64,000 nucleotides of DNA from positions 576,001 to 640,000 of the forward strand of contig CAVYSW010000010.1 in assembly GCA_963771275.1 (NCBI GenBank), in the 5' to 3' direction. Source of the stretch: an uncultured Gemmatimonadales bacterium (GTDB taxonomy: Bacteria; Gemmatimonadota; Gemmatimonadetes; Gemmatimonadales; GWC2-71-9). This document shows positions 1-64,000 of the stretch, piece by piece. Numbering within the stretch: position 1 is the first letter of the stretch; every line of letters begins with the position of its first letter. The notes under the pieces were generated by a model, which saw nothing but the letters and a program-made list of their open reading frames with translations, searched no databases and had not been told where the DNA came from. Both the position numbers and the translations under genes were made by a program.

Positions 1-962
1 AGCTTGACGCCGGTGGACGAGCTGTGGAGGAACTGCCCGTCACCGACGTACAGCCCGACGTGGCTGATCGCGCTCGTTGCGTCGGCGGAGAAGCCGAGCA
101 GGTCACCCGGGCGGAGCGCGTCCGCCCGGCGCTCGACCGCGGCTCCCATGCGGGCCTGATCGCGGCTGACGCGTGGCAACACGATGCCGTGCTGCCCGTA
201 GGCATATTGGATCAGCCCCGAGCAGTCGAACCCGTTGGCGTCCGTTCCGCCCCACTGGTAGGGCATCCCCATGGCTCCGAGCGCCGTTTCCACGATGCTC
301 GCGGTCACCCGCGCCGCTTCGTCCGACGCACCCGCTGCGACTGCTGCGTGGTAGGCGTCCTCCACGGTGAGGGGGGGGACCGGGCCGGTGGCGGGTGGTG
401 GTGCGGGGCTCCGGGGGCCCGGCGCCGCCTGGTCGCGGCGGCGTCCCGGAATGCTGAACGCGACGCGGGCCTGCACCTGGATGCCTTTGAGATCGGCGGA
501 GTCGAGGTTCCAGAAGCCGGCCACGCGCTGGTCTTCCGCGCGATAGCGCACTTCGACTCCCACGGACGCCCCCGCGAAGATCCGGGCGGCGAGCCCGCCC
601 CCCGCCGTCCAGAAAGCGTCGATGCCGCCGCCGTGGTGCCGAGCGCCCAGTCCGGCGGAAGCCAGCGCATACGGGCCGGATCCGTCGAGGCCGAAGCGCA
701 CGCTCAACTCACCGCCGGAGAGCGTCCGGCTCGCGGCGCTGTCGCCGCCGCCCACGTGGACGAAGTCGAGACCGTAGCCGAACCGACCCCACACTTGCTG
801 ATGCACGCCCGCGTGAAACACGGTGGCCGCCGAGTCGCCACTGGGGAACCACCAGCCGTAGGCGGCTTCGAAGGCCGGGCTCTGGGCGCGCGCGCGCGCG
901 GGGCCCCCCGCGATGACGGCGATGCCTGCCACGCTCCACGCCAGGCTCGATCGTGTGCGCAT
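1..962 (-). CDS. Signal peptide + predicted 8-stranded outer-membrane beta-barrel + Pro-rich linker + NlpC/P60 (C40) peptidase; 3' end runs off the window
   Basis: Translated by hand from ATG at 962 (absent from the ORF track): MRTRSSLAWSVAGIAVIAGGPARARAQ... then MGMPYQWGGTDANGFDCSGLIQYAY...LPRVSRDQ...LRPGDLLGF...SHVGLYVGDGQFLHSS, the NlpC/P60 Cys-His-His pattern. Confidence 0.85.
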   Translation of the reverse strand, partial: MRTRSSLAWSVAGIAVIAGGPARARAQSPAFEAAYGWWFPSGDSAATVFHAGVHQQVWGRFGYGLDFVHVGGGDSAASRTLSGGELSVRFGLDGSGPYALASAGLGARHHGGGIDAFWTAGGGLAARIFAGASVGVEVRYRAEDQRVAGFWNLDSADLKGIQVQARVAFSIPGRRRDQAAPGPRSPAPPPATGPVPPLTVEDAYHAAVAAGASDEAARVTASIVETALGAMGMPYQWGGTDANGFDCSGLIQYAYGQHGIVLPRVSRDQARMGAAVERRADALRPGDLLGFSADATSAISHVGLYVGDGQFLHSSSTGVK

Positions 963-1050
963 GTCGCCAACGGTAGCGAGGGTTCCGGGTCGGGGTCAAC
1001 TCGCCGCCCGTCCCGTGCTTCCCTTCCCCGCCAGGCCCTATATTCTCCCC

Positions 1051-1461
1051 ATGCCTCGCGTCACCGTCACGCGCCGGATCCATTTCAATGCGGCGCATCG
1101 CCTGCACAACCCGCGACTCTCGATCGAGGACAACCGCCGGATCTTCGGGGTGTGCAACAACCCGAACTATCACGGCCACAACTACGAGCTCGACATCTCG
1201 GTCGCCGGCGAGGTGGACCCGGTGACCGGATACGTCGCGGACCTGGGGGAGGTCAAGCGTATTGCCGAAGCGATCGTGGTCGCCGCGCTCGATCACCGCA
1301 ATCTCAACCTCGACGTTGCCGCCTTCGCGGACCTGAATCCCACCGCGGAGAACATCGCGGTCGTCATCTGGGGCATGTTGGAGGGACGGTTGCCGGGCCG
1401 CCTGGTGAAGCTGGTGCTGTGGGAGACGCCGCGGAACTACGTGGAGTACCGGGGGGATTAG
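1051..1461 (+). CDS. queD: 6-pyruvoyl-tetrahydropterin / 6-carboxytetrahydropterin synthase (PTPS/QueD family)
   Basis: FNAAHRL, CNNPNYHGHNY, LDHRNLN, PTAENIA and ETPRN motifs; start moved to ATG 1051, 6 nt after a TATATT box. Confidence 0.85.
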   Translation: MPRVTVTRRIHFNAAHRLHNPRLSIEDNRRIFGVCNNPNYHGHNYELDISVAGEVDPVTGYVADLGEVKRIAEAIVVAALDHRNLNLDVAAFADLNPTAENIAVVIWGMLEGRLPGRLVKLVLWETPRNYVEYRGD

Positions 1462-1464
1462 AGC

Positions 1465-1536
1465 CGTGTAGCGTGTAGCGTGCAGCGTGGGTCGGCCCTT
1501 GCGCTCCACGCTGCCCGCTCCACGCTGCCCGCTACA
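1465..1536. repeat. Inverted heptamer arrays (CGTGTAG-type left arm, CGCTNCA/CGCTGCC right arm) between convergent genes
   Basis: cgtgtag-cgtgtag-cgtgcag at 1465-1485; cgctcca-cgctgcc-cgctcca-cgctgcc-cgctaca at 1502-1536. Confidence 0.75.
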
Positions 1537-2134
1537 TTCCCGGCCACCGCCACCCAAACACCCCCGCCATCAGGCAGCCGTATACCAGCGCGTCGAACAG
1601 GTGTTTCCCGGCCCGCCCCCATCCGCGCTGGAACCAGATGGTATCCGGGAGGATCCCGAAGCCGTAGGCCGCGAAGGCGATGGTCCCGACGACGCGGAAC
1701 ACGGCGAGGTAGTTCGATCCGGCGGGGACGGTCCGGCTGGCGACGTACGCCACGAAGAACGCCACCACGAGGTTGAACGCGAACGACAGCACCATGGGTC
1801 GCGCCATGTTGCGAATGGCGTCGGCCGTGGTTACGGTGAGCACGCAGACCGGCCCGGCCTCCAGCTTCTTCTGGAATTCCGGGTCTTTCATCCGGTCCGG
1901 TGAGCCGGCGTGGGGGAAGAAGTAGTGGCCGGGCATCACGCCCGCCGCCCTCAGGGCGGCGAGCACCCGGTCTTCGTCGGGCATCGGCGCGAACTCGTTC
2001 TTGTGGTGCGGGCTCACCGTCCAAAACAGCGCGCTGGCAATCCACGCGAGCACGGCGGCGAGCAGGATGGGGAGCCAGAGGCTGGACAGCGAAACGTACG
2101 GCGCCGCGACGGCGGCGATTGCTGCGGTCGTCAT
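1532..2134 (-). CDS. Hypothetical integral membrane protein (about 4 TM segments)
   Basis: Hydrophobic segments LWLPILLAAVLAWIASALFW, MVLSFAFNLVVAFFVAYVA, VFRVVGTIAFAAYGFG and ALVYGCLMAGVFGW; GGAG SD upstream. Confidence 0.75.
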   Translation of the reverse strand: MTTAAIAAVAAPYVSLSSLWLPILLAAVLAWIASALFWTVSPHHKNEFAPMPDEDRVLAALRAAGVMPGHYFFPHAGSPDRMKDPEFQKKLEAGPVCVLTVTTADAIRNMARPMVLSFAFNLVVAFFVAYVASRTVPAGSNYLAVFRVVGTIAFAAYGFGILPDTIWFQRGWGRAGKHLFDALVYGCLMAGVFGWRWPGM

Positions 2135-2203
2135 GGTGTGCTCCGGAGCTGGGGGGTCGGGGCGTCAAGGTAGGCCCTCGACCCCCAGCCGTCCAGAGCG
2201 CGT

Positions 2204-3133
2204 CTACAGTTTCACGGCATCCATCGTCTTCTTGACCGAATCCGCTGATTTCTTGAGCGCCGCCTGCTCATCCGCGCTCAACTGTACCTGGACGATCCCC
2301 TCGAGGCCCGCCGCGCCCAGCTTGCAGGGGACCCCCAGGTAGACGCCGGCGATGCCGTACTCCCCGTTGAGCCAGGCGGAGCACGGGAGCAGCCGCTTCT
2401 TGTCCTTCACGATCGCCTCGGCCATCTGTGCCGCTCCGGAGGACGGGGCGTAGTACGCCGACCCGGTCTTGAGGTGCGCCACGATCTCGGCGCCGCCGTT
2501 GCGGGTCCGCTCGACGATCTTGTCGAGCGCGGGCCGGTCGATCAATTGGGTGACGGGGATCCCGGACACCGTCGTGTAGGAGATCAACGGCACCATGGTG
2601 TCGCCGTGTCCGCCGAGCACCATCGCCTGGATGTCCTCGACGGACAGATGCAGCGCCTCGCTGAGGAACATGCGATAGCGCGCCGTATCGAGGATGCCGG
2701 CCATGCCGAACACCCGCTCGCGCGGGAAGCCGGTGACTTCCTTGGCGACCCAGCACATCACGTCGAGCGGGTTGGAAATGACGACGACGATCGCCTTGGG
2801 AGCGATCCGCTTGATCTCCTGGCCCACCGCCTTCACGATGTCGGCGTTGGTCCGGACCAGGTCGTCGCGGCTCATCCCCGGCTTGCGGGCGATGCCGGCC
2901 GTGACGAGGAACATCTCACTGTTCGCGGCCAGGGCGTAGTCGTTGGTCCCGACGATCTTGGTGTCGAAGCCCTCGACCGGGCCCGACTGCCATTGGTCCA
3001 GTCCCTTGCCCTGGGGGATGCCCTCGAGGATGTCGACGAGGACGACCTCGCGAGCCAGCTCTTGCTCGGCCACGCGCTGGGCGAGTGTCGCCCCCACGTG
3101 TCCGGCGCCAACTACGGTGATCTTCTTCATCAT
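2204..3133 (-). CDS. mdh: Malate dehydrogenase (LDH-like)
   Basis: KITVVGAGHVG, TAGIARKPGMSRDDL, SNPLD, LDTAR, GGHGD and GSAYYAP motifs. Confidence 0.95.
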   Translation of the reverse strand: MMKKITVVGAGHVGATLAQRVAEQELAREVVLVDILEGIPQGKGLDQWQSGPVEGFDTKIVGTNDYALAANSEMFLVTAGIARKPGMSRDDLVRTNADIVKAVGQEIKRIAPKAIVVVISNPLDVMCWVAKEVTGFPRERVFGMAGILDTARYRMFLSEALHLSVEDIQAMVLGGHGDTMVPLISYTTVSGIPVTQLIDRPALDKIVERTRNGGAEIVAHLKTGSAYYAPSSGAAQMAEAIVKDKKRLLPCSAWLNGEYGIAGVYLGVPCKLGAAGLEGIVQVQLSADEQAALKKSADSVKKTMDAVKL

Positions 3134-3163
3134 GGCAGGACCCACATTGTTGGATAGTGAGGG

Positions 3164-3643
3164 TTAGGCGCCCGCGTGTCCCTCCTCGAGGGCCACATCG
3201 AGCCGACGGATCGCCTCGTATGTGACGATGGCGACCGCCGTGGCGAGGTTGAGGCTGCGCACGGCCGGCGTCATGGGAATGCGGTACACACGCTCCGCGT
3301 GCTTCTCGCGGATGCGGTCGGGCATCCCATTGGATTCGCTGCCGAACACCAGGACGGAGTTCGGGGCGAACGGGGCGTCGAGATACGACAACCGCCCGTG
3401 CGAGGAAAAGTAGAGGCAGCGGTCGCGGGCGACGGCCTCCCGAAACGCGCGCCAATGTGGGTGGATCCAGAGATCCACCTCGGACCAGTAGTCGAGACCG
3501 GCGCGCCGCAGCTGGTCGTCGTCCAGCGAGAACCCGAGCGGCTCGATCAGGTGGAGTGTGCTCGTGGTGGCCGCGCACAGTCGAGCGATGTTCCCGGTGT
3601 TCGGGGGAATCTGCGGCTCGATGAGGGCGATGCCGAGGGCCAC
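3164..3643 (-). CDS. trmL: tRNA (cytidine/uridine-34-2'-O)-methyltransferase, SPOUT family
   Basis: EPQIPPNTGNIARLC, RRAGLDYW, VFGSES and RSLNLA motifs; GTG start just after the moaE stop. Confidence 0.92.
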   Translation of the reverse strand: MALGIALIEPQIPPNTGNIARLCAATTSTLHLIEPLGFSLDDDQLRRAGLDYWSEVDLWIHPHWRAFREAVARDRCLYFSSHGRLSYLDAPFAPNSVLVFGSESNGMPDRIREKHAERVYRIPMTPAVRSLNLATAVAIVTYEAIRRLDVALEEGHAGA

Positions 3644-3645
3644 GC

Positions 3646-4095
3646 TCAGGGGCCTCCGGCGGGCGCGTCGCTGGCGACGCGGCCTCCCGCGTTGTCCCGC
3701 CAATGCGACGTCCCGTCGTCGCAGATCTCCCGCTTCCAGACCGGGAGGCGGCGCTTCGCCTCCTCGACGACGTGGCGGCAGGCCTCGAACGCGTGGGCGC
3801 GGTGGGGGGCCGCGACCGCCACCGCCATGCTGGCTTCGCCCGTCGCGACGATGCCCAGCCGATGCTGCGCGGCAACGCGTGCGTCGGGCCATCGCTCGAG
3901 GGCCTCGGTCACGATGCGCGCGAACTCCGCTTCGAGCATCGGTTCGTGGGCGGAGTACTCGATCCGGCTGACCGGACCGTCCTCAGGACCGCGCCGGACC
4001 GACCCCACGAAGACCGCCGTCCCGCCGCGCGTTGGACCCGCGACGTCGGCGATCAGGGCGTCGACTCGGATCGGCTGGCGCGTCGCATAGGGCAC
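3646..4095 (-). CDS. moaE: Molybdopterin synthase catalytic subunit
   Basis: GGTAVFVGSVR, HRLG, APHRAHAFEAC and LPVWKRE motifs; adjacent to moaD. Confidence 0.92.
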   Translation of the reverse strand: MPYATRQPIRVDALIADVAGPTRGGTAVFVGSVRRGPEDGPVSRIEYSAHEPMLEAEFARIVTEALERWPDARVAAQHRLGIVATGEASMAVAVAAPHRAHAFEACRHVVEEAKRRLPVWKREICDDGTSHWRDNAGGRVASDAPAGGP

Positions 4096-4096
4096 G

Positions 4097-4351
4097 TCAA
4101 CCTCCGGCGAGCGGCGGGAGCAGCGCCAGCTCGTCGCCGTCCCGGAGCGGCGTCCCCGGTGGGACGTGCTGGTGGTTGAGCGCGACGAGTGGCGTCGCCG
4201 GGAGTGCCGCGGCTCCGCGCACGGCCCTACGCAGCGCCGTGACAGCATCGGACACGACAGCACCCGGCGGGACCTCGACGGTCACCTCATCGCTGCCCAC
4301 CAGCTCGGCGTAGCGCGCGAACAGCCGGCACCGGACGCGAAGCGCTGCCAT
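4097..4351 (-). CDS. moaD: Molybdopterin synthase sulfur carrier
   Basis: Ubiquitin-like pattern (LFARYAE) with C-terminal DGDELALLPPLAGG. Confidence 0.92.
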   Translation of the reverse strand: MAALRVRCRLFARYAELVGSDEVTVEVPPGAVVSDAVTALRRAVRGAAALPATPLVALNHQHVPPGTPLRDGDELALLPPLAGG

Positions 4352-4379
4352 GGAGGGAAAAGCTACCCACGCGGTCACC

Positions 4380-4413
4380 GAAACGAAAACACCCCGGCGG
4401 GAGCCGGGGTGTT
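4380..4413 (-). terminator. Intrinsic terminator after the HU/IHF gene
   Basis: 11-bp stem aacaccccggc/gccggggtgtt (4388-4413) followed on the minus strand by TTCGTTTC. Confidence 0.85.
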
Positions 4414-4436
4414 GCCAAATCAGCGTTGCGGCCGCG

Positions 4437-4763
4437 TCAGAGGGTTTCGGTGCCGGCCGCCGCCGACCCCGGTTCGGCGACCATCAGCCGCAGCTCCTTC
4501 GAGGGCTTGAACACCGGCACCGGCCGGGCGGCGACTTCCACCGGATCCCCGGTTCGGGGGTTGCGCGCCATGCGTGTCTTGCGCCGCCGGATCTTGAACG
4601 TGCCGAAGCCACGAACCTCGATGTTGTGCTGCTCGGCAAGGGCCTCCTTGACAGCATCGAGGAACGCATCCACGACCCGCGCACAGTCCTTCTTGGAGAT
4701 CATCGGGCCCGCCGTTCGGGCGATCTGGGCTGTCACCCTCTCGACGAGATCGGCTTTCGTCAT
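4437..4763 (-). CDS. HU / integration host factor family nucleoid protein
   Basis: MTKADLVE, IEVRGFGTF, ARNPRTG and FKPSKEL motifs. Confidence 0.93.
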   Translation of the reverse strand: MTKADLVERVTAQIARTAGPMISKKDCARVVDAFLDAVKEALAEQHNIEVRGFGTFKIRRRKTRMARNPRTGDPVEVAARPVPVFKPSKELRLMVAEPGSAAAGTETL

Positions 4764-4832
4764 TGATCCCCCCTCGAATGGGCACTGAACCGGCGGATTC
4801 CTCCCCGCAGGCCGGCTCAGCGCCGGGGGGTC

Positions 4833-4861
4833 AACATAGGAGCTTACCTATTGACTGTCAA
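4833..4861 (-). promoter_or_regulatory. Sigma70-type promoter for the HU/IHF gene, overlapping the carA 3' end
   Basis: TTGACA (4861-4856) - 17 nt - TATGTT (4838-4833) on the minus strand. Confidence 0.8.
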
Positions 4862-5960
4862 GAGCTTGGACGAATTGACGGAAGTGACCTCTCGCGTCGT
4901 GTGGCCCCGGAGAGGCCTCGGGATGGTACTGCACGGCAACAACCGGCAGCTCTCGGTGTCGCAGTCCTTCGACGGTGCCGTCATTGAGGTTAAGGTGCGT
5001 AACCTCAAGTGCTGTGGCACCTGGGACCTCCTTACTGCTTCCCGTTACTGCAAATCCGTGGTTTTGGCTGGTGATCAGAACACGCCCGTCCGACATCTCG
5101 CGCACTGGGTGGTTGCCCCCTCGGTGGCCGTAGGGGAGCTTCTCCGTCCGCGCGCCGAACGCGAGTCCGATGAGCTGATGGCCAAGGCAAATCCCGAACA
5201 TCGGCAGCCCACGCTCGGCAAGCCGTCGGATTGCCGGGAGCACGTACCCTACCGCCGCCGGGTCACCAGGGCCGTTCGAGAGAAACACCCCCGCCGGCTC
5301 GAGCTCGAGCACCCGTTCGGCAGGCGTCCGGGACGGCACGATCGTCACGCGGCAGCCGAACTCCTGGAAGATGCGCAGGATGTTCGCCTTCATCCCGAAG
5401 TCGTAGGCCACGACATGCCGCCCCGCGTTTTCTGCCCCGACGCGCCGCTCGGTCGCCGTGGTCGCGAGCGAAGCGAGATCGAGTCCCTCCATCCGGGGGC
5501 TCGCCGCGAGGCGCTCGCGCGCTGCCTCGTCGGGCGCACCGCCCGCGGCGAGGATGGCCCGCATCGCGCCCTGGGAGCGGATATGGCGCGTGAGCCGGCG
5601 CGTGTCGACCCCCTCGAGCAGCGGAATCCCGCGCTCCGCGAGCCACACGTCGAGCGCCCCCGTGGCCCGCCAGTTGGAATACGACTCCGACAGCTCCCGC
5701 ACCACCACCCCGCTCACCTGCGGCTTGTCGGACTCCAGGTCCTCGGCGTTGATGCCGTAGTTGCCGATCATCGGTGCCGTCATGGCGACGATCTGCCCGA
5801 GGTACGACGGGTCGGTGAAGACCTCCTGGTAGCCGGTCAAGTTGGTCGTGAAGACCGCTTCGCCGGTAGTCGGCGAAAGCGGACGGCGCGTGGTTCCGGG
5901 GAACCACGCGCCGTCTTCCAGCAGGAGGTACGCGGGGCGCAGCGGGCTGCCCTCCGTCAC
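4848..5960 (-). CDS. carA: Carbamoyl-phosphate synthase small subunit
   Basis: [32 protein letters not shown] and QYHPE motifs; GTG overlaps the secG stop. Confidence 0.95.
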
Positions 5961-6343
5961 TTCCCGGGCGGGGTGGTCGGCGCAGGCTGCGGCTGCGTGC
6001 CCGACGGAGTCGCCTCGCCTGCCGGCGCGGGCTCCATGTCGAGCGGCAGCGGCGCCGCCTGCACCGGCGCCGGCGCGGACAGCTGACCCTCGAGCACGGA
6101 CCGGGGCGATGCGCCCCGGGACGACATCGCCGCGAGCAGGAGCGAGAGCCCGAGGAAGATTCCGCCGGTCCACCAGGACAGCTTGGTCAGCAGGGTGACT
6201 GCCTGACGCCCGCCGAGAAAGGACTCGGTGGAGGCGCCTCCGCCCATCGCGGCGAGCCCGCCGCCCTTGCCCGATTGGAGCAGGACGACGGTCATCAGGA
6301 TGGCGGCGTCGATGACCAGCACCACGATCAGGAATGTGAACAT
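5957..6343 (-). CDS. secG: Preprotein translocase subunit SecG
   Basis: [14 protein letters not shown]...-LTKLSWW-TM; usual position after tpiA. Confidence 0.92.
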
Positions 6344-6364
6344 GTGACCCCTCTTCGAGGCCGC

Positions 6365-6393
6365 AAGATACCCGGGCCCGGGAACCCGGTCAA
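6365..6393 (-). promoter_or_regulatory. Sigma70-type internal promoter for secG-carA
   Basis: TTGACC (6393-6388) - 17 nt - TATCTT (6370-6365). Confidence 0.7.
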
Positions 6394-7142
6394 TCGCGGC
6401 GCGCGCGGACGATCGCGCTCCAGGAGTCGGGATCCAGCGAGGCGCCGCCGACCAGCACGCCGTCGATCTCGGCCTCCGCGACGAGGGCCGCCGCGTTGTC
6501 GGGCTTGACGCTCCCGCCATAGAGAATCCACGTCTCTGCGGCCGGCGCGCCGAGCTCGCGGAGCTGGCGGCGGATGGCGGCGTGCACCTGGGCTGCGTCT
6601 TCCGGCGTGGCGTTGCGGCCGGTGCCGATCGCCCACACGGGCTCGTACGCGATGTACACCTTCGACAAGCTCTCTGCGGGAAGGCCCTCGAGCACGGACA
6701 CCTGGCGGTGCACCACGGCGAGGGTCTCGCCCCGCTCCCGCTCGGCGAGGGTTTCGCCCACGCACAGCACCGGCGCGAGCGCACCGGCGAGCACCGCGCG
6801 GACCTTGCGGCCGGTCTCGGCGTCGGTTTCGGCGAACACGTGGCGGCGTTCCGAGTGACCCACCAGTGCGGCGGTGGCGCCCGCCTCGCGGGCCATCGCG
6901 ACGCTGGTCTCGCCGGTGAATGCCCCCTTCCCTTCCCAATGCACGTGCTGGATCCCCACGCGCAGGCCGGCACGATCGCGCACCGCTGCGGCGACGGTGG
7001 CCACCGACACGGCGGGCGCGAAGAACCAGACCTCCCGGTCGGCGGCGGGGCGATACCCCGCGAGGAACCGGTCGAGGAATCGGCCGGCGCCCTCGGGCCC
7101 GAGATGCATTTTCCAGTTGCCCGCGAAGATGAGCGGCTTCAT
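6390..7142 (-). CDS. tpiA: Triosephosphate isomerase
   Basis: AGNWKM, GAFTGE, GHSERR, AYEPVWAIGTG and LYGGSV motifs. Confidence 0.97.
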   Translation of the reverse strand: MKPLIFAGNWKMHLGPEGAGRFLDRFLAGYRPAADREVWFFAPAVSVATVAAAVRDRAGLRVGIQHVHWEGKGAFTGETSVAMAREAGATAALVGHSERRHVFAETDAETGRKVRAVLAGALAPVLCVGETLAERERGETLAVVHRQVSVLEGLPAESLSKVYIAYEPVWAIGTGRNATPEDAAQVHAAIRRQLRELGAPAAETWILYGGSVKPDNAAALVAEAEIDGVLVGGASLDPDSWSAIVRARRD

Positions 7143-8332
7143 TGGTCGTCGAGCGCCGCGACGCCCGGCAGGGTCTTCCCTTCGAGGAACTCGAGCGACG
7201 CGCCGCCGCCGGTCGAGACGTGGCTCACCTTGTCGCTCAGTCCCGCCTGCGCCACGGCGGCGGCCGAGTCACCGCCCCCGACGACCGTGACCGCTCCGTG
7301 CGCCGTTGCCTCGGCCAGGGCCGCCGCCACCGCGCGCGTCCCGGCGTCGAACGGCGGCGTCTCGAACACCCCCATCGGTCCGTTCCAGACGATTGTCCGG
7401 GCGGCGAGGATGCGCGCGCGGAATTCCGCAGCGGTTGCCGGGTCGATATCGTAGACGGCCCAGCCGGGCGTGATCGCGTCGCGTGCGACGGTGCGGGTCA
7501 CGGCGTTGGGCGTGAGCTCCTGGGCCACGACGCCGCCCCCGGGGAGCACGAGCTTCGCGCCGGCCCGCTCCAGCAGCGTGCGGGCCATGTCCACACGGTC
7601 GGGCTCGACCAGCGACCTGCCGACCTCGAGCCCCATCGCCTTGAAGAACGTACAGGCCATCGCGCCGCCGATCAGGATCGCGTCGACCAGAGGGAGGAGG
7701 TGCTCGATGACGTCGATCTTGCCCGAGATCTTTGCGCCGCCGAGCACGGCGACGAACGGCCGTTTCGGCGTGGCGAGCGCCGCGCCGAGATATGCCAGCT
7801 CCTTCGCCATCAGGAAGCCGGCGACGGCGGGCTTGAGCAGATGAGCCACGGCCTCCGTGGAGGCGTGCGCGCGGTGGGCGGACCCGAACGCGTCGTTGAC
7901 GTAGAAGTCGCCGAGCGCGGCGAAGCGCGCCGCCAGGGCCGTGTCGTTGCGTTCCTCGCCGGGGTAGAACCGGGTGTTCTCGCACAGCGCCACCGCGCCG
8001 CGCCGCATCTGCCGTATCGCCTGCTCGGCGGCGGCCGAGGTGGGGTCCTCCAGGAACAGCACCGGCATGCCGAGCACGCTCTCGAGGGTCGCCGCCACGG
8101 GGCGCAACGAGTACTGCGGATCGGGGCCGTGCTTCGGTCGCCCGAAGTGGGAGCACAGTACGACGCGGCATCCGCGGTCCCGCAGCCAGCGGATCGTCGG
8201 GACGGCGGCGTCGATCCTCGTGCGGTCGGTCACCACGCCATCCGTCACCGGCACGTTGAAGTCGACGCGGACGAGCGCCCGCAGGCCTTCCAGCGGCTGG
8301 CCCGCGAGCGCCTCCAGCGTGCGCTTGGGCAT
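7139..8332 (-). CDS. pgk: Phosphoglycerate kinase
   Basis: RVDFNVP, NDAFGSAHRAHAS, LGGAKI, WNGPMGVFE and STGGGASLE motifs. Confidence 0.97.
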   Translation of the reverse strand: MPKRTLEALAGQPLEGLRALVRVDFNVPVTDGVVTDRTRIDAAVPTIRWLRDRGCRVVLCSHFGRPKHGPDPQYSLRPVAATLESVLGMPVLFLEDPTSAAAEQAIRQMRRGAVALCENTRFYPGEERNDTALAARFAALGDFYVNDAFGSAHRAHASTEAVAHLLKPAVAGFLMAKELAYLGAALATPKRPFVAVLGGAKISGKIDVIEHLLPLVDAILIGGAMACTFFKAMGLEVGRSLVEPDRVDMARTLLERAGAKLVLPGGGVVAQELTPNAVTRTVARDAITPGWAVYDIDPATAAEFRARILAARTIVWNGPMGVFETPPFDAGTRAVAAALAEATAHGAVTVVGGGDSAAAVAQAGLSDKVSHVSTGGGASLEFLEGKTLPGVAALDDQ

Positions 8333-9339
8333 CAGAATCTCTGGGCCATGTAATCGAGCAGGTCCACGCAGCGCGCCGAGTACCCCATCTCGTTGTCGTA
8401 CCAGGACGACACGTGCACCAGCGTGCCGTCGATCACGTTGGTGCTGGCGGCATCCACGGTGCTCGAGTGGAGGTCGCCATTGAAGTCACAGGAGACCAGC
8501 GGCTCGTCGCACACGGCCAGAATCCCCTTGAGGGGCCCGGCGGCCGCCTGGCGGAACGCCGCGTTAACGTCCTCGATCGTCGTCGCCTTCGCCACGATGC
8601 AGCTCAGATCCACCAGCGAGACGTTCGGCGTCGGGACCCGGAGGGAGACGCCGTCGAGCTTGCCCTTCACCTCCGGGATCACGAGGCTGGTCGCCTTGGC
8701 GGCGCCCGTCGTGGTGGGGATGATGTTGAGCGCCGCGGCGCGGGCTCGCCGCAGGTCCTTGTGCGGCAGGTCGAGGATCCGCTGATCGTTGGTGTAGCTG
8801 TGGATCGTCGTCATGAAGCCGCGCTCGAAGCCGAACGCATCGCGCACCACCTTCACCACCGGCACGAGGCAGTTGGTCGTGCACGAGGCGTTGGAGATCA
8901 CGTGGTGCTTGGCCGGGTCGTACGCGGCGTGGTTGACGCCGAACACGATGGTGATGTCCTCCTTCTTGCCCGGCGCGCTGATCAGCACCTTCCTGGCCCC
9001 TGCCGTCAGGTGGGCGGCGGCCTTGTCACGGTCCGTGAACAGCCCGGTGGATTCGAGTACGACGTCCACCTTGAGCTCCTTCCACGGGAGCTTGGCCGGG
9101 TCCTTCTCGGCGAGCACGCGGAGCGTGCGGCCGGCGACGTGGAGCGCGCCCGGCTCGGCGGTCACGTCGCCGGGATACCGGCCGTGGACCGAGTCGTACT
9201 TCAGCAGGTGGGCGAGCGTCGCCGCGTCGGTCACGTCGTTGAGGGCGACGACCTCGAGATCGGTCTGGCGCTTGGCCAGGACGCGCAGCACGTTGCGCCC
9301 GATCCGGCCGAATCCGTTGATGGCGATGCGTACCGGCAT
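8332..9339 (-). CDS. gap: Glyceraldehyde-3-phosphate dehydrogenase type I
   Basis: [18 protein letters not shown] and WYDNE motifs; ATG 9339 with GGAGG SD. Confidence 0.97.
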
Positions 9340-9394
9340 ATCCTCCCCGCTTTCGAGTCTGTCGGCGGCGCGCTGCGGAGAGCCCCGAACGGGC

Positions 9395-10123
9395 TCAGAC
9401 GGCGGCGCGGAGTTCGTAGGGTAAGGCGCGAGCGAACGTGACACCCCGGATGACCGACCACCCGGCGTCCGCGAGCGCGGCAGCTGCGGCGCAGAGGGTC
9501 GCACCGGTCGTGAGCACGTCGTCCACCAATATAACCGCCCGTTCACCCGGCTTCCCGGTGGCGTGCTTCGCCCGGAACGCGCCGGCGACGTTCTTCGACC
9601 GCGCCTCGGGCGTGAGCGCGGTCTGCGTGCCGGTGTCGCGCGTGCGCGCCACGAGCGTCTCCGCGACCGGGAGTCGCCAGAGCGCACCGAGCCCGCGTGC
9701 GATCGCGGTCGCCTGATTGTAGCCACGGGTATGCAGGCGCCGTGGCGCGAGGGGAATCGGAACGAGGAGCGCGCCGGCGGGCCGCGGGAAGCAGCGACCG
9801 ATCAACTCCGCGGCCTCACGCCCGAGGGTCGGCAGTCCCTGGTACTTGAGGTGATGGACGACGGCTCGCGCCGGATCGTCGAGCCATACGGCGCTGCGCA
9901 CCTCCGCAAGCGCGGTCGGCCAATCGCGGCAGAAGCGGCACGGCGGGATCGGCGGCAGTGGCTGTCCGCAGCGGGCGCACCCGGCGGGCACCGACCGGAG
10001 CCGCGTGCGGCAGAGCCCGCAGAGCAGCCGATCGGGGGTCTGCTCCGGCATCGGCCGATCGCAGGCGACGCAGGCGTTGGGAAGCAGGAACCGCTCGAGC
10101 GCGCGGAGCAAGGTAACGGTCAC
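9395..10123 (-). CDS. comF: ComF family protein (double zinc ribbon + phosphoribosyltransferase)
   Basis: CVAC, CGLC, CARC and [21 protein letters not shown]. Confidence 0.88.
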
Positions 10124-10941
10124 GGGGCCAGCGCCCGGGCTACGGCGGCCCGCATCAGTTCCCGCGGCGCCCGCACGCCCGGGAAGAACCGCTCGAAGGC
10201 GTGCGCTCCCTGTGCCACAAGGAGGCCGCGGCCGTCGGCGGCGCGGAGACCGCCGGCACGGCAGGCGCGCACCCACGCGGTCTCCCCGGGGCGATACACC
10301 AGGTCGAGCGCGACGGCGGCGGCGCGCCAGCGCTCCGCCGGCAGCGGGTGGGGGTCGCCGGGCGCGAGGCCGAGCGGTGTCGCGTTGATCACGGTGCCGA
10401 CGGGTCGCGCGTCGTCCGGACGGACGTCGGGGTCGCCCTGCAGGGATCGGGCCCAGGTGCAGAACGTCCCGCCGCGCTCGGCGGTGCGCGCGTTGACGAG
10501 GAGCGGCACGCCGCGTCGCGCCGCGACGGCGGCGACGGCGCGCGCGGACCCGCCGGCGCCGATCACGAGCCACGGCGGCTCGGCGTCCAGCGCGGCGAGC
10601 GTCTCGTCCAGGCCCACCACATCCGTGTTGTCGCCGTGGAGCGCGCCACCGGCGATCCAGAACGTGTTGACCGCGCCCAAGGCGGCGGCGAGCGGCGTGA
10701 GGTGGGTGATGTGCGCCGCGGCAGCCTGCTTCAGGGGAACCGTGATGTTCCCGGCGATGCCGAGTGCGCCGCAGCCGTCCAGCGCCACCGGCAGCGTCGC
10801 CCGCGACACGCGGAGCGGGATGAACACGGCGTCCAGGCCGAGGCCGGCGATCGCGGCGTTGTGCATCTCGGGAGAGAGCGAGTGCGCGATCGGATCGCCG
10901 AGCACGGCGAGAACGCGGCTAGATCCCCGAATCCTGAGCAC
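10120..10941 (-). CDS. aroE: Shikimate dehydrogenase
   Basis: GDPIAHSLSP, NITVPLK, GAVNT, GDNTD, GAGGSARA and NATPLG motifs. Confidence 0.93.
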   Translation of the reverse strand: MLRIRGSSRVLAVLGDPIAHSLSPEMHNAAIAGLGLDAVFIPLRVSRATLPVALDGCGALGIAGNITVPLKQAAAAHITHLTPLAAALGAVNTFWIAGGALHGDNTDVVGLDETLAALDAEPPWLVIGAGGSARAVAAVAARRGVPLLVNARTAERGGTFCTWARSLQGDPDVRPDDARPVGTVINATPLGLAPGDPHPLPAERWRAAAVALDLVYRPGETAWVRACRAGGLRAADGRGLLVAQGAHAFERFFPGVRAPRELMRAAVARALAP

Positions 10942-11398
10942 CGCGCTCCTTCGTGAGGCGTCCCGCCGCGACGCGCACCAGCTCTTCGAGCTCGGAATAC
11001 GTGGTGCGGTACAGCTCGAGATCGCCGCCAAACGGGTCGCTCACCTCGGCCTCCGGCCCCGTCCGCCCGGCGTATTCGCCCAGCACGTGCGCCCGCGCCG
11101 CCGGGTCGAGTTCCTGGACCCGCGCTCGGTGGTGCCGCGCCATCGTGAGCACGAGATCGGCCTCGCGCAGCAACTCACGCGACACCAACCGAGCGCGGTG
11201 CGCCGACAGATCGAGCCCGTGCTCGAGCGCCACCAGATACGCCCCCTCGGAGGCCGGCGCGCCGTCCCAGGCCCCCGTCCCGGCGGATGACACCGTGAGG
11301 TCGGCGAGCCCCCGCGCCTCGGCTTCACGCTTCATCAGCGCCTCCGCCAGCGGGCTGCGGCACATGTTTCCCGTGCAGACGAACAGCACGTGGGTCAT
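10919..11398 (-). CDS. Low-molecular-weight protein phosphatase (YwlE-like; arginine or tyrosine)
   Basis: CTGNMCRS P-loop, SAGT and DPFGG; follows tsaC as in Bacillus ywlC..ywlE. Confidence 0.88.
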   Translation of the reverse strand: MTHVLFVCTGNMCRSPLAEALMKREAEARGLADLTVSSAGTGAWDGAPASEGAYLVALEHGLDLSAHRARLVSRELLREADLVLTMARHHRARVQELDPAARAHVLGEYAGRTGPEAEVSDPFGGDLELYRTTYSELEELVRVAAGRLTKERGAQDSGI

Positions 11399-12045
11399 GG
11401 CGCGAACCTCCCGACCCGCGCCTGCAGCTCGCCGCGGGGGATCGCGCCTTCCCGTACCAGGCGTGGCACCGGAGCCGTGCAGTCCACGACGGTGGATGGC
11501 GGGACGTTTCCCAGGACGCCGCCGTCCAGGACCAGGAGCCGACCCGCGGCGACGGCCGGTTCGAACACTTGCAGGATGGCACCGACGCCGGGGGCCGTCG
11601 GGGCGCCGGGCCGGTTGGCGGAGGTCGAGGTGAGCGGCACTCCGACGTACGCGATCAGCTCGGCCATGCCCTGGTGCGACGTCCAGCGGACGGCGATCCC
11701 TCCCTCCGAGCCACGCAGTGAATCGGGCAACCCGCGCCCGCCGGGCAGGATGAGCGTGACCGCACCGGGCCAGAACGCGTCCGCCAGCGCGGCGGCCGCC
11801 GCCGTGAACAGCAGGCCGTGCTGCTCCGCCATGCGCCGGCTCGCCACCAGCAGCAAGAACGGCTTGCCTTGCGGCCTGCCCTTCAGCTGCGAGAGCGCCG
11901 CGACGTCACGCACCGTGGCGCGGGATCCCAGCCCGTACACCGTCTCCGTCGGATAGGCCAGCAACCCGCCTTCGGCGAGGTGCGCCGCGACGCGCGGCGC
12001 GGCGGCGGCACACTGCTCCGCCGTCTGGAACGGGAGCGCGGTCAT
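11395..12045 (-). CDS. tsaC: L-threonylcarbamoyladenylate synthase (TsaC/Sua5 family)
   Basis: YPTETVYGLG, KGRP, FWPGAVT, STSAN and PSTVVD motifs. Confidence 0.92.
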   Translation of the reverse strand: MTALPFQTAEQCAAAAPRVAAHLAEGGLLAYPTETVYGLGSRATVRDVAALSQLKGRPQGKPFLLLVASRRMAEQHGLLFTAAAAALADAFWPGAVTLILPGGRGLPDSLRGSEGGIAVRWTSHQGMAELIAYVGVPLTSTSANRPGAPTAPGVGAILQVFEPAVAAGRLLVLDGGVLGNVPPSTVVDCTAPVPRLVREGAIPRGELQARVGRFAP

Positions 12046-12746
12046 GTGCGCGCCAGCGCCTCCGCGAGGACGAAGTCGTCCGCGCTCGTCACCTTGAAGT
12101 TGGCCGCACGACCGGGCACCAGCACCACGGAGCGACCCAGCGCCTCGACGAGTCCGGCGTCATCCGTCGCGGCCGCCGCGTCGCCGGCCGCGCGATACGC
12201 CTCCTCCAGCATGGCGCGCGGAAACCCCTGGGGGGTGAGCGCGTGCCAGAGGCCGTTCCGCGGCACGGTGCGCTCGACCCGGCCGGCGTCCGATGCCTGC
12301 TTCAGCGTATCGGAGACGGGCAGCGCAACCAGCGCGCCGACCCCCGCCGCCGCCGCGGTGATCACGCCCTCGATCTCCTCGAAGCTGACGAACGGGCGGG
12401 CCGCGTCATGCACCAGCACGAGGCGGCAGTCGGCGTCGAGCGCCCGCAGCGCCGCGCGCACCGACGCGGTGCGCGTGGCGCCGCCGGCGACGAGGGTGAG
12501 CCGTTCACCACGCAGATCGGCGAGCCACGCCGGGGGTCGGGCGACGAACTCCGGCGGCAGGGCGACGACGATCCGGCGGACGCGCGGGTGCTGCGCGAAG
12601 GGGCGGATCGCGCGCAGCAGCATCGGGACGCCGGCGATCGGACGAAACTGCTTGGGCTCGCCCGTGCCGGCGCGCTCGCCGCGGCCGGCCGCCGGGATCA
12701 GGACGCCGACGTCAGGCGGCGAGGCGTGCGCTGAGTTCGGCGACAT
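12042..12746 (-). CDS. ispD: 2-C-methyl-D-erythritol 4-phosphate cytidylyltransferase
   Basis: PAAGRGER, PKQF, VHDAARP, TPQGF, TDDA and NFKVT motifs. Confidence 0.93.
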   Translation of the reverse strand: MSPNSAHASPPDVGVLIPAAGRGERAGTGEPKQFRPIAGVPMLLRAIRPFAQHPRVRRIVVALPPEFVARPPAWLADLRGERLTLVAGGATRTASVRAALRALDADCRLVLVHDAARPFVSFEEIEGVITAAAAGVGALVALPVSDTLKQASDAGRVERTVPRNGLWHALTPQGFPRAMLEEAYRAAGDAAAATDDAGLVEALGRSVVLVPGRAANFKVTSADDFVLAEALART

Positions 12747-14076
12747 GGGCGATCGGGATCAGCTCGATCCTGGACGCCGGCTGGCTGCGGGCCGACACGA
12801 ACGCCCGCCGGAAGCCCTGGCGCTCGACCTCGGCGAGCCGGCGCTCGGTCGCGACCACGGGGCGGATCTCCCCGCCGAGTCCCACCTCGCCGAGGAACAC
12901 CGCGTCGGCCGGCAGCGCGCGATCGGTGACGCTGGACATCAGCGCGGCGACCACGGCGAGGTCCGAGGCCGGCTCGACCAGGCGAACGCCGCCGGTGACG
13001 TTGACGAACACATCGAGGTCGTGGAACGGGAACCCGCCGCGCCGCTCGAGCACGGCGAGCAGCACGGCGAGGCGGCGGTGCTCGAGACCGGTGGCGACCC
13101 GTTGTGGGGTCCCGAACCCGGCCTTGGCGGCGAGCGCCTGAATCTCGATCAGCACGGGCCGGGTGCCTTCGAGCAGGGCGGTCACCGCCGATCCGGCGGT
13201 CTGGTCGAACCGGCCGGTCAGGAAGGCCGCCGACGGGTTCCCGACCGGGACGAGCCCTGCCGCGGTCATCTCGAAGATCCCCACCTCGTCCACCGAGCCG
13301 AACCGGTTCTTCACGGCGCGGAGGACACGGAAGCCGCTGCTCGGCTCCCCTTCGAAGTAGACCACGGTGTCGACCATGTGCTCGAGCGTCTTGGGCCCCG
13401 CGATGATCCCGCCGCGCGTCACGTGCCCGACCAGCACGACCGTCGCGCCCGAGCCCTTGGCGAAGCGCATCAGCCGGGCGGCGCACTCGCGCACCTGCCC
13501 CACGTTGCCCGGAGCGCCTTCGAGGTCATCGGTGTAGCTGGTCTGGATCGAGTCCACGACGACGACCTGGGATCCGGCGGCCGCGGCGTGCCCCACGATG
13601 GCGTCGACACGGATCTCGGGCACGACGAGCACCGCGCCGGCATCCTCCGTGATCCGGTCCGCCCGGAGCCGCACCTGCTCGACCGATTCCTCGCCGGCGG
13701 CATACAGCGTTGGCACGCCCTGCGCCTGGAGGCGGGCGGCCGCCTGGAGCAGCAGCGTGGACTTGCCGATCCCCGGCTCGCCGCCGATCAGGACGAGCGA
13801 GCCGGGCACGAGCCCACCGCCGAGCACCCAGTCGAGCTCCGCGAGGCCAGTCGAGAGACGCGGGGTGCGATCGCTGGAAACGGCGGACAGGCGGACGGGC
13901 TGATGATCCGCATCGCCCCCGCGCGGGCCCGCCGGGCCCCCGTGTGCCCGTGGGCGCTCGACGACTTCCTCCACGAGCGTGTTCCACGCGCCACAGTCGT
14001 CGCAACGGCCGGCCCACTTGGGGTGGTCCGCGCCGCACTCGGCACAGCGGAACACGGAGCGTCGCCTAGGGGGCAC
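12712..14076 (-). CDS. radA: DNA repair protein RadA/Sms
   Basis: CAECG...WAGRCDDCGAW zinc finger, GEPGIGKS and KNRFG motifs. Confidence 0.96.
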   Translation of the reverse strand: MPPRRRSVFRCAECGADHPKWAGRCDDCGAWNTLVEEVVERPRAHGGPAGPRGGDADHQPVRLSAVSSDRTPRLSTGLAELDWVLGGGLVPGSLVLIGGEPGIGKSTLLLQAAARLQAQGVPTLYAAGEESVEQVRLRADRITEDAGAVLVVPEIRVDAIVGHAAAAGSQVVVVDSIQTSYTDDLEGAPGNVGQVRECAARLMRFAKGSGATVVLVGHVTRGGIIAGPKTLEHMVDTVVYFEGEPSSGFRVLRAVKNRFGSVDEVGIFEMTAAGLVPVGNPSAAFLTGRFDQTAGSAVTALLEGTRPVLIEIQALAAKAGFGTPQRVATGLEHRRLAVLLAVLERRGGFPFHDLDVFVNVTGGVRLVEPASDLAVVAALMSSVTDRALPADAVFLGEVGLGGEIRPVVATERRLAEVERQGFRRAFVSARSQPASRIELIPIAHVAELSARLAA

Positions 14077-15469
14077 CCGGGCCCTCGGACGCGCGCTCGG
14101 TGTAGTTCTCGAAGCGCGTATGCTGCTTGAGGAAGGCGAGCTTCACAGTGCCGGTCGGTCCGTTCCGGTGTTTGGAGAGAATCACCTCCGCCAGGCCCTC
14201 GTCACCCTCGTCCCGCTGCACGACGCCCGGGTACATCTCCGCGCGGTAGATGAAGATCACCAGATCGGCGTCCTGCTCGATCGCGCCGGAATCGCGCAGG
14301 TCGGAGAGCACCGGGCGGCGGTCTCCGCCGCGTTGCTCGGGCGCGCGGGACAGCTGCGACAGCGCGACCACCGGCGTGTCCAGCTCCCGGGCGAGCGCCT
14401 TGAGCGACCGCGAGATGTAGCTGATCTCCTCCTGCCGGCTCTCGGCGCGGGTCGACCCCCGGATCAGCTGGAGATAGTCGACGACGAACAGCCCGATGTC
14501 GTGCTCGGCCTTGAGTCGCCGCGCCTTCGAGCGCAGCTCCAGCAGGGTCAGGGCCGGCGTGTCGTCGATCCAGATCGGCGCGGTCCCCAGCAGGCCCGCC
14601 GCGCGGGAGAGCTTGGGGTAGTCGTCGGCGCGCAGCCCGCCGCTCCGCAACCGGTGGAGATCCACGAAGGCCTCGGCCGCGAGCAGCCGCTCGACCAGCT
14701 GATCCTTCGACATCTCGAGCGAGAAGACCGCCACCGGCACCTTGTGCTCGAGCGCCGCGTTCGCCGCGACGTTGAGGCAAAACGACGTCTTGCCCATGGA
14801 GGGTCGAGCCGCCACGATGATCAGATCGCTCCGCTGGAAGCCGTTCGTCTTCTCGTCCAAATCTGTGAAGCCACTCGGCACCCCGCGTACCGATTCATCG
14901 CCGCGGTCCCGCGCTTCGATGCGCTCCATCGCCTGCCACATCAGCTCCTTGATGCGGACGACCTCCTGCGTGCCGCGGGCGTTGGACACCTCGAAGACGC
15001 GCTGCTCGGCCTCGTCGAGCAGCGTCCCGACATCGTGACGCCCCTCGTAGGCGGCCTGCACCAGATGCGTCCCGACGTCGATCAGGCGCCGCAGCAGCGC
15101 CTTCTCGCGGACGATCCGCGCGTGAAACTCGATGTTGGCGGCGGTGGGGACGACGTCCAGCAGCTCGGCGATGTACTCGAGGCCCCCCGCGGCCTCGAGA
15201 TCCCCCCGACGGGACAGCGCGTCGCGCAGCACCACGGGGTCGAGCACGTCGCCGCGGTCCACGATCTCGGCCATCGCCCGGAACATGCGGCGGTGGGCGT
15301 CCCGGTAGAACGCGGTGTCGTCCAGGGCCTGGACGGCCTTGAGCGCCGCGTCCTGGTCGAGCAGCATGGCGCCCAGCACCGCCTGCTCAGCTTCGGGACT
15401 CCACGGCGCCTGCCGCAGCGCCGGTTCGGCGCTACCGGTCGAGGAGCTGACGGGCGATACGGACGTCAT
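14066..15469 (-). CDS. dnaB: Replicative DNA helicase
   Basis: AEQAVLG, AARPSMGKT, VDYLQL, LSDLRDSGAIEQDAD and KHRNGP motifs; no intein. Confidence 0.97.
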   Translation of the reverse strand: MTSVSPVSSSTGSAEPALRQAPWSPEAEQAVLGAMLLDQDAALKAVQALDDTAFYRDAHRRMFRAMAEIVDRGDVLDPVVLRDALSRRGDLEAAGGLEYIAELLDVVPTAANIEFHARIVREKALLRRLIDVGTHLVQAAYEGRHDVGTLLDEAEQRVFEVSNARGTQEVVRIKELMWQAMERIEARDRGDESVRGVPSGFTDLDEKTNGFQRSDLIIVAARPSMGKTSFCLNVAANAALEHKVPVAVFSLEMSKDQLVERLLAAEAFVDLHRLRSGGLRADDYPKLSRAAGLLGTAPIWIDDTPALTLLELRSKARRLKAEHDIGLFVVDYLQLIRGSTRAESRQEEISYISRSLKALARELDTPVVALSQLSRAPEQRGGDRRPVLSDLRDSGAIEQDADLVIFIYRAEMYPGVVQRDEGDEGLAEVILSKHRNGPTGTVKLAFLKQHTRFENYTERASEGPGAP

Positions 15470-16277
15470 CCCAGGCGGGTCGCTTCCAGTTCGGGTTCCG
15501 CAGCAGCGCTGCGGGGTGATAGGTGACGATCAGCGGGGTGCCGCGCCACTCGTGCACCTTGTTTCGCAGCGCGGACAACGACGCCTTGCTCCCCAGCAGG
15601 GCCTCCGCCGCCGTCGCACCCAGTGCGACGATAACCTTTGGGCCGATGATGGCAAGCTGGCGGTGCAGGAACGGGAGGCATGCCTCCATCTCGTCGGCCA
15701 TCGGCTTGCGGTTCTCGGGTGCCCGGCACTTCACCACGTTGCAGATGTACACCGTCTCGCGCGGGCAGCCGATGGCGGCAAGGATGTCGTTGAGCAGCTC
15801 CCCCGCCCGCCCGACGAACGGCCGGCCCTGCTGGTCCTCGTTCGCGCCCGGACCCTCCCCCACGACGACGAGGCGGGCATCGGTCGGCCCTTCACCGGGG
15901 ACCGCATGGGTCCGGCCTTGGTGCAGCCGGCACTGGGTGCACCGGTGGACCATGCGCTCGACGTCCGCCATCGCCGCGCCGGCCAGCGGGTCCGCCGCGA
16001 ACAGGTCGCGTGCGGGCGCGTCGACGACCAACCCCTTGCCCGGGATCGGCGGCAGGTCCTTCTGCCAGGCGGGGCTGCCCCGCCGGCCCCTCACCACTGC
16101 CCCTCCTCCCGCTCCTGCACCCCTCTGCTCTCCTCCCCCCGCCGCTCCCGCCGCACGGTGGGGCGGAGGGGGCGGAGCGGGCAGAGCTGGAGAGGAGACT
16201 CCCAGCACCAGAGGGGGCTGTCCCAGCTCGATCTGTTGGGCCAGGTATCGCCGCGCCAGGTCCCGAGCGTCGTTCAC
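15432..16277 (-). CDS. Uracil-DNA glycosylase family 4 (Fe-S), with low-complexity N-terminal linker
   Basis: CTQCRL, GEGPG, PFVGRAG, NVVKCR and YHPAALL motifs; GTG overlaps the coaBC stop. Confidence 0.92.
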   Translation of the reverse strand: MNDARDLARRYLAQQIELGQPPLVLGVSSPALPAPPPPPHRAAGAAGGGEQRGAGAGGGAVVRGRRGSPAWQKDLPPIPGKGLVVDAPARDLFAADPLAGAAMADVERMVHRCTQCRLHQGRTHAVPGEGPTDARLVVVGEGPGANEDQQGRPFVGRAGELLNDILAAIGCPRETVYICNVVKCRAPENRKPMADEMEACLPFLHRQLAIIGPKVIVALGATAAEALLGSKASLSALRNKVHEWRGTPLIVTYHPAALLRNPNWKRPAWDDVRIARQLLDR

Positions 16278-17464
16278 AACAGGGCTTCCACCGCGTCGAG
16301 AATCCGCTCGGCCGCATCCTCCTTGGCTTCGAGCGGCCCCGCCACGGCCCGCTCGGCGGTCACCAGCGTCACGCGGTTGGTGGCGACCTCCGCTCCGGCG
16401 TCCGGTTCCACCATGTTGAGCACCACGAGGTCGAGTGCCTTGCGGCTCAGCTTGGCGCGCGCCCTGGCCACGCCGTCGTCGGTCTCGTAGGCGAATCCCA
16501 CCACGAGCGCGCCCGGCTTGCGCCGCTCGCGGGTGCTGACGAGAACGTCCGGTGTCGGCTCGAGCGAAAGGGCCAGGGCGCCTTCCTCGCGCACGCGCTT
16601 GCCGGTCGCTGGGCTGGTCGGGCGAAAGTCCGCCGGGGCGGCCGCCATCAGCAGCACGTCCGTCGTCGGGAGATGGCGACCGACCGCGGCCTGGAGGTCT
16701 GCCGTGGTCTCCACCCGCTCGACCGCGGGGCCGTACGGTGGGGTGAGCAGCGTCGGGCCGACGACGAGCGTCACCTCCGCGCCGCGCGAGAAGGCCGCCT
16801 GCGCCAAGGCAAACCCCATCCGCCCACTCGACCGGTTGGTGATGACGCGGATCGGGTCGAGCCGCTCGCGCGTCGGGCCCGCCGTGACGAGGACGCGCCG
16901 TCCCCGCAAGCTGCTCGCCGGGCCCCGCAGCAGGCGCTCCACCTCCGCGAAGATCTCCTCGGGCTCGCTCATGCGACCCGGCCGGTCGCTCGGGCCCTCG
17001 GCAAGCGGGCCCGCGACGGGGCCGATGAACGACCACCCGCGGTTGCGCAGCGTTGCGAGATTCGCCTGGGTTGCCGGATGCGCGAACATCGCGTCGTTCA
17101 TGGCCGGCGCCGCGAGCACCGGGCCGGTCCGCGCGAGGAGAATGGCGGTGAGCAGGTCGTCCGCCAGTCCCAGCGCCGCGCGCGCGAGCAGGTGCGCGGT
17201 TGCCGGGGCCAGCAGCAGGAGATCGGGCTGGCGGGCGAGGGAGATGTGCGCGAGTGCCCGGCCCGGCTCCCACAGCGAGCCGAGGACCGGGCGCCCGGTC
17301 AGTGCCTCAAACGTCACGGGTCGGACAAACTCGGCAGCGGACGCCGTGAGCGCCACGTCCACCACCGCTCCCGAGTCCACGAGCCGGCGGGCGAGCGTGC
17401 ACGCCTTGTAGCTCGCGATCCCGCCCGACACGCCCAGGAGTACGTGCCGGCCGGTGAGCGTCAC
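16274..17464 (-). CDS. coaBC: Phosphopantothenoylcysteine decarboxylase/ligase
   Basis: GGIASYK, APATA, PAMN, TAGPTRE and NRSSGRMG motifs. Confidence 0.95.
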   Translation of the reverse strand: MTLTGRHVLLGVSGGIASYKACTLARRLVDSGAVVDVALTASAAEFVRPVTFEALTGRPVLGSLWEPGRALAHISLARQPDLLLLAPATAHLLARAALGLADDLLTAILLARTGPVLAAPAMNDAMFAHPATQANLATLRNRGWSFIGPVAGPLAEGPSDRPGRMSEPEEIFAEVERLLRGPASSLRGRRVLVTAGPTRERLDPIRVITNRSSGRMGFALAQAAFSRGAEVTLVVGPTLLTPPYGPAVERVETTADLQAAVGRHLPTTDVLLMAAAPADFRPTSPATGKRVREEGALALSLEPTPDVLVSTRERRKPGALVVGFAYETDDGVARARAKLSRKALDLVVLNMVEPDAGAEVATNRVTLVTAERAVAGPLEAKEDAAERILDAVEALL

Positions 17465-17673
17465 GTCTCCTGCCGGCGCCGGCGGACGAGTCGGTAGGTC
17501 AGACGGCCCTGCGCCAGCTCCTCGAGGGCGCGGGTCGTGAGCTTCTTCTCCAGCTCGATCGAGCGATCGCGCGGGAAATCGTTGACGAACCGGGCGAACT
17601 TCGCCGCGACGAGGACGCCGAGGTACTTGTTGGCGGCGCGTTGCGCGACCGTGTGCGGGGTGAAGATCTGCAT
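17461..17673 (-). CDS. rpoZ: RNA polymerase omega subunit
   Basis: NKYLGVLVAAK...RALEEL; gmk-rpoZ-coaBC synteny. Confidence 0.85.
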   Translation of the reverse strand: MQIFTPHTVAQRAANKYLGVLVAAKFARFVNDFPRDRSIELEKKLTTRALEELAQGRLTYRLVRRRRQET

Positions 17674-17698
17674 GCCTGTGTCTCTGATCCTTCCGTGC

Positions 17699-18343
17699 CT
17701 ACGTGCGTTCCAGCAGATCCGCCTGCGCGGCGATCTGGCGGGCCAAGGCCCGCAGTGAGTCGGGCAGCTCCGGGAGTCGCCCCGGCCGCCGCGATTCGGC
17801 GTCGATGATCGCGGCCACCTCCGCCACCGCCTGTGTACGGTCGGTGTTCACCACCAGATAGTCGTACTGCGCGGCGTCCCCCAGCTCCTCGACCGCGCGC
17901 CGGAGCCGCTTGACCAAGTCCTTGGGCCGCTCGGTGTTACGTCCACCCAGCCGGTCCACCAGCGCCTGTGCCGATGGGGGAATAATAAAGACACTCACGA
18001 CGTTTTGGCACCGCTCGCGGATCGCGCGGGCTCCCTGCACCTCGATGTCCAGCACGACGTGGCGCCCCGACCCGAGCACCCGGTCGAGTTCGGCTGCGAG
18101 GGTGCCGTACCGGTGCCCGCCATATTCGGCCGTCTCGAGGAACTCCCCCGCGGCCAGTCGGCGCTCGAACTCCTCGCGTGGGAGGAAGTAGTAGTCCGTG
18201 CCGTCGCGCTCGCCGGGCCGCGGCGCCCGGGTCGTGGCGGACACGCTGTAGCCCAGGTCCTCGCGGGCCGCGAGCAGCGCCTTGGCGATGGTGGTCTTGC
18301 CGCCGCCGGATGGCGCCGAGAGCACGAGCAGGAACGGCTTCAC
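17699..18343 (-). CDS. gmk: Guanylate kinase
   Basis: SAPSGGGKTT, SVSATTRAPRPGE, DYYF, YGT and DIEVQG motifs. Confidence 0.95.
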   Translation of the reverse strand: MKPFLLVLSAPSGGGKTTIAKALLAAREDLGYSVSATTRAPRPGERDGTDYYFLPREEFERRLAAGEFLETAEYGGHRYGTLAAELDRVLGSGRHVVLDIEVQGARAIRERCQNVVSVFIIPPSAQALVDRLGGRNTERPKDLVKRLRRAVEELGDAAQYDYLVVNTDRTQAVAEVAAIIDAESRRPGRLPELPDSLRALARQIAAQADLLERT

Positions 18344-19218
18344 TCGAGGTTCTCCAGTTGCTCGCGAAACCGCTCCAGCTCCTGCTTCATGTCGATGACC
18401 ACCTGGGCGATGGCCGCGTCGTTGGCCTTCGAGCCGATCGTGTTGATCTCGCGGAGAATCTCCTGTCCGAGAAAGCCGAGCCGGCGCCCGGGCGCGGCCT
18501 CGGCGCGAAGCGCCTCCCAGGCCGCGTCGAGGTGTGTGGCGAGTCGCACCATTTCCTCGGTGACGTCGAGCCGGTCCGCCAGCAATGCGATCTCCTGCGC
18601 CAGGCGCTGCGGGTCGGGCTCCCGGCCTTCCAGCAGCTCCCGCACCGCCGCCCGCAGGCGGTCGTGCTCGGCCGTGAGGCGCTCGGGCGCCCGGCGCCGC
18701 ACGTGGTCGAGGCCCTGCCGGATGAGGTCGAGCCGCAGCTCGAGCTCGCCGACGAGAACGGCCCCTTCGCGCTCGCGCATCGCGAGGACGCCGGCCAGCG
18801 CCCCGTTGACGATCGCCAGGACCGCCGTGCCGTCGATCGTCGGCTCCGCGCCGGCCGCGTCGAAGCGCAGCACCTCGGGCTGCCGCGCCACGAATTGCAG
18901 GTCGATGGCGCCCGGGAGATCGAGCGCGGCGCGCAGCTGCGCGAGCGCCACCAGGACCGACCGCGCCCGGTCGACGTCCACCGTGACGAGGTCCCGGCTC
19001 ACGGGCTCCTCCAGCCAGCGGGCCGACACGCTCACGTGGCCGCGCTCGAGGCGACCGCGCAGATGCTGGCGGAACGTCTCCTCCAACGGCTGCAGCGCGG
19101 GCGGGAGCCGCAGCTGGACGTTGAAGTGCCGGTGATTGACCGTGCGGATCTCGACCTGGAGGCGACCGCCCGCGACGGGGCCGTCCGCTACTCCGAAGCC
19201 GGTCATGGAGCGGGCCAC
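18340..19218 (-). CDS. yicC: YicC/YloC family endoribonuclease
   Basis: SMTGFG, TVNHR, DVTEE, GRRLGFLGQEILREINTIGSK and REQLENLE motifs. Confidence 0.93.
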   Translation of the reverse strand: MARSMTGFGVADGPVAGGRLQVEIRTVNHRHFNVQLRLPPALQPLEETFRQHLRGRLERGHVSVSARWLEEPVSRDLVTVDVDRARSVLVALAQLRAALDLPGAIDLQFVARQPEVLRFDAAGAEPTIDGTAVLAIVNGALAGVLAMREREGAVLVGELELRLDLIRQGLDHVRRRAPERLTAEHDRLRAAVRELLEGREPDPQRLAQEIALLADRLDVTEEMVRLATHLDAAWEALRAEAAPGRRLGFLGQEILREINTIGSKANDAAIAQVVIDMKQELERFREQLENLE

Positions 19219-19278
19219 GGGAATGCGCTTCCTTCCGGACTCGTGGGGGCGAAAGGTATGTGGGAGAAGGAAGGGCCG

Positions 19279-21111
19279 CTAGTTCTGAAAGCGCCACTTC
19301 ACGCCGAACGTCTGAATCGACTGCGGGTAGGCAAAACCGGGGACGAATCCCTCGATCGAGCCAAACGCATTCTTGAGGGAGTAGAACGCGCTGAACTGCA
19401 CCAGCTCGATCTGGAGATAGGCCTCGGAGAGCGTCGCGGCAGGGAGCGGGATCGGGGCACCGTCGGCGTCGAGGCCGGCGGTGCCTGCGCTCCATGACTC
19501 GAGCGCGACCTGCGCCTTGAGATCGAAGGCGCCGCTGCGGAACGTGCGCCAGAACTTCGAGCGGAACGTGATGGCGCCGCGCAGATGGGTCGGCGGGTCG
19601 AACGCGGCTGCGGCACCGCTGACGGGATGCGCGAGCCAGCCGTTCACCGTCAACGGACCGAGCTGCACGGTGAGATCCCCGACCCCGTAGGTGGCGGCGG
19701 GCGAGGACGGCAGCGCGCCGATGCCCGCGAAGGTCGGCGAGGCGGGCTGGGCAAACGCGTCGCGTCGCTCGACACCGGCCTGGATCGCGATGCGGCGCGA
19801 CGCGAAGCCGGCCCGGGCGCCGAGGTCGGCGGTGGCCTGCGCGGTGTCGGCCGGGAGCCCCGGTGCCGTGACGGCGTCGGCCAGCGTGCCCTCCCCGACG
19901 AGTGAGAGACCGCGCCAGACCAGTCCCACGGCGGCGTGGCCGCGCAGCGAGCTGCGGCCGCCATCGTAACGCGTCCAGCTGGCGTCGGTGGACGCGACGA
20001 GCCAGGGCAGCGGCAGCCAGCCCGCGCGCAGCATCGCCGACGCCGGCGTATAGCGGTCGCCGATGCTCGCGAGCAGATCGGCCGTGGCGTACCGAGCCGC
20101 GGCACGCAGTCCCAGGAACACGCGATGGACGCTGCGGGTCCCGAGCACGGTGTCCGCGGTGCCCGAGTCCGCACGCCACGCCGTCGTCTGCAGGCCCGCT
20201 TCCACCGACAGCCCCTCGCGGTTGGGACGGCTGGAGGCCACCACGCGCACGAGCGCCTCCGTGCGGCTGTCCGCGCGCTGCGGGATGAACGGGCCGGCCG
20301 TGGTCTCCGTCGGGTCGCGCGAGAACGCGAGGCGGCTGAACTGCGCGGACGCCGCGAGCAGCGGAGACGGCGTCCACTCCGCCTTGGCCCGCAGGGTGAA
20401 CCACTCCGCGTTGCGGCGCGGCGTCAGCGATCCCTGCGTACCCAGGAAATCCGCCAGCAGATCGAGGCCGACCCCGCCGGCGGTCCGATACTGGAACAGC
20501 CCCGCATAGCCACCGGTCTTGAACGAGCCACTCACGATCCTGAGCAGCGACCGCGATCCGACCAGCGTGCTCCGCTCCGAGACGAGATACACGCGCAGCA
20601 GCCCGGGGAGTCGCTCGATCTCGACGCGGCCGATGCCGAACAGGGAGATCTGTCCGGGGTCGACGGTCGCCGAGTCGGCGCCCAGCGGCAGCAGCGGGAG
20701 ACCGTCCCAGTAGATCTCGATCCCGGCGGGGCCACGCCCGCCGTACATCGCCGCCGCCGGCTGGCCGACGAATCCCGTCCGCGCGACGTACACACCCGGC
20801 ACCTCGGTCAGCAGCTCGGCGAGCGTGTAGGCGCTGGTCCAGAGCACCGAATCGCGCGTGAAGGTGAGGCGACTCCCCGGCGGAAGCGGGCCGGGTGGGA
20901 CCTCGGGGGGGAGTGTCGGAACGAAGCCGGGGGCGGGCGGCTTTGCTTGCGTCGTATCGCCCTGGAGGGTATCAGCCCGGATGGTATCGGCCGGCGGAGG
21001 ATTCGGCGGCCGCGGGGGCGGGGGCGGCGGGTTTTGCGCGGCCGCGCCCACCGCCACGCTCAGCAGCACGACGGCGGTCAGGCAGATCGCGCCGGGGCGC
21101 GCGCCGCTCAC
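19279..21111 (-). CDS. Outer-membrane protein with TonB-receptor-like plug and C-terminal beta-barrel
   Basis: Signal peptide, Pro-rich linker, plug-like TLAELLTEVPGV...IYWDGLP...IGRVEI, amphipathic strands, terminal FGVKWRFQN. Confidence 0.7.
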   Translation of the reverse strand: MSGARPGAICLTAVVLLSVAVGAAAQNPPPPPPRPPNPPPADTIRADTLQGDTTQAKPPAPGFVPTLPPEVPPGPLPPGSRLTFTRDSVLWTSAYTLAELLTEVPGVYVARTGFVGQPAAAMYGGRGPAGIEIYWDGLPLLPLGADSATVDPGQISLFGIGRVEIERLPGLLRVYLVSERSTLVGSRSLLRIVSGSFKTGGYAGLFQYRTAGGVGLDLLADFLGTQGSLTPRRNAEWFTLRAKAEWTPSPLLAASAQFSRLAFSRDPTETTAGPFIPQRADSRTEALVRVVASSRPNREGLSVEAGLQTTAWRADSGTADTVLGTRSVHRVFLGLRAAARYATADLLASIGDRYTPASAMLRAGWLPLPWLVASTDASWTRYDGGRSSLRGHAAVGLVWRGLSLVGEGTLADAVTAPGLPADTAQATADLGARAGFASRRIAIQAGVERRDAFAQPASPTFAGIGALPSSPAATYGVGDLTVQLGPLTVNGWLAHPVSGAAAAFDPPTHLRGAITFRSKFWRTFRSGAFDLKAQVALESWSAGTAGLDADGAPIPLPAATLSEAYLQIELVQFSAFYSLKNAFGSIEGFVPGFAYPQSIQTFGVKWRFQN

Positions 21112-22598
21112 CCCCGCGCGCGCCCGAGCAGGAACTCGGTGAACAGGCGTACTCCGACGCCTGTCGGCCCTTTCGTGAGACCGGGGCGCTCGGTGTCGGT
21201 GTATGCCGTACCCGCGATGTCCAGGTGGGCCCACGGGAAGCCGTCCACGAACTCCCGCAGGAACCAGCCCGCGGTGATCGTCCCGCCGGTCCGGCCGCCG
21301 GAGTTCTTTACGTCGGCGACGTCCGACCTGATCTGCTCGCGGTACTCGTGCCACAACGGCAGCGGCCAGCAGCGCTCACCGGCGCGGTCGCCCGCGCGCT
21401 GGACCTCCTCGATCAGGTGATCGTCGTTGCCCATCAGGCCCGTGGCGTGGGTGCCGAGCCCCACGACGACGGCGCCGGTGAGGGTGGCGGCGTCGATCGT
21501 GCACGCGGGCTTGAAGCGGCGCGCGAACGACAACGCGTCGCAGAGGATCAGCCGGCCCTCCGCGTCCGTGTTGATGATCTCGATCGTCTTGCCGAGCTGA
21601 CTCCGGACCACGTCACCCGGCCTGGTCGCCGTGCCCGACGGCAGGTTCTCGGTGGACGGGATCAACCCCACGACGTTCACGGCGGGCTTGAGCTGGCCCA
21701 GGGCCTCGAACGTGCCGAGCACGGCCGCCGCGCCCGACATGTCGTACTTCATCTCCTCCATCTTCTCGGCCGGCTTGATCGAGATGCCACCCGAGTCGAA
21801 CGTGATGCCCTTGCCGACGAGGCACACCGGCGCCGCCCGCCCGGCGCCGCGGTATTCCAGGATCACGAACCGGGGCTCCTCCTGGCTGCCGCGTGCCACG
21901 GCGAGGAGCGCCCCCATGGCTTCCTTCTCCATGTGTGCGCGATCGAGCACGGTGATGCGGAACCCGTAGGCACGCCCCAGCTCCCGGGCGATCTCCGCGA
22001 GGTAGCTCGGCGTGCAGACGTTGCCCGGCAGCATCTGAAGGTTGCGGGCGAGCTTCTGCCCGACCGCGATCGCGTGGCCGGTCGTCCGGCCGCGCTCCAT
22101 GTCGGCGCGCACTTCCCGCGTTGCGATGACGTCGAACCGCGCCACCGCGCCCCGGTCCTCCCGCACGGCCTTCAGATCCACGAAGCGCCACGCCCCCTGC
22201 CCGGCCCCTTCGACCGCAACCTGCGCGATCGCCTCGGCCGGCACGCCGCAATGCGTCTCGTTCGCGACGTGGAACGCCACGGCGCGCGCGCCGAAGCCCG
22301 TGGCCCGGCGGGTGGCGATCGCGGCCGCGGTCCGGATCGAGGCGCGGGTGATCTCCGCGTGCTCGCCCAGCCCGACCAGCAGAATGCGGCTCGCTCCCTT
22401 CACCGGGTACACGAGCAGCGTCTGGTCGCGGTCCCCGGTGAAATCCCCGGCGGCCACGGCCCGGCGCAGCGCGCCACCGGCCTGGGCATCGAGGCCGAGG
22501 AGGGAATCGGGCAGCTTGTCGTGCAGCCTGCCCGTCGCGACGACGAGCAGGTCGGTCCCGGCCTGCTCGAGCGGGACGACCTTGACGGTGGTGCGCAC
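21108..22598 (-). CDS. pepA: Leucyl aminopeptidase (M17)
   Basis: GKGITFDSGG, MKYDMSGAA, NTDAEGRL and HLDIAG motifs. Confidence 0.95.
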   Translation of the reverse strand: MRTTVKVVPLEQAGTDLLVVATGRLHDKLPDSLLGLDAQAGGALRRAVAAGDFTGDRDQTLLVYPVKGASRILLVGLGEHAEITRASIRTAAAIATRRATGFGARAVAFHVANETHCGVPAEAIAQVAVEGAGQGAWRFVDLKAVREDRGAVARFDVIATREVRADMERGRTTGHAIAVGQKLARNLQMLPGNVCTPSYLAEIARELGRAYGFRITVLDRAHMEKEAMGALLAVARGSQEEPRFVILEYRGAGRAAPVCLVGKGITFDSGGISIKPAEKMEEMKYDMSGAAAVLGTFEALGQLKPAVNVVGLIPSTENLPSGTATRPGDVVRSQLGKTIEIINTDAEGRLILCDALSFARRFKPACTIDAATLTGAVVVGLGTHATGLMGNDDHLIEEVQRAGDRAGERCWPLPLWHEYREQIRSDVADVKNSGGRTGGTITAGWFLREFVDGFPWAHLDIAGTAYTDTERPGLTKGPTGVGVRLFTEFLLGRARG

Positions 22599-22606
22599 GC
22601 TGGGTC

Positions 22607-23818
<1,212 letters not shown>

Positions 23819-23860
23819 GGTATCCCGCCCGCTCCGGCTCGAGAGCGCGGAGCTGTGCCG

Positions 23861-24409
23861 TTAGTGCCAGGTGAGTCCAAGCGTGAACAGCAGGAGATAG
23901 CCGTTCTTGTTGGAGAAGAATTGGCTCTCGACCCGCTGGTACGCGAACTCCACGTTGGGCGAGAGGAAGAGGTTACCGCCGACCTGCAGGTCGTAGCCGA
24001 GCCCGCCCGACGCGCCGAAGCCGCCGTCCGTGTGGGAGATGGTGGTGCCGCCGGACGTCGACGACGACATCCACGTGGCGAAGCCGGCGCCGGCCTTGAC
24101 GAACAGGCCTTTGCGCATCGGGTAGAGCAGCACGGTCGCGTTCACGTTCGCCCGCGAGACCGTCGAGCCCTGGATCGAGCGTGCCCAGGCGCTGACCTCG
24201 CCGCCCAAGAGGACCGACTGGTTGAGCGTGCCGCCCAGGCCGAAATACGCCGCGCCACCGGCGCGGACCCCCTGGGCCTCACTCGACATGTTGGAGCCGC
24301 CACCGATCCCGAAACCGATCCAGAACCCCTCGTGCTTGCCCTCCCGTTGGGCGTGAGCGGGCATCGCAACGAGGCTGAGGACGGCGAGCGCGAGCAGCGC
24401 CGGGCGCAT
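23861..24409 (-). CDS. Small outer-membrane beta-barrel protein
   Basis: Signal peptide ending AHA|Q, alternating Gly/aromatic strands, terminal FTLGLTWH; start moved to ATG 24409. Confidence 0.8.
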   Translation of the reverse strand: MRPALLALAVLSLVAMPAHAQREGKHEGFWIGFGIGGGSNMSSEAQGVRAGGAAYFGLGGTLNQSVLLGGEVSAWARSIQGSTVSRANVNATVLLYPMRKGLFVKAGAGFATWMSSSTSGGTTISHTDGGFGASGGLGYDLQVGGNLFLSPNVEFAYQRVESQFFSNKNGYLLLFTLGLTWH

Positions 24410-24435
24410 GGCAGACTCCCTTCGGTGCGCAGGGC

Positions 24436-24936
24436 CTAGAGGAACACGCGGCCCCGTGTGTACGGCCAGTTTTCCCAGAGGCGCGAGTAATAGAACCGAT
24501 TGCGTCCTTGCGGGACCTTCCACCATGGGTGGTTCGGGTCCTGGCTCGGCGGCGTCACCTGCGTGTCCCCCGGCTTCACCGGACGCTCGCAGAACGGACA
24601 GCGGTACGTGGTTTCCCCGGGGCCCGCCCACCAGATGTACGGCGCCCGGGCGATCTCCGGCCAGGCGGCGCAGCCGTGCACCGACGGCAGCGCCCGGCCG
24701 GGGCGCTCCAGCACGCGCTGGTGGAAGCCGCAGAACCGGCAAGACCGATAGCGCTCGCCCCCGGGACCGACCCGCGGGCCGTAGAACCCCGTGCGGCCGC
24801 AGTCGGGGCAGATGCTCGGGTCGCGGCCCTCCGCGAACAGGGCGAAGCACTCCTCGTCCCACGCTTCCACGGTGTACTCCACGCCGTCCCGGGCGGGGAC
24901 GGTGGGGGTCGGGGTTCCCTCGGCGTCGGTTGGCAC
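24436..24936 (-). CDS. Hypothetical multi-CxxC (zinc-ribbon) protein
   Basis: CPDC, CRFC, HGC and CPFC; GTG 24936 lies 7 nt after TAGATT. Confidence 0.7.
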   Translation of the reverse strand: MPTDAEGTPTPTVPARDGVEYTVEAWDEECFALFAEGRDPSICPDCGRTGFYGPRVGPGGERYRSCRFCGFHQRVLERPGRALPSVHGCAAWPEIARAPYIWWAGPGETTYRCPFCERPVKPGDTQVTPPSQDPNHPWWKVPQGRNRFYYSRLWENWPYTRGRVFL

Positions 24937-25099
24937 GGGGTCAAATCTAAGCCGCGGTCGACGTTGTTGAAGCCCTGCCGTCGGGGTCCGGGCGGGCCCT
25001 GCAACCCTTTGCCCGATCCGCACATCTAATCGGACGATGGCACAGGAGAGCGAAACCGATGGGTTCGGGAGCCCGTTGGGAAGACACAGGGGGTCGAGC

Positions 25100-25345
25100 A
25101 TGACGGCAATGAGCGCGGCGATGAGGGGGAGCCCAGTCCATACGGGGCCCTGTCTGGCAGTGCCCCCGGCCCTGGTGGCCGCGGCGCGGCGGCTGAGCCT
25201 GGCGGCGGCGCCGCGCGGGAACGAGCCACGGGCGGCCTACTGCCTGCTGGACCAGCGCGGCCGCCACATTGGGCTGATCCCCGCGCCCGCGGGGCGGCCG
25301 GTCCTGGGCCCGGCGGCGCCGACTCTCTACCTCAAGCGGATCTAG
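25100..25345 (+). CDS. Small hypothetical protein
   Basis: Open frame with AGGGGG SD-like sequence upstream; no recognisable motif; start uncertain. Confidence 0.4.
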   Translation: MTAMSAAMRGSPVHTGPCLAVPPALVAAARRLSLAAAPRGNEPRAAYCLLDQRGRHIGLIPAPAGRPVLGPAAPTLYLKRI

Positions 25346-25492
25346 GAGCGGGGCGAGCCGGCCGGAACGAGGCCGTGTCCCTGGCGGGCGCGGCCTTCGT
25401 CGTTTCCGGCGCGGCGCGTCCATCAGGGTTCCCAGGTCCACGCGGTTCCCTTACCCTACGTGGTCACCAAGCCTCGTCTTCAGGGAGTCGCG

Positions 25493-26563
25493 ATGCAGGT
25501 CTTCGACACGGGATTCCTCGGCAACTCCGTGCGCCAATGGGCGATCGCCGTGGCGGTCCTGGTGGTCGTCACTCTCGTCCTGCGCCTCGGCGCCCGGGTG
25601 GTGGTGAGCCGTCTCTCGGCACTCGCGCGGCGGACGGCGACGGAGTGGGACGACATCGTCACGGCGGCGCTGGCCGAGACGAAGCTCCTGTTCCTGCTGA
25701 TCGTCGGGATCTACGCGGGCAGCCTCGTGCTGAACCTCTCCGAGCGGGCGCACGACGCGGTTCGCCAGGCGACGATCGTGGCGTTCCTGATCCAGGCCGG
25801 CCTGTGGCTCGGCGTGATCCTCACCCGCTGGCTCGAGTCCTACCGCAAGCGCGAGATGCAGGCGGATCCGGCCACCGCCACCACGGTGAGCGCGCTGGGA
25901 TTCGTGGGCAAGGCGCTGCTCTGGACCGCGGTCCTGCTCCTGGCGCTCGACAACCTCGGTGTCAACGTCACCACGCTCATCGCCGGTCTGGGCGTGGGCG
26001 GCATCGCCGTCGCGCTCGCGCTGCAGAACATCCTCGGTGACCTGTTCGCCTCGCTTTCGATCGTGCTCGACAAGCCGTTCGTGCTCGGGGACTTCCTGAT
26101 CATCGACGATCACCTCGGCAACGTCGAACACATCGGGCTCAAGACCACACGGCTGCGCAGCCTGGGGGGCGAGCAGCTGATCTTCTCGAACTCGGACCTC
26201 CTGAAGAGCCGGGTGCGGAACTTCGGGCGGATGTACCAGCGGCGCATCGTCTTCACGCTGGGGGTTACCTACCAGACCCCGCGTGCCCAGCTCGCGCTGA
26301 TCCCGGCGATGATCCGCGAGGCGGTCGAAGGGCAGGAGAAGACGCGGTTCGACCGCGCGCATTTCAAGGCGTACGGAGACTTCGCGCTCACCTTCGAGGC
26401 GGTCTACTACGTCACGGTGGCCGACTACAACACGTACATGGACATCCAGCAGGCGATCAACCTGCGGATCCACGAGCGGTTCGAGCAGGAGAAGATCGAG
26501 TTCGCCTACCCGACGCAGACGCTGTTCGTGGTGCGGCAGGAGGGGGCGGCGGCGAAGGTCTGA
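25493..26563 (+). CDS. Small-conductance mechanosensitive channel (MscS family)
   Basis: [31 protein letters not shown] and IEFAYPT motifs. Confidence 0.93.
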
Positions 26564-26613
26564 TGGGTGAGCCGGCTGGCGCAGGACCTTTCCCGGCGCT
26601 ACCGGCGAGCAAG

Positions 26614-26696
26614 TGCCCGAGGAGGGAGTCGAACCCACACGGCCTTGCGGCCACGGGATTTTGAGTCCCGCGTGTCTGCCATTCCACCACTCGGGC
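26614..26696 (-). tRNA. tRNA-Leu (anticodon CAA); CCA not encoded
   Basis: GCCCGAGTGGTGGAATGGCAGACACGCGGGACTCAAAATCCCGTGGCCGCAAGGCCGTGTGGGTTCGACTCCCTCCTCGGGCA; long variable arm. Confidence 0.96.
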
Positions 26697-26761
26697 TAAG
26701 GAGCGCAATATAGCCCTGGTGGTGAAGCGACGCGCACGCGGAACGCGCGGTGGACGCGCGC

Positions 26762-27259
26762 TTACGGATTCCGAATCCGTTCCTGGAGCCCGGGGCCTCC
26801 CATCCGGCGCCGAACGACCTGATCGATCTGTTGCTCCAGACGGGTGAACGCCAGGACGAACTGCGCCCGCTGCACCGGCGTCAGGAACTGGGCGAGCTCG
26901 CGCTGCTCGGCCCGCGCCTGGTCCACCTCTTCCCCCTGGATCTGGAGCAGCCGGTCGAGCAGGGCCGTCACGCTGTCCGGGTTGGCGGCGACACCGGGGC
27001 GCATCTGTGCCTCGAGCTCCTGCACCAAGGCGCGCTGGCGCTCTTGGATGGCGCGGCGACGCTCGAACGCGCCACGCACGACCGTCTGGACCTTGCCGTA
27101 CTGCTCGTCGGTGAGCCCCGCCTGCACGCGGTAGTTCTCGAGAAACCGCTGCACAACCATCCGACGGAGCTGTTCGGCGCCCGATCCGGGGCCCGCCTGA
27201 GCCCGGGCCACCGAGCCCAGGGCGAGAAGGCCGATGGCCAGCCATGCAGTGCGCATCAT
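26762..27259 (-). CDS. Periplasmic Spy/CpxP-like helical protein
   Basis: Signal peptide; LTDEQ and LTPVQ (LTxxQ) motifs; third gene of the ECF operon. Confidence 0.75.
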   Translation of the reverse strand: MMRTAWLAIGLLALGSVARAQAGPGSGAEQLRRMVVQRFLENYRVQAGLTDEQYGKVQTVVRGAFERRRAIQERQRALVQELEAQMRPGVAANPDSVTALLDRLLQIQGEEVDQARAEQRELAQFLTPVQRAQFVLAFTRLEQQIDQVVRRRMGGPGLQERIRNP

Positions 27260-27651
27260 CCCTCCATCAAGGCGAGCAGCTCCTGAAGCTGCGCCGCATC
27301 GAGATCGTCCAGGGTGGTGGCGAGCTGCGCCGAAGCCGGCGCCTCCCACGACAGCGAATCGAGCACCTCGGAAAGCTCCGGCTCGGAGAGCTCGTCGAGC
27401 ATGGGCGCCACGGCCACGGCCTGCGGGCTGACCTGCGGCGTCCGCTGGCGCATGACCACGACCGAGCCGCCGATCAGCACGACGAGCCCCGCCGCGAGCG
27501 CGAGCCAGCGCGCGACGGGGACGGGGCGCCGCACCGCCGGCTCGCTGCGCAGCCGGGCGACGACCCGGTCGGCCACGCGCTCGACGTCCAGCTCGCCCGC
27601 GGCCCGGCTCCCGAGCCGCGCGGCAATGCGCTCCAGTTGGCTGTCGTCCAT
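27256..27651 (-). CDS. Putative membrane-anchored anti-sigma factor
   Basis: Single TM (WLALAAGLVVLIGGSVVV), acidic C-terminus, directly after the ECF sigma. Confidence 0.7.
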   Translation of the reverse strand: MDDSQLERIAARLGSRAAGELDVERVADRVVARLRSEPAVRRPVPVARWLALAAGLVVLIGGSVVVMRQRTPQVSPQAVAVAPMLDELSEPELSEVLDSLSWEAPASAQLATTLDDLDAAQLQELLALMEG

Positions 27652-27669
27652 GTCCTCCTCGCTTCCCTT

Positions 27670-27705
27670 CTGCCGCCTCTGCCGCTCCTGCCGCCCCTGC
27701 CCCTA
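27670..27705. repeat. 9-mer tandem repeat (CTGCCGCNN)x4 containing the ECF sigma stop codon
   Basis: ctgccgcct ctgccgctc ctgccgccc ctgccccta; near-identical copy at 53040-53066. Confidence 0.75.
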
Positions 27706-28254
27706 CTTCTCCACCACCCGCTTCAGCCGTTTCACGGCATGATGGTAGTGCACCCGAGCCGCCCCCACCGACGTCCCCAGCGCTCGCGCGATGTCCTCGT
27801 ACGCGATCCCCTGCTGTGCCCGGAGCAGGAACACGTCCCGCTGCATCGGCGGCAGACGCTGCACCTCGGTCTGTACCCGGCCTTCCAGCTCCCGCAACTC
27901 CAGCTCGTCGTGCGGGCCGGCGTGTCGATCCTCCACCTCGCGGTCATCGAGCGCCAGCACGGGGCGGCGCGCCCGCCGCCGCCGCAGGTCCGTGAGCGCG
28001 TTCCCGGCAATGGTCAGGAGCCAGGTCCGGAACGTCGCTCCGGCGCGAAACTGGTCGAGGCTCCGGAACGCCCGGAAAAAGGCCTCCTGCGCCACGTCCT
28101 CCAGGTCCTCACCGGCCCCAGCCGCCGCCAGAAACCGCGCCACCGCCCCCGCGTGGCGCCTGACCAGCGCGGCCGCGGCAGCTTCATCCCCCGCGCGCCA
28201 CCGGGCAATCAGCTCAGCGTCCGCCAGCTGCGGATGCGCGTCGGGTGCGGTCAC
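27703..28254 (-). CDS. ECF RNA polymerase sigma factor
   Basis: Region 2 (EDVAQEAFFRAF, FRTWLLTIAGN) and region 4 (LPPMQRDVFLLR, YEDIARALG). Confidence 0.92.
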   Translation of the reverse strand: MTAPDAHPQLADAELIARWRAGDEAAAAALVRRHAGAVARFLAAAGAGEDLEDVAQEAFFRAFRSLDQFRAGATFRTWLLTIAGNALTDLRRRRARRPVLALDDREVEDRHAGPHDELELRELEGRVQTEVQRLPPMQRDVFLLRAQQGIAYEDIARALGTSVGAARVHYHHAVKRLKRVVEK

Positions 28255-28260
28255 AATGTC

Positions 28261-28287
28261 TCAGACGAAGTCACGGGGCGAAAGTTA
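28261..28287 (-). promoter_or_regulatory. ECF-type (sigmaE-like) promoter, likely autoregulatory and leaderless
   Basis: TAACTT - 16 nt - TCTGA, then 6 nt to the GTG start. Confidence 0.6.
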
Positions 28288-28295
28288 AGCCCGTG

Positions 28296-28365
28296 AGCCG
28301 TTTAGCCGATAACCGATAGCCGATGGCTGCCGCCAAGGACGGCTCTCGGCCATCGGTCATCGGCC
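28296..28365. repeat. Inverted (AGCCGAT)n heptamer arrays, copy A
   Basis: agccgat-aaccgat-agccgat (28304-28324) facing ctcggcc-atcggtc-atcggcc (28345-28365). Confidence 0.75.
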
Positions 28366-28392
28366 GGGGGGCTGGAGGTAGGGAGGGGCCCC

Positions 28393-28417
28393 TGTTACCT
28401 TCCCGAACGACCGTTCG
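28393..28417 (+). promoter_or_regulatory. Extended -10 box plus PaaR-type operator upstream of the paa cluster
   Basis: TGnTACCTT (28393-28401), then palindrome CGAACGACCGTTCG (28404-28417) fitting CNAACGNNCGTTNG. Confidence 0.75.
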
Positions 28418-28418
28418 C

Positions 28419-29024
28419 ATGCCCAGGACTTCCTTTGACGAGCGGCTCGACCGCCTGTTGACTGCCACAGCTCGCGTGTTCGCCGACAAGGGCTACCACG
28501 CGACCTCCATGCGAGATCTCTCCCGGGCATCCGGGCTGAGTCTCGCCGGGATGTATCACTACGTCTCGGGGAAGGAGGAGCTGTTGTACCTCATCCAGCG
28601 GGGCTGCTTCGAGCGGGTGGTGGCGGGCGCCGAGACGGCGATGGCGGACCAGAGGAAACCGGTCGACCGCCTGCGCGCCTTCATCCGGCATCATGTGACG
28701 TTCTTCGCCGCGCACATGAGCGAGATGAAGGTGCTGTCCCACGAGGCCGACAGCCTCACGGGCGAGCGCGGCGCCGAGATTCGGGGGCTGAAGCGCCGCT
28801 ACGCCAGCCTGCTGGGAGACGCCATCGCGGGGGCGAGCGACCGCGATCCACGACTCGCGGCGTTCGGCGTGTTCGGCATGATGAACTGGATCTACACGTG
28901 GTACCGGCCCGGAGGTCGGGTGACGCCGGAGCAGCTGGCCGACACGTTCACCGAGATCTTCCTCCACGGGGTCGTGGCCCCTGGCCCGGCGCGGCCGCCC
29001 GTGCGGGGCGGGCCCGTCGGATGA
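28419..29024 (+). CDS. paaR: TetR-family regulator, PaaR-like
   Basis: HTH (FADKGYHATSMRDLS...GMYHYVSGKEELL), GMMNWIYTWY; heads the paa cluster next to a PaaR-type operator. Confidence 0.8.
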   Translation: MPRTSFDERLDRLLTATARVFADKGYHATSMRDLSRASGLSLAGMYHYVSGKEELLYLIQRGCFERVVAGAETAMADQRKPVDRLRAFIRHHVTFFAAHMSEMKVLSHEADSLTGERGAEIRGLKRRYASLLGDAIAGASDRDPRLAAFGVFGMMNWIYTWYRPGGRVTPEQLADTFTEIFLHGVVAPGPARPPVRGGPVG

Positions 29025-29037
29025 GCGAGGGCGAGGC

Positions 29038-30012
29038 ATGGGACATGGCAGCGGGGGGAATCGGCCCGTGACATCGCGCGAACGGAGCGACCCGGCGGAG
29101 CAGGCGTTGATCGCCCGGATCGGCGAGGGGTTCATGCTCGAGTCGGAGGAGGACATGACCCCCGGCTACAAGCAGGCGCTGCTGACCCAGCTCACCGTCC
29201 AGGGCGACACCGAGCTGATGAGCGCGCCGGCGTATTATCTCGCGTCGCGCGACGCGCCGTCGATCAACAGCCGCATCGCCGTGACGGCGATCGTGCACGA
29301 CGAGCTGGGGCACGCGAACATCGCGTACCGCATCATGGAAGACCTGGGCGTCGACAAGCGCTGGCTGATCTACGGCCGCGCTGCGCACGAGTTCAAGCAC
29401 CCCTATGGCTTCGACCAGCCGCTGGAGAACTGGGCGGAGATGGTGGTGGCGAACGGGTTCTTCGACCGCGCGGGCATCACGCTCCTCTCGGACGTGCACC
29501 AGCACACGAGCTACGGCCCGCTCAAGCGGGCGCTCGTGAAAGTGGACCGCGAGGAAGTGCTGCACCTCCGGCATGGCGAGTCGTGGATGAAGCGGCTGGC
29601 CAAGGCCGGCGGCGCGGTGAAAGCCTCGCTGCAGCGGGCGGTGGACTGGATGTTCCCGATGACGCTCGAGTGGTTCGGCCTGCCGGACGATCGTAAGCGC
29701 CACAGCGACCAGCTCACCTACCGTCTCAAGGGCAAGACCAACGACCAGCTGCGGCAGACGTGGATGGCGGCGACGGTGCCCCTGTGCGAGAGCATCGATA
29801 TCCGGGTGCCGGCGCACCGGGACGAGGACAAGCAGGAGTTCGTGATCGAGTACCCGTTCCCCTGCCAGTACGACCCCGAGGCGAAACGCTGGTTGTTCGA
29901 TCAGCCCCTCACCTGGGACCAGGTGTTCGAGCGCTGGAAGGCGCGCGGGCCGATGAACACGCGCTACGTGGCGATGGTCCAGGGCGCGTTCGGGAGCGCC
30001 GTTGCCCACTGA
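29038..30012 (+). CDS. paaA: Phenylacetyl-CoA 1,2-epoxidase catalytic subunit A
   Basis: Diiron ligands DTE, DELGH and EEVLH; SYGPL, WFG; start could be GTG 29068. Confidence 0.85.
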   Translation: MGHGSGGNRPVTSRERSDPAEQALIARIGEGFMLESEEDMTPGYKQALLTQLTVQGDTELMSAPAYYLASRDAPSINSRIAVTAIVHDELGHANIAYRIMEDLGVDKRWLIYGRAAHEFKHPYGFDQPLENWAEMVVANGFFDRAGITLLSDVHQHTSYGPLKRALVKVDREEVLHLRHGESWMKRLAKAGGAVKASLQRAVDWMFPMTLEWFGLPDDRKRHSDQLTYRLKGKTNDQLRQTWMAATVPLCESIDIRVPAHRDEDKQEFVIEYPFPCQYDPEAKRWLFDQPLTWDQVFERWKARGPMNTRYVAMVQGAFGSAVAH

Positions 30013-30313
30013 CGCCGAGATCTGGTCGGCCCTCGGCCGCGTCACGGATCCCGAGTACCCGCTCAGCATCGTGGACCTCGGCATGGTGTACGACGTGCGC
30101 CTGGCGGGCGGAACGGCACGGATCGCGATGACGTTCACGTCGCTCGGCTGTCCGGCGATCGACATGCTGGTGGCGGACGCCCGTGAGGCCGTGGCCGCCG
30201 TTCCGGGGGTCACCGGAGTGGATCTTGCCGTCGTGTGGAGCCCGCCGTGGACCAAGGACCGGATCAGCGAGCGCGGCCGGCGGGTGCTCGCGATGTACGG
30301 TGTGGCCTGCTGA
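30002..30313 (+). CDS. paaD: PaaD N-terminal (DUF59 / Fe-S assembly-like) protein
   Basis: DPEYPLSIVDLGMV, TSLGCPA and WSPPWTKDRIS motifs. Confidence 0.85.
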   Translation: MPTDAEIWSALGRVTDPEYPLSIVDLGMVYDVRLAGGTARIAMTFTSLGCPAIDMLVADAREAVAAVPGVTGVDLAVVWSPPWTKDRISERGRRVLAMYGVAC

Positions 30314-30329
30314 TGGCCGGGGGGTGGCG

Positions 30330-30545
30330 ATGAGCGAGGAACGCGTCTACGAGGTGTTCGCGCGCAAGAGCCACGACGAGGAGCTCAAGCATGTCGGCAG
30401 CGTGAACGCCACGGACGACGACCTCGCCCGGGCCTACGCCTGGACCCTGTACGACGAGGAGCGCTGGGTGGAGATGTGCGTCGTGCCGCGCAGCGCGATC
30501 ATCCCGGTGCTGCATCGGGGGCGGGTACCCGTGTGGGGGAATTGA
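30330..30545 (+). CDS. paaB: Phenylacetyl-CoA epoxidase subunit B
   Basis: YEVFAR, HVGSVNA and CVVPRSAI motifs. Confidence 0.85.
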   Translation: MSEERVYEVFARKSHDEELKHVGSVNATDDDLARAYAWTLYDEERWVEMCVVPRSAIIPVLHRGRVPVWGN

Positions 30546-30553
30546 CGGCCAGG

Positions 30554-31399
30554 ATGGAGACGGGCAGCGAGGGAGAGATGAGGAAGGCGGGGCGACGGGA
30601 GTTCGAGTCGCTCGAGGGGATGTCCGACGCGTGCGTGCGCGGCGTGCACCACCTGCTGCTCGCGTGCGCCGACACGAAGCTGCTGCTCGGGTACCATTAC
30701 GGCGAGTGGACGTTCGGCACGCCCGAGCTCGAGGCCGCGGTGGCGAGCTGCTCGCTGTCCCAGGCCGAGTTCGGGCACGTGCGGCTGCTGCACGCGCTGC
30801 TCGACAGGCACTTCGGAGACGACCCGGACGCGCTGGTCGACCGCCGGCTCCCCCAAGAGTTCGCCAACGTGGGGTTCCTCGACCACCCGGTCCCCGACTG
30901 GCCGGGCTTCGTGGCCGCCAACTACGTGGTGGATCTCGCCGTGACGCGCGTGCTGCACGCGTTACGGCACTGCGCCTTCAAACCACTCGGCCTGAGCGTG
31001 GAGAAGATGATCGACGAAGAGCGCTACCACCTGCACCACGGCCGCGGCTGGTTCCGCACCCTCGCCGCGCGGGGGGGCGACGATCGGCGGGCGCTGGAAC
31101 GGCACGTGCGGACGGCGCTCGCGTCGGTCGCCGAATGGCTCGGGCCGCCGGACGAGCCGGAAGACCGGGCGCTCGTCGCCGAGGGAGTGAAGGCAACCGA
31201 CAACCGCGCGCTGCTCGCAGCCGTGCAGCACGACGTCGCAGAGCTGGCCGAAACGCTGGGGGTCGACGTCGCGGTGGCGCCGCCGCGGTCGTTCGCCGGC
31301 TGGACCCCGTCGAACCGCCGGATCGGTGGCGGCGGGCCGGACGAGGAGATCCTGTTCCACCTGCGCGGCGCCAAGAACGCCATGTACAAGCTCAGCTGA
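30554..31399 (+). CDS. paaC: Phenylacetyl-CoA epoxidase structural subunit C
   Basis: ADTKLLLG, EW..GTPELEA, EFGH and EERYH; start could be 30578. Confidence 0.85.
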   Translation: METGSEGEMRKAGRREFESLEGMSDACVRGVHHLLLACADTKLLLGYHYGEWTFGTPELEAAVASCSLSQAEFGHVRLLHALLDRHFGDDPDALVDRRLPQEFANVGFLDHPVPDWPGFVAANYVVDLAVTRVLHALRHCAFKPLGLSVEKMIDEERYHLHHGRGWFRTLAARGGDDRRALERHVRTALASVAEWLGPPDEPEDRALVAEGVKATDNRALLAAVQHDVAELAETLGVDVAVAPPRSFAGWTPSNRRIGGGGPDEEILFHLRGAKNAMYKLS

Positions 31400-31602
31400 T
31401 GGCCCCCCCCCTGCCCCCCCCCGAGCCGCCGGCGCCGGTGCCCTGTCCGTTCTGCGGCTCGCGCGAAACCGAGAAGCAGTCGGACTTCGGGACGTCGCTG
31501 ATGGTGCGCCTGCACTATTGCCGGCGCTGCAAGTCGTCGTTCGAGGCGATCAAATGGGGCGATGCCTGCACCCCGCTCGACTTGCCGTCGTTCCTCGAAT
31601 GA
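31399..31602 (+). CDS. Stand-alone PaaD C-terminal zinc-ribbon protein
   Basis: CPFCGS.ET...SDFGTS...YCRRCKSSFEAIK; ATG overlaps the paaC stop. Confidence 0.8.
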   Translation: MAPPLPPPEPPAPVPCPFCGSRETEKQSDFGTSLMVRLHYCRRCKSSFEAIKWGDACTPLDLPSFLE

Positions 31603-31644
31603 GAGGCACGAAGGCATCTCTTCCTTCATGGAGGATGATCCGAC

Positions 31645-32454
31645 ATGACTGATTGGGCTGCACCCACCGACCGGAAACTCGTCGAGTACCGGGTGGAGGA
31701 CGGGCTGGCGATCCTGGAGCTGAGCGATCCCCCGGCCAACACGTACACGTACCAGATGATGCGGCAGCTCGACTACGCCGTCCTCGAAGCCCGCATGGAC
31801 GACCGCGTGCACGTGATCGTTCTCCGGGGGAAAGGCGAGAAGTTCTTCTCGGCTGGCGCCAACATCACGATGCTGAACGAGGTGACGCCGCGGTTCAAGT
31901 ACTTCTTCTGCCTGCACGCCAACGAGACCCTGAACCGGCTCGAGCAGACGCCGAAGCTCGTGATCGGCGCACTGAACGGCCATACGGTGGGCGGCGGGCT
32001 CGAGATCGCGATGGCCTGCGATCTGCGCGTCGCGTGCAAGGACGGCGGGAAGATCGGTCTGCCCGAGGTGACGCTCGGCGTGCTGCCGGGGACCGGCGGC
32101 ACGCAGCGGCTGGCGCGGATCATCGGCAAGTCCCAGGCGATCGAGCTGATGGCCAAGGGCGACCTGATGAGCTTCGAGCAGGCAAAGACGCTCGGGCTGG
32201 TGAACGAGGTGCTCCCCCGGGAGACGTTCTGGAAGGACGTGCTCGCCTACGCCAGCCAGTTCGTCCCGCCCAGGAAAGCGTCCAAGGCTGTGGGCCACAT
32301 CAAGCGCGCGGTCTGCTCGGGGCTGGAGGTGCCGTTCGAGAGCGGTCTCGCGATCGAGCGCGAGCTGCAGCAGCAGCTGTTCCAGAGCGAGGACGCGAAG
32401 GAGGGCATCGCGGCCTACGTGGAGAAGCGCACCGCGGTGTTCAAGGGGCGCTAG
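31645..32454 (+). CDS. Enoyl-CoA hydratase/isomerase (crotonase) family protein
   Basis: FSAGAN, GGGLE and PEVTLGVLPGTGGTQRL motifs. Confidence 0.9.
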   Translation: MTDWAAPTDRKLVEYRVEDGLAILELSDPPANTYTYQMMRQLDYAVLEARMDDRVHVIVLRGKGEKFFSAGANITMLNEVTPRFKYFFCLHANETLNRLEQTPKLVIGALNGHTVGGGLEIAMACDLRVACKDGGKIGLPEVTLGVLPGTGGTQRLARIIGKSQAIELMAKGDLMSFEQAKTLGLVNEVLPRETFWKDVLAYASQFVPPRKASKAVGHIKRAVCSGLEVPFESGLAIERELQQQLFQSEDAKEGIAAYVEKRTAVFKGR

Positions 32455-33890
32455 TGCGCACCGAGCTGTTGATCAACGGCGAGTGGCGGAAGGCGGCGAC
32501 GGGCCGGCGGCTCGACGTCGTCAATCCCGCTACCGAGGAGACGCTCGCCGCGGTCGAGGCGGCGGGCGCGGCGGACGTGGACGCCGCGGTGGAGGCGGCG
32601 CGCGCCTGCTTCGAGTCGGATGCGTGGCAGCAGCTCGCCGCGCGCAGGCGCGGTGCCCTGCTCTATCGCGCGGCCGATCTGCTGGAGCAGCGGGGCAAGC
32701 AGTTCGCCGAGGTCGAGACGCGGCAGAACGGCAAGCCGCTGTTCGAGTCCAAGATCGACGTGGCGCAGACGGTCGAGGTGTTCCGCTACTACGCCGGGTG
32801 GGCCGACAAGATCGGCGGCGAGGTGCGGCCGGTGGAGGCCGGCGACCTGGTGTTCACCGAGCGCGTGCCCGTGGGCGTGGTGGGCGCAATTGTGCCGTGG
32901 AACTTCCCGCTCAACCTTGCCGGCTGGAAGCTCGCGCCCGCGCTGGCCGCGGGCTGCACGGTGGTGCTCAAGCCCGCACCGGAGACGCCACTCACCGCGC
33001 TGATGCTCGGCGAGCTGCTGCTCGAGGCCGGGTTTCCGGCGGGAGCGGTGAACGTGGTGCCGGGCGACGGCCCGACGGCGGGCGCGGCCCTGGTGCGCCA
33101 TCCCGGCGTGGACAAGATCGCATTCACCGGCTCGACGGCGACCGGCAGGCTGATCATGCGGGACGCGGCGGAGACCGTGAAGCGCCTGACGCTCGAGCTG
33201 GGCGGCAAGAGCCCGAACGTGATCTTCGCCGACGCCGATCTCAAGGCGGCGGTGCGCGGCGCGCAGACCGGGATCTTCTACGGCAAGGGCGAGGTGTGCG
33301 CCGCGGGCTCCCGCCTCCTGGTGGAGCGGTCGGTGCACGATCAGGTGGTGGACGAGCTGGTCCAACGGGCCAGGAAGCTCACGATCGGCGATCCGTTCGA
33401 CAAGACCACGCGGCTCGGCCCGCTCGTCTCGAAGCGCCAGCACGAGAAGGTGCTGTCCTACGTCGCCGCCGGGCGGCGCGAGGCGAGTCTCCTCACGGGC
33501 GGCAACGCGGCCACGGTCAACGGCAAGGGCTACTTCGTCGAGGCCACCGTGTTCGCCGACGCGAAGCCCGGAGCGTCGATCGTGGAGGAGGAGATCTTCG
33601 GCCCGGTGCTCACGGTGATCCCGTTCGACGACCTCGAAGACGGCGTCGGGCTCGCGAACCGATCGATGTACGGGCTCGCGGCGGGCATCTGGACCAGGGA
33701 CATCCAGAAGGCCTTCACGGTGGCGCGGCGGCTGCGGGCCGGGACGGTCTGGATCAACACCTACAACATGTACGACGCCGCCGCGCCGTTCGGTGGCTTC
33801 AAGGCGAGCGGATTCGGCCGCGACTTGGGCCGCGAGGCGCTCGACGGCTACACCGACACGCGGACGATCTGGGTGGGCCTGCGTGGCTGA
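32454..33890 (+). CDS. Aldehyde dehydrogenase
   Basis: [31 protein letters not shown] and PFGGFKASG motifs. Confidence 0.95.
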
Positions 33891-35064
33891 CGCGCTGATC
33901 TACTCGGCGGTGCGGACACCCGTGGGGCGGGCGGGCGGCGCGCTGGCCGACGTTCGTCCCGACGATCTCGCCGCGCTCGTCGTGAAGACGGCGGCCGAGC
34001 GCGCGGGCGTCGACCCCGCCGCCGTGGACGACGTGATCCTGGGATGCGTCAACCAGGCCGGCGAAGACAACCGCAACGTGGCGCGCATGGCGGCGCTGCT
34101 CGCGGGATTCCCCGTCTCGGTACCCGGTCAGACGGTAAACCGGCTGTGCGCTTCAGGCCTCCAGGCCGTGGCCGGCGCGTTCCACGCGATCCGGGCGGGC
34201 GAGGGAGACGTGTTCGTCGCCGGCGGGGTGGAGAGCATGACGCGGGCGCCGTACGTCATGCTGAAGCGCGGCACGAGCTGGGACCGCCGTCCCCCGGAGA
34301 TTGCCGACAGCACGGTCGGCTGGCGGTTCGTGAACTCTCGCATGCCGAAGGAATGGACGATCTCGCTGGGCGAGACCGCAGAGAAGGTGGCGCGGCAGTA
34401 CGGCATCACCCGCGAAGAGCAGGATGCGTTCGCGCTCGCGAGCCAGCGGCGCACCGCCCGCGCGCAGGCCGACGGGGTGTTCCGGGACGAGATCGTGCCC
34501 GTGTCAGTCGGCACGCGGGTCGTGGACGCCGACGAGCATCCCCGGCCGGACGTGACGCCGGCGGATCTGGCGAAGCTGAAGCCGGCATTCGCCAGGGACG
34601 GCACGGTGACCGCCGGCAACGCGAGCGGGATCAACGACGGGGCCGCGGCCCTCGTGGTGGCGCGGGCGGGAAGTCCTGCCGTGGGTGGTGCGCGGCCGCT
34701 CGCGCGCATCGTGGCGAGCGCGGTGGCCGGCGTGGACCCGAGCCTCATGGGGCTCGGACCCATCCCCGCCACGCGCAAGGCGCTCGAGCGGGCGGGCCTC
34801 GCGGTGGGCGACCTCGACGTGATCGAGCTCAACGAGGCGTTCGCGTCCCAGGCGATCGCGTGCATCCGGGACCTCGGGCTCGATCCGGGGACGGTGAACA
34901 TCCACGGTGGGGCGATCGCGCTGGGCCACCCGCTCGGCGGGACGGGCGCCAAGCTACTCACGACGCTGGTCCACGCGCTGCGACGCACCGGCGGCCGGTA
35001 CGGACTCGCGACGATGTGCATCGGCGTCGGCCAGGGCATGGCCATGATCGTGGAGCGCGCGTGA
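33883..35064 (+). CDS. paaJ: Thiolase, PaaJ/PcaF-like
   Basis: [30 protein letters not shown] and CIGVGQG motifs. Confidence 0.88.
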
Positions 35065-35855
35065 GCGACTTCGCCAACGTGCTCATGCGCGTGAACGACG
35101 GAGTCGGCACCCTCACGCTGAATCGGCCCGAGAAGCTCAACGCCTTCGCGGGGCGGATGCGCCAGGAAGTCGTTGAAGCCGTGCGGACGATGGCCCACGA
35201 CCCGGCGGTGCGCGTGATCGTGGTGACCGGGGCGGGCCGCGCGTTCTGCGCCGGGGCCGACGTCGACTACATGCGCGAGCTCACCGAGCGGGGTGACGTC
35301 GAGGGATTCCGCGGGCTGGTGGAGGCCGGCCGGCAGGTCGTGAGCACGATCCGTGCGACGGCGAAGCCGGTGATCGCGAGCCTCAACGGCCCCGCGGCGG
35401 GAGGCGGTGCCAACCTCGCCCTCGCGTGCGACATCCGCATCGCTTCGGACCGCGCCTCGATCGGCCAGACGTTCGGGCGGATCGGGCTCCACCCCGATTG
35501 GGGCGGCATCTACTTTCTCCCGCGGCTGGTCGGACCGTCCAAGGCCCTGGAGCTGATCTGGAGCGGCGCCATGGTGCCGGCGGACGAAGCGCTCGAGCTC
35601 GGCCTGTTCAGCCGCGTCGTGCCGCACGAGGGCCTCGAAGCGGAGACGCGGGCCCTGGCGGCCGAGCTCGCCACCCGCGCGCCGCTGGCGCTGGCGCTCG
35701 CGAAGCAGGCGGTGTACGGTACGGCGGCGAGCAGCCTCGCGGAGACGTTGGAGACGGAGATGAGCTACCAGCTGCGCTGCTTCCAGAGCGAGGACGCCAA
35801 GGAAGGCCTGCAGGCGTTTCTCGAGAAACGGGACGCCACGTTCCGGGGCGCCTGA
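35061..35855 (+). CDS. paaG: Crotonase-family isomerase, PaaG-like
   Basis: [19 protein letters not shown] and IGLHPDWGG (Asp, no catalytic Glu pair) as in PaaG. Confidence 0.72.
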
Positions 35856-35866
35856 GCGGGCGTTCC

Positions 35867-36538
35867 ATGGCCCTGGTCATTGCCCACCGCGGCGCCTCCG
35901 CCGTCGAACCCGAGAACAGTCTGGCCGCGTTCCGTCGGGCGCTCGAGCTTGGCGCCGACGGTGTGGAATTCGATGTGCACACGACGGCCGACGATGAGCT
36001 GGTCGTGGCGCACGATCCCGATCTCGACGGCCACCCAATCTGCACACTGCCTTCTGCACTCGTCTCCCGGCACCGTCTCCCGAACGGGGAACCGGTCCCG
36101 ACCTTGAGCGCGGCGCTCGACGTCATCACGCTCCACGGCCTGGCCTTCATCGAGCTCAAGGACTTGCCGCCCGACGCCGACGAACGGCTGCTCGCGCTGA
36201 TCGACGCCTGCCCGGCCCCCGATCGCTGCCGGGTTCACTCCTTCGATCGCGCCCTCATCCGGCGCCTCACGGCGCGGCGCCCCGCGCTCGAGGCGGGCAT
36301 CCTCTCCGCGTCGTACTCGATCGAGCCCGCGTTCGACGTGTCGAGTGCCGGAGCGGTCGCCCTGTGGCAGCGGGCGGACCTGGTCGATGCGCCGCTCGCG
36401 GCGCTGGTGCGCCAGGCGGGCTACGCGCTCTTCGCGTGGACGGTGGATCAGCCGGAGCGCATGCGGCGGTTGGTCGCGGACGGCGTGGACGGCATCTGCA
36501 CCAATCGGCCGGACGTGGCCCGCGCGGTGCTCAGGTGA
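35867..36538 (+). CDS. Glycerophosphodiester phosphodiesterase family protein
   Basis: AHRGAS, PENSLAAF, EFDV, IELK, WTVD and GICTN motifs. Confidence 0.9.
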   Translation: MALVIAHRGASAVEPENSLAAFRRALELGADGVEFDVHTTADDELVVAHDPDLDGHPICTLPSALVSRHRLPNGEPVPTLSAALDVITLHGLAFIELKDLPPDADERLLALIDACPAPDRCRVHSFDRALIRRLTARRPALEAGILSASYSIEPAFDVSSAGAVALWQRADLVDAPLAALVRQAGYALFAWTVDQPERMRRLVADGVDGICTNRPDVARAVLR

Positions 36539-37395
36539 AGCGGCTCGCCGTGATCGGGGCAGGCACGATGGGGCACGGCATCGCGCAGGTGGCATCGGTG
36601 GCGGGCTACGCCGTGACGCTCAGTGACGCGCGCCCCGACGTGATCGAGCCGGCGCTCCGGCGGGTGCGCGAGAATCTCGAGGGCGGGGTCGCCCGCGGCC
36701 GGCTCACCGCCGAGGAGGCCGCCGCCGCGATCGCACGCATCGTGCCGGTCGGGACGATGGCGGCGGCCGTGCGGGACGCCGATCTGGTGATCGAGGCGGT
36801 GATCGAGGACCTGGCGGTGAAGCGTGCCGTGTTCGGGGAAATCGCCGCTGCGGCGCCCCTGGAGACTACGCTGGCCACCAACACGTCATCGCTCCCCGTC
36901 GGCCGGATTGCCGAGGCGGTGGCGGATCCGGGGCGCGTGGTGGGGATGCACTTCTTCAATCCCGTCCACATCATGAAGCTGGTGGAGGTGGTGCGGCACG
37001 ACCGCGTCGCGCAACGTCACGTGGACGTCGTGCTCGCCGTGGCGCGCGCGATGGGCAAGGAGCCGATCGTGGTGCGCGACAGCCCGGGCTTTGCGTCGTC
37101 GCGCCTCGGCGTGGTCTTGGGGCTCGAGGCGATGCGGATGGTCGAGCAAGGCGTCGCCGCGCCCGAGGACATCGACAAGGCGATGGAGCTGGGCTACGGC
37201 CACCCGATGGGCCCACTGAAGGTGAGCGATCTGGTGGGGCTGGACGTGCGGCTGGCCATCGCGGAGTATCTTCATCGCGAGTTGACGGGCGCGCACTACG
37301 CGCCGCCCGAGATCCTCCGGGCGAAGGTGCGGGCGGGGGAGCTGGGCAAGAAGACCGGCAGAGGGTTTTACGAATGGCCGACCAAGTCGTCCTGA
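36535..37395 (+). CDS. paaH: 3-hydroxyacyl-CoA dehydrogenase (PaaH-like)
   Basis: GAGTMGHGIA, TNTSS, GMHFFNP and HPMGP motifs. Confidence 0.85.
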   Translation: MKRLAVIGAGTMGHGIAQVASVAGYAVTLSDARPDVIEPALRRVRENLEGGVARGRLTAEEAAAAIARIVPVGTMAAAVRDADLVIEAVIEDLAVKRAVFGEIAAAAPLETTLATNTSSLPVGRIAEAVADPGRVVGMHFFNPVHIMKLVEVVRHDRVAQRHVDVVLAVARAMGKEPIVVRDSPGFASSRLGVVLGLEAMRMVEQGVAAPEDIDKAMELGYGHPMGPLKVSDLVGLDVRLAIAEYLHRELTGAHYAPPEILRAKVRAGELGKKTGRGFYEWPTKSS

Positions 37396-38255
37396 CCGCG
37401 CAGCCCGGCATCACCGATCTCCACATCCACGTCCAGCCGTGGCGCCAGCTCAAGGCGAGCGTGGCGGATGCGATGCGCCGCGGCAAGGAGGATCACTGGG
37501 AGCGGCTCCTCGTCTTGATGGATGATCCCAAGGCGCTGCTCGAGGTGATGGACGCGTCCGGGATCTGGCGGGTCGGGCTCGTCAACTACCCCAGCCCCGA
37601 CGTCATGGGGTTCACTGACGAGACCAACGCGTTCGCCGCCCGCTACGCCAGCGCCGCGCCGGAGCGGCTCATTCCTTACGGCGGCGTGCATCCGCGGTTC
37701 ACGACCGATCCCGAGGGCCAGGTCGAAGAGCTGCTGCGGCTCGGCATCCGGATCCTGAAGATCCATCCGCCCCACCAGGTCTATCCCGCCAACGCGTACA
37801 CGATGGGGCTCGAGGCGCTGGGGCGCATCTACCGGCGCTGCGAGGAACGGGGGCTGCCGGTCACGATCCACACGGGGACGAGCATCTTCCCCGGCGCGCG
37901 CTGCAAGTACGGCCGCCCGATGGAGCTGGACGACGTGGCGCTCGATTTCCCCGATCTCACCATCATCATGGCGCACGGTGGCCGCCCGCTCTGGATGGAC
38001 GAGGCGTTCTTCGTGCTCCGCCGGCATCGCAACGTGTACCTCGAGATCTCCGGCATCCCGCCGCTCAAGCTCCTGGAGTACTTCCCGCGGCTCGAGGAGA
38101 TCGGCGACCGCGTCGTGTGGGGCACCGACTGGCCCAGCCCGGGGGTGCGCGATCTCCGGCAGAATCTCGAACAGTTCCTGAGTCTGCCGCTGTCGGAGGA
38201 CCTGAAGACGAAGATCACTCGCACCACGTCCCTCCGCCTCGTGCCCGCCCGGTGA
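37374..38255 (+). CDS. Amidohydrolase-2 family metalloenzyme
   Basis: DLHIH, KIHPPHQ, IHTG, AHGG and WGTDWP motifs. Confidence 0.88.
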   Translation: MADQVVLTAQPGITDLHIHVQPWRQLKASVADAMRRGKEDHWERLLVLMDDPKALLEVMDASGIWRVGLVNYPSPDVMGFTDETNAFAARYASAAPERLIPYGGVHPRFTTDPEGQVEELLRLGIRILKIHPPHQVYPANAYTMGLEALGRIYRRCEERGLPVTIHTGTSIFPGARCKYGRPMELDDVALDFPDLTIIMAHGGRPLWMDEAFFVLRRHRNVYLEISGIPPLKLLEYFPRLEEIGDRVVWGTDWPSPGVRDLRQNLEQFLSLPLSEDLKTKITRTTSLRLVPAR

Positions 38256-39685
38256 TCCGACGCTTCGTCCTGCTCGGCGGGCCAGTCGCCCTGCTGTGCA
38301 CCGTGTGGCTCCCACCGCCGACGGGACTTGAGCAGGGGGCGTGGCGCGTGGCCGGGGTCGCGGTATGGATGGCCCTGTGGTGGCTCACCGAAGCGATTCC
38401 CCTCGAGGCCACTTCCCTGCTCCCGCTCGTGCTCCTGCCGCTCGCCGCCGGCGAGACGTTCGGGAAGGTCGCCAGCGCCTACGCCGACCCGATCATCTTC
38501 CTGTTCCTCGGCGGCTTCCTCATCGCGGCCGCGCTGGAGCGCTGGCAGCTGCACCGACGGTTCGCCTTTGCCACCCTGCGCCTGGTGGGCGCGGGGCCGC
38601 GCCGGGTCGTCCTCGCCTTCCTCGTCGCCACCGCGTTTCTCAGCATGTGGATCTCGAACACCGCCGCGGCGGTCATGATGCTGCCGATTGCGGCCGGCGT
38701 CGCCGGACTCGAGCGGGGCGGGTCGCTCCAGCTCGAAGAGCCACGCCGCGGGTTCTCCATCGCCCTCTTGCTCGCCGTGGCCTACGGCGCCTCGATCGGC
38801 GGTGTTGCGACGCTCATCGGGACCCCTCCCAACGCGCTGCTCGCGGCCAACGCCCGGACCCTCGTGGGCTACGAGATCTCGTTCGCCTCGTGGCTCCCGA
38901 TCGGGCTCTCGATCATGCTCCCGCTGCTCGCCGCCTGTTGGGTGATCCTGGTGCTGCTGTTCCGCGTACCCCGCAGCGCGCCCGGCCTGCTCGCCGGATC
39001 CACGGAGCGGTCGTCCCGGCCCTTCGGGACCGGCGAGTGGTTCGTCCTGGGGGTGTTCGGGCTCGCGGCGCTCGCCTGGATCCTGCGCGAGCCCAAGGAG
39101 ATCGGGAGCGTCAGAGTCCCGGGCCTTACCGACCTGCTGCCGATGCTCACCGATTCCGGGATCGCCATCGCGGCGGCCATGCTGCTGTTCGCCGTTCCCC
39201 TGCCCCGGGCGCGACACCGGTTCGCGCTCGATTGGGAGACGGCGCGCGGAATTTCCTGGGGGGTGTTGCTGCTGTTCGGCGGCGGGCTTGCACTGGCGGC
39301 GGCGGCCGAGACCAGCGGGCTCGCCCAGTGGATCGGCGGGAAACTTGCGGCGTTGGGTGGCATGCCGCTCCCGCTGATCCTGGCCCTCACGGCCCTGCTG
39401 TTTGCGTTGCTCACCGAGCTCACGAGCAACACGGCAGTGGCGGCACTTGCCATGCCGCTGCTGGCAGGGGTCGCCGGCTCGCTGGGTGTGGCGCCCGTTC
39501 CACTCATGATCGCCGGCGCCATCGCCTGCTCGATGGCGTTCATGCTGCCGGTCGCCACGCCGCCCAACGCCATCGTGTTCGGCTACGGCGTTCTCCGCAT
39601 CCGCCACATGCTGCGGGCGGGCATCCTGCTCGACCTCGTCGCCGTCGTGGTGATCACGGTGGTAGTTTCCTTCTGGGCACACTAA
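38252..39685 (+). CDS. DASS/SLC13 dicarboxylate or sulfate symporter
   Basis: WISNTA, GTPPN, TSNTA and PVATPPNA motifs; multiple TM segments. Confidence 0.92.
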   Translation: MIRRFVLLGGPVALLCTVWLPPPTGLEQGAWRVAGVAVWMALWWLTEAIPLEATSLLPLVLLPLAAGETFGKVASAYADPIIFLFLGGFLIAAALERWQLHRRFAFATLRLVGAGPRRVVLAFLVATAFLSMWISNTAAAVMMLPIAAGVAGLERGGSLQLEEPRRGFSIALLLAVAYGASIGGVATLIGTPPNALLAANARTLVGYEISFASWLPIGLSIMLPLLAACWVILVLLFRVPRSAPGLLAGSTERSSRPFGTGEWFVLGVFGLAALAWILREPKEIGSVRVPGLTDLLPMLTDSGIAIAAAMLLFAVPLPRARHRFALDWETARGISWGVLLLFGGGLALAAAAETSGLAQWIGGKLAALGGMPLPLILALTALLFALLTELTSNTAVAALAMPLLAGVAGSLGVAPVPLMIAGAIACSMAFMLPVATPPNAIVFGYGVLRIRHMLRAGILLDLVAVVVITVVVSFWAH

Positions 39686-39702
39686 GGCGGCGGACGGGAG
39701 CC

Positions 39703-39906
39703 ATGACGGACACGGTTCAGGTAGCGAGTTTCCGGACCCGGCTCGATGCAGAGCTAGCGGCGCATGCGCTGGATGCGCTGGGTATCCCGTACGTGATCAA
39801 CTCGGCCGAAGGGATGGGGTCCGGCCCGCTGGGACCAGGAGCCATTCTCCTGGTACGTGCCGCCGACGCGGAGTTGGCCCGGGAGATCTTCGGGAAGGCA
39901 CGATGA
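39703..39906 (+). CDS. Small DUF2007-like protein
   Basis: AELAAHALDALGIP...LLVRAADAELAREI pattern; GGAG SD. Confidence 0.7.
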   Translation: MTDTVQVASFRTRLDAELAAHALDALGIPYVINSAEGMGSGPLGPGAILLVRAADAELAREIFGKAR

Positions 39907-40289
39907 CGACGGATCGGCTGTTCGCCGCGATCGGCGCGGTATCGGGCTTCGTGGCGGTCGCCGCGGGGGCGTTCGGCGCGCACGCGCTGCGCGCGCGCCT
40001 GGCACCGGACCTCCTTGCGGTCTTCGAGACCGGCGCGCGCTATCAGATGTACCACGCGCTGGCGTTGCTCGCCGTGGCGCTGTTCGTTGGCCGGTGGCAG
40101 GCCGCGCAGGCCCCGCAGGCCGTGTGGGCCGGCTGGCTGTTCGTTGCGGGCACGCTCGTGTTCTCCGGGAGCCTCTACGCACTGGCCCTGACCGGCTCGC
40201 GCTGGTGGGGCGCCGTGACCCCGGTGGGGGGTGTCGCATTCCTCGCGGGCTGGCTGCTCCTGGCGTGGGCGGCGATCCCGCGGACATGA
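39903..40289 (+). CDS. DUF423 (YgdD/TMEM256) membrane protein
   Basis: GAFGAH, YQMYHA, FSGSLY and TPVGG motifs. Confidence 0.9.
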   Translation: MTTDRLFAAIGAVSGFVAVAAGAFGAHALRARLAPDLLAVFETGARYQMYHALALLAVALFVGRWQAAQAPQAVWAGWLFVAGTLVFSGSLYALALTGSRWWGAVTPVGGVAFLAGWLLLAWAAIPRT

Positions 40290-40369
40290 TCCCCCCTGCC
40301 CCCTCCGCCCCGCTCCCCCTTCTTCGCATGTCGCGACGACTTCCACCTACCCACTGAGTGACTGCATCC

Positions 40370-41212
40370 ATGCCGCCCATCGTGTACTTCAATGGCGCGT
40401 ACGTTCCCAAAGACCAGGTGCGGATCTCCCCGGACGACCGTGGCTTTCTGTTCGCGGACGGCATCTACGAGGTCGCCCGCAGCTACGCCGGCCGGTTCTT
40501 CGAGCTGGCCGCCCATCTCGAGCGGATGCGGAACGGGCTCGCGGCGCTCGCGATCGACGGCATCCGCGCGGACTCGCTCGGCGGGGTGTTTGCCACGCTG
40601 CTGGACCGGAACGGCCTCACCGGCGGGCCGGCCCTCGTCTACGCTCAGGTGACGCGCGGTGCGTCCCCGCGCACGCACTGGTTCCCTGATCCACCGGTGC
40701 CGCCCACGGTCTACGCCGAGGCCAAGACGTTCGCGCCCAAGGGCGACCCCGCGAGAGGGGTCGCCGTGATCACCGTGCCTGACACCCGCTGGGCGCGCTG
40801 CGACATCAAGACGGTGGCCCTGATCCCCAACTGTCTCGCCAATCAGCGCGCCCGCGCGGCCGGTGCCCTGGAGGCGTTGTTCGTGCGCGACGGCGTGGCG
40901 CTCGAGGCCACGGCCAGCTCGTTCTTCGCGGTGGTGGATGGCGAGGTGCGGACGGCGCCGGCCTCCAACTACATCCTGCCCAGCATCACGCGCGGTGTCG
41001 TGCTCAGGATCTGCGGGCGGGAGAAGATCCCGTATCGGGAGACGCCGGTGTATCTCGACGACCTGCCCCGTGCGTCGGAGCTGTTTCTCGCGGGCACGAC
41101 GCTCGAGGTCATGCCGATCGTGACGGTGGACGGCAAGCCGGTCGGGAACGGGAAGCCCGGCCCGGTCGCCGGCCGGCTCGGAGCGCTGTTCCGGGCGGAG
41201 ACCGCCCGGTGA
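40370..41212 (+). CDS. Class IV aminotransferase, D-amino-acid transaminase-like
   Basis: DRGFLFADGIYE, RWARCDIKT, ILPSITR and GKPGP motifs. Confidence 0.88.
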   Translation: MPPIVYFNGAYVPKDQVRISPDDRGFLFADGIYEVARSYAGRFFELAAHLERMRNGLAALAIDGIRADSLGGVFATLLDRNGLTGGPALVYAQVTRGASPRTHWFPDPPVPPTVYAEAKTFAPKGDPARGVAVITVPDTRWARCDIKTVALIPNCLANQRARAAGALEALFVRDGVALEATASSFFAVVDGEVRTAPASNYILPSITRGVVLRICGREKIPYRETPVYLDDLPRASELFLAGTTLEVMPIVTVDGKPVGNGKPGPVAGRLGALFRAETAR

Positions 41213-41952
41213 CGATTGCGCCGCGTCAGATCGCGCTCACGTTGCTGCTGATGATCGGCGTGGCACACGGCGCGCCCGCGCAGGAGGCTCGCGCGGCCGC
41301 GCCACCCGCGGCGCCGCTGGAGGCATGGCGGCTCGGCATGCGCCGCGACTCGTTCACCGTGACCATCCGGGGAGCGCCCGTCGGCACGCAGGTGACGGAG
41401 CTCCGCGCCGCGGACGGGACCCTGGTCTATACCGAGCACACCGAGATCGCGATCTTCTCGCTGGTTCAGCACACGCGGGTCGTCATGGACCCGGCGACGC
41501 TCGCCCCGACCTCGATGGATCAGACGGGCAGCGCGGAGGAGCAGCAGGCCGATACGCACGTCACCATGGCGCGCGGCCGAGTGCAGGGCCGTGCACAAAC
41601 GCCCGCTCCCGGCGGACGGGTGCGCATCACCGACGTGGACACGACGTTCGTCCCCGGTACGCTGGACGTGAACCAGCTCCCGGCTCTCGTCCCGGCGCTG
41701 CCGCTCAGTGACAGCACGAGCGTGGTGGTGAGCGTGTTCAATGCGGCGGACGCTTCGACGACGCCGTACACGATTGCCGTGGACGCGAGCGAGGATGTGA
41801 CGGTCCCGGCGGGGACATTCGGCGTCTACCGGGTGCTCCTTGGCAAGCAAGGCCAACCGCAGCTCACCGTGTTCGTGACCCGCGAGTACCCGCAGCGCAT
41901 CGTGAAGCTCGAGGCCACAGGCCAGCAGATCGCCTTCGAGCTGGTGCACTAG
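41209..41952 (+). CDS. Secreted beta-rich protein (DUF3108-like)
   Basis: Signal peptide; EDVTVPAGTF motif near the C-terminus. Confidence 0.6.
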   Translation: MTIAPRQIALTLLLMIGVAHGAPAQEARAAAPPAAPLEAWRLGMRRDSFTVTIRGAPVGTQVTELRAADGTLVYTEHTEIAIFSLVQHTRVVMDPATLAPTSMDQTGSAEEQQADTHVTMARGRVQGRAQTPAPGGRVRITDVDTTFVPGTLDVNQLPALVPALPLSDSTSVVVSVFNAADASTTPYTIAVDASEDVTVPAGTFGVYRVLLGKQGQPQLTVFVTREYPQRIVKLEATGQQIAFELVH

Positions 41953-41962
41953 CTCGCATGGC

Positions 41963-41997
41963 AAAGGGCGGCCGGATCATGTCCGGCCGCCCTCTTT
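41963..41997. terminator. Bidirectional terminator between convergent genes
   Basis: agggcggccgga/tccggccgccct stem flanked by AAA and CTTT. Confidence 0.8.
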
Positions 41998-42019
41998 GGC
42001 TGCCTGGTGGTTCAGTGGA

Positions 42020-42286
42020 CTACGACGCGGCGGCCACCGGATAGACGCTTATGCGGAAGCGCGTCTTGTCTTTGTGCTCGAACGTGACCTTGCCATCCAC
42101 CAGCGAGAACAGCGTGTCGTCCCGCCCGCGGCGCACGTTCTTCCCCGGATGGAACTTGGTGCCCCGCTGCCGGACGAGGATGTTGCCCGCGCGCGCGAAC
42201 TCGCCGCCGAACTTCTTGACGCCGAGGTACTGCGGATTCGAGTCGCGCCCATTTCGGCTGGAGCCGACACCCTTCTTGTGCGCCAT
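42020..42286 (-). CDS. rpmA: 50S ribosomal protein L27
   Basis: [16 protein letters not shown] and ILVRQRGT motifs. Confidence 0.97.
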
Positions 42287-42287
42287 A

Positions 42288-42608
42288 TCAGCCGCCCACC
42301 CGTACGCTGGTGACCTTGATCTCGGTATACCGCTGCCGGTGCCCCGTCTTCCGTCGATAGCCCTTGCGGCGCTTGAACTTGAAGATCTGGAGCTTCTTGC
42401 CTTTCACGTGGCCGACGATTTCGGCCGTCACTTGGGCGCCCTTCACGAGCGGGCTCCCGGCATGCACCTTCTCGCCGCTCGAAGAGAGCAGAATGTCGTC
42501 GAACGTCACCTTGGCGCCGGGCTCGCCTTCCATGAGCGGAACCCGCAGGGTCCGGCCCTTCTCCGCCTTGAATTGCTGGCCCCGAGCGACGAAAATCGCG
42601 TATGACAT
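42288..42608 (-). CDS. rplU: 50S ribosomal protein L21
   Basis: MSYAIF..GQQFK and [17 protein letters not shown] motifs. Confidence 0.96.
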
Positions 42609-42616
42609 AGACCTCA

Positions 42617-42646
42617 ACCTTAATCGGGGCATGCGGTTGTGGTCAA
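42617..42646 (-). promoter_or_regulatory. Sigma70-type promoter for rplU-rpmA
   Basis: TTGACC - 18 nt - TAAGGT, 8 nt before the ATG. Confidence 0.55.
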
Positions 42647-42650
42647 GGGG

Positions 42651-42764
42651 CGATAGCCGATGGCCGATTAGCCGATAGCCGATGGTCATTAGAGCCGACC
42701 GGGGTCAGCTGCAGCGACATTCGCCCTTGGCGATCCGCCCCCGATCGGCTATCGGCCATCGGCG
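42651..42764. repeat. Inverted (AGCCGAT)n heptamer arrays, copy B
   Basis: agccgat-ggccgat-t-agccgat-agccgat (42655-42683) facing atcggct-atcggcc-atcggcg (42744-42764). Confidence 0.8.
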
Positions 42765-42781
42765 GTGGGCCGGAGGGGGCG

Positions 42782-44311
42782 TCAGGCTACCAGGTACTTC
42801 TCCGTCACGTCCTTCCCCGCCGGCTGCGACACCAGCCTGAACTCGTCCACCGCTATCACGGGGTCGTCCCGGATCTCGAGGTCGAGCTTCAGCGCCTTGC
42901 GCAGCTCCTTGAGGAAGTTGGGCTCCTGCTCCAGCAGGAACAGTGCGACGTCGGGGTGCATCCGCACCGCGAGCTGCCGCTCCTGGCTGCCGTGCGCCAC
43001 CCGCTTGAGCGTCCGCTCCAGCCGTCCCACCACGACCTCCGGCCGGAACACCCGGCCCGTGCCGTTGCAGCCCGGGCAGACGAGCGTCATCGAGTGCCAC
43101 AGGGACGGACGGACCCGCTGCCGGGTCATCTCGATTAGGCCAAGGTCGGACACCTCGAAGGCCCGCGTCCGGGCGCGATCGCGCCCCAGGTTGGCGCGCA
43201 GCTCGTGGAGCACCTTGTCGCGGTTTGCCTGCGCCTCCATGTCGATGAAGTCGATCACGATGATCCCGCCGATGTCACGCAGCCTGATCTGGCGGGCGAT
43301 CTCCCGCGCGGCGTCGAGGTTGGTGCGGAGGATCGTCTTCTCGGGGTCCTTCTTGCCGGTATAGCGGCCCGTGTTGACGTCGATCGAGACCAGCGCTTCC
43401 GTGGCCTCGATCACCACGTACCCGCCGGTCGGCAGGTCCACCCGCCGCTTGGAGAGGCTCGCGATCTCGCTCTCGATCTCGAACTTGTCGAACAGCGGGG
43501 TCGGCTCGTCGTGCAGCGTGATCCGCTCGAGCAGCTCGGGGTCCACCTGGTCGAGGTAGCGGCGGATCTCGTCGTGCAGCTCCGGCGAATCGACGTACAG
43601 CCGGTCCACCTTCTCGCTGAACAGGTCGCGGATGATGCCGCTGGTGAGCGACGCCTCACGTTGGACCAGCGCCGGGGGCCGCACGAAGGTGGCTTTGCGC
43701 TTGATCTTCTTCCACAGCGCGAGCAGCGACTTCAGCTCGCGCTTGAGGTCGTCCTCGGCGATCCCCTCTGCCACGGTCCGCACGATGATCCCGCCCGAGT
43801 CCTTGGGGAGCATCGCGGCGACCATCTGGCGCAGGCGGGCCCGCTCCTCGCGGTTCTCGATCTTGCGGCTCACGCCCACCTTGGAGGCGTGCGGCATGTA
43901 GACCAAGTACCGGCCCGGCATGGAAATCTGTGTGGTGACCCGGGGACCCTTGGTGCTGATGGGCTCCTTGGTTACCTGGACCAGGATGGTCTCGCCGCGC
44001 TGGACGGCGTCCTGGATGTTGGGGAGCTTGCCGCGCCCATTGCGGCCGCGCCCGTTTTCCTCCTCGTCGATTTCGTCCTCGTCGGGCTCGATCAGATCCG
44101 AGGCGTGGAGAAAGGCGCTCTTTTCGGTGCCGATGTCTACAAATGCGGCCTGGATGCCGGGGAGGACCGCGTCAACCCGTCCCCGGTAGATGTTGCCGAC
44201 AGTCCGGCGCAGCTCCGGCCGGTCCACCAGCAGCTCCACGAGCCGATCGTCCTCCAGGATCGCCACGCGCGTCTCGCGCTGGGTCCCGGAAATCAGTATT
44301 TCGCGCTTCAA
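42782..44311 (-). CDS. rng: Ribonuclease E/G family protein (RNase G-sized)
   Basis: S1 domain GNIYRG..QAAFVDIG, SIDVNTG, LRDIGGIIVIDFIDM and CPGCNGTG Zn link. Confidence 0.92.
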   Translation of the reverse strand: MKREILISGTQRETRVAILEDDRLVELLVDRPELRRTVGNIYRGRVDAVLPGIQAAFVDIGTEKSAFLHASDLIEPDEDEIDEEENGRGRNGRGKLPNIQDAVQRGETILVQVTKEPISTKGPRVTTQISMPGRYLVYMPHASKVGVSRKIENREERARLRQMVAAMLPKDSGGIIVRTVAEGIAEDDLKRELKSLLALWKKIKRKATFVRPPALVQREASLTSGIIRDLFSEKVDRLYVDSPELHDEIRRYLDQVDPELLERITLHDEPTPLFDKFEIESEIASLSKRRVDLPTGGYVVIEATEALVSIDVNTGRYTGKKDPEKTILRTNLDAAREIARQIRLRDIGGIIVIDFIDMEAQANRDKVLHELRANLGRDRARTRAFEVSDLGLIEMTRQRVRPSLWHSMTLVCPGCNGTGRVFRPEVVVGRLERTLKRVAHGSQERQLAVRMHPDVALFLLEQEPNFLKELRKALKLDLEIRDDPVIAVDEFRLVSQPAGKDVTEKYLVA

Positions 44312-44403
44312 GCAGTTGTTCCTCTGTTACTCTCTGCGGCGCATCAGGCGCGGTTTGAACGCATACCCGCCACCCCTCCGACACGGGCCACCCCGTCCCG
44401 GAG

Positions 44404-44437
44404 GATGTGGAAACGGGGGGCCACATCATGCCCCCCG
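44404..44437 (-). other. Predicted H-type RNA pseudoknot (two 7-bp stems) in the rng 5' leader
   Basis: Minus strand CGGGGGG-CAT-GATGTGG-CCCCCCG-TTT-CCACATC. Confidence 0.6.
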
Positions 44438-44487
44438 CGCCCCTAACGCCGACCAATGGTTCGAAAATGCTGTAGCCCACGGCTGTA

Positions 44488-44516
44488 AGGATAAGCTGGA
44501 TGGTGACTTAGGTCAA
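44488..44516 (-). promoter_or_regulatory. Sigma70-type promoter for rng, giving a leader of about 170 nt
   Basis: TTGACC (44516-44511) - 17 nt - TATCCT (44493-44488). Confidence 0.75.
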
Positions 44517-44526
44517 TACCGTTCAA

Positions 44527-45750
44527 TCACTCTACGAGATTCCCCAGCAGCTCCCGCGCGATCACGATCCGCTGAATCTCGCTGGTTCCCTCGCCGATCT
44601 CGCAGACCTTGGCGTCCCGCATCATCCGCTCGACCGGGTAATCCGTGGTGTAGCCGTATCCCCCGTGAAGCTGGACGGCCGCCGTGGTAGCGCGCATCGC
44701 GAGCTCGGAGGCGTAGAGCTTCGCCATCGCTGCCTCCTGCTTGTGTGGCTTCCCGTTCTGGTAGAGCCACGCCGCGTGGTAGACCAGGTGCCGGGCGGCC
44801 TGGATGCCGGTGGCCATATCGGCGATCTGGAAATGGACCCCCTGGAACGAGGCGATCGGCCGCTCGAACTGCTTCCGCGAGCTGGTGTACGCCACCGTCT
44901 CGTCCAGCGCACCCTGCGCGATCCCCAGCGCCAGGGCGCCGACGCCGATCCGGCCCGAGTCCAAGGTCTTCAAGAAATTGACGAATCCCTTCCCCTGCTC
45001 CCCCAGCAGGTTCTCCTTCGGCACGATCGCGTCCTCGAGGATCAGCTCGCGGGTGTCGGACGCGCGCCAGCCCATCTTCTCTTCCTTCTTTCCCGAGCGC
45101 ACGCCCGGCAGCTTGGGCAGCTCCGGCACGTGACCGGCACCGGCGGCGCGCGCGGCCTCCAAGTCCACCGTGTCCTTGGTGACGATGAACGAGGTGATGC
45201 CCTGGTTCCGCCGCTTGGGGTGCGGGTCGGTCCGGGCCGTGACCACGAAGATCTCGCCCACGCCGGCGTGGGTGATCAGGGTCTTGGCGCCGTTCAGCAC
45301 GTAGTGATCGCCCTTGTCCTCGGCGAACGTCTTGGTGCCGCCGGCATCCGAGCCGGCTTCCGCCTCGGTGAGCCCGAACCCGCCGAGCACGCGGCCGGAG
45401 GCGAGCAGCGGGACGAACCGCCGCTTCTGGTCGTCGGTGCCGAACTGCATGATCGGCGAGGTGCCCAGCGTGGTGTGCGCCGACACCGTAATCGCGTGGC
45501 TCGCGTCCACGCGCGCCAGCTCCTCGACCACGATGATGTAGGAGATGTAGTCCATCCCCGCGCCACCCAGCTCCGTCGGCCACGGCGCCCCCATGAAGCC
45601 CAACTCACCCATCTGCTTCACGGTGTCCCAGGGGAATCGCTGCTCGCGGTCCAGGTCGCGGGCGATCGGCTTGATCTCGCGCTCCGCAAAGTCCCGCACG
45701 ACTTCGCGGACCTGATGATGATCGTCAGTGAAGTATGGAAGCTCGCTCAT
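44527..45750 (-). CDS. Acyl-CoA dehydrogenase
   Basis: [34 protein letters not shown] and [10 protein letters not shown] motifs. Confidence 0.95.
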
Positions 45751-46349
45751 GACGAGAATATAAGAGGCGGGCCACTGGTATGAGGGAGCGGCGAGGGGGA
45801 TGCCATGCCGGGCGCTGATTCACGCAGCGCGATCGGTGGAGCGAGGATCTCGCTCCAGATGATCGCGCGGCGCAGGGCGGCGAGCTCACCGATCGACGCG
45901 CTGGCGTCGGTGGTGACGCGGGCCGCGGCCGTGGTCTTGTAGCGGTCCCGGAACCGCGCGTGACTCTTGGGCCCCGCCTCCTCCAGCGTTTCCAGGGTCT
46001 CGGCACTTCGCTCGATGCCCGCCATCCAGCGCGCCGTCTCGGCCGGCTCCGCGATCTCCTCGAGACTCACCACCTCGACCTCGGTGGGCTCGGGCTCCGG
46101 CGCCGGCCGCTGGCCCCGCTCTGGTTCGACCGTCTGCTCGAGCTGGGCGAGCAGGTCGCGCAGCGCGTCGCCCGGTCGCGACGGAACGGGCCGGGGCGGC
46201 GGCGGGCGCTGCATCCCCGCCTGCCGCGGCCGTGGGGGCGTTGTGGGGCGCAGTCGCTGCGCTCCCGGCGGCGCCTTCTTGCGCCGCCCCAGCAGGCTGA
46301 GGACGACGAACGCGACGAAGACGAGGAGACTGAGGAGGTCGCTATTCAC
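45747..46349 (-). CDS. Hypothetical membrane-anchored protein (YqfB-like position after floA)
   Basis: N-terminal TM, low-complexity middle, [14 protein letters not shown] near the C-terminus. Confidence 0.65.
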
Positions 46350-46352
46350 GCC

Positions 46353-47351
46353 TCAGCTCTCCTGCTTCTCCTCGGGGGCACCGCCCTTGGCGATCGTCTG
46401 CCGCATGGCGGTGTCGCTCTCGATGTTGCGGTAGCGCTGGTAGTCCATCACGCCGAGGCGTCCGGAGCGGAACGCTTCCGCCATGGCCATCGGGATCTGG
46501 GCTTCGGCCTCCACCACCTTGGCGCGCATCTCCTGGGTCCGGGCCCGCATCTCCTGCTCCTGGGCCACCGCCATGGCGCGGCGCTCCTCGGCCTTGGCCT
46601 GAGCGATCCGCTTGTCGGCCTCGGCCTGATCGGTCTGCAGCTCGGCGCCGATGTTCTTGCCCACGTCTACGTCGGCGATGTCGATCGACAGGATCTCGAA
46701 CGCGGTGCCGCTGTCGAGCCCCTTGGCAAGCACCGTCTTGGAGATGTTGTCCGGGTTTTCCAGCACCGCCTTGTGCGAAATCGAGGAGCCGATGGTCGAG
46801 ACGATGCCTTCACCCACGCGCGCGAGGATGGTCTCCTCGCCCGCGCCGCCCACCAGCCGGTTGATGTTCGCGCGCACCGTCACCCGCGCCAACGCGATCA
46901 GCTGGATGCCGTCCTTGGCCATCGCGGCGACCTTGGGCGTCTGGATCACCTTGGGGTTCACCGAGACCTGCACGGCCTCGAGCACGTCGCGGCCCGCGAG
47001 GTCGATGGCCGTCGCGCGGTTGAACGGCAGCTCGATCCCCGCCTTGTCGGCCGAGATCAGCGCCTTGACCACACGGTCCACGTTCCCACCGGCCAGGTAG
47101 TGGGCCTCGAGCTGATTGATGTCGAGCTTCAAGCCCGCTTTGGTCGCGTTGATCAACGGCCGGACCACGGCGGCCGGGCTCACTTTCCGGAGCCGCATCC
47201 CGATCAGCGTCGTGATGCCGACGTGCACGCCCGCCGCCAAGGCCTCGATCCACAGCCCGATGGGGACGAAATACACGACCATGCTGAAGACGATGAGCGC
47301 TCCGGCGACCACGACCAGCAGCATCAGGGGACCGTACTCGGTAAGCGGCAT
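46353..47351 (-). CDS. floA: Flotillin-like protein FloA (YqfA)
   Basis: [37 protein letters not shown] and [12 protein letters not shown] motifs. Confidence 0.93.
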
Positions 47352-47377
47352 GGCTGACTCCCGTTGCGAGAACGAAG

Positions 47378-48688
47378 CTAGGCGTCGATCGGCAGCACGA
47401 CCAGGCGATATCCCTCGGCCCGGATCGCGCGGATCCGCTGGCCGCGCGCCACGTAGCCGCCGTCGGAGACCACGTCGAGGCGCTCACCACCAAATCGGGC
47501 GGTGCCCGAGGGGTGCAGATCGGTGAGTGCCACGCCTTCCTGCCCAACCAGCTCGCTCCGGACCGGGGCGGACACGAAGCCCTCGGCGCGGGCGGCCGCC
47601 GTCTTGAGGAAGATGTGACGCCAGCGGTCGCTCGTCGGGAGCTGGCGCACGATCGTGTAGATCGCGGCGACGATGAGTCCCAGCGTGACGGCGACGATCG
47701 CGGAAGCGCGCGCAAAATCCGCCCAGGTGGGCATGCTCCCGATCAGGGCGAGGAAGATCGCGGCGGCGACGCAGGCGATGCTGATGATGCCCGCAATGCC
47801 AAAGCCGGGGAACACGAACACTTCGAGCGCCAGGGCGATGAGCCCGGCGCCGAGCAGGATCACCTCTTCCTTGCCCGCGAGTCCCACGATGAGGTGGGCG
47901 CCGAAGAAGGCGGCGAGCGAGAGGATCCCCACCAGGCCCGCGAGCCCGAAATGCGGCGTCTTGATCTCGATGACCAGCCCCAGCACCCCAATCGAGAGCA
48001 GAATCGGTGCCACGAGCGGGTTGGACAGGAACCGGGCGAGCTTCTCGGCCCAGTTGGGCGTCGGTGTCACGACCGCCGCGCCGCTCAGGCCGAGTTGTGC
48101 CAGCAGGTCATCGAATCCGGACACGGGGATGGCGTACCCCACGCGCGCCGCCTCTGCGGTGGTGAGGGTGAGGAGCTTGCCCTGCTCCACCAGGCCCGGG
48201 ATGCCGATCGTCTCGTCCACCATCGCCTCACCGATCCGCGGATCGAGCCCGCGCCGCTCGGCGAGTGCCCGGAACTGCGCCCGCATCACGCTCTGTGCCT
48301 TCTCGGAGACTTTGGCCCCGCTCTCGTCCACCACGGTGGACGCCCCGATGCTGGCCTCCCGTGTCATGAAGATCGAGTCGGTGGAGACGGAGATGAGGGC
48401 CCCGGCGGAGATGGCGCGCGGATCCACGAACGCGTAGACCGGGATCCGGGCGTTCGTGATGGCGTCTACGATCTGGAGCGCCGCGTCCACCCGGCCACCG
48501 AGCGTATTGACGTCGAGAATCACGGCGCGGGCGCCGGCCGCCTCGGCCTCGCTGATGGCGCGCTTCAAGAACGGGGCGAGGCCGAGCTCGATCACCCCGG
48601 TCACTGGGACGCGGTAGACGATGGGCCGCTGCGCGGCGAGCGGGCCCGCGCAGGCGGCAACGGCGAGAATGGAGACCAGGCGACGCAC
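47378..48688 (-). CDS. nfeD: NfeD family membrane-bound serine protease (long form)
   Basis: ClpP-like NTLGG and [15 protein letters not shown] bundle, C-terminal OB fold ([11 protein letters not shown]); upstream of floA. Confidence 0.9.
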
Positions 48689-48754
48689 GAACCCCTCCGG
48701 AAACGACGTCTCCGGCAAGTTAGGAGCGGGGACGGGTGGGGGGAAGCGCGGGGC

Positions 48755-50530
48755 TCAGTGCGGCACGCTGGCGGTCCGGCGGTTGTCGCGCCGCCAGATG
48801 GGCCATGGGGCATTGGGGTCGAGGGGGACGCTGGCTCTCACCGCCTCGAGGCGTCCGTCGGCCGTGACCAGATACACGGTCCCGCTCGGGCCAACCGCGA
48901 ATGGGGAGTGGATCCGCAGGGGGAACTCGATGGTCTTGAGGATGGCCCCCGTCGCCCGAGAGAGGGTGTGGAGGTAGTAGCCGACGCCGACGTACAGCGT
49001 GCCGTCGGCGAGGATGGCGAGGCGGGGACGGTTGCTGGCTCCAGGGACCGTCTGGGTCCAGTGCACGGAGCCGTCCGGCCCGATCGCCTGGACCTCGCTC
49101 TGGATCCCTGCACCTGTTTCGGTCGCCACGCCCGTGGCGGCGTAGACCGTGGTATCCGCGTCGACCACGACCTCGCTGGGCTCATGCTGGAACGCGACCT
49201 CCCACTTTATGGTGTTGTCTGGCCCAACGGCGACGATGAGCGTTGGCGAGGAGCTGGAGATGTAGGTGCTCAGATAGGTATATCCGCGCGCGTCCGCGGC
49301 GCTCATGTAATGGGCGCGAGGCGCGACCACCGTATCGCCGACCGCGTCCCCGTCTGAGTCGAGATGACGGAGCGTCGCGCCGGCCTGCACGCTAAGGGTT
49401 GAATCCGGGAGAACCGACGGGCCTGCGGCATACCCTCCAGGGAACGTCTGGCGCCACAAGTCGGTCCCGGTGGCGGGGTCGAGGCGCACGACGTCCAGCA
49501 ACGTGTACCCAGCGGAGTTCACCCCGCCGTTGCCGGCGGCATAGAGCCTCCCTGCCGGATCGAGCGCGAAGCGGCCGTGGGGATCGTGCCCGAGGATCTG
49601 GCGCTTCCACAGTTCGGTCCCGGCGGCAGAAAGTCCGTATCCGGTTCCCTCGTGATCGAACACGAACAACGTGCCGTCCGGCGCGAGGGTCAAACCACTG
49701 CTGTGATCCCAGAAGTGCGAGTCCAGATTCGTCTGCCAATGCAACGCACCGTCCGGCCCGAAGACGAACAGGCACGTGGGGCCACAGGGGGAGCTTCCGT
49801 AGAAGCCGACGACGATCGCGCCATCGTCGGCCAGCGCCAGCATCCCGTCGCCGGTGCCTACGCCCATCGGCCGCCACCCCCCACCATCCGCAAGCCACAG
49901 GACGTGCTCGTCCGTGAGCGCCCGGACCGCGACCGTCCTGTCCGTGTGGTGGCCTTGCGGGTCCACCGCCCGCACGGTGACGGGGTGGAGCCCCAGGGGT
50001 GACCCCGGACTCCACGTGATTGTGTCCCCCTCGCCCAGGAGTTGGTTGCCATCCCCGTACCATTCGATCCGCACGACCGACGACTCGGGGTCCACCGCCG
50101 CCGCGATCAGCGGGACCGTGTCGTGCACGTACAGCCGGGTCGGGATCTGCACGGCCACGAACAACGGCGCGCCGTTGAACAGGACTGTCACCGCCGCAGA
50201 TGCCGTGACCGCGCCGCCTTCGCCCAGGTCCGCCCTGGCGATCACGTCGTACGTGCCGGTGTCCGTCAGCACCGCGCGGAGCGTTAGCCCCTCTCCCAAC
50301 GTCCGCCCCCCGCTGGTGGACCACGTGATGGTGTTGGCGAGAGGTATGCCGGAGCGATCCATGAGGATGGCGCGGAGGGTGAGCGAGTCGCCCGCCAGGA
50401 GGGAGTCTCCCTGTTGGGGTGCCAGGACGGTGAGGACGACGTCCTCGGGCTTCAGCGCGTCGCTGCAGGCTGCCAGCGCAGAGATAGCGGCCAGTGCGAA
50501 GCAGCGAGTGGAGAAGCGACTGCTGGACAT
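48755..50530 (-). CDS. Lipoprotein with Ig-like domains and PQQ-type beta-propeller
   Basis: Lipobox LAAC, repeated DG...W blades, terminal WPIWRRDNRRT; start moved to ATG 50530. Confidence 0.75.
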   Translation of the reverse strand: MSSSRFSTRCFALAAISALAACSDALKPEDVVLTVLAPQQGDSLLAGDSLTLRAILMDRSGIPLANTITWSTSGGRTLGEGLTLRAVLTDTGTYDVIARADLGEGGAVTASAAVTVLFNGAPLFVAVQIPTRLYVHDTVPLIAAAVDPESSVVRIEWYGDGNQLLGEGDTITWSPGSPLGLHPVTVRAVDPQGHHTDRTVAVRALTDEHVLWLADGGGWRPMGVGTGDGMLALADDGAIVVGFYGSSPCGPTCLFVFGPDGALHWQTNLDSHFWDHSSGLTLAPDGTLFVFDHEGTGYGLSAAGTELWKRQILGHDPHGRFALDPAGRLYAAGNGGVNSAGYTLLDVVRLDPATGTDLWRQTFPGGYAAGPSVLPDSTLSVQAGATLRHLDSDGDAVGDTVVAPRAHYMSAADARGYTYLSTYISSSSPTLIVAVGPDNTIKWEVAFQHEPSEVVVDADTTVYAATGVATETGAGIQSEVQAIGPDGSVHWTQTVPGASNRPRLAILADGTLYVGVGYYLHTLSRATGAILKTIEFPLRIHSPFAVGPSGTVYLVTADGRLEAVRASVPLDPNAPWPIWRRDNRRTASVPH

Positions 50531-50617
50531 GGCGGGCACCTCCCGGGACGCCGAAGAAGGACGGTCGTCCTTCTCATCGCCCCTTCGATCAATATCCCGA
50601 CCAACGGGGCCCTGGTC

Positions 50618-50642
50618 AATAACGAAGCTCCCAAATGGGAGC
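50618..50642 (-). terminator. Probable terminator after recQ
   Basis: gctccc/gggagc stem followed on the minus strand by TTCGTTATT. Confidence 0.55.
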
Positions 50643-50643
50643 G

Positions 50644-51831
50644 CTATCGTCGGGTCATCCCGCACCGGTCGCAGCCCGCGCACGTTCGCATGGTCTCGCC
50701 AAGGTACGCGAGCAGGACGCGCCGCCGGCAGCGCCAGCCGTGCACGTACGTGCGCATCGTCTCGAGGCCGGTGGCGGCGGCGGGCCCGCCACCCGACAGG
50801 CGGCGCATCAGCACCAGGTCGCGCTTGGTCCACAGCAGCTCGCACCGGGCCGGCGCCCCGTCCCGCCCGGCGCGACCGGCCTCCTGGTAGTAGGCTTCCG
50901 GCCGTGACGGGATGCCAAGGTGGAGGACGAGCCGGACGTCCGGCTTGTCGATCCCCATGCCGAACGCGTTGGTCGCCACCATGACGCGGATGCGCCCGTC
51001 GAGGAACCGCCCCAGCAGGGCGCGGCGCGCCTCGGGCGGCAGCGCGGCGTGATAGGGCGCCGCCGCGAACCCGTAGCGCCGCAGGATGGTGGCGACGCCA
51101 TCGGTGCGGTTGCGCGTCGGCACGTATACGATCGCGGTCCCCTGCACCGCCCCGAGCTTCGCCACCGCCAGGCGGACACGCTCGGGCTCGTCGCGGCAGC
51201 CGTGCACCGCGAAGGTGAGGTTGGGGCGGTCGAAACTCTGTTGCACCGAGACGGGTCGTGCGAGGCCGAGCACGCGCACGATGTCCGCGCGCGTCGCGGG
51301 GGTCGCGCTGGCGGTGAGCGCGATCGTGGGCGGGTTACCAAGCGCGGTACGGTGCTGGCCGATCGCCCGGTAGTGCGGCCGGAACTCGTGTCCCCATTCG
51401 GATATGCAGTGCGCCTCGTCCACGGCGAGCAGGCTGACCGGCAGGCGCGCCCCGGCCAGCAGGCGCTCCAGCCGCTCCGGTGCCACGTACAGCAGCTTGA
51501 GCCGGCCCGCCCCGAGCGCCTCGCGCACGGCACTCCGCGTTTCGGGCGTTTGCGTGCTGCTCAGGTACGCCGCAGCGATGCCGCGACGCCGCAGTGCCGC
51601 AACCTGGTCCTGCATCAGCGAAATCAGCGGCGAGATGACGAGCGTGAGACCGGGCAAGAGCAGCGCCGGTACCTGGAAGCAGAGCGATTTCCCGCCGCCG
51701 GTGGGCAGGATCGCCAGACAATCCCGGCCGCCCAACGCCGCGAGCACGACGCGGCGCTGGTGGAAGCGGAAATGGGGGTACCCCCAGATTTCCGTGAGGA
51801 GCTGCTCGGCCTGGTCGAGGAGCGCGGCCAT
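50644..51831 (-). CDS. recQ: RecQ-family DNA helicase, short form
   Basis: PTGGGKS, VDEAHCISEWGHEFRP, QEAGRAGRDG and Zn site CRR...CAGCDRC at the terminus. Confidence 0.92.
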   Translation of the reverse strand: MAALLDQAEQLLTEIWGYPHFRFHQRRVVLAALGGRDCLAILPTGGGKSLCFQVPALLLPGLTLVISPLISLMQDQVAALRRRGIAAAYLSSTQTPETRSAVREALGAGRLKLLYVAPERLERLLAGARLPVSLLAVDEAHCISEWGHEFRPHYRAIGQHRTALGNPPTIALTASATPATRADIVRVLGLARPVSVQQSFDRPNLTFAVHGCRDEPERVRLAVAKLGAVQGTAIVYVPTRNRTDGVATILRRYGFAAAPYHAALPPEARRALLGRFLDGRIRVMVATNAFGMGIDKPDVRLVLHLGIPSRPEAYYQEAGRAGRDGAPARCELLWTKRDLVLMRRLSGGGPAAATGLETMRTYVHGWRCRRRVLLAYLGETMRTCAGCDRCGMTRR

Positions 51832-51902
51832 GCGGCACGCTGGTGGACCCGGCGGCCTGAGACCAGCGCGGAATCACGCGGCCAGGTGCGTTCCCGCGCT
51901 GG

Positions 51903-52667
51903 CTACGGCTTCTTCAGGAAGTCCTCGATCGCCTTGCGGAAATCCGGGGTCGTCCGCGCCGCGGCGTTCACGGCGGCCCCGAGCCGGATGCCCTCCTCGA
52001 AGCCCCGCCCATCCAGTTCATAGAGCTGGCGCTTGATCAGCGCCAGGGCCGACGCACTCGCGGAAGCGAGCTGGCTCACGATGCCGGCCGCTTGCTGGTC
52101 GAATTCAGCCGCCGGCAGCACCCGCGACACCAGGCCGATGGCGCCTGCCTCGGCCGCCGTGAGCAGCCGGCCGGTGGTCACCAAATCGAACGCGACCCTC
52201 TCCCCCACGATGCGCCGCAGCATCGCCATCACCATGGCGGGCACGAACCCGCGACGCACCTCCGGGTAGCCGAACTGGGCGTCCGCATGTGCCAGGATCA
52301 GATCGCACGCGGTGGCGAGACCGCAGCCGCCCGCCAGGACGCGGCCGTGTACCAGTGCCACCACCGGCTTGGGCAGCTTCCGCATCCGGACGAACACCTC
52401 GCCGAGCCGGGCCGCGCTGCGGGCGTTCTCCTGGGGTGACCGATCCGCCGATGCGAGCAGCTCCGCGAGGTCCACGCCGGCGCAGAAGTCTTTCCCGGCT
52501 CCCCGCAGAACGACGACCCCCACTTCCTGATCGAGGTCCGCCCGCTCGAGCTGCGTGAGCAACGCTTCCACCATGGCACTGTCGATCGCGTTCCGCTTGT
52601 CAGAGCGGTTGAGCGTGAGCGTGAGGACTCTGCGCTCCAGCGTGACCAGCAGCCGGTCAGCCGACAT
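51903..52667 (-). CDS. Enoyl-CoA hydratase, methylglutaconyl-CoA hydratase-like
   Basis: FCAGVDL, AGGCGLATACD and YPEVRRGFVPA motifs. Confidence 0.85.
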   Translation of the reverse strand: MSADRLLVTLERRVLTLTLNRSDKRNAIDSAMVEALLTQLERADLDQEVGVVVLRGAGKDFCAGVDLAELLASADRSPQENARSAARLGEVFVRMRKLPKPVVALVHGRVLAGGCGLATACDLILAHADAQFGYPEVRRGFVPAMVMAMLRRIVGERVAFDLVTTGRLLTAAEAGAIGLVSRVLPAAEFDQQAAGIVSQLASASASALALIKRQLYELDGRGFEEGIRLGAAVNAAARTTPDFRKAIEDFLKKP

Positions 52668-53016
52668 CGAGATCCTCCGGGACGTCGATTTCCATTCTGA
52701 GCAGCGCCGTCGAGAACACCTTGCCCTGCGCGTCGGTCTTGAGCGAGAGGGTGCCGCCCCCGCCGAGCGCCCCGTGCAGCAGGAAATTGAGGGCCCTGAG
52801 GTTGGGAAGCTCGTAACGCTCCACCGGTCCCGTGATGACACCCTGAAAGTGACGCGTCACCGCCTCGACGGTCACGCGTGCCCGGAGCAGCGGATAGAGC
52901 TCGGGCCGGAGCGCGATCAGCCCCACGTTGGCCGTATCGCCTTTGTCGCCGCTCCGCGCATGCGCGAGGTAGCGCAGCTGAACCTTCCTGACCAACGCCC
53001 GCCGTTTGGCTCCCAT
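52657..53016 (-). CDS. AtuA C-terminal (ferredoxin-fold) small protein
   Basis: AHARSGDKGDTANVG, ALNF, LGGGG and DAQGK motifs. Confidence 0.85.
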   Translation of the reverse strand: MGAKRRALVRKVQLRYLAHARSGDKGDTANVGLIALRPELYPLLRARVTVEAVTRHFQGVITGPVERYELPNLRALNFLLHGALGGGGTLSLKTDAQGKVFSTALLRMEIDVPEDLDVG

Positions 53017-53039
53017 CCGCTCCCCTGTTCTCCTCCGCC

Positions 53040-53066
53040 CTGCCGCCTCTGCGGCTCCTGCCGCTA
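53040..53066. repeat. 9-mer tandem repeat (CTGCCGCNN)x3 containing the AtuA-family gene stop codon
   Basis: ctgccgcct ctgcggctc ctgccgcta; 24/25 identical to 27670-27694. Confidence 0.75.
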
Positions 53067-54434
53067 CGCCTCTACGATCTCGACCCGTGCCGATACCTCC
53101 GACTTGGGCATCAACGCCGGCCAATACGCCACGATCTCCTCGACCTTGGGCCGCCCTCCCGCGAAACCCGTGACGCTGGGCGGTCCGTTGAGGATCAGCG
53201 GGGCGATCTCGCGCGTGAAGCGCTCGACCGGCGCCTTCTTGCGCGCGCGCACGCCAACGCGGAGCTGCACCTCCGGCAGGTCCGGATTCGGTGGTCCGGC
53301 GAGCCGCCCGTGGGTCGCTCCGGCCCCGACGAACTCGGTGAGCGTCTCTTCGAACGTGAGGCCAAGGCGGTCGAGCCGCTGGCGCAGGATCCGATCCGCC
53401 GCCCGCGCCTTTTCGTACGCGTCGGGCCAGGCGTAAACCAGCGTCCCCACGGCCTTGTAGCCGTAGAAATACGAGACCGAGACCTTGAGGAATGGGGTTG
53501 CCGGCCGCCCCGTGATCCCCGACACGCGGACGCGGTCGCGGCCCTGCTGCGCGAGCCGGATCGTCGTGAAATCCGCGATCACGTCGGGGGTGATGTAGCT
53601 CCTGGGGTCGCCCATCTCGTAGAGCAACTGCTCGGTGATCGACGCCACCGAGATCCGGCCACCCGTCCCCGGGTGCTTCGTCACCGTGAAGCGGCCATCC
53701 GGGGTCGCCTCGATGATCGGGTAGCCGGGATTCTCCATGTGCGGGATGTGGTCCCAGTCCACCAAGCAGTTGCCGCCGGAGCACTGCGCGCCGCACTCGA
53801 TGATGTGCCCGGCGACCGTCCCTGCCGCCAGGCGGTGCCAGTTGTCCGCCCGCCAGCCGAACGCGTGCATCATCGGCGCCAGGGTGAGCCCGGTGTCGGT
53901 GACGCGGCCGGTGATCACCACGGTGGCGCCCCGGTCCAGCGCCTCCACGATGGGCGCCGCGCCGAGGTAGGCGTTGGCGGACAGCACGCGGTCCCGCACC
54001 GTGCTGAGGGGCTCGCCCGTTTCCATGTTCGCGAGCGGATGGCCCCGCGCCGCGAGCTCGTCCAGGCGGTCGAGCAGGTCGTCGCCGGTGACGATGCCGA
54101 CACGGACCCGACCGTCGAGACCGCGACGCCGCGCCGCTTCGAGCAGCGCGTCGGCGCAGGCGCGGGGGTTCACGCCTCCGGCGTTGGCCGTGACCCGCAC
54201 GCCGTGCTCCACGAGATCCGGCAGCAGGCGCTCCATCAGGGGCACGAAGTCCTTGGCGTATCCCAGCGAGGGGTCCCGCGAGCGCTGCTTCTGCATGATG
54301 GACATCGTGACTTCGGCGAGGTAGTCCATCATGAGGAAGTCGATTGGCCCGCCGGCAACCTGCCGGGCGGGAGCCTCGAGCCAGTCGCCCCAGAACCCCT
54401 GACCGGACGCAATGCGAATCGGGCCGTGCGTCAT
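53064..54434 (-). CDS. Acyclic terpene utilization AtuA family protein (DUF1446)
   Basis: [38 protein letters not shown] and YITPDV motifs. Confidence 0.9.
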
Positions 54435-54448
54435 CCGTCCGCCGTCGC

Positions 54449-57271
54449 TCACCGCGTGTCGCCCGCGGACATGGTGGAGGATGGCAGGATCACGCGGTAG
54501 GCGGTGGTGGGCCGGTCGTCGGCGCGGAGGAGGATCTCGACGAACGGGTCGAACCCCTCGGCCCCCGCGGACGCTGGCATGTGCCAGGCAACCGGAACCG
54601 TGGTGTGTGCCGGCATCGTGACGTCGGCTTCGGCGAACGGCAGGGGATCCTCCCGCAGGAACGCCACGGTGACCGTGGCGCTCCACGGCGTCGTGTCGTG
54701 CGGGAAGGTGAAGGCGGGCAGCAGCTCGAGCTCGATCCGGCGCGGCGTGAGCGAGTCGAGGGAGACATAGTGCCGGCCGGCGCTGTGATCCAGCGGCATC
54801 TCGGCGACGAGCGCCCCCGCCGAATCCCACAGCGAGACGGCGAAGTCCGTGATGTGGGACCACACCGCGTGATCCACCCGAACGTCCACCATGAGCCTGA
54901 CCGCCCACTCGGGAACCCGGAGCGGGACCGTGCGCCGTACAGTGCCCCGGCCGGCGACGACCTCGCGCTTGGCCGTCCCGATGAGGCGGGCCCGGACGGA
55001 CGCGCTCGCCGGGTCTGCCGAGGTGTTGGCTAGCGTGACGCCGTCCGGCGCCGCGGCGACGCGAACGGGCGCGAGCGCTGCCGCGAGCTCGACCGTCGTT
55101 GCCTCATTGGGCGGCGCGATCGCGACCGCCTCGTACACGCCTGCCAGGAGATCGTCCTGACGCACGGTGAGCCGCGCCGTGTCTCCGAGCTCCCCGCCCA
55201 CCTCCGCGGAGGGGCTCTCGACGAGCGGGCGCCCGGAGGGCTCGAACAGGAAGAGGCTGGCGCGCTGATCGGGATCTGCGATGCGTGCCTCGACCGAGAG
55301 GCCGCCCGCCCCCGAGGGGACCCGGAAGAAGAACCGGGCCATCTGGCCGGCCTTGAGGTGCTGGCGCGCCGTGAACGGCTGGTCGAGCGTGTACGGCACG
55401 ACCACCGCGTTCGTGAGTCCCAAGACGGCGCCCCCCAGCGTGTCGCTCGCCGGACGCGCCCACACGGTGCCGACGTACAGTCCCGGCACCTGGAGAGCGG
55501 CGGCGGCGTAGGTCAGCTGGACGGTCACCGGCCCGGGGCCGAGGTCTATGGCGTCCGGGGTGTGGAGCCACGGGGCGTCCGACCGGAGCAGCAAGCGCGG
55601 CGCGGGTGGGCTTCCCACGGGTGCGATGCTGAACCGTTGCACGGTGTCGCCCGTGGACGCGAGGCCGTCCCGCCGGTAGGCCGCGGTGGCCCACGGGGTG
55701 TCGGTGCCGCTGTGCAGCGCCCGCACGGCGAACCGGCCGCCGCGATGCCCGGCTTTGAGCCAGCGCCACGCGGCCGCCACGTTGGGCACCCCCGCGCCCT
55801 CGTCGAGCGTGGTGGCGCCGGGGATCGGGCGGGCCGTGGCCTTCAGCGCTGCCGTCACGTCGGCCGATGACGCGGGACGCCCGCCCCCGGCGATCGCCGC
55901 GGACTGGAGCAACGCCGCCGCGCCGCTGAGCTGTGGGGCGGCCATGCTCGTCCCGCCGGCGACCTCCTCCCCCTCGTCCCACGGTGGGACGTTGGAGAAC
56001 GCGACGCCCGGGACGCACAGGTCGGGCTTCTGCACGCTGCCGCCGCGGCTGCTCCACCAGCCGAGCACGTCGTCCGGCGAGCGCCCGCCGGCCTGCGGCG
56101 GCTTGGCGAACACCCCGGGGAACAGCGCGCAGGCGGAGAGCGCGAAGTCGGCGGATCCGGGGAAGCCGATCGTGGAGATGCCCGGCCCATCGTTGCCGGC
56201 GCTGATCACGATCGTGACGCCGGGGTGCTCGACCGCATAGGCGTCGAGCACCGAGTCGATCAGGGCACGTCCGGCGGCGGCGTCGTTCCCCACGCCGTAG
56301 CTTAAGTTCAGCACCAACGGCATGCCGCCCCGCGCTGCGTAGTCGGCGGCGTAGGCGATCGCGCGGACCATCGAGCCCGTCACCGACACGCCGCCCCGGG
56401 CGTTGTTCGCGATCTTGAGACCGAGGAGCTGCGCGCCGGGCGCGATCCCGTCGAACCCGGCGACCCCGAACAGGTCGTGGCCGGCCGCGATGCCGGCGAC
56501 GTGCGAGCCGTGCCCCGACGTGTCGAAGAAGAGATCGAGCGTCGGGCGCGCGGCGACACTGCCGAAGTTCGCCGCGAGGGTGAGCGGCCCGAACGCGAAC
56601 GTCTCCGCCGCGGTCGCGTAGTCCCGGATCGGGACCTCGTCGGTGAGCGACCCGTCGCCGTCGGTATCGGCCATCACGAACCAGCCGTCACTCGCCCGTG
56701 CCACCACGAGCGGCAGGCGATCCCGCGCGTCGCCGTCCCCGTTGACGTCGGCGGCCGGGGGCGCGCCCAGGCTCGCCTCGTCGAGCGTCCCCCCGTAGTA
56801 CGGCGGCAGCGCCAGCCGCACAACGCGCCCGAACCCGCCGAGTCGTCGGCCTTCCACCGTCACCGCATCCCCGTCGGCGGTGATGGGCGTGAGCGCGATG
56901 CGTCCCTCCCCGGAGAAATCCCGGAGATCCGCGAGCTTGCGGTCGCCGGTCGTGGTGCGCCGCAGTCCGGGAAGTCCGGCGTCGATGCCGCTGTCGAGGA
57001 TCGCGATCAGCACGCCCCGGCCGTCGAACTCGGCGTTGGCCGCGAGAAACTGCTCGGCCCCGGTCACCCGGCGCGGCAGCAGGCCCAGGAGCATCGCGGC
57101 CTGGGGCGGGAGCACGGGTTTCCCGGGCACCGGGAGGGCCACGGCGCTCTCGTCGACGGCGACGGGTGCGGGCCCCGCTTGCCAGGGCGCGGGCGTGCGG
57201 GAGGCGCACGCGGCCGCGACGCACAGACTCCCCGCCGCGACCACCAGACCGCGGGGGGGGCGTGGGCTCAC
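54449..57271 (-). CDS. S8 subtilase lipoprotein, tripeptidyl-peptidase II-like
   Basis: Lipobox AAAC; triad motifs ILDSGID, HGSHVAG and GTSMAAP; oxyanion [10 protein letters not shown] overlaps the upstream stop. Confidence 0.85.
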
Positions 57272-58884
57272 GGACCGGTCTCGGGGATGGTAAACGCGCC
57301 CAGGTGTGGGCCGCCGTAGGAGCTGCAGGCCCGCAGCGTGAGCGCGAGCATGTCCCGGGTCTCCTCCGGCAGCAGGATGGCGTCCACGAAGCCGCGCGCG
57401 CCGGCGAACTTGGCATCGAGTTGGTGCTCGTAGTCGGCGCGCATCCGCTCGACCGCCTCCTCGGACTGCTTGTCGTTCACCTTCGCGCCGAACACGGCCT
57501 GCACCGCCGACTCGCCCTCCATGACCCCCATCCGACCGGTCGGCCACGAGAGCAGGAAATCGGGATCGAAGCCCTGCCCGGCCATCGCGTAGTAGCCGGC
57601 GCCGGAGGCGTGGTTCACGGTGAGGACGATCTTCGGCACCACCGTCGTCGCCATCGCTTCCACAAAGCGTGCGCCCGCGCGAATGATGCCGGAGTGCTCG
57701 GCCTCGGGGCCGACCATGAACCCGCTCACGTCCTGGACGAACAGGATCGGGAAGCGCTCGCGGCTCGCGTTCTCGATGAAGTAGGCGACCTTCTCCGCGC
57801 TCTCCGTGTAGACGATGCCGCCAAACCGCGGCCGCTCACCGGCCCGGGCCTTGATGATGCCCCGCTGGTTCGCAATGACGGCCAGCGGGTATCCCTTGAT
57901 CGCGCCGTGGCCGCAGATCATCTCCGCGGCGATGTCCGGCTGGAACTCGTCGAGCGCCCCGTCGTCGAGCAGGCAGGCCAGAAGCTTGCGCGCGTCGTAC
58001 GCCATGCGATGGTCGTGCGGCAGGATCTCGTACAGCGCGGTCGCGGGCTGGCCGGCGGGTCGGGTGGCGTCGCCGCGGCGCGGCGCGAGGCCACACGCCG
58101 GCGTGGGCAGGCGGGCGACATACTCCCGAATGCGCGCGAGGCAGGCGGGGTCGTCCTTCGCGCGGTAGTGCGCGACGGCGCTGATCGCGGTGTGGGTCAC
58201 GGCGCCGCCCAGCTGCTCGCCGTCGACGGTCTGTCCCGTCGCGCCCTTCACGAGATTGACGCCGCCCAGCCCCATGAACGACGTGCCCTCGACCATGTAG
58301 ATCACGTCGGACAGCGCGGGCAGATAGGCGCCGCCCGCCACGCACGGGCCCATCACGGCGCTGATCTGCGGCACGTGGAGGTAGCGACGCATGATCGAGT
58401 TGTAGTAGAAGATCCGCGCCGCGCCGTACTGGCCCGGAAACACGCCGCCCTGGTAGGGCAGGTTCACGCCGGCGGAGTCCACCAGGTAGATGATCGGGAT
58501 GCGCTGCCGCATCGCGATCTCCTGGGCGCGGAGGATCTTCTTGATGGTCTCCGGCCACCACGACCCGGCCTTCACGGTCGCGTCGTTGGCCACGACGACG
58601 ACGTCGCGGCCGCTCACGACTCCGAGGCCGGTAACCACGCCGGCGCCCGGCGCCTGCCCGTCGTACTGGTCGTACGCCACCAGCAGTCCGACCTCGAGCC
58701 ACGGTGTGTCGGGATCGCGCAGCCGCGCGACGCGCTCCCGCGCCGTCAGCTTTCCCTGATCGTGCTGTTTCTTGATCTTGTCGTCCCCGCCGCCGCGCTC
58801 CAGCCGGGCGGCCAGCGCGCGGTACTCGTCCGCCAGCGCGCGCAGCCTGCTCCGTGAGCCGGAGCCCTTGGGGGCGTCGCTCAC
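57268..58884 (-). CDS. Acyl-CoA carboxylase carboxyltransferase (beta) subunit, MCC/LiuB-like
   Basis: [36 protein letters not shown] and GAGYYAM motifs. Confidence 0.92.
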
Positions 58885-59300
58885 GAGTCGCGTCGCTGGA
58901 CGGCCGTGCGGATGAAGCCGATGATCTCGGCGGTCGGCGTGCCCGGCCCGAACAGCTTGGCGACGCCCTGCCCCTCGAGCACGACGGCGTCCTCCTGGGG
59001 AATGATGCCACCGCCCAGCAGGACCACATCCCCGCGGCCCGCGTCGTTCAGCAGGCGGCGGACGCGCGGAAACAGCGTCATGTGGGCCCCGGAGAGGATC
59101 GAGAGTCCCACCACATCCACGTCTTCCTGCACCGCGGCGTTGGTGATCATCTCCGGGGTCTGATGCAGCCCGGTGTAGATGACCTCCATTCCGGCGTCCC
59201 GCAGGGCGGCCGCGACGACCTTGGCTCCGCGATCATGCCCGTCCAGGCCGGGCTTGGCCACCAGCACGCGGATCGGGCGCTTGGGCTCGGCAGTGGTCAT
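58881..59300 (-). CDS. Acyl-CoA mutase cobalamin-binding small subunit (IcmB-like)
   Basis: [10 protein letters not shown] (DxHxxG), SILSGAH, GGIIP and FGPGT motifs. Confidence 0.92.
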
Positions 59301-59342
59301 GGTGGGGGCAACCTAGTGTTGGCGTACATGCGGCACAAGCGA

Positions 59343-60590
59343 TCAGGCGAGCTTGAACCGCAGCAGCGCGGCCATGCCGTCCACCTGCCGCCGCGCGGCG
59401 GCATCCTCCACGACATCGACGTGCGCGCTCTGGCGCAGGGCGTCCTCGATGGCCTCGTCCACGACGTCCGGAACGGGGACCGTGTCGTCGCGCCCGGCGC
59501 AGGCGTCCGGTGAGATGCTCAGCCGTCCGCCCGCGCCGCAGCGGAACCCGGGGCGCTCGACGGACGGGTCGACCAGCAGGGTGCGCACCTGGCCGCGTCC
59601 CAGCGCCTCGAGCGTCGGCTCCAGGCCGTTGACCGCCCAGCCCTCGCCGCGGCCTTCCACCAGCTCGCGTACGTGACGCTGCTCCCAGGCGCGCTCCTGC
59701 TCCCGCCGGATGTCGAGCACCGCCTGCAGCACATCGTTGGCCGACGCGCTCTTGGGGTTGAGCCGCACCGTGCCGAGCACCGATTCGCGCACGTACGGGT
59801 GCAGGTGGGGCCCGACCGCCCCCACGTCCGCGCCCATCCCGGCCAGCACGATGCCCTGCACCGGCAGGTCGCGGGTCACCTCGAACAGCCGCTGCGCGAT
59901 CTGCGCGTAGTGGCGCTGCTTCTCTTCCCGGATCCGCTGGTTGAATCCGTGCTCGCCCGGCGCGGACGCACCGACTCCCCGTCCGTGCGGCCGGCTGGGA
60001 CGGCTGGGACCGTGAAACCGACCGGCCCGCGTCGTCTCCCCCGCGGAGAGGCTGGGCAGCTCCGCCGCGCCGGCAGGCGTCACTTCGAAGAAGCGCGCGC
60101 TGGTGCGGTCGTAGGCGACGCACAGCATCCGGCCGAACTCGTCGTTCAGCGCCGCCAGCTCGCGGACCAGCGGGGTGTGATCGACGACGAGCCGCGAGCG
60201 AAACACCACCGGCAGGGGAATCGGCTCGAACAGCTTGAGCGGCTCGCAGGCGAACACCGCGATACCGCGGCCCGCCGGGAGGTTCGACGGATGGGCCAGG
60301 TAGTCGCGGATCCGCTCCAGATCCCGCCCGACCGCGAGCCGGGCGGCTCGTCCGAGGCCCCGCGCCTCGAGCCCGGCCGTCAGCGCCTTGATCCGGTTCT
60401 TCAGCTTGATCAGGTACTTCCCGTGACCCCGATCCCGCGGCTCCAGCTTGAGGTAACAGGACACGACGCCGTGCTCGGTCGCGCCGAGCGCCGTGAGGCG
60501 CTCGATCAGCGGAGTGAGGGTGGCGGCCTGCGTCCCCGGATGGTCGGCCCCCGAGGTACGCCTAGAAGAAGACCGGTTCGCGATAGGCAC
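59343..60590 (-). CDS. Bacterial aeRF1-like (baeRF) protein lacking GGQ
   Basis: N-domain VVSCYL...GIAVFA; M-domain RIREEKQRHY...IVLAG; L7Ae-like C-domain AVNGLEPTLEALGRGQVRTLLV...GMAALLRF; GTG 60590 preceded by GGAGGAGG. Confidence 0.8.
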   Translation of the reverse strand: MPIANRSSSRRTSGADHPGTQAATLTPLIERLTALGATEHGVVSCYLKLEPRDRGHGKYLIKLKNRIKALTAGLEARGLGRAARLAVGRDLERIRDYLAHPSNLPAGRGIAVFACEPLKLFEPIPLPVVFRSRLVVDHTPLVRELAALNDEFGRMLCVAYDRTSARFFEVTPAGAAELPSLSAGETTRAGRFHGPSRPSRPHGRGVGASAPGEHGFNQRIREEKQRHYAQIAQRLFEVTRDLPVQGIVLAGMGADVGAVGPHLHPYVRESVLGTVRLNPKSASANDVLQAVLDIRREQERAWEQRHVRELVEGRGEGWAVNGLEPTLEALGRGQVRTLLVDPSVERPGFRCGAGGRLSISPDACAGRDDTVPVPDVVDEAIEDALRQSAHVDVVEDAAARRQVDGMAALLRFKLA

Positions 60591-62205
60591 CGTACACCTC
60601 CTCCAACGCGTGCCGAATCTCGTACAGCGTGCAGTACGCACGTGCGCAATCCAGCATCGCGGGAATCACGTTGTCGTCACGCGCGGCGGCGGCCCGCAGC
60701 TCCGTCAGGCAGCGCCGCGCGCGCTCGTTGTCTCGCCGCGCCCGCAACTCGCCAAGGCGCCGGCGTTGCTGCTCGTCCACCGAGCTCCCGATCCGCAGAA
60801 TCTCGACCGGCGCCTCGTCCTCGGTCACGAACTCGTTCACGCCGACGACGATGCGCCGCTTCTGCTCCACCTCGTGCTGAAAGCGTCGCGCGCTCTGGGC
60901 GATCTGCTGCTGGAACCAGCCCGTCTCGATCCCGCGTGGGACGCCGCCGAGCTTTTCGATCTCGCGGAACAACCCCTCCGCCTCCGCCTCCATCCGATCC
61001 GTCAGGGCCTCGACGAAATACGCTCCGCCGAGCGGGTCGATCACGTTGGGGACGCCGGTCTCGTGCGCCAGGATCTGTTGCGTCCGCAGGGCCAGCCGCG
61101 CGGCGTCTTCCGTAGGGAGGGCGTACGTCTCATCGAGCGAATTGGTATGGAGCGACTGGGCACCGGCGAGCACTGCGGCGAGCGCCTGGTATGCGGTGCG
61201 GACCACGTTGTTCATCGGCTGCTGCGCGGTGAGCGAAACCCCGGCCGTCTGGCAGTGGAACCGCATGATCATCGTGCGGGCGTCGGTCGCGCCGTACCGG
61301 TCGCGCAGGTGGCGCGCCCAGATCCGGCGGGCGGCGCGCATCTTGGCGACCTCCTCGAACAGGTCGTTGTGCACGTCCCAGAAGAACGACAGGCGCGGCG
61401 CGAACCGGTCGAGGCCGAGTCCGCGCGCGAGGCCACGCTCGACGTACTCGAACCCGTTGGCGAGGGTGAACGCGAGCTCCTGCGCCGCCGTCGCTCCCGC
61501 CTCGCGAATGTGGTAGCCGCTGATCGAGATCGTGTTCCACAGCGGGGTGTGCTCCGAGCCCCACTCGAACATATCCACGATGATCTTGAGCGCCGGCTCG
61601 ACCGGGTAGACCCAGGCGTGCTGCGCCATGTACTCCTTGAGAATGTCGTTCTGCACAGTGCCGCGGAGCGCGCGGATGTCCACCCCCTGGCGCTCCGCCG
61701 CGGCGACGTAGAAGCAGAACAGCATGGCCGCCGGGCCGTTGATCGTCATCGACGTGGAGACCTGGTCCATCGGGATGCCGTCGAACAGCGCCTCCATGTC
61801 GGCGAGCGATGAGATCGCCACGCCGCACATCCCGACCTCCCCTTCCGCGCGGGGGTGGTCGGAGTCGTACCCCATCAGCGTCGGGAAGTCGAACGCGGTC
61901 GAGAGCCCGGTCTGACCGTGGGCCAGCAGGAACTTGAACCGCTGGTTGGTATCCTCGGCGGTGCCGAACCCGGCGAACTGCCGCATCGTCCAGAGCTTCC
62001 CGCGGTACATCGTGGGGTGGACCCCCCGCGTGAACGGGAAGGCTCCCGGATCGCCGAGCCGCTCGGCGTAGCTTCGGTGCGCGAGGTCTTCCGGCACATA
62101 GAGCGGCTCGACGGGTGCCGAGCTCTGGGTGATGAACTCGCCCTCCCGCTTGGGCGCCGCCTCGTACGCCTCCCGCCACTGGCGATGGTTGTCACGGCCG
62201 TCCAT
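60562..62205 (-). CDS. B12-dependent acyl-CoA mutase large subunit with isobutyryl-CoA mutase signature (IcmA-like)
   Basis: PFTRG, WTMRQFAGFG, QNDILKEYMAQ, SISGYHIRE and SLHTNSLDE motifs. Confidence 0.9.
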   Translation of the reverse strand: MDGRDNHRQWREAYEAAPKREGEFITQSSAPVEPLYVPEDLAHRSYAERLGDPGAFPFTRGVHPTMYRGKLWTMRQFAGFGTAEDTNQRFKFLLAHGQTGLSTAFDFPTLMGYDSDHPRAEGEVGMCGVAISSLADMEALFDGIPMDQVSTSMTINGPAAMLFCFYVAAAERQGVDIRALRGTVQNDILKEYMAQHAWVYPVEPALKIIVDMFEWGSEHTPLWNTISISGYHIREAGATAAQELAFTLANGFEYVERGLARGLGLDRFAPRLSFFWDVHNDLFEEVAKMRAARRIWARHLRDRYGATDARTMIMRFHCQTAGVSLTAQQPMNNVVRTAYQALAAVLAGAQSLHTNSLDETYALPTEDAARLALRTQQILAHETGVPNVIDPLGGAYFVEALTDRMEAEAEGLFREIEKLGGVPRGIETGWFQQQIAQSARRFQHEVEQKRRIVVGVNEFVTEDEAPVEILRIGSSVDEQQRRRLGELRARRDNERARRCLTELRAAAARDDNVIPAMLDCARAYCTLYEIRHALEEVYGAYREPVFF

Positions 62206-63235
62206 CGTGCATCTCCCTTCTGACTCCCGCCAGAATGCGGTGTGCCAGCTCGTACGGGTTCACGCGGTCATGCGCAGCGGCGGCCAGCCCGGACCGCAAC
62301 CTCTCCTCCCCGCCCCCTTCCTCCCATACCAACTGGCGCAGGCGGCGATCCACGACCTCGCGGGTGTGGCGCGCGAGCCGGTCGCGGCGCCGCCGGGCGA
62401 GCTCCCCGCTGGCGCCGAGATACGCCGCGTGCCGCTCGATCGCCTCGACCAGCTCCGGCACGCCCTCGTCCCGCAGCGCGGACAGGGCGAGGGCCGGCGG
62501 CTCCCAGTCCGGGGGCGCCGCGGGGCCGGACGTCGGCGCAGGCGGCGCGGCCTCGGGTCGGTGGTGGGGGGCGACGTGCCGGAAGGCGTTGCCACGGCGG
62601 ATCCCCAGCATCACTTCGATCTCGTTGCGCAGCCGGTCGGCGCCGGGGCGATCCGCCTTGTTGATCGCGTAGATGTCGGCGATCTCCATCACGCCGGCTT
62701 TCAGAACCTGCACCCCGTCGCCCGACTCCGGCACCAGCACGAGCACCGCCGTGTCCGCCGTGGCGGCGATCGTGAGCTCTGACTGGCCGACCCCCACCGT
62801 TTCGATGATGATGCGATCGAACCCGAAGGCGTCGAGCACGTCGCACACTTCGCGCGTCGTCGTGGCCAGGCCTCCCAGCTCCCCGCGTGTCGCCATGGAC
62901 CGGATGTAGACGTCCGCATCGAGCGACGCCGACTCCATCCGGATCCGGTCGCCCAGCAGCGCCCCACCCGTAAACGGGCTCGTCGGATCCACCGCCACCA
63001 CCCCCACGGTCCGGCCGCGCGCGCGATAGGCGTGGATCAGGCGCTCCGCAAGGGTGGACTTGCCGGCCCCCGGCGGCCCGGTCAGCCCCACCCGGTGCGC
63101 CCGCCCCACCTGGGGGTGCAGCGCCGACAGCAGGTCCTCATACCCCGGCCGGCCGTTCTCGACCATCGAGACGGCGCGGGCGAGCGCCGGAATCTGGCGC
63201 GCCGCGATCCCGGCGAGCAGGTCAGCCGCTGGCAT
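62192..63235 (-). CDS. meaB: MeaB/ArgK GTPase chaperone for B12 mutases
   Basis: GPPGAGKST, DPTSPFTGGALLGDRIRM, ETVGVGQSE and NKAD motifs. Confidence 0.95.
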   Translation of the reverse strand: MPAADLLAGIAARQIPALARAVSMVENGRPGYEDLLSALHPQVGRAHRVGLTGPPGAGKSTLAERLIHAYRARGRTVGVVAVDPTSPFTGGALLGDRIRMESASLDADVYIRSMATRGELGGLATTTREVCDVLDAFGFDRIIIETVGVGQSELTIAATADTAVLVLVPESGDGVQVLKAGVMEIADIYAINKADRPGADRLRNEIEVMLGIRRGNAFRHVAPHHRPEAAPPAPTSGPAAPPDWEPPALALSALRDEGVPELVEAIERHAAYLGASGELARRRRDRLARHTREVVDRRLRQLVWEEGGGEERLRSGLAAAAHDRVNPYELAHRILAGVRREMHDGRP

Positions 63236-63277
63236 ACCGGAAGCTCACGGGCGCCATCGGCTTCTCGCAAGCGCGGC

Positions 63278-63937
63278 TCATGCGCCGCGATCCCGGAACA
63301 GGTCCTCGAGGTCGAGGCCGCGCCGCATGGATGGCGCCCCCAACTCGTCCGGCGCCACGGAGCCCGCGGAGATGATGAACTTCACGGCGTCCTCGATCGA
63401 GATCGCCGTCTCGCGAATCTGATCGCGGGGGACCACCAGCATGAAGCCGGTCGTCGGGTTGGGGGTCGTCGGCACGAAGACATTGACGCACGGCCGGCCC
63501 AGTACCCGGGTCATCGCGGCGGAGTCGTCGTTGGTGATGAAGCCGACCGACCAGAGGTGGTCGCTCGGAAAGGGAACGAGCACCACCCGCTTGAACACGC
63601 GACTCTGGTCGCTGAGGATGCCCTGCACGATCTGGCTGGCCGCGTTGTACAAGCGGCCGGCCACGGGAAAGCGGACGAGCGTCTGATTCCAGGTCTGCAG
63701 CAGGCGGCGTCCCACCGCCCGGTGGACCACCCACCCCACCCCGAGCACGACCAGCCCGAGCAGCACGAAGCCGAGCCCCGGGATGCGCACCTTGAGCGCC
63801 GCCTGCAGCGGCTCCCCGAGAATCGCGTCGACCGTCTCGAAGATCCACCGCAGCACCACGACGGTGAACCCCACCGGGGCGATCACCACGAGGCCGACGA
63901 GGAAGTAGCGGCGCAGCCGCAGCATGGCCGGCGCCAT
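63278..63937 (-). CDS. DUF502 membrane protein
   Basis: Two N-terminal TM segments; FVPTTPNPTTGF and IISAG motifs. Confidence 0.9.
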   Translation of the reverse strand: MAPAMLRLRRYFLVGLVVIAPVGFTVVVLRWIFETVDAILGEPLQAALKVRIPGLGFVLLGLVVLGVGWVVHRAVGRRLLQTWNQTLVRFPVAGRLYNAASQIVQGILSDQSRVFKRVVLVPFPSDHLWSVGFITNDDSAAMTRVLGRPCVNVFVPTTPNPTTGFMLVVPRDQIRETAISIEDAVKFIISAGSVAPDELGAPSMRRGLDLEDLFRDRGA

Positions 63938-63939
63938 CG

Positions 63940-64000
63940 TCAGAGTCCCGCCACCGTCACGCGGGCGGTGCCGGCGCGCCGGACGACGAGGCGCTCAACC
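63940..64000 (-). CDS. C-terminal fragment of an upstream gene (partial)
   Basis: Open frame ...VERLVVRRAGTARVTVAGL* ending 2 nt before the DUF502 ATG. Confidence 0.4.
   Translation of the reverse strand, partial: VERLVVRRAGTARVTVAGL

Follow-up and report, generated by a model that had tools for sequence, protein, structure and literature searches.

Why should a gene for a protein related to translation release factors lie between the genes for the two subunits of a B12-dependent acyl-CoA mutase? The question is raised by a 64,000-nucleotide stretch of DNA from an uncultured Gemmatimonadales bacterium, the whole of which is referred to here as the window. An earlier note, written from the sequence alone, had described a GGQ-less, Balon-like baeRF protein encoded between the two mutase genes, and had suggested that the arrangement might link carbon or B12 status to ribosome dormancy.

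The baeRF gene and the mutase operon

The features of the locus are collected in Table 1. Reading of the sequence confirmed the open reading frame given in the earlier note for the baeRF gene, together with its overlap with the end of mutL and the Shine-Dalgarno sequence inside the mutase gene. The GTG at 60590 is a credible start because the stretch from there to the first conserved helix contains no other ATG, GTG or TTG codon; the sole longer version of the frame begins with a GTG at 60641. Residues 1–25 of the protein are disordered in the AF2 model and vary among relatives, except for the first nine. These nine, (M/V)P(T/I)ANRSSS, are conserved because the same DNA, in a different frame, codes for the C-terminus of the mutase (...YREPVFF*), and relatives without a baeRF ORF conserve this C-terminus just as well.

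Table 1. Coordinates of the baeRF gene, its neighbours and the features discussed in the text. Positions are those of the window.
Feature	Position	Strand	Details
MeaB-type G-protein chaperone gene (meaB)	62192..63235	(-)	Pfam MeaB 318 bits, TIGR00750; 14-nt overlap with the start of mutL
B12 acyl-CoA mutase large (substrate-binding) subunit gene (mutL)	60562..62205	(-)	547 aa; Pfam MM_CoA_mutase 732 bits
Shine-Dalgarno sequence GGAGGAGG	60597..60604	(-)	inside the mutL gene, 6-nt spacer to the GTG; read from the sequence
Overlap of mutL 3' end and baeRF 5' end	60562..60590	(-)	29 nt; GTG at 60590, mutL stop ending at 60562
Balon-like baeRF gene	59343..60590	(-)	415 aa, GTG start, TGA stop; ORF and translation, Pfam, AF2 and fold matches
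N-domain block, residues 43–66, VSCYLKLEPRDR.R.KY.IK.KNR	60393..60464	(-)	conserved at 90% or above in the 82 mutase-linked sequences
GGQ-equivalent loop, residues 202–223, HGRGVGASAPGEHGFNQRIREE	59922..59987	(-)	no GGQ; invariant G212-E213, near-invariant H214
C-domain two-strand insert, residues 348–364	59499..59549	(-)	conserved Cys351 and Cys364; site of the aRF1 zinc ribbon
Mutase small (B12-binding) subunit gene (mutS)	58881..59300	(-)	139 aa; Pfam B12-binding, TIGR00640; 42 nt past the baeRF stop
Acyl-CoA carboxylase carboxyltransferase subunit gene	57268..58884	(-)	Pfam Carboxyl_trans 413 bits; 4-nt overlap of its GTG with the mutS stop

The gene is not a chance ORF, since it has more than 1,900 homologues and conservation within the family is high (mean column identity of 67% in alignment A1). 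One TGA was flagged inside many of the matches in the phylum sample described below, which would be compatible with selenocysteine or read-through; translation identified it as the normal stop codon, over which the match had run at its end, and this candidate was rejected.

Overlapping starts were surveyed at the 77 related loci that have a complete mutL 3' end. A start codon precedes the end of the mutL stop by 29 or 32 nt at 41 of them and is followed by an open frame that reaches the conserved part of the protein, while 10 are open but have no start codon at either position, 25 are in another frame and one has an intervening stop. The combination of GAGGAGG and GTG recurs at 20 of the 77. 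The 29-nt overlap and the Shine-Dalgarno sequence inside mutL would probably couple the translation of baeRF to that of mutL.

On the minus strand the genes run in the order meaB-mutL-baeRF-mutS-carboxyltransferase, and further downstream the same strand encodes an S8 peptidase, AtuA, an AtuA ferredoxin-like domain protein and an enoyl-CoA hydratase. The baeRF gene is accordingly surrounded by genes for the mutase and for acyl-CoA catabolism, not by stress-response genes. The mutase was identified more closely from its large subunit. The best sequence match of the mutL product in the PDB is the 2-hydroxyisobutyryl-CoA mutase HcmA (4r3u, 561 bits), compared with 510 bits for human MCM, 485 for P. 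shermanii MCM and 309 for IcmF. It carries F77 (in RQFAGF) at the position of MCM Tyr89 and Q195 (in YMAQHAW) at that of Arg207 (FMVRN), where residue 89 of MCM was located from the one position at which 5req and 1req differ and the numbering is that of P. shermanii. Phe and Gln at the two positions are the ICM-type pair. The presence of this pair indicates that the mutase is ICM/HCM-like and not a classical methylmalonyl-CoA mutase. The description of the neighbour as a B12 acyl-CoA mutase thus stands, with this refinement.

A scan of positions 56500–64000 found no terminator-like site between the operon genes; it returned three weak sites, two of them inside mutL, which is chance level against the 1.3 expected from shuffled sequences. 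No sigma-70-like promoter was found in the same interval. An Rfam search of the 64-kb window detected no cobalamin riboswitch, its sole match at gathering score being a tRNA (26614–26696). Because it is located between mutL and mutS, the baeRF gene is probably co-transcribed with the catabolic operon.

Family, fold and motifs of the protein

The protein matches the Pfam model baeRF_family10 (PF18854) with 50.6 bits, against a gathering cut-off of 27.1, and the same model is the top Pfam match of the paralogues and distant relatives described below. Its top NCBIfam matches are three families of ribosome hibernation factors (MSMEG_1130, Rv2629 and AOC03_06830). It can be seen, however, that it misses all three equivalog cut-offs, with 95.2 against 480 bits for NF052288, 44.1 against 320 for NF052289 and 42.8 against 330 for NF052287. 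As it falls short of every curated Balon-type equivalog cut-off by so wide a margin, the protein belongs to a separate subfamily. In a sequence search of the PDB the best match was the Balon protein Msmeg1130, aligned over its full length with an E value of 3.8e-7 for the single sequence and 2e-8 for a 26-sequence profile, followed by eRF1, aRF1, Pelota and Rv2629.

An AF2 model computed from a 109-row alignment had a mean pLDDT of 91.6 and a pTM of 0.86, the only weak regions being residues 1–25 and a loop at approximately 181–210 (block-mean pLDDT of 60–77 for the loop). The model has three domains, an N domain, a central RNase H-like domain and a C domain of the Pelota, L7Ae-like type. Foldseek ranked Msmeg1130 first (E 1e-23). 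With VIA-align, the top six chains were all ribosome-bound Balon (Z 19.4–26.7, rmsd 4.2–5.0 Å): Msmeg1130 gave a Z of 26.7 with an rmsd of 4.4 Å over 365 of 375 residues, P. urativorans Balon a Z of 21.2–21.5 and Rv2629 a Z of 19.4. By comparison, eRF1 and aRF1 reached a Z of at most 16.5 with an rmsd above 10 Å, and matches to Pelota were partial (Z of at most 12.9). From these rankings we conclude that the fold is aeRF1-like and that the domains are arranged as in ribosome-bound Balon. Both the three-domain layout and the Balon-like baeRF identity that had been proposed from the letters alone are therefore upheld, by the family assignment, by the best solved matches and by a model that is nearer to Balon than to eRF1 or aRF1.

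Class-1 release factors are marked by a catalytic GGQ and a stop-codon-reading NIKS. Neither string was found anywhere in the 415-aa protein, and in a set of 82 mutase-linked sequences GGQ was found in the loop of none and NIKS anywhere in none. This set comprises the window and 81 loci, after removal of L055 (a clade member that has no mutase genes beside it), of matches that spanned fewer than 340 residues of the query and of duplicates. The cysteines of the window protein are at positions 45, 115, 157, 351 and 364, and only the last two fall within the C-domain insert. The absence of both motifs from the protein and the two Cys of the insert are as the earlier note had read them.

The GGQ-equivalent loop does lack GGQ, as had been stated, but it is not featureless. 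HMMER paired the HGRGVGAS of the baeRF protein with HGRG-GQSA of eRF1. This stretch varies in both sequence and length among relatives, with a loop of 24–46 residues in the 82 mutase-linked sequences. Conservation sets in directly after it, with the G212-E213 pair and H214, and then [FY][NH]xRIRxEKQRH[YF]. Counted back from the start of the helix shared with eRF1 (R-[IL]-R-E-E-K), the G-E is offset by one residue from the G-Q of GGQ. Of the 82 mutase-linked sequences 81 contain a GE[HRYGF] motif, as do 11 of 11 paralogues. Since PG(W)GE also occurs in all 11 paralogues, and in a weaker G-x-x-E form in more distant relatives, it is a trait of the family and not a speciality of the mutase-linked proteins. 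For baeRF family 10 a well-conserved glutamine is reported (PMC6514570), whereas the conserved loop position here is an invariant Glu.

The clearest feature specific to the mutase-linked group is instead the N-domain block at residues 43–66, which is rich in basic residues and of which only four positions are conserved in the 11 paralogues. The protein as a whole is also basic (pI 9.3), with many invariant Arg and Lys residues. Elsewhere in the protein there is an H100-P101 pair, of which P101 is conserved at 90% or above in alignment A1 and H100 varies. An HP motif in the N domain of Balon is reported to contact A1492 and A1913 (PMC10901736).

In the C domain, DSSP analysis of the AF2 model places the strands of the insert at residues 348–351 and 356–358. 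C351 and C364 are conserved in at least 90% of 109 sequences, and the insert aligns with the corresponding segment of Msmeg1130 with a single one-residue gap. Other features reported for Balon are a lasso loop and a bL27 trap in the middle domain, and a β-hairpin insert in the C domain that contacts EF-Tu (PMC10901736). The equivalent insert is present in the model of the window protein, where EF-Tu binding is putative.

Conservation of the position, guest genes and paralogues

A scan of species-representative genomes gave 80 loci, all from genomes titled Gemmatimonadota except one MAG labelled Bacillota, with identities to the window baeRF protein down to 46%. The mutL gene lies directly upstream of baeRF at 76 of the 77 loci where upstream sequence is readable, and mutS lies downstream at 64 of the 65 where at least 1.3 kb can be read. 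The sole exception on both sides is L055, which adjoins the carboxyltransferase gene without any mutase genes. Far from being unique to this genome, the order of large subunit, baeRF and small subunit is therefore widely conserved.

In a phylum sample of 301 Gemmatimonadota genomes, baeRF matches were found in 116 of the 124 genomes of the family to which the window belongs (f1) and in all three of family f3, compared with only four of 70, all of them weak, in family f2. The best 30 loci of this sample all have the order mutL-baeRF-mutS-carboxyltransferase. In f3, mutL is upstream at three of three loci and mutS is downstream at both loci where the contig is long enough. Most f1 genomes list one baeRF match (a number of matches, not of gene copies). 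The genome of the window has a single copy, together with one short HPF gene far off on the same contig.

The gap between mutL and mutS is also a place where unrelated genes settle, as indicated by two further kinds of occupant. In one f1 subclade baeRF and mutS are separated by a HAD hydrolase gene. Three of five f2 genomes examined have an orthologous mutL (71% identical) beside meaB and no baeRF; in one of these three a 289-aa SAM methyltransferase fills the mutL-mutS gap, and in the other two no mutS was found within 1.5 kb of mutL.

Some related genomes have a second baeRF copy that is 37–44% identical, and one genus has a copy that is 35–39% identical. None of the 12 paralogue loci (L114–L121, L129–L131 and L133) has mutase genes. 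Within approximately 3 kb, their neighbours include Hsp20 at three loci, BON at four, Usp at four, CBS at four and RtcB at one, and S30AE/HPF lies within 3.2 kb at four of the 12, in three cases fused to a cold-shock domain. These neighbourhoods match the contexts reported for Balon, namely Hsp20, OsmY, RaiA and RtcB (PMC10901736), and the reported association with HPF (PMC6514570). More distant relatives from other Gemmatimonadota families, 26–29% identical, lie beside a YacP-type NYN nuclease, RtcB and archease.

A quick LG+G4 tree of 46 rows was computed from 29 mutase-linked loci spanning the range of identities, the window, L055, 11 paralogues and, as outgroup, four distant relatives; the truncated L133 was omitted. 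In this tree all the paralogues group together (support 99), the clade being joined weakly (87) to part of the mutase-linked sequences, and L055 is nested among the latter (96). The tree shows the mutase-linked and paralogue groups to be close kin but sets no order of events between them.

Likely role of the mutase-linked protein

The reading that we consider probable is that the protein is a Balon-type A-site factor of baeRF family 10, which is co-expressed with the split ICM/HCM-like mutase operon by descent. Such a protein, shaped like a release factor, would sit in the A site of the ribosome, neither reading stop codons nor releasing peptide, and, judging by its homologues, may thereby silence and protect ribosomes. 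We infer ribosome binding and a role in hibernation by analogy with Balon. In families f1 and f3, which form one Gemmatimonadales lineage, the gene would probably be transcribed with the meaB-mutL-baeRF-mutS-carboxyltransferase catabolic operon, and we infer that its link with the mutase is this co-expression and not a shared biochemical task. One ancestral arrangement inherited by descent is the most economical account of the position. The earlier suggestion of a link to carbon or B12 status found no support. There is no cobalamin riboswitch in the window by Rfam, unrelated guests occupy the same slot and the paralogues lie in stress or hibernation neighbourhoods, and co-expression as an inherited passenger is for these reasons the more economical explanation; the B12 or carbon-status link remains a guess, and the accepted function of the protein family is unchanged by the finding. 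What counts against the Balon reading is the metabolic neighbourhood and the NCBIfam scores below cut-off. Moreover, the invariant G-E-H and the 24-residue N-domain block confined to the mutase-linked group are constraints that the Balon model does not explain.

It is unlikely that the position is devoid of regulatory meaning, the gene having landed once in a permissive gap of the split mutase and having been inherited thereafter at a tolerable level of expression. That the gap accepts a HAD hydrolase and a methyltransferase would fit such a history, as would the lack of a riboswitch in the window, and a single placement followed by vertical descent explains the tree, with its paralogue clade (99) and weak join (87). 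The order has nevertheless been kept at nearly every readable locus and the gene in 116 of 124 f1 genomes, overlapping starts occur at 41 of 77 loci and most f1 genomes list one match only, all of which argues for selection on expression from the operon.

We regard as distinctly unlikely a further possibility, that translational shut-down is built into the catabolic programme, with the block at residues 43–66 and the G-E-H giving a differing mode of ribosome binding or a second partner. If this were true, coupling to mutL would set a fixed dose of an A-site blocker upon B12-dependent breakdown of branched-chain or terpenoid acyl-CoAs, and the block and the G-E-H would point to a binding mode or second partner unlike those of the solved Balon structures.

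The loop itself raises the question of whether the protein is a catalytically active rescue factor, in which G-E-H in place of GGQ releases or processes peptidyl-tRNA on stalled ribosomes. Burroughs and Aravind (2019) point to baeRF family 10 in particular as one that may be active (PMC6514570), and the invariance of G212 and E213, the near-invariance of H214, their register one residue from the eRF1 GGQ and the spread of GE[HRYGF] through the mutase-linked and paralogue groups are all in keeping with an active loop. We nonetheless think it very unlikely, as the site lacks a Gln, the sequence ahead of the motif ranges in length from 24 to 46 residues, a trait reported to be tied to inactive families (PMC6514570), the overall model fits ribosome-bound Balon far better than eRF1, and with the solved relatives of Balon the peptidyl-transferase centre is reported to stay inert (PMC10901736).

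Least probable of all is that the mutase-linked copy now serves the enzyme and no longer mainly ribosomes, in subunit assembly or cofactor exchange alongside MeaB, for while its place between the subunit genes is kept at nearly every readable locus down to 46% identity, starts overlapping mutL are common (41/77), the block at residues 43–66 is conserved at 90% or above only in the mutase-linked group and the genome of the window has a sole copy, the protein retains all three aeRF1 domains, its basic character and the loop shared with paralogues, the slot also takes the HAD hydrolase in one subclade and the SAM methyltransferase in an f2 genome, the orthologous mutL-meaB pair (71% identical) occurs in f2 without baeRF, the clade member L055 sits beside the carboxyltransferase gene without mutase genes, and a near-invariant basic N-domain block is no less suited to an rRNA partner than to a protein. 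Nothing in the analysis supports a role in the mutase enzyme.

As a relative of Balon, the protein is of a known type; its position in a mutase operon across a soil Gemmatimonadota family is undescribed in the literature searched, where no paper linking baeRF to a mutase was found, in agreement with the earlier note. The terms mutase, methylmalonyl, B12 and Gemmatimonad have no occurrence in the main text of PMC6514570; neither mutase nor Gemmatimonad appears in the main text of PMC10901736 or of bioRxiv 10.1101/2025.11.04.686544, and Gemmatimonad, mutase and methylmalonyl do not occur in three text files of the PMC10901736 supplement. Balon-type factors were first described in 2024, and the gene neighbourhoods published for them are stress loci. 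A factor that is fixed in a metabolic operon, often as the sole match in the genome, provides a natural test of hibernation tied to a nutritional programme, and the distinct subfamily, with its G-E-H loop and conserved N-domain block, is offered for structural comparison.

Among known systems, aRF1/eRF1 and Pelota/Dom34 share common ancestry and the same three domains with the window protein, and their M and C domains align with it at E values of 3e-5 to 2e-3; unlike the release factors it has neither GGQ nor NIKS, and the fit over the whole chain is poor. Within the baeRF-1 clade, family 10 (PF18854) has the same two-strand insert replacing the zinc ribbon and is the family whose model scores above its gathering cut-off. 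P. urativorans Balon (8rd8, 8rdv and 8rdw; NF052287) and Rv2629 (8v9k; NF052289) have the same fold and the same loss of release-factor motifs, but are only 16–17% identical to the window protein; the stress-response neighbourhood of Balon (RaiA/HPF, Hsp20, OsmY/BON and RtcB) is present at the paralogues and absent at the window gene. Msmeg1130 of Mycobacterium smegmatis (8v9j and 8v9l; NF052288) has the same domain arrangement, likewise lacks GGQ and NIKS and has a C-domain insert of similar length. It differs in sequence (22–23% identity), the G-E-H loop and the N-domain block being the window protein's own, and in its setting, which is a hypoxia/stress locus in contrast to the mutase operon here.

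Mutase type and the genes beyond it

The mutase large subunit carries phenylalanine at the position of Tyr89 in methylmalonyl-CoA mutase (MCM) and glutamine at that of Arg207, and its top match among solved structures is HcmA, the 2-hydroxyisobutyryl-CoA mutase (4r3u). Together these features indicate that the mutase of the operon is ICM/HCM-like and not a methylmalonyl-CoA mutase. Four genes lie 3' of the carboxyltransferase gene on the same strand, and their encoded products (S8 subtilase, AtuA, AtuA ferredoxin-like domain protein and enoyl-CoA hydratase) suggest an acyclic-terpene or branched-chain acyl-CoA pathway. The subtilase reading frame is large, at up to 1032 aa, and its start is uncertain.

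Variation at the mutase locus

Among 80 loci, L055, from a related genome, is alone in having a baeRF gene that is flanked by mutase genes on neither side. The carboxyltransferase gene is still found downstream. Since the L055 baeRF falls within the mutase-linked sequences in the tree, the mutase context was probably lost secondarily.

In one subclade (L028-L031, L033-L037, L039, L041-L045, L047-L049 and L051) a gene for a HAD-family hydrolase of approximately 230 aa, an assignment backed by Pfam at L031 and L028 only, lies between the baeRF gene and mutS on the same strand. At L136, from a genome of the sister family, there is no baeRF gene at the mutL-mutS locus; the gap is filled by a gene for a SAM-dependent methyltransferase (289 aa), the start of which overlaps the mutL stop. 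In one MAG (L025) the otherwise conserved baeRF gene is interrupted by an in-frame TAG at residue 300 of the match; either an error in the sequence or recent loss of the gene's function could account for this.

Neighbours of paralogues and distant relatives

Proteins in which an S30AE/HPF domain is fused to a cold-shock (CSD) domain are encoded beside stress-context paralogues. The distant family-10 relatives (L125-L128; 26-29% identical) come from other families of the phylum, and their neighbourhood is one of RNA repair, with genes for a YacP-type NYN nuclease at three of the four loci, RtcB also at three and archease at one.

Positions of features in the window and in related loci (L)
Feature	Position	Strand	Remark
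Mutase large subunit	window 60562-62205	-	
Subtilase to hydratase genes	window 51903-57547	-	
tRNA gene	window 26614-26696	-	sole Rfam match in window at gathering threshold
baeRF locus lacking mutase genes	L055:6001-9520		
In-frame TAG	L025:6898-6900		
HAD hydrolase (example)	L031:7128-7835		
Methyltransferase	L136:3114-3983	+	
S30AE/HPF-CSD fusion	L117:6230-7012		
S30AE/HPF-CSD fusion	L118:3047-3649		
S30AE/HPF-CSD fusion	L133:4235-4786
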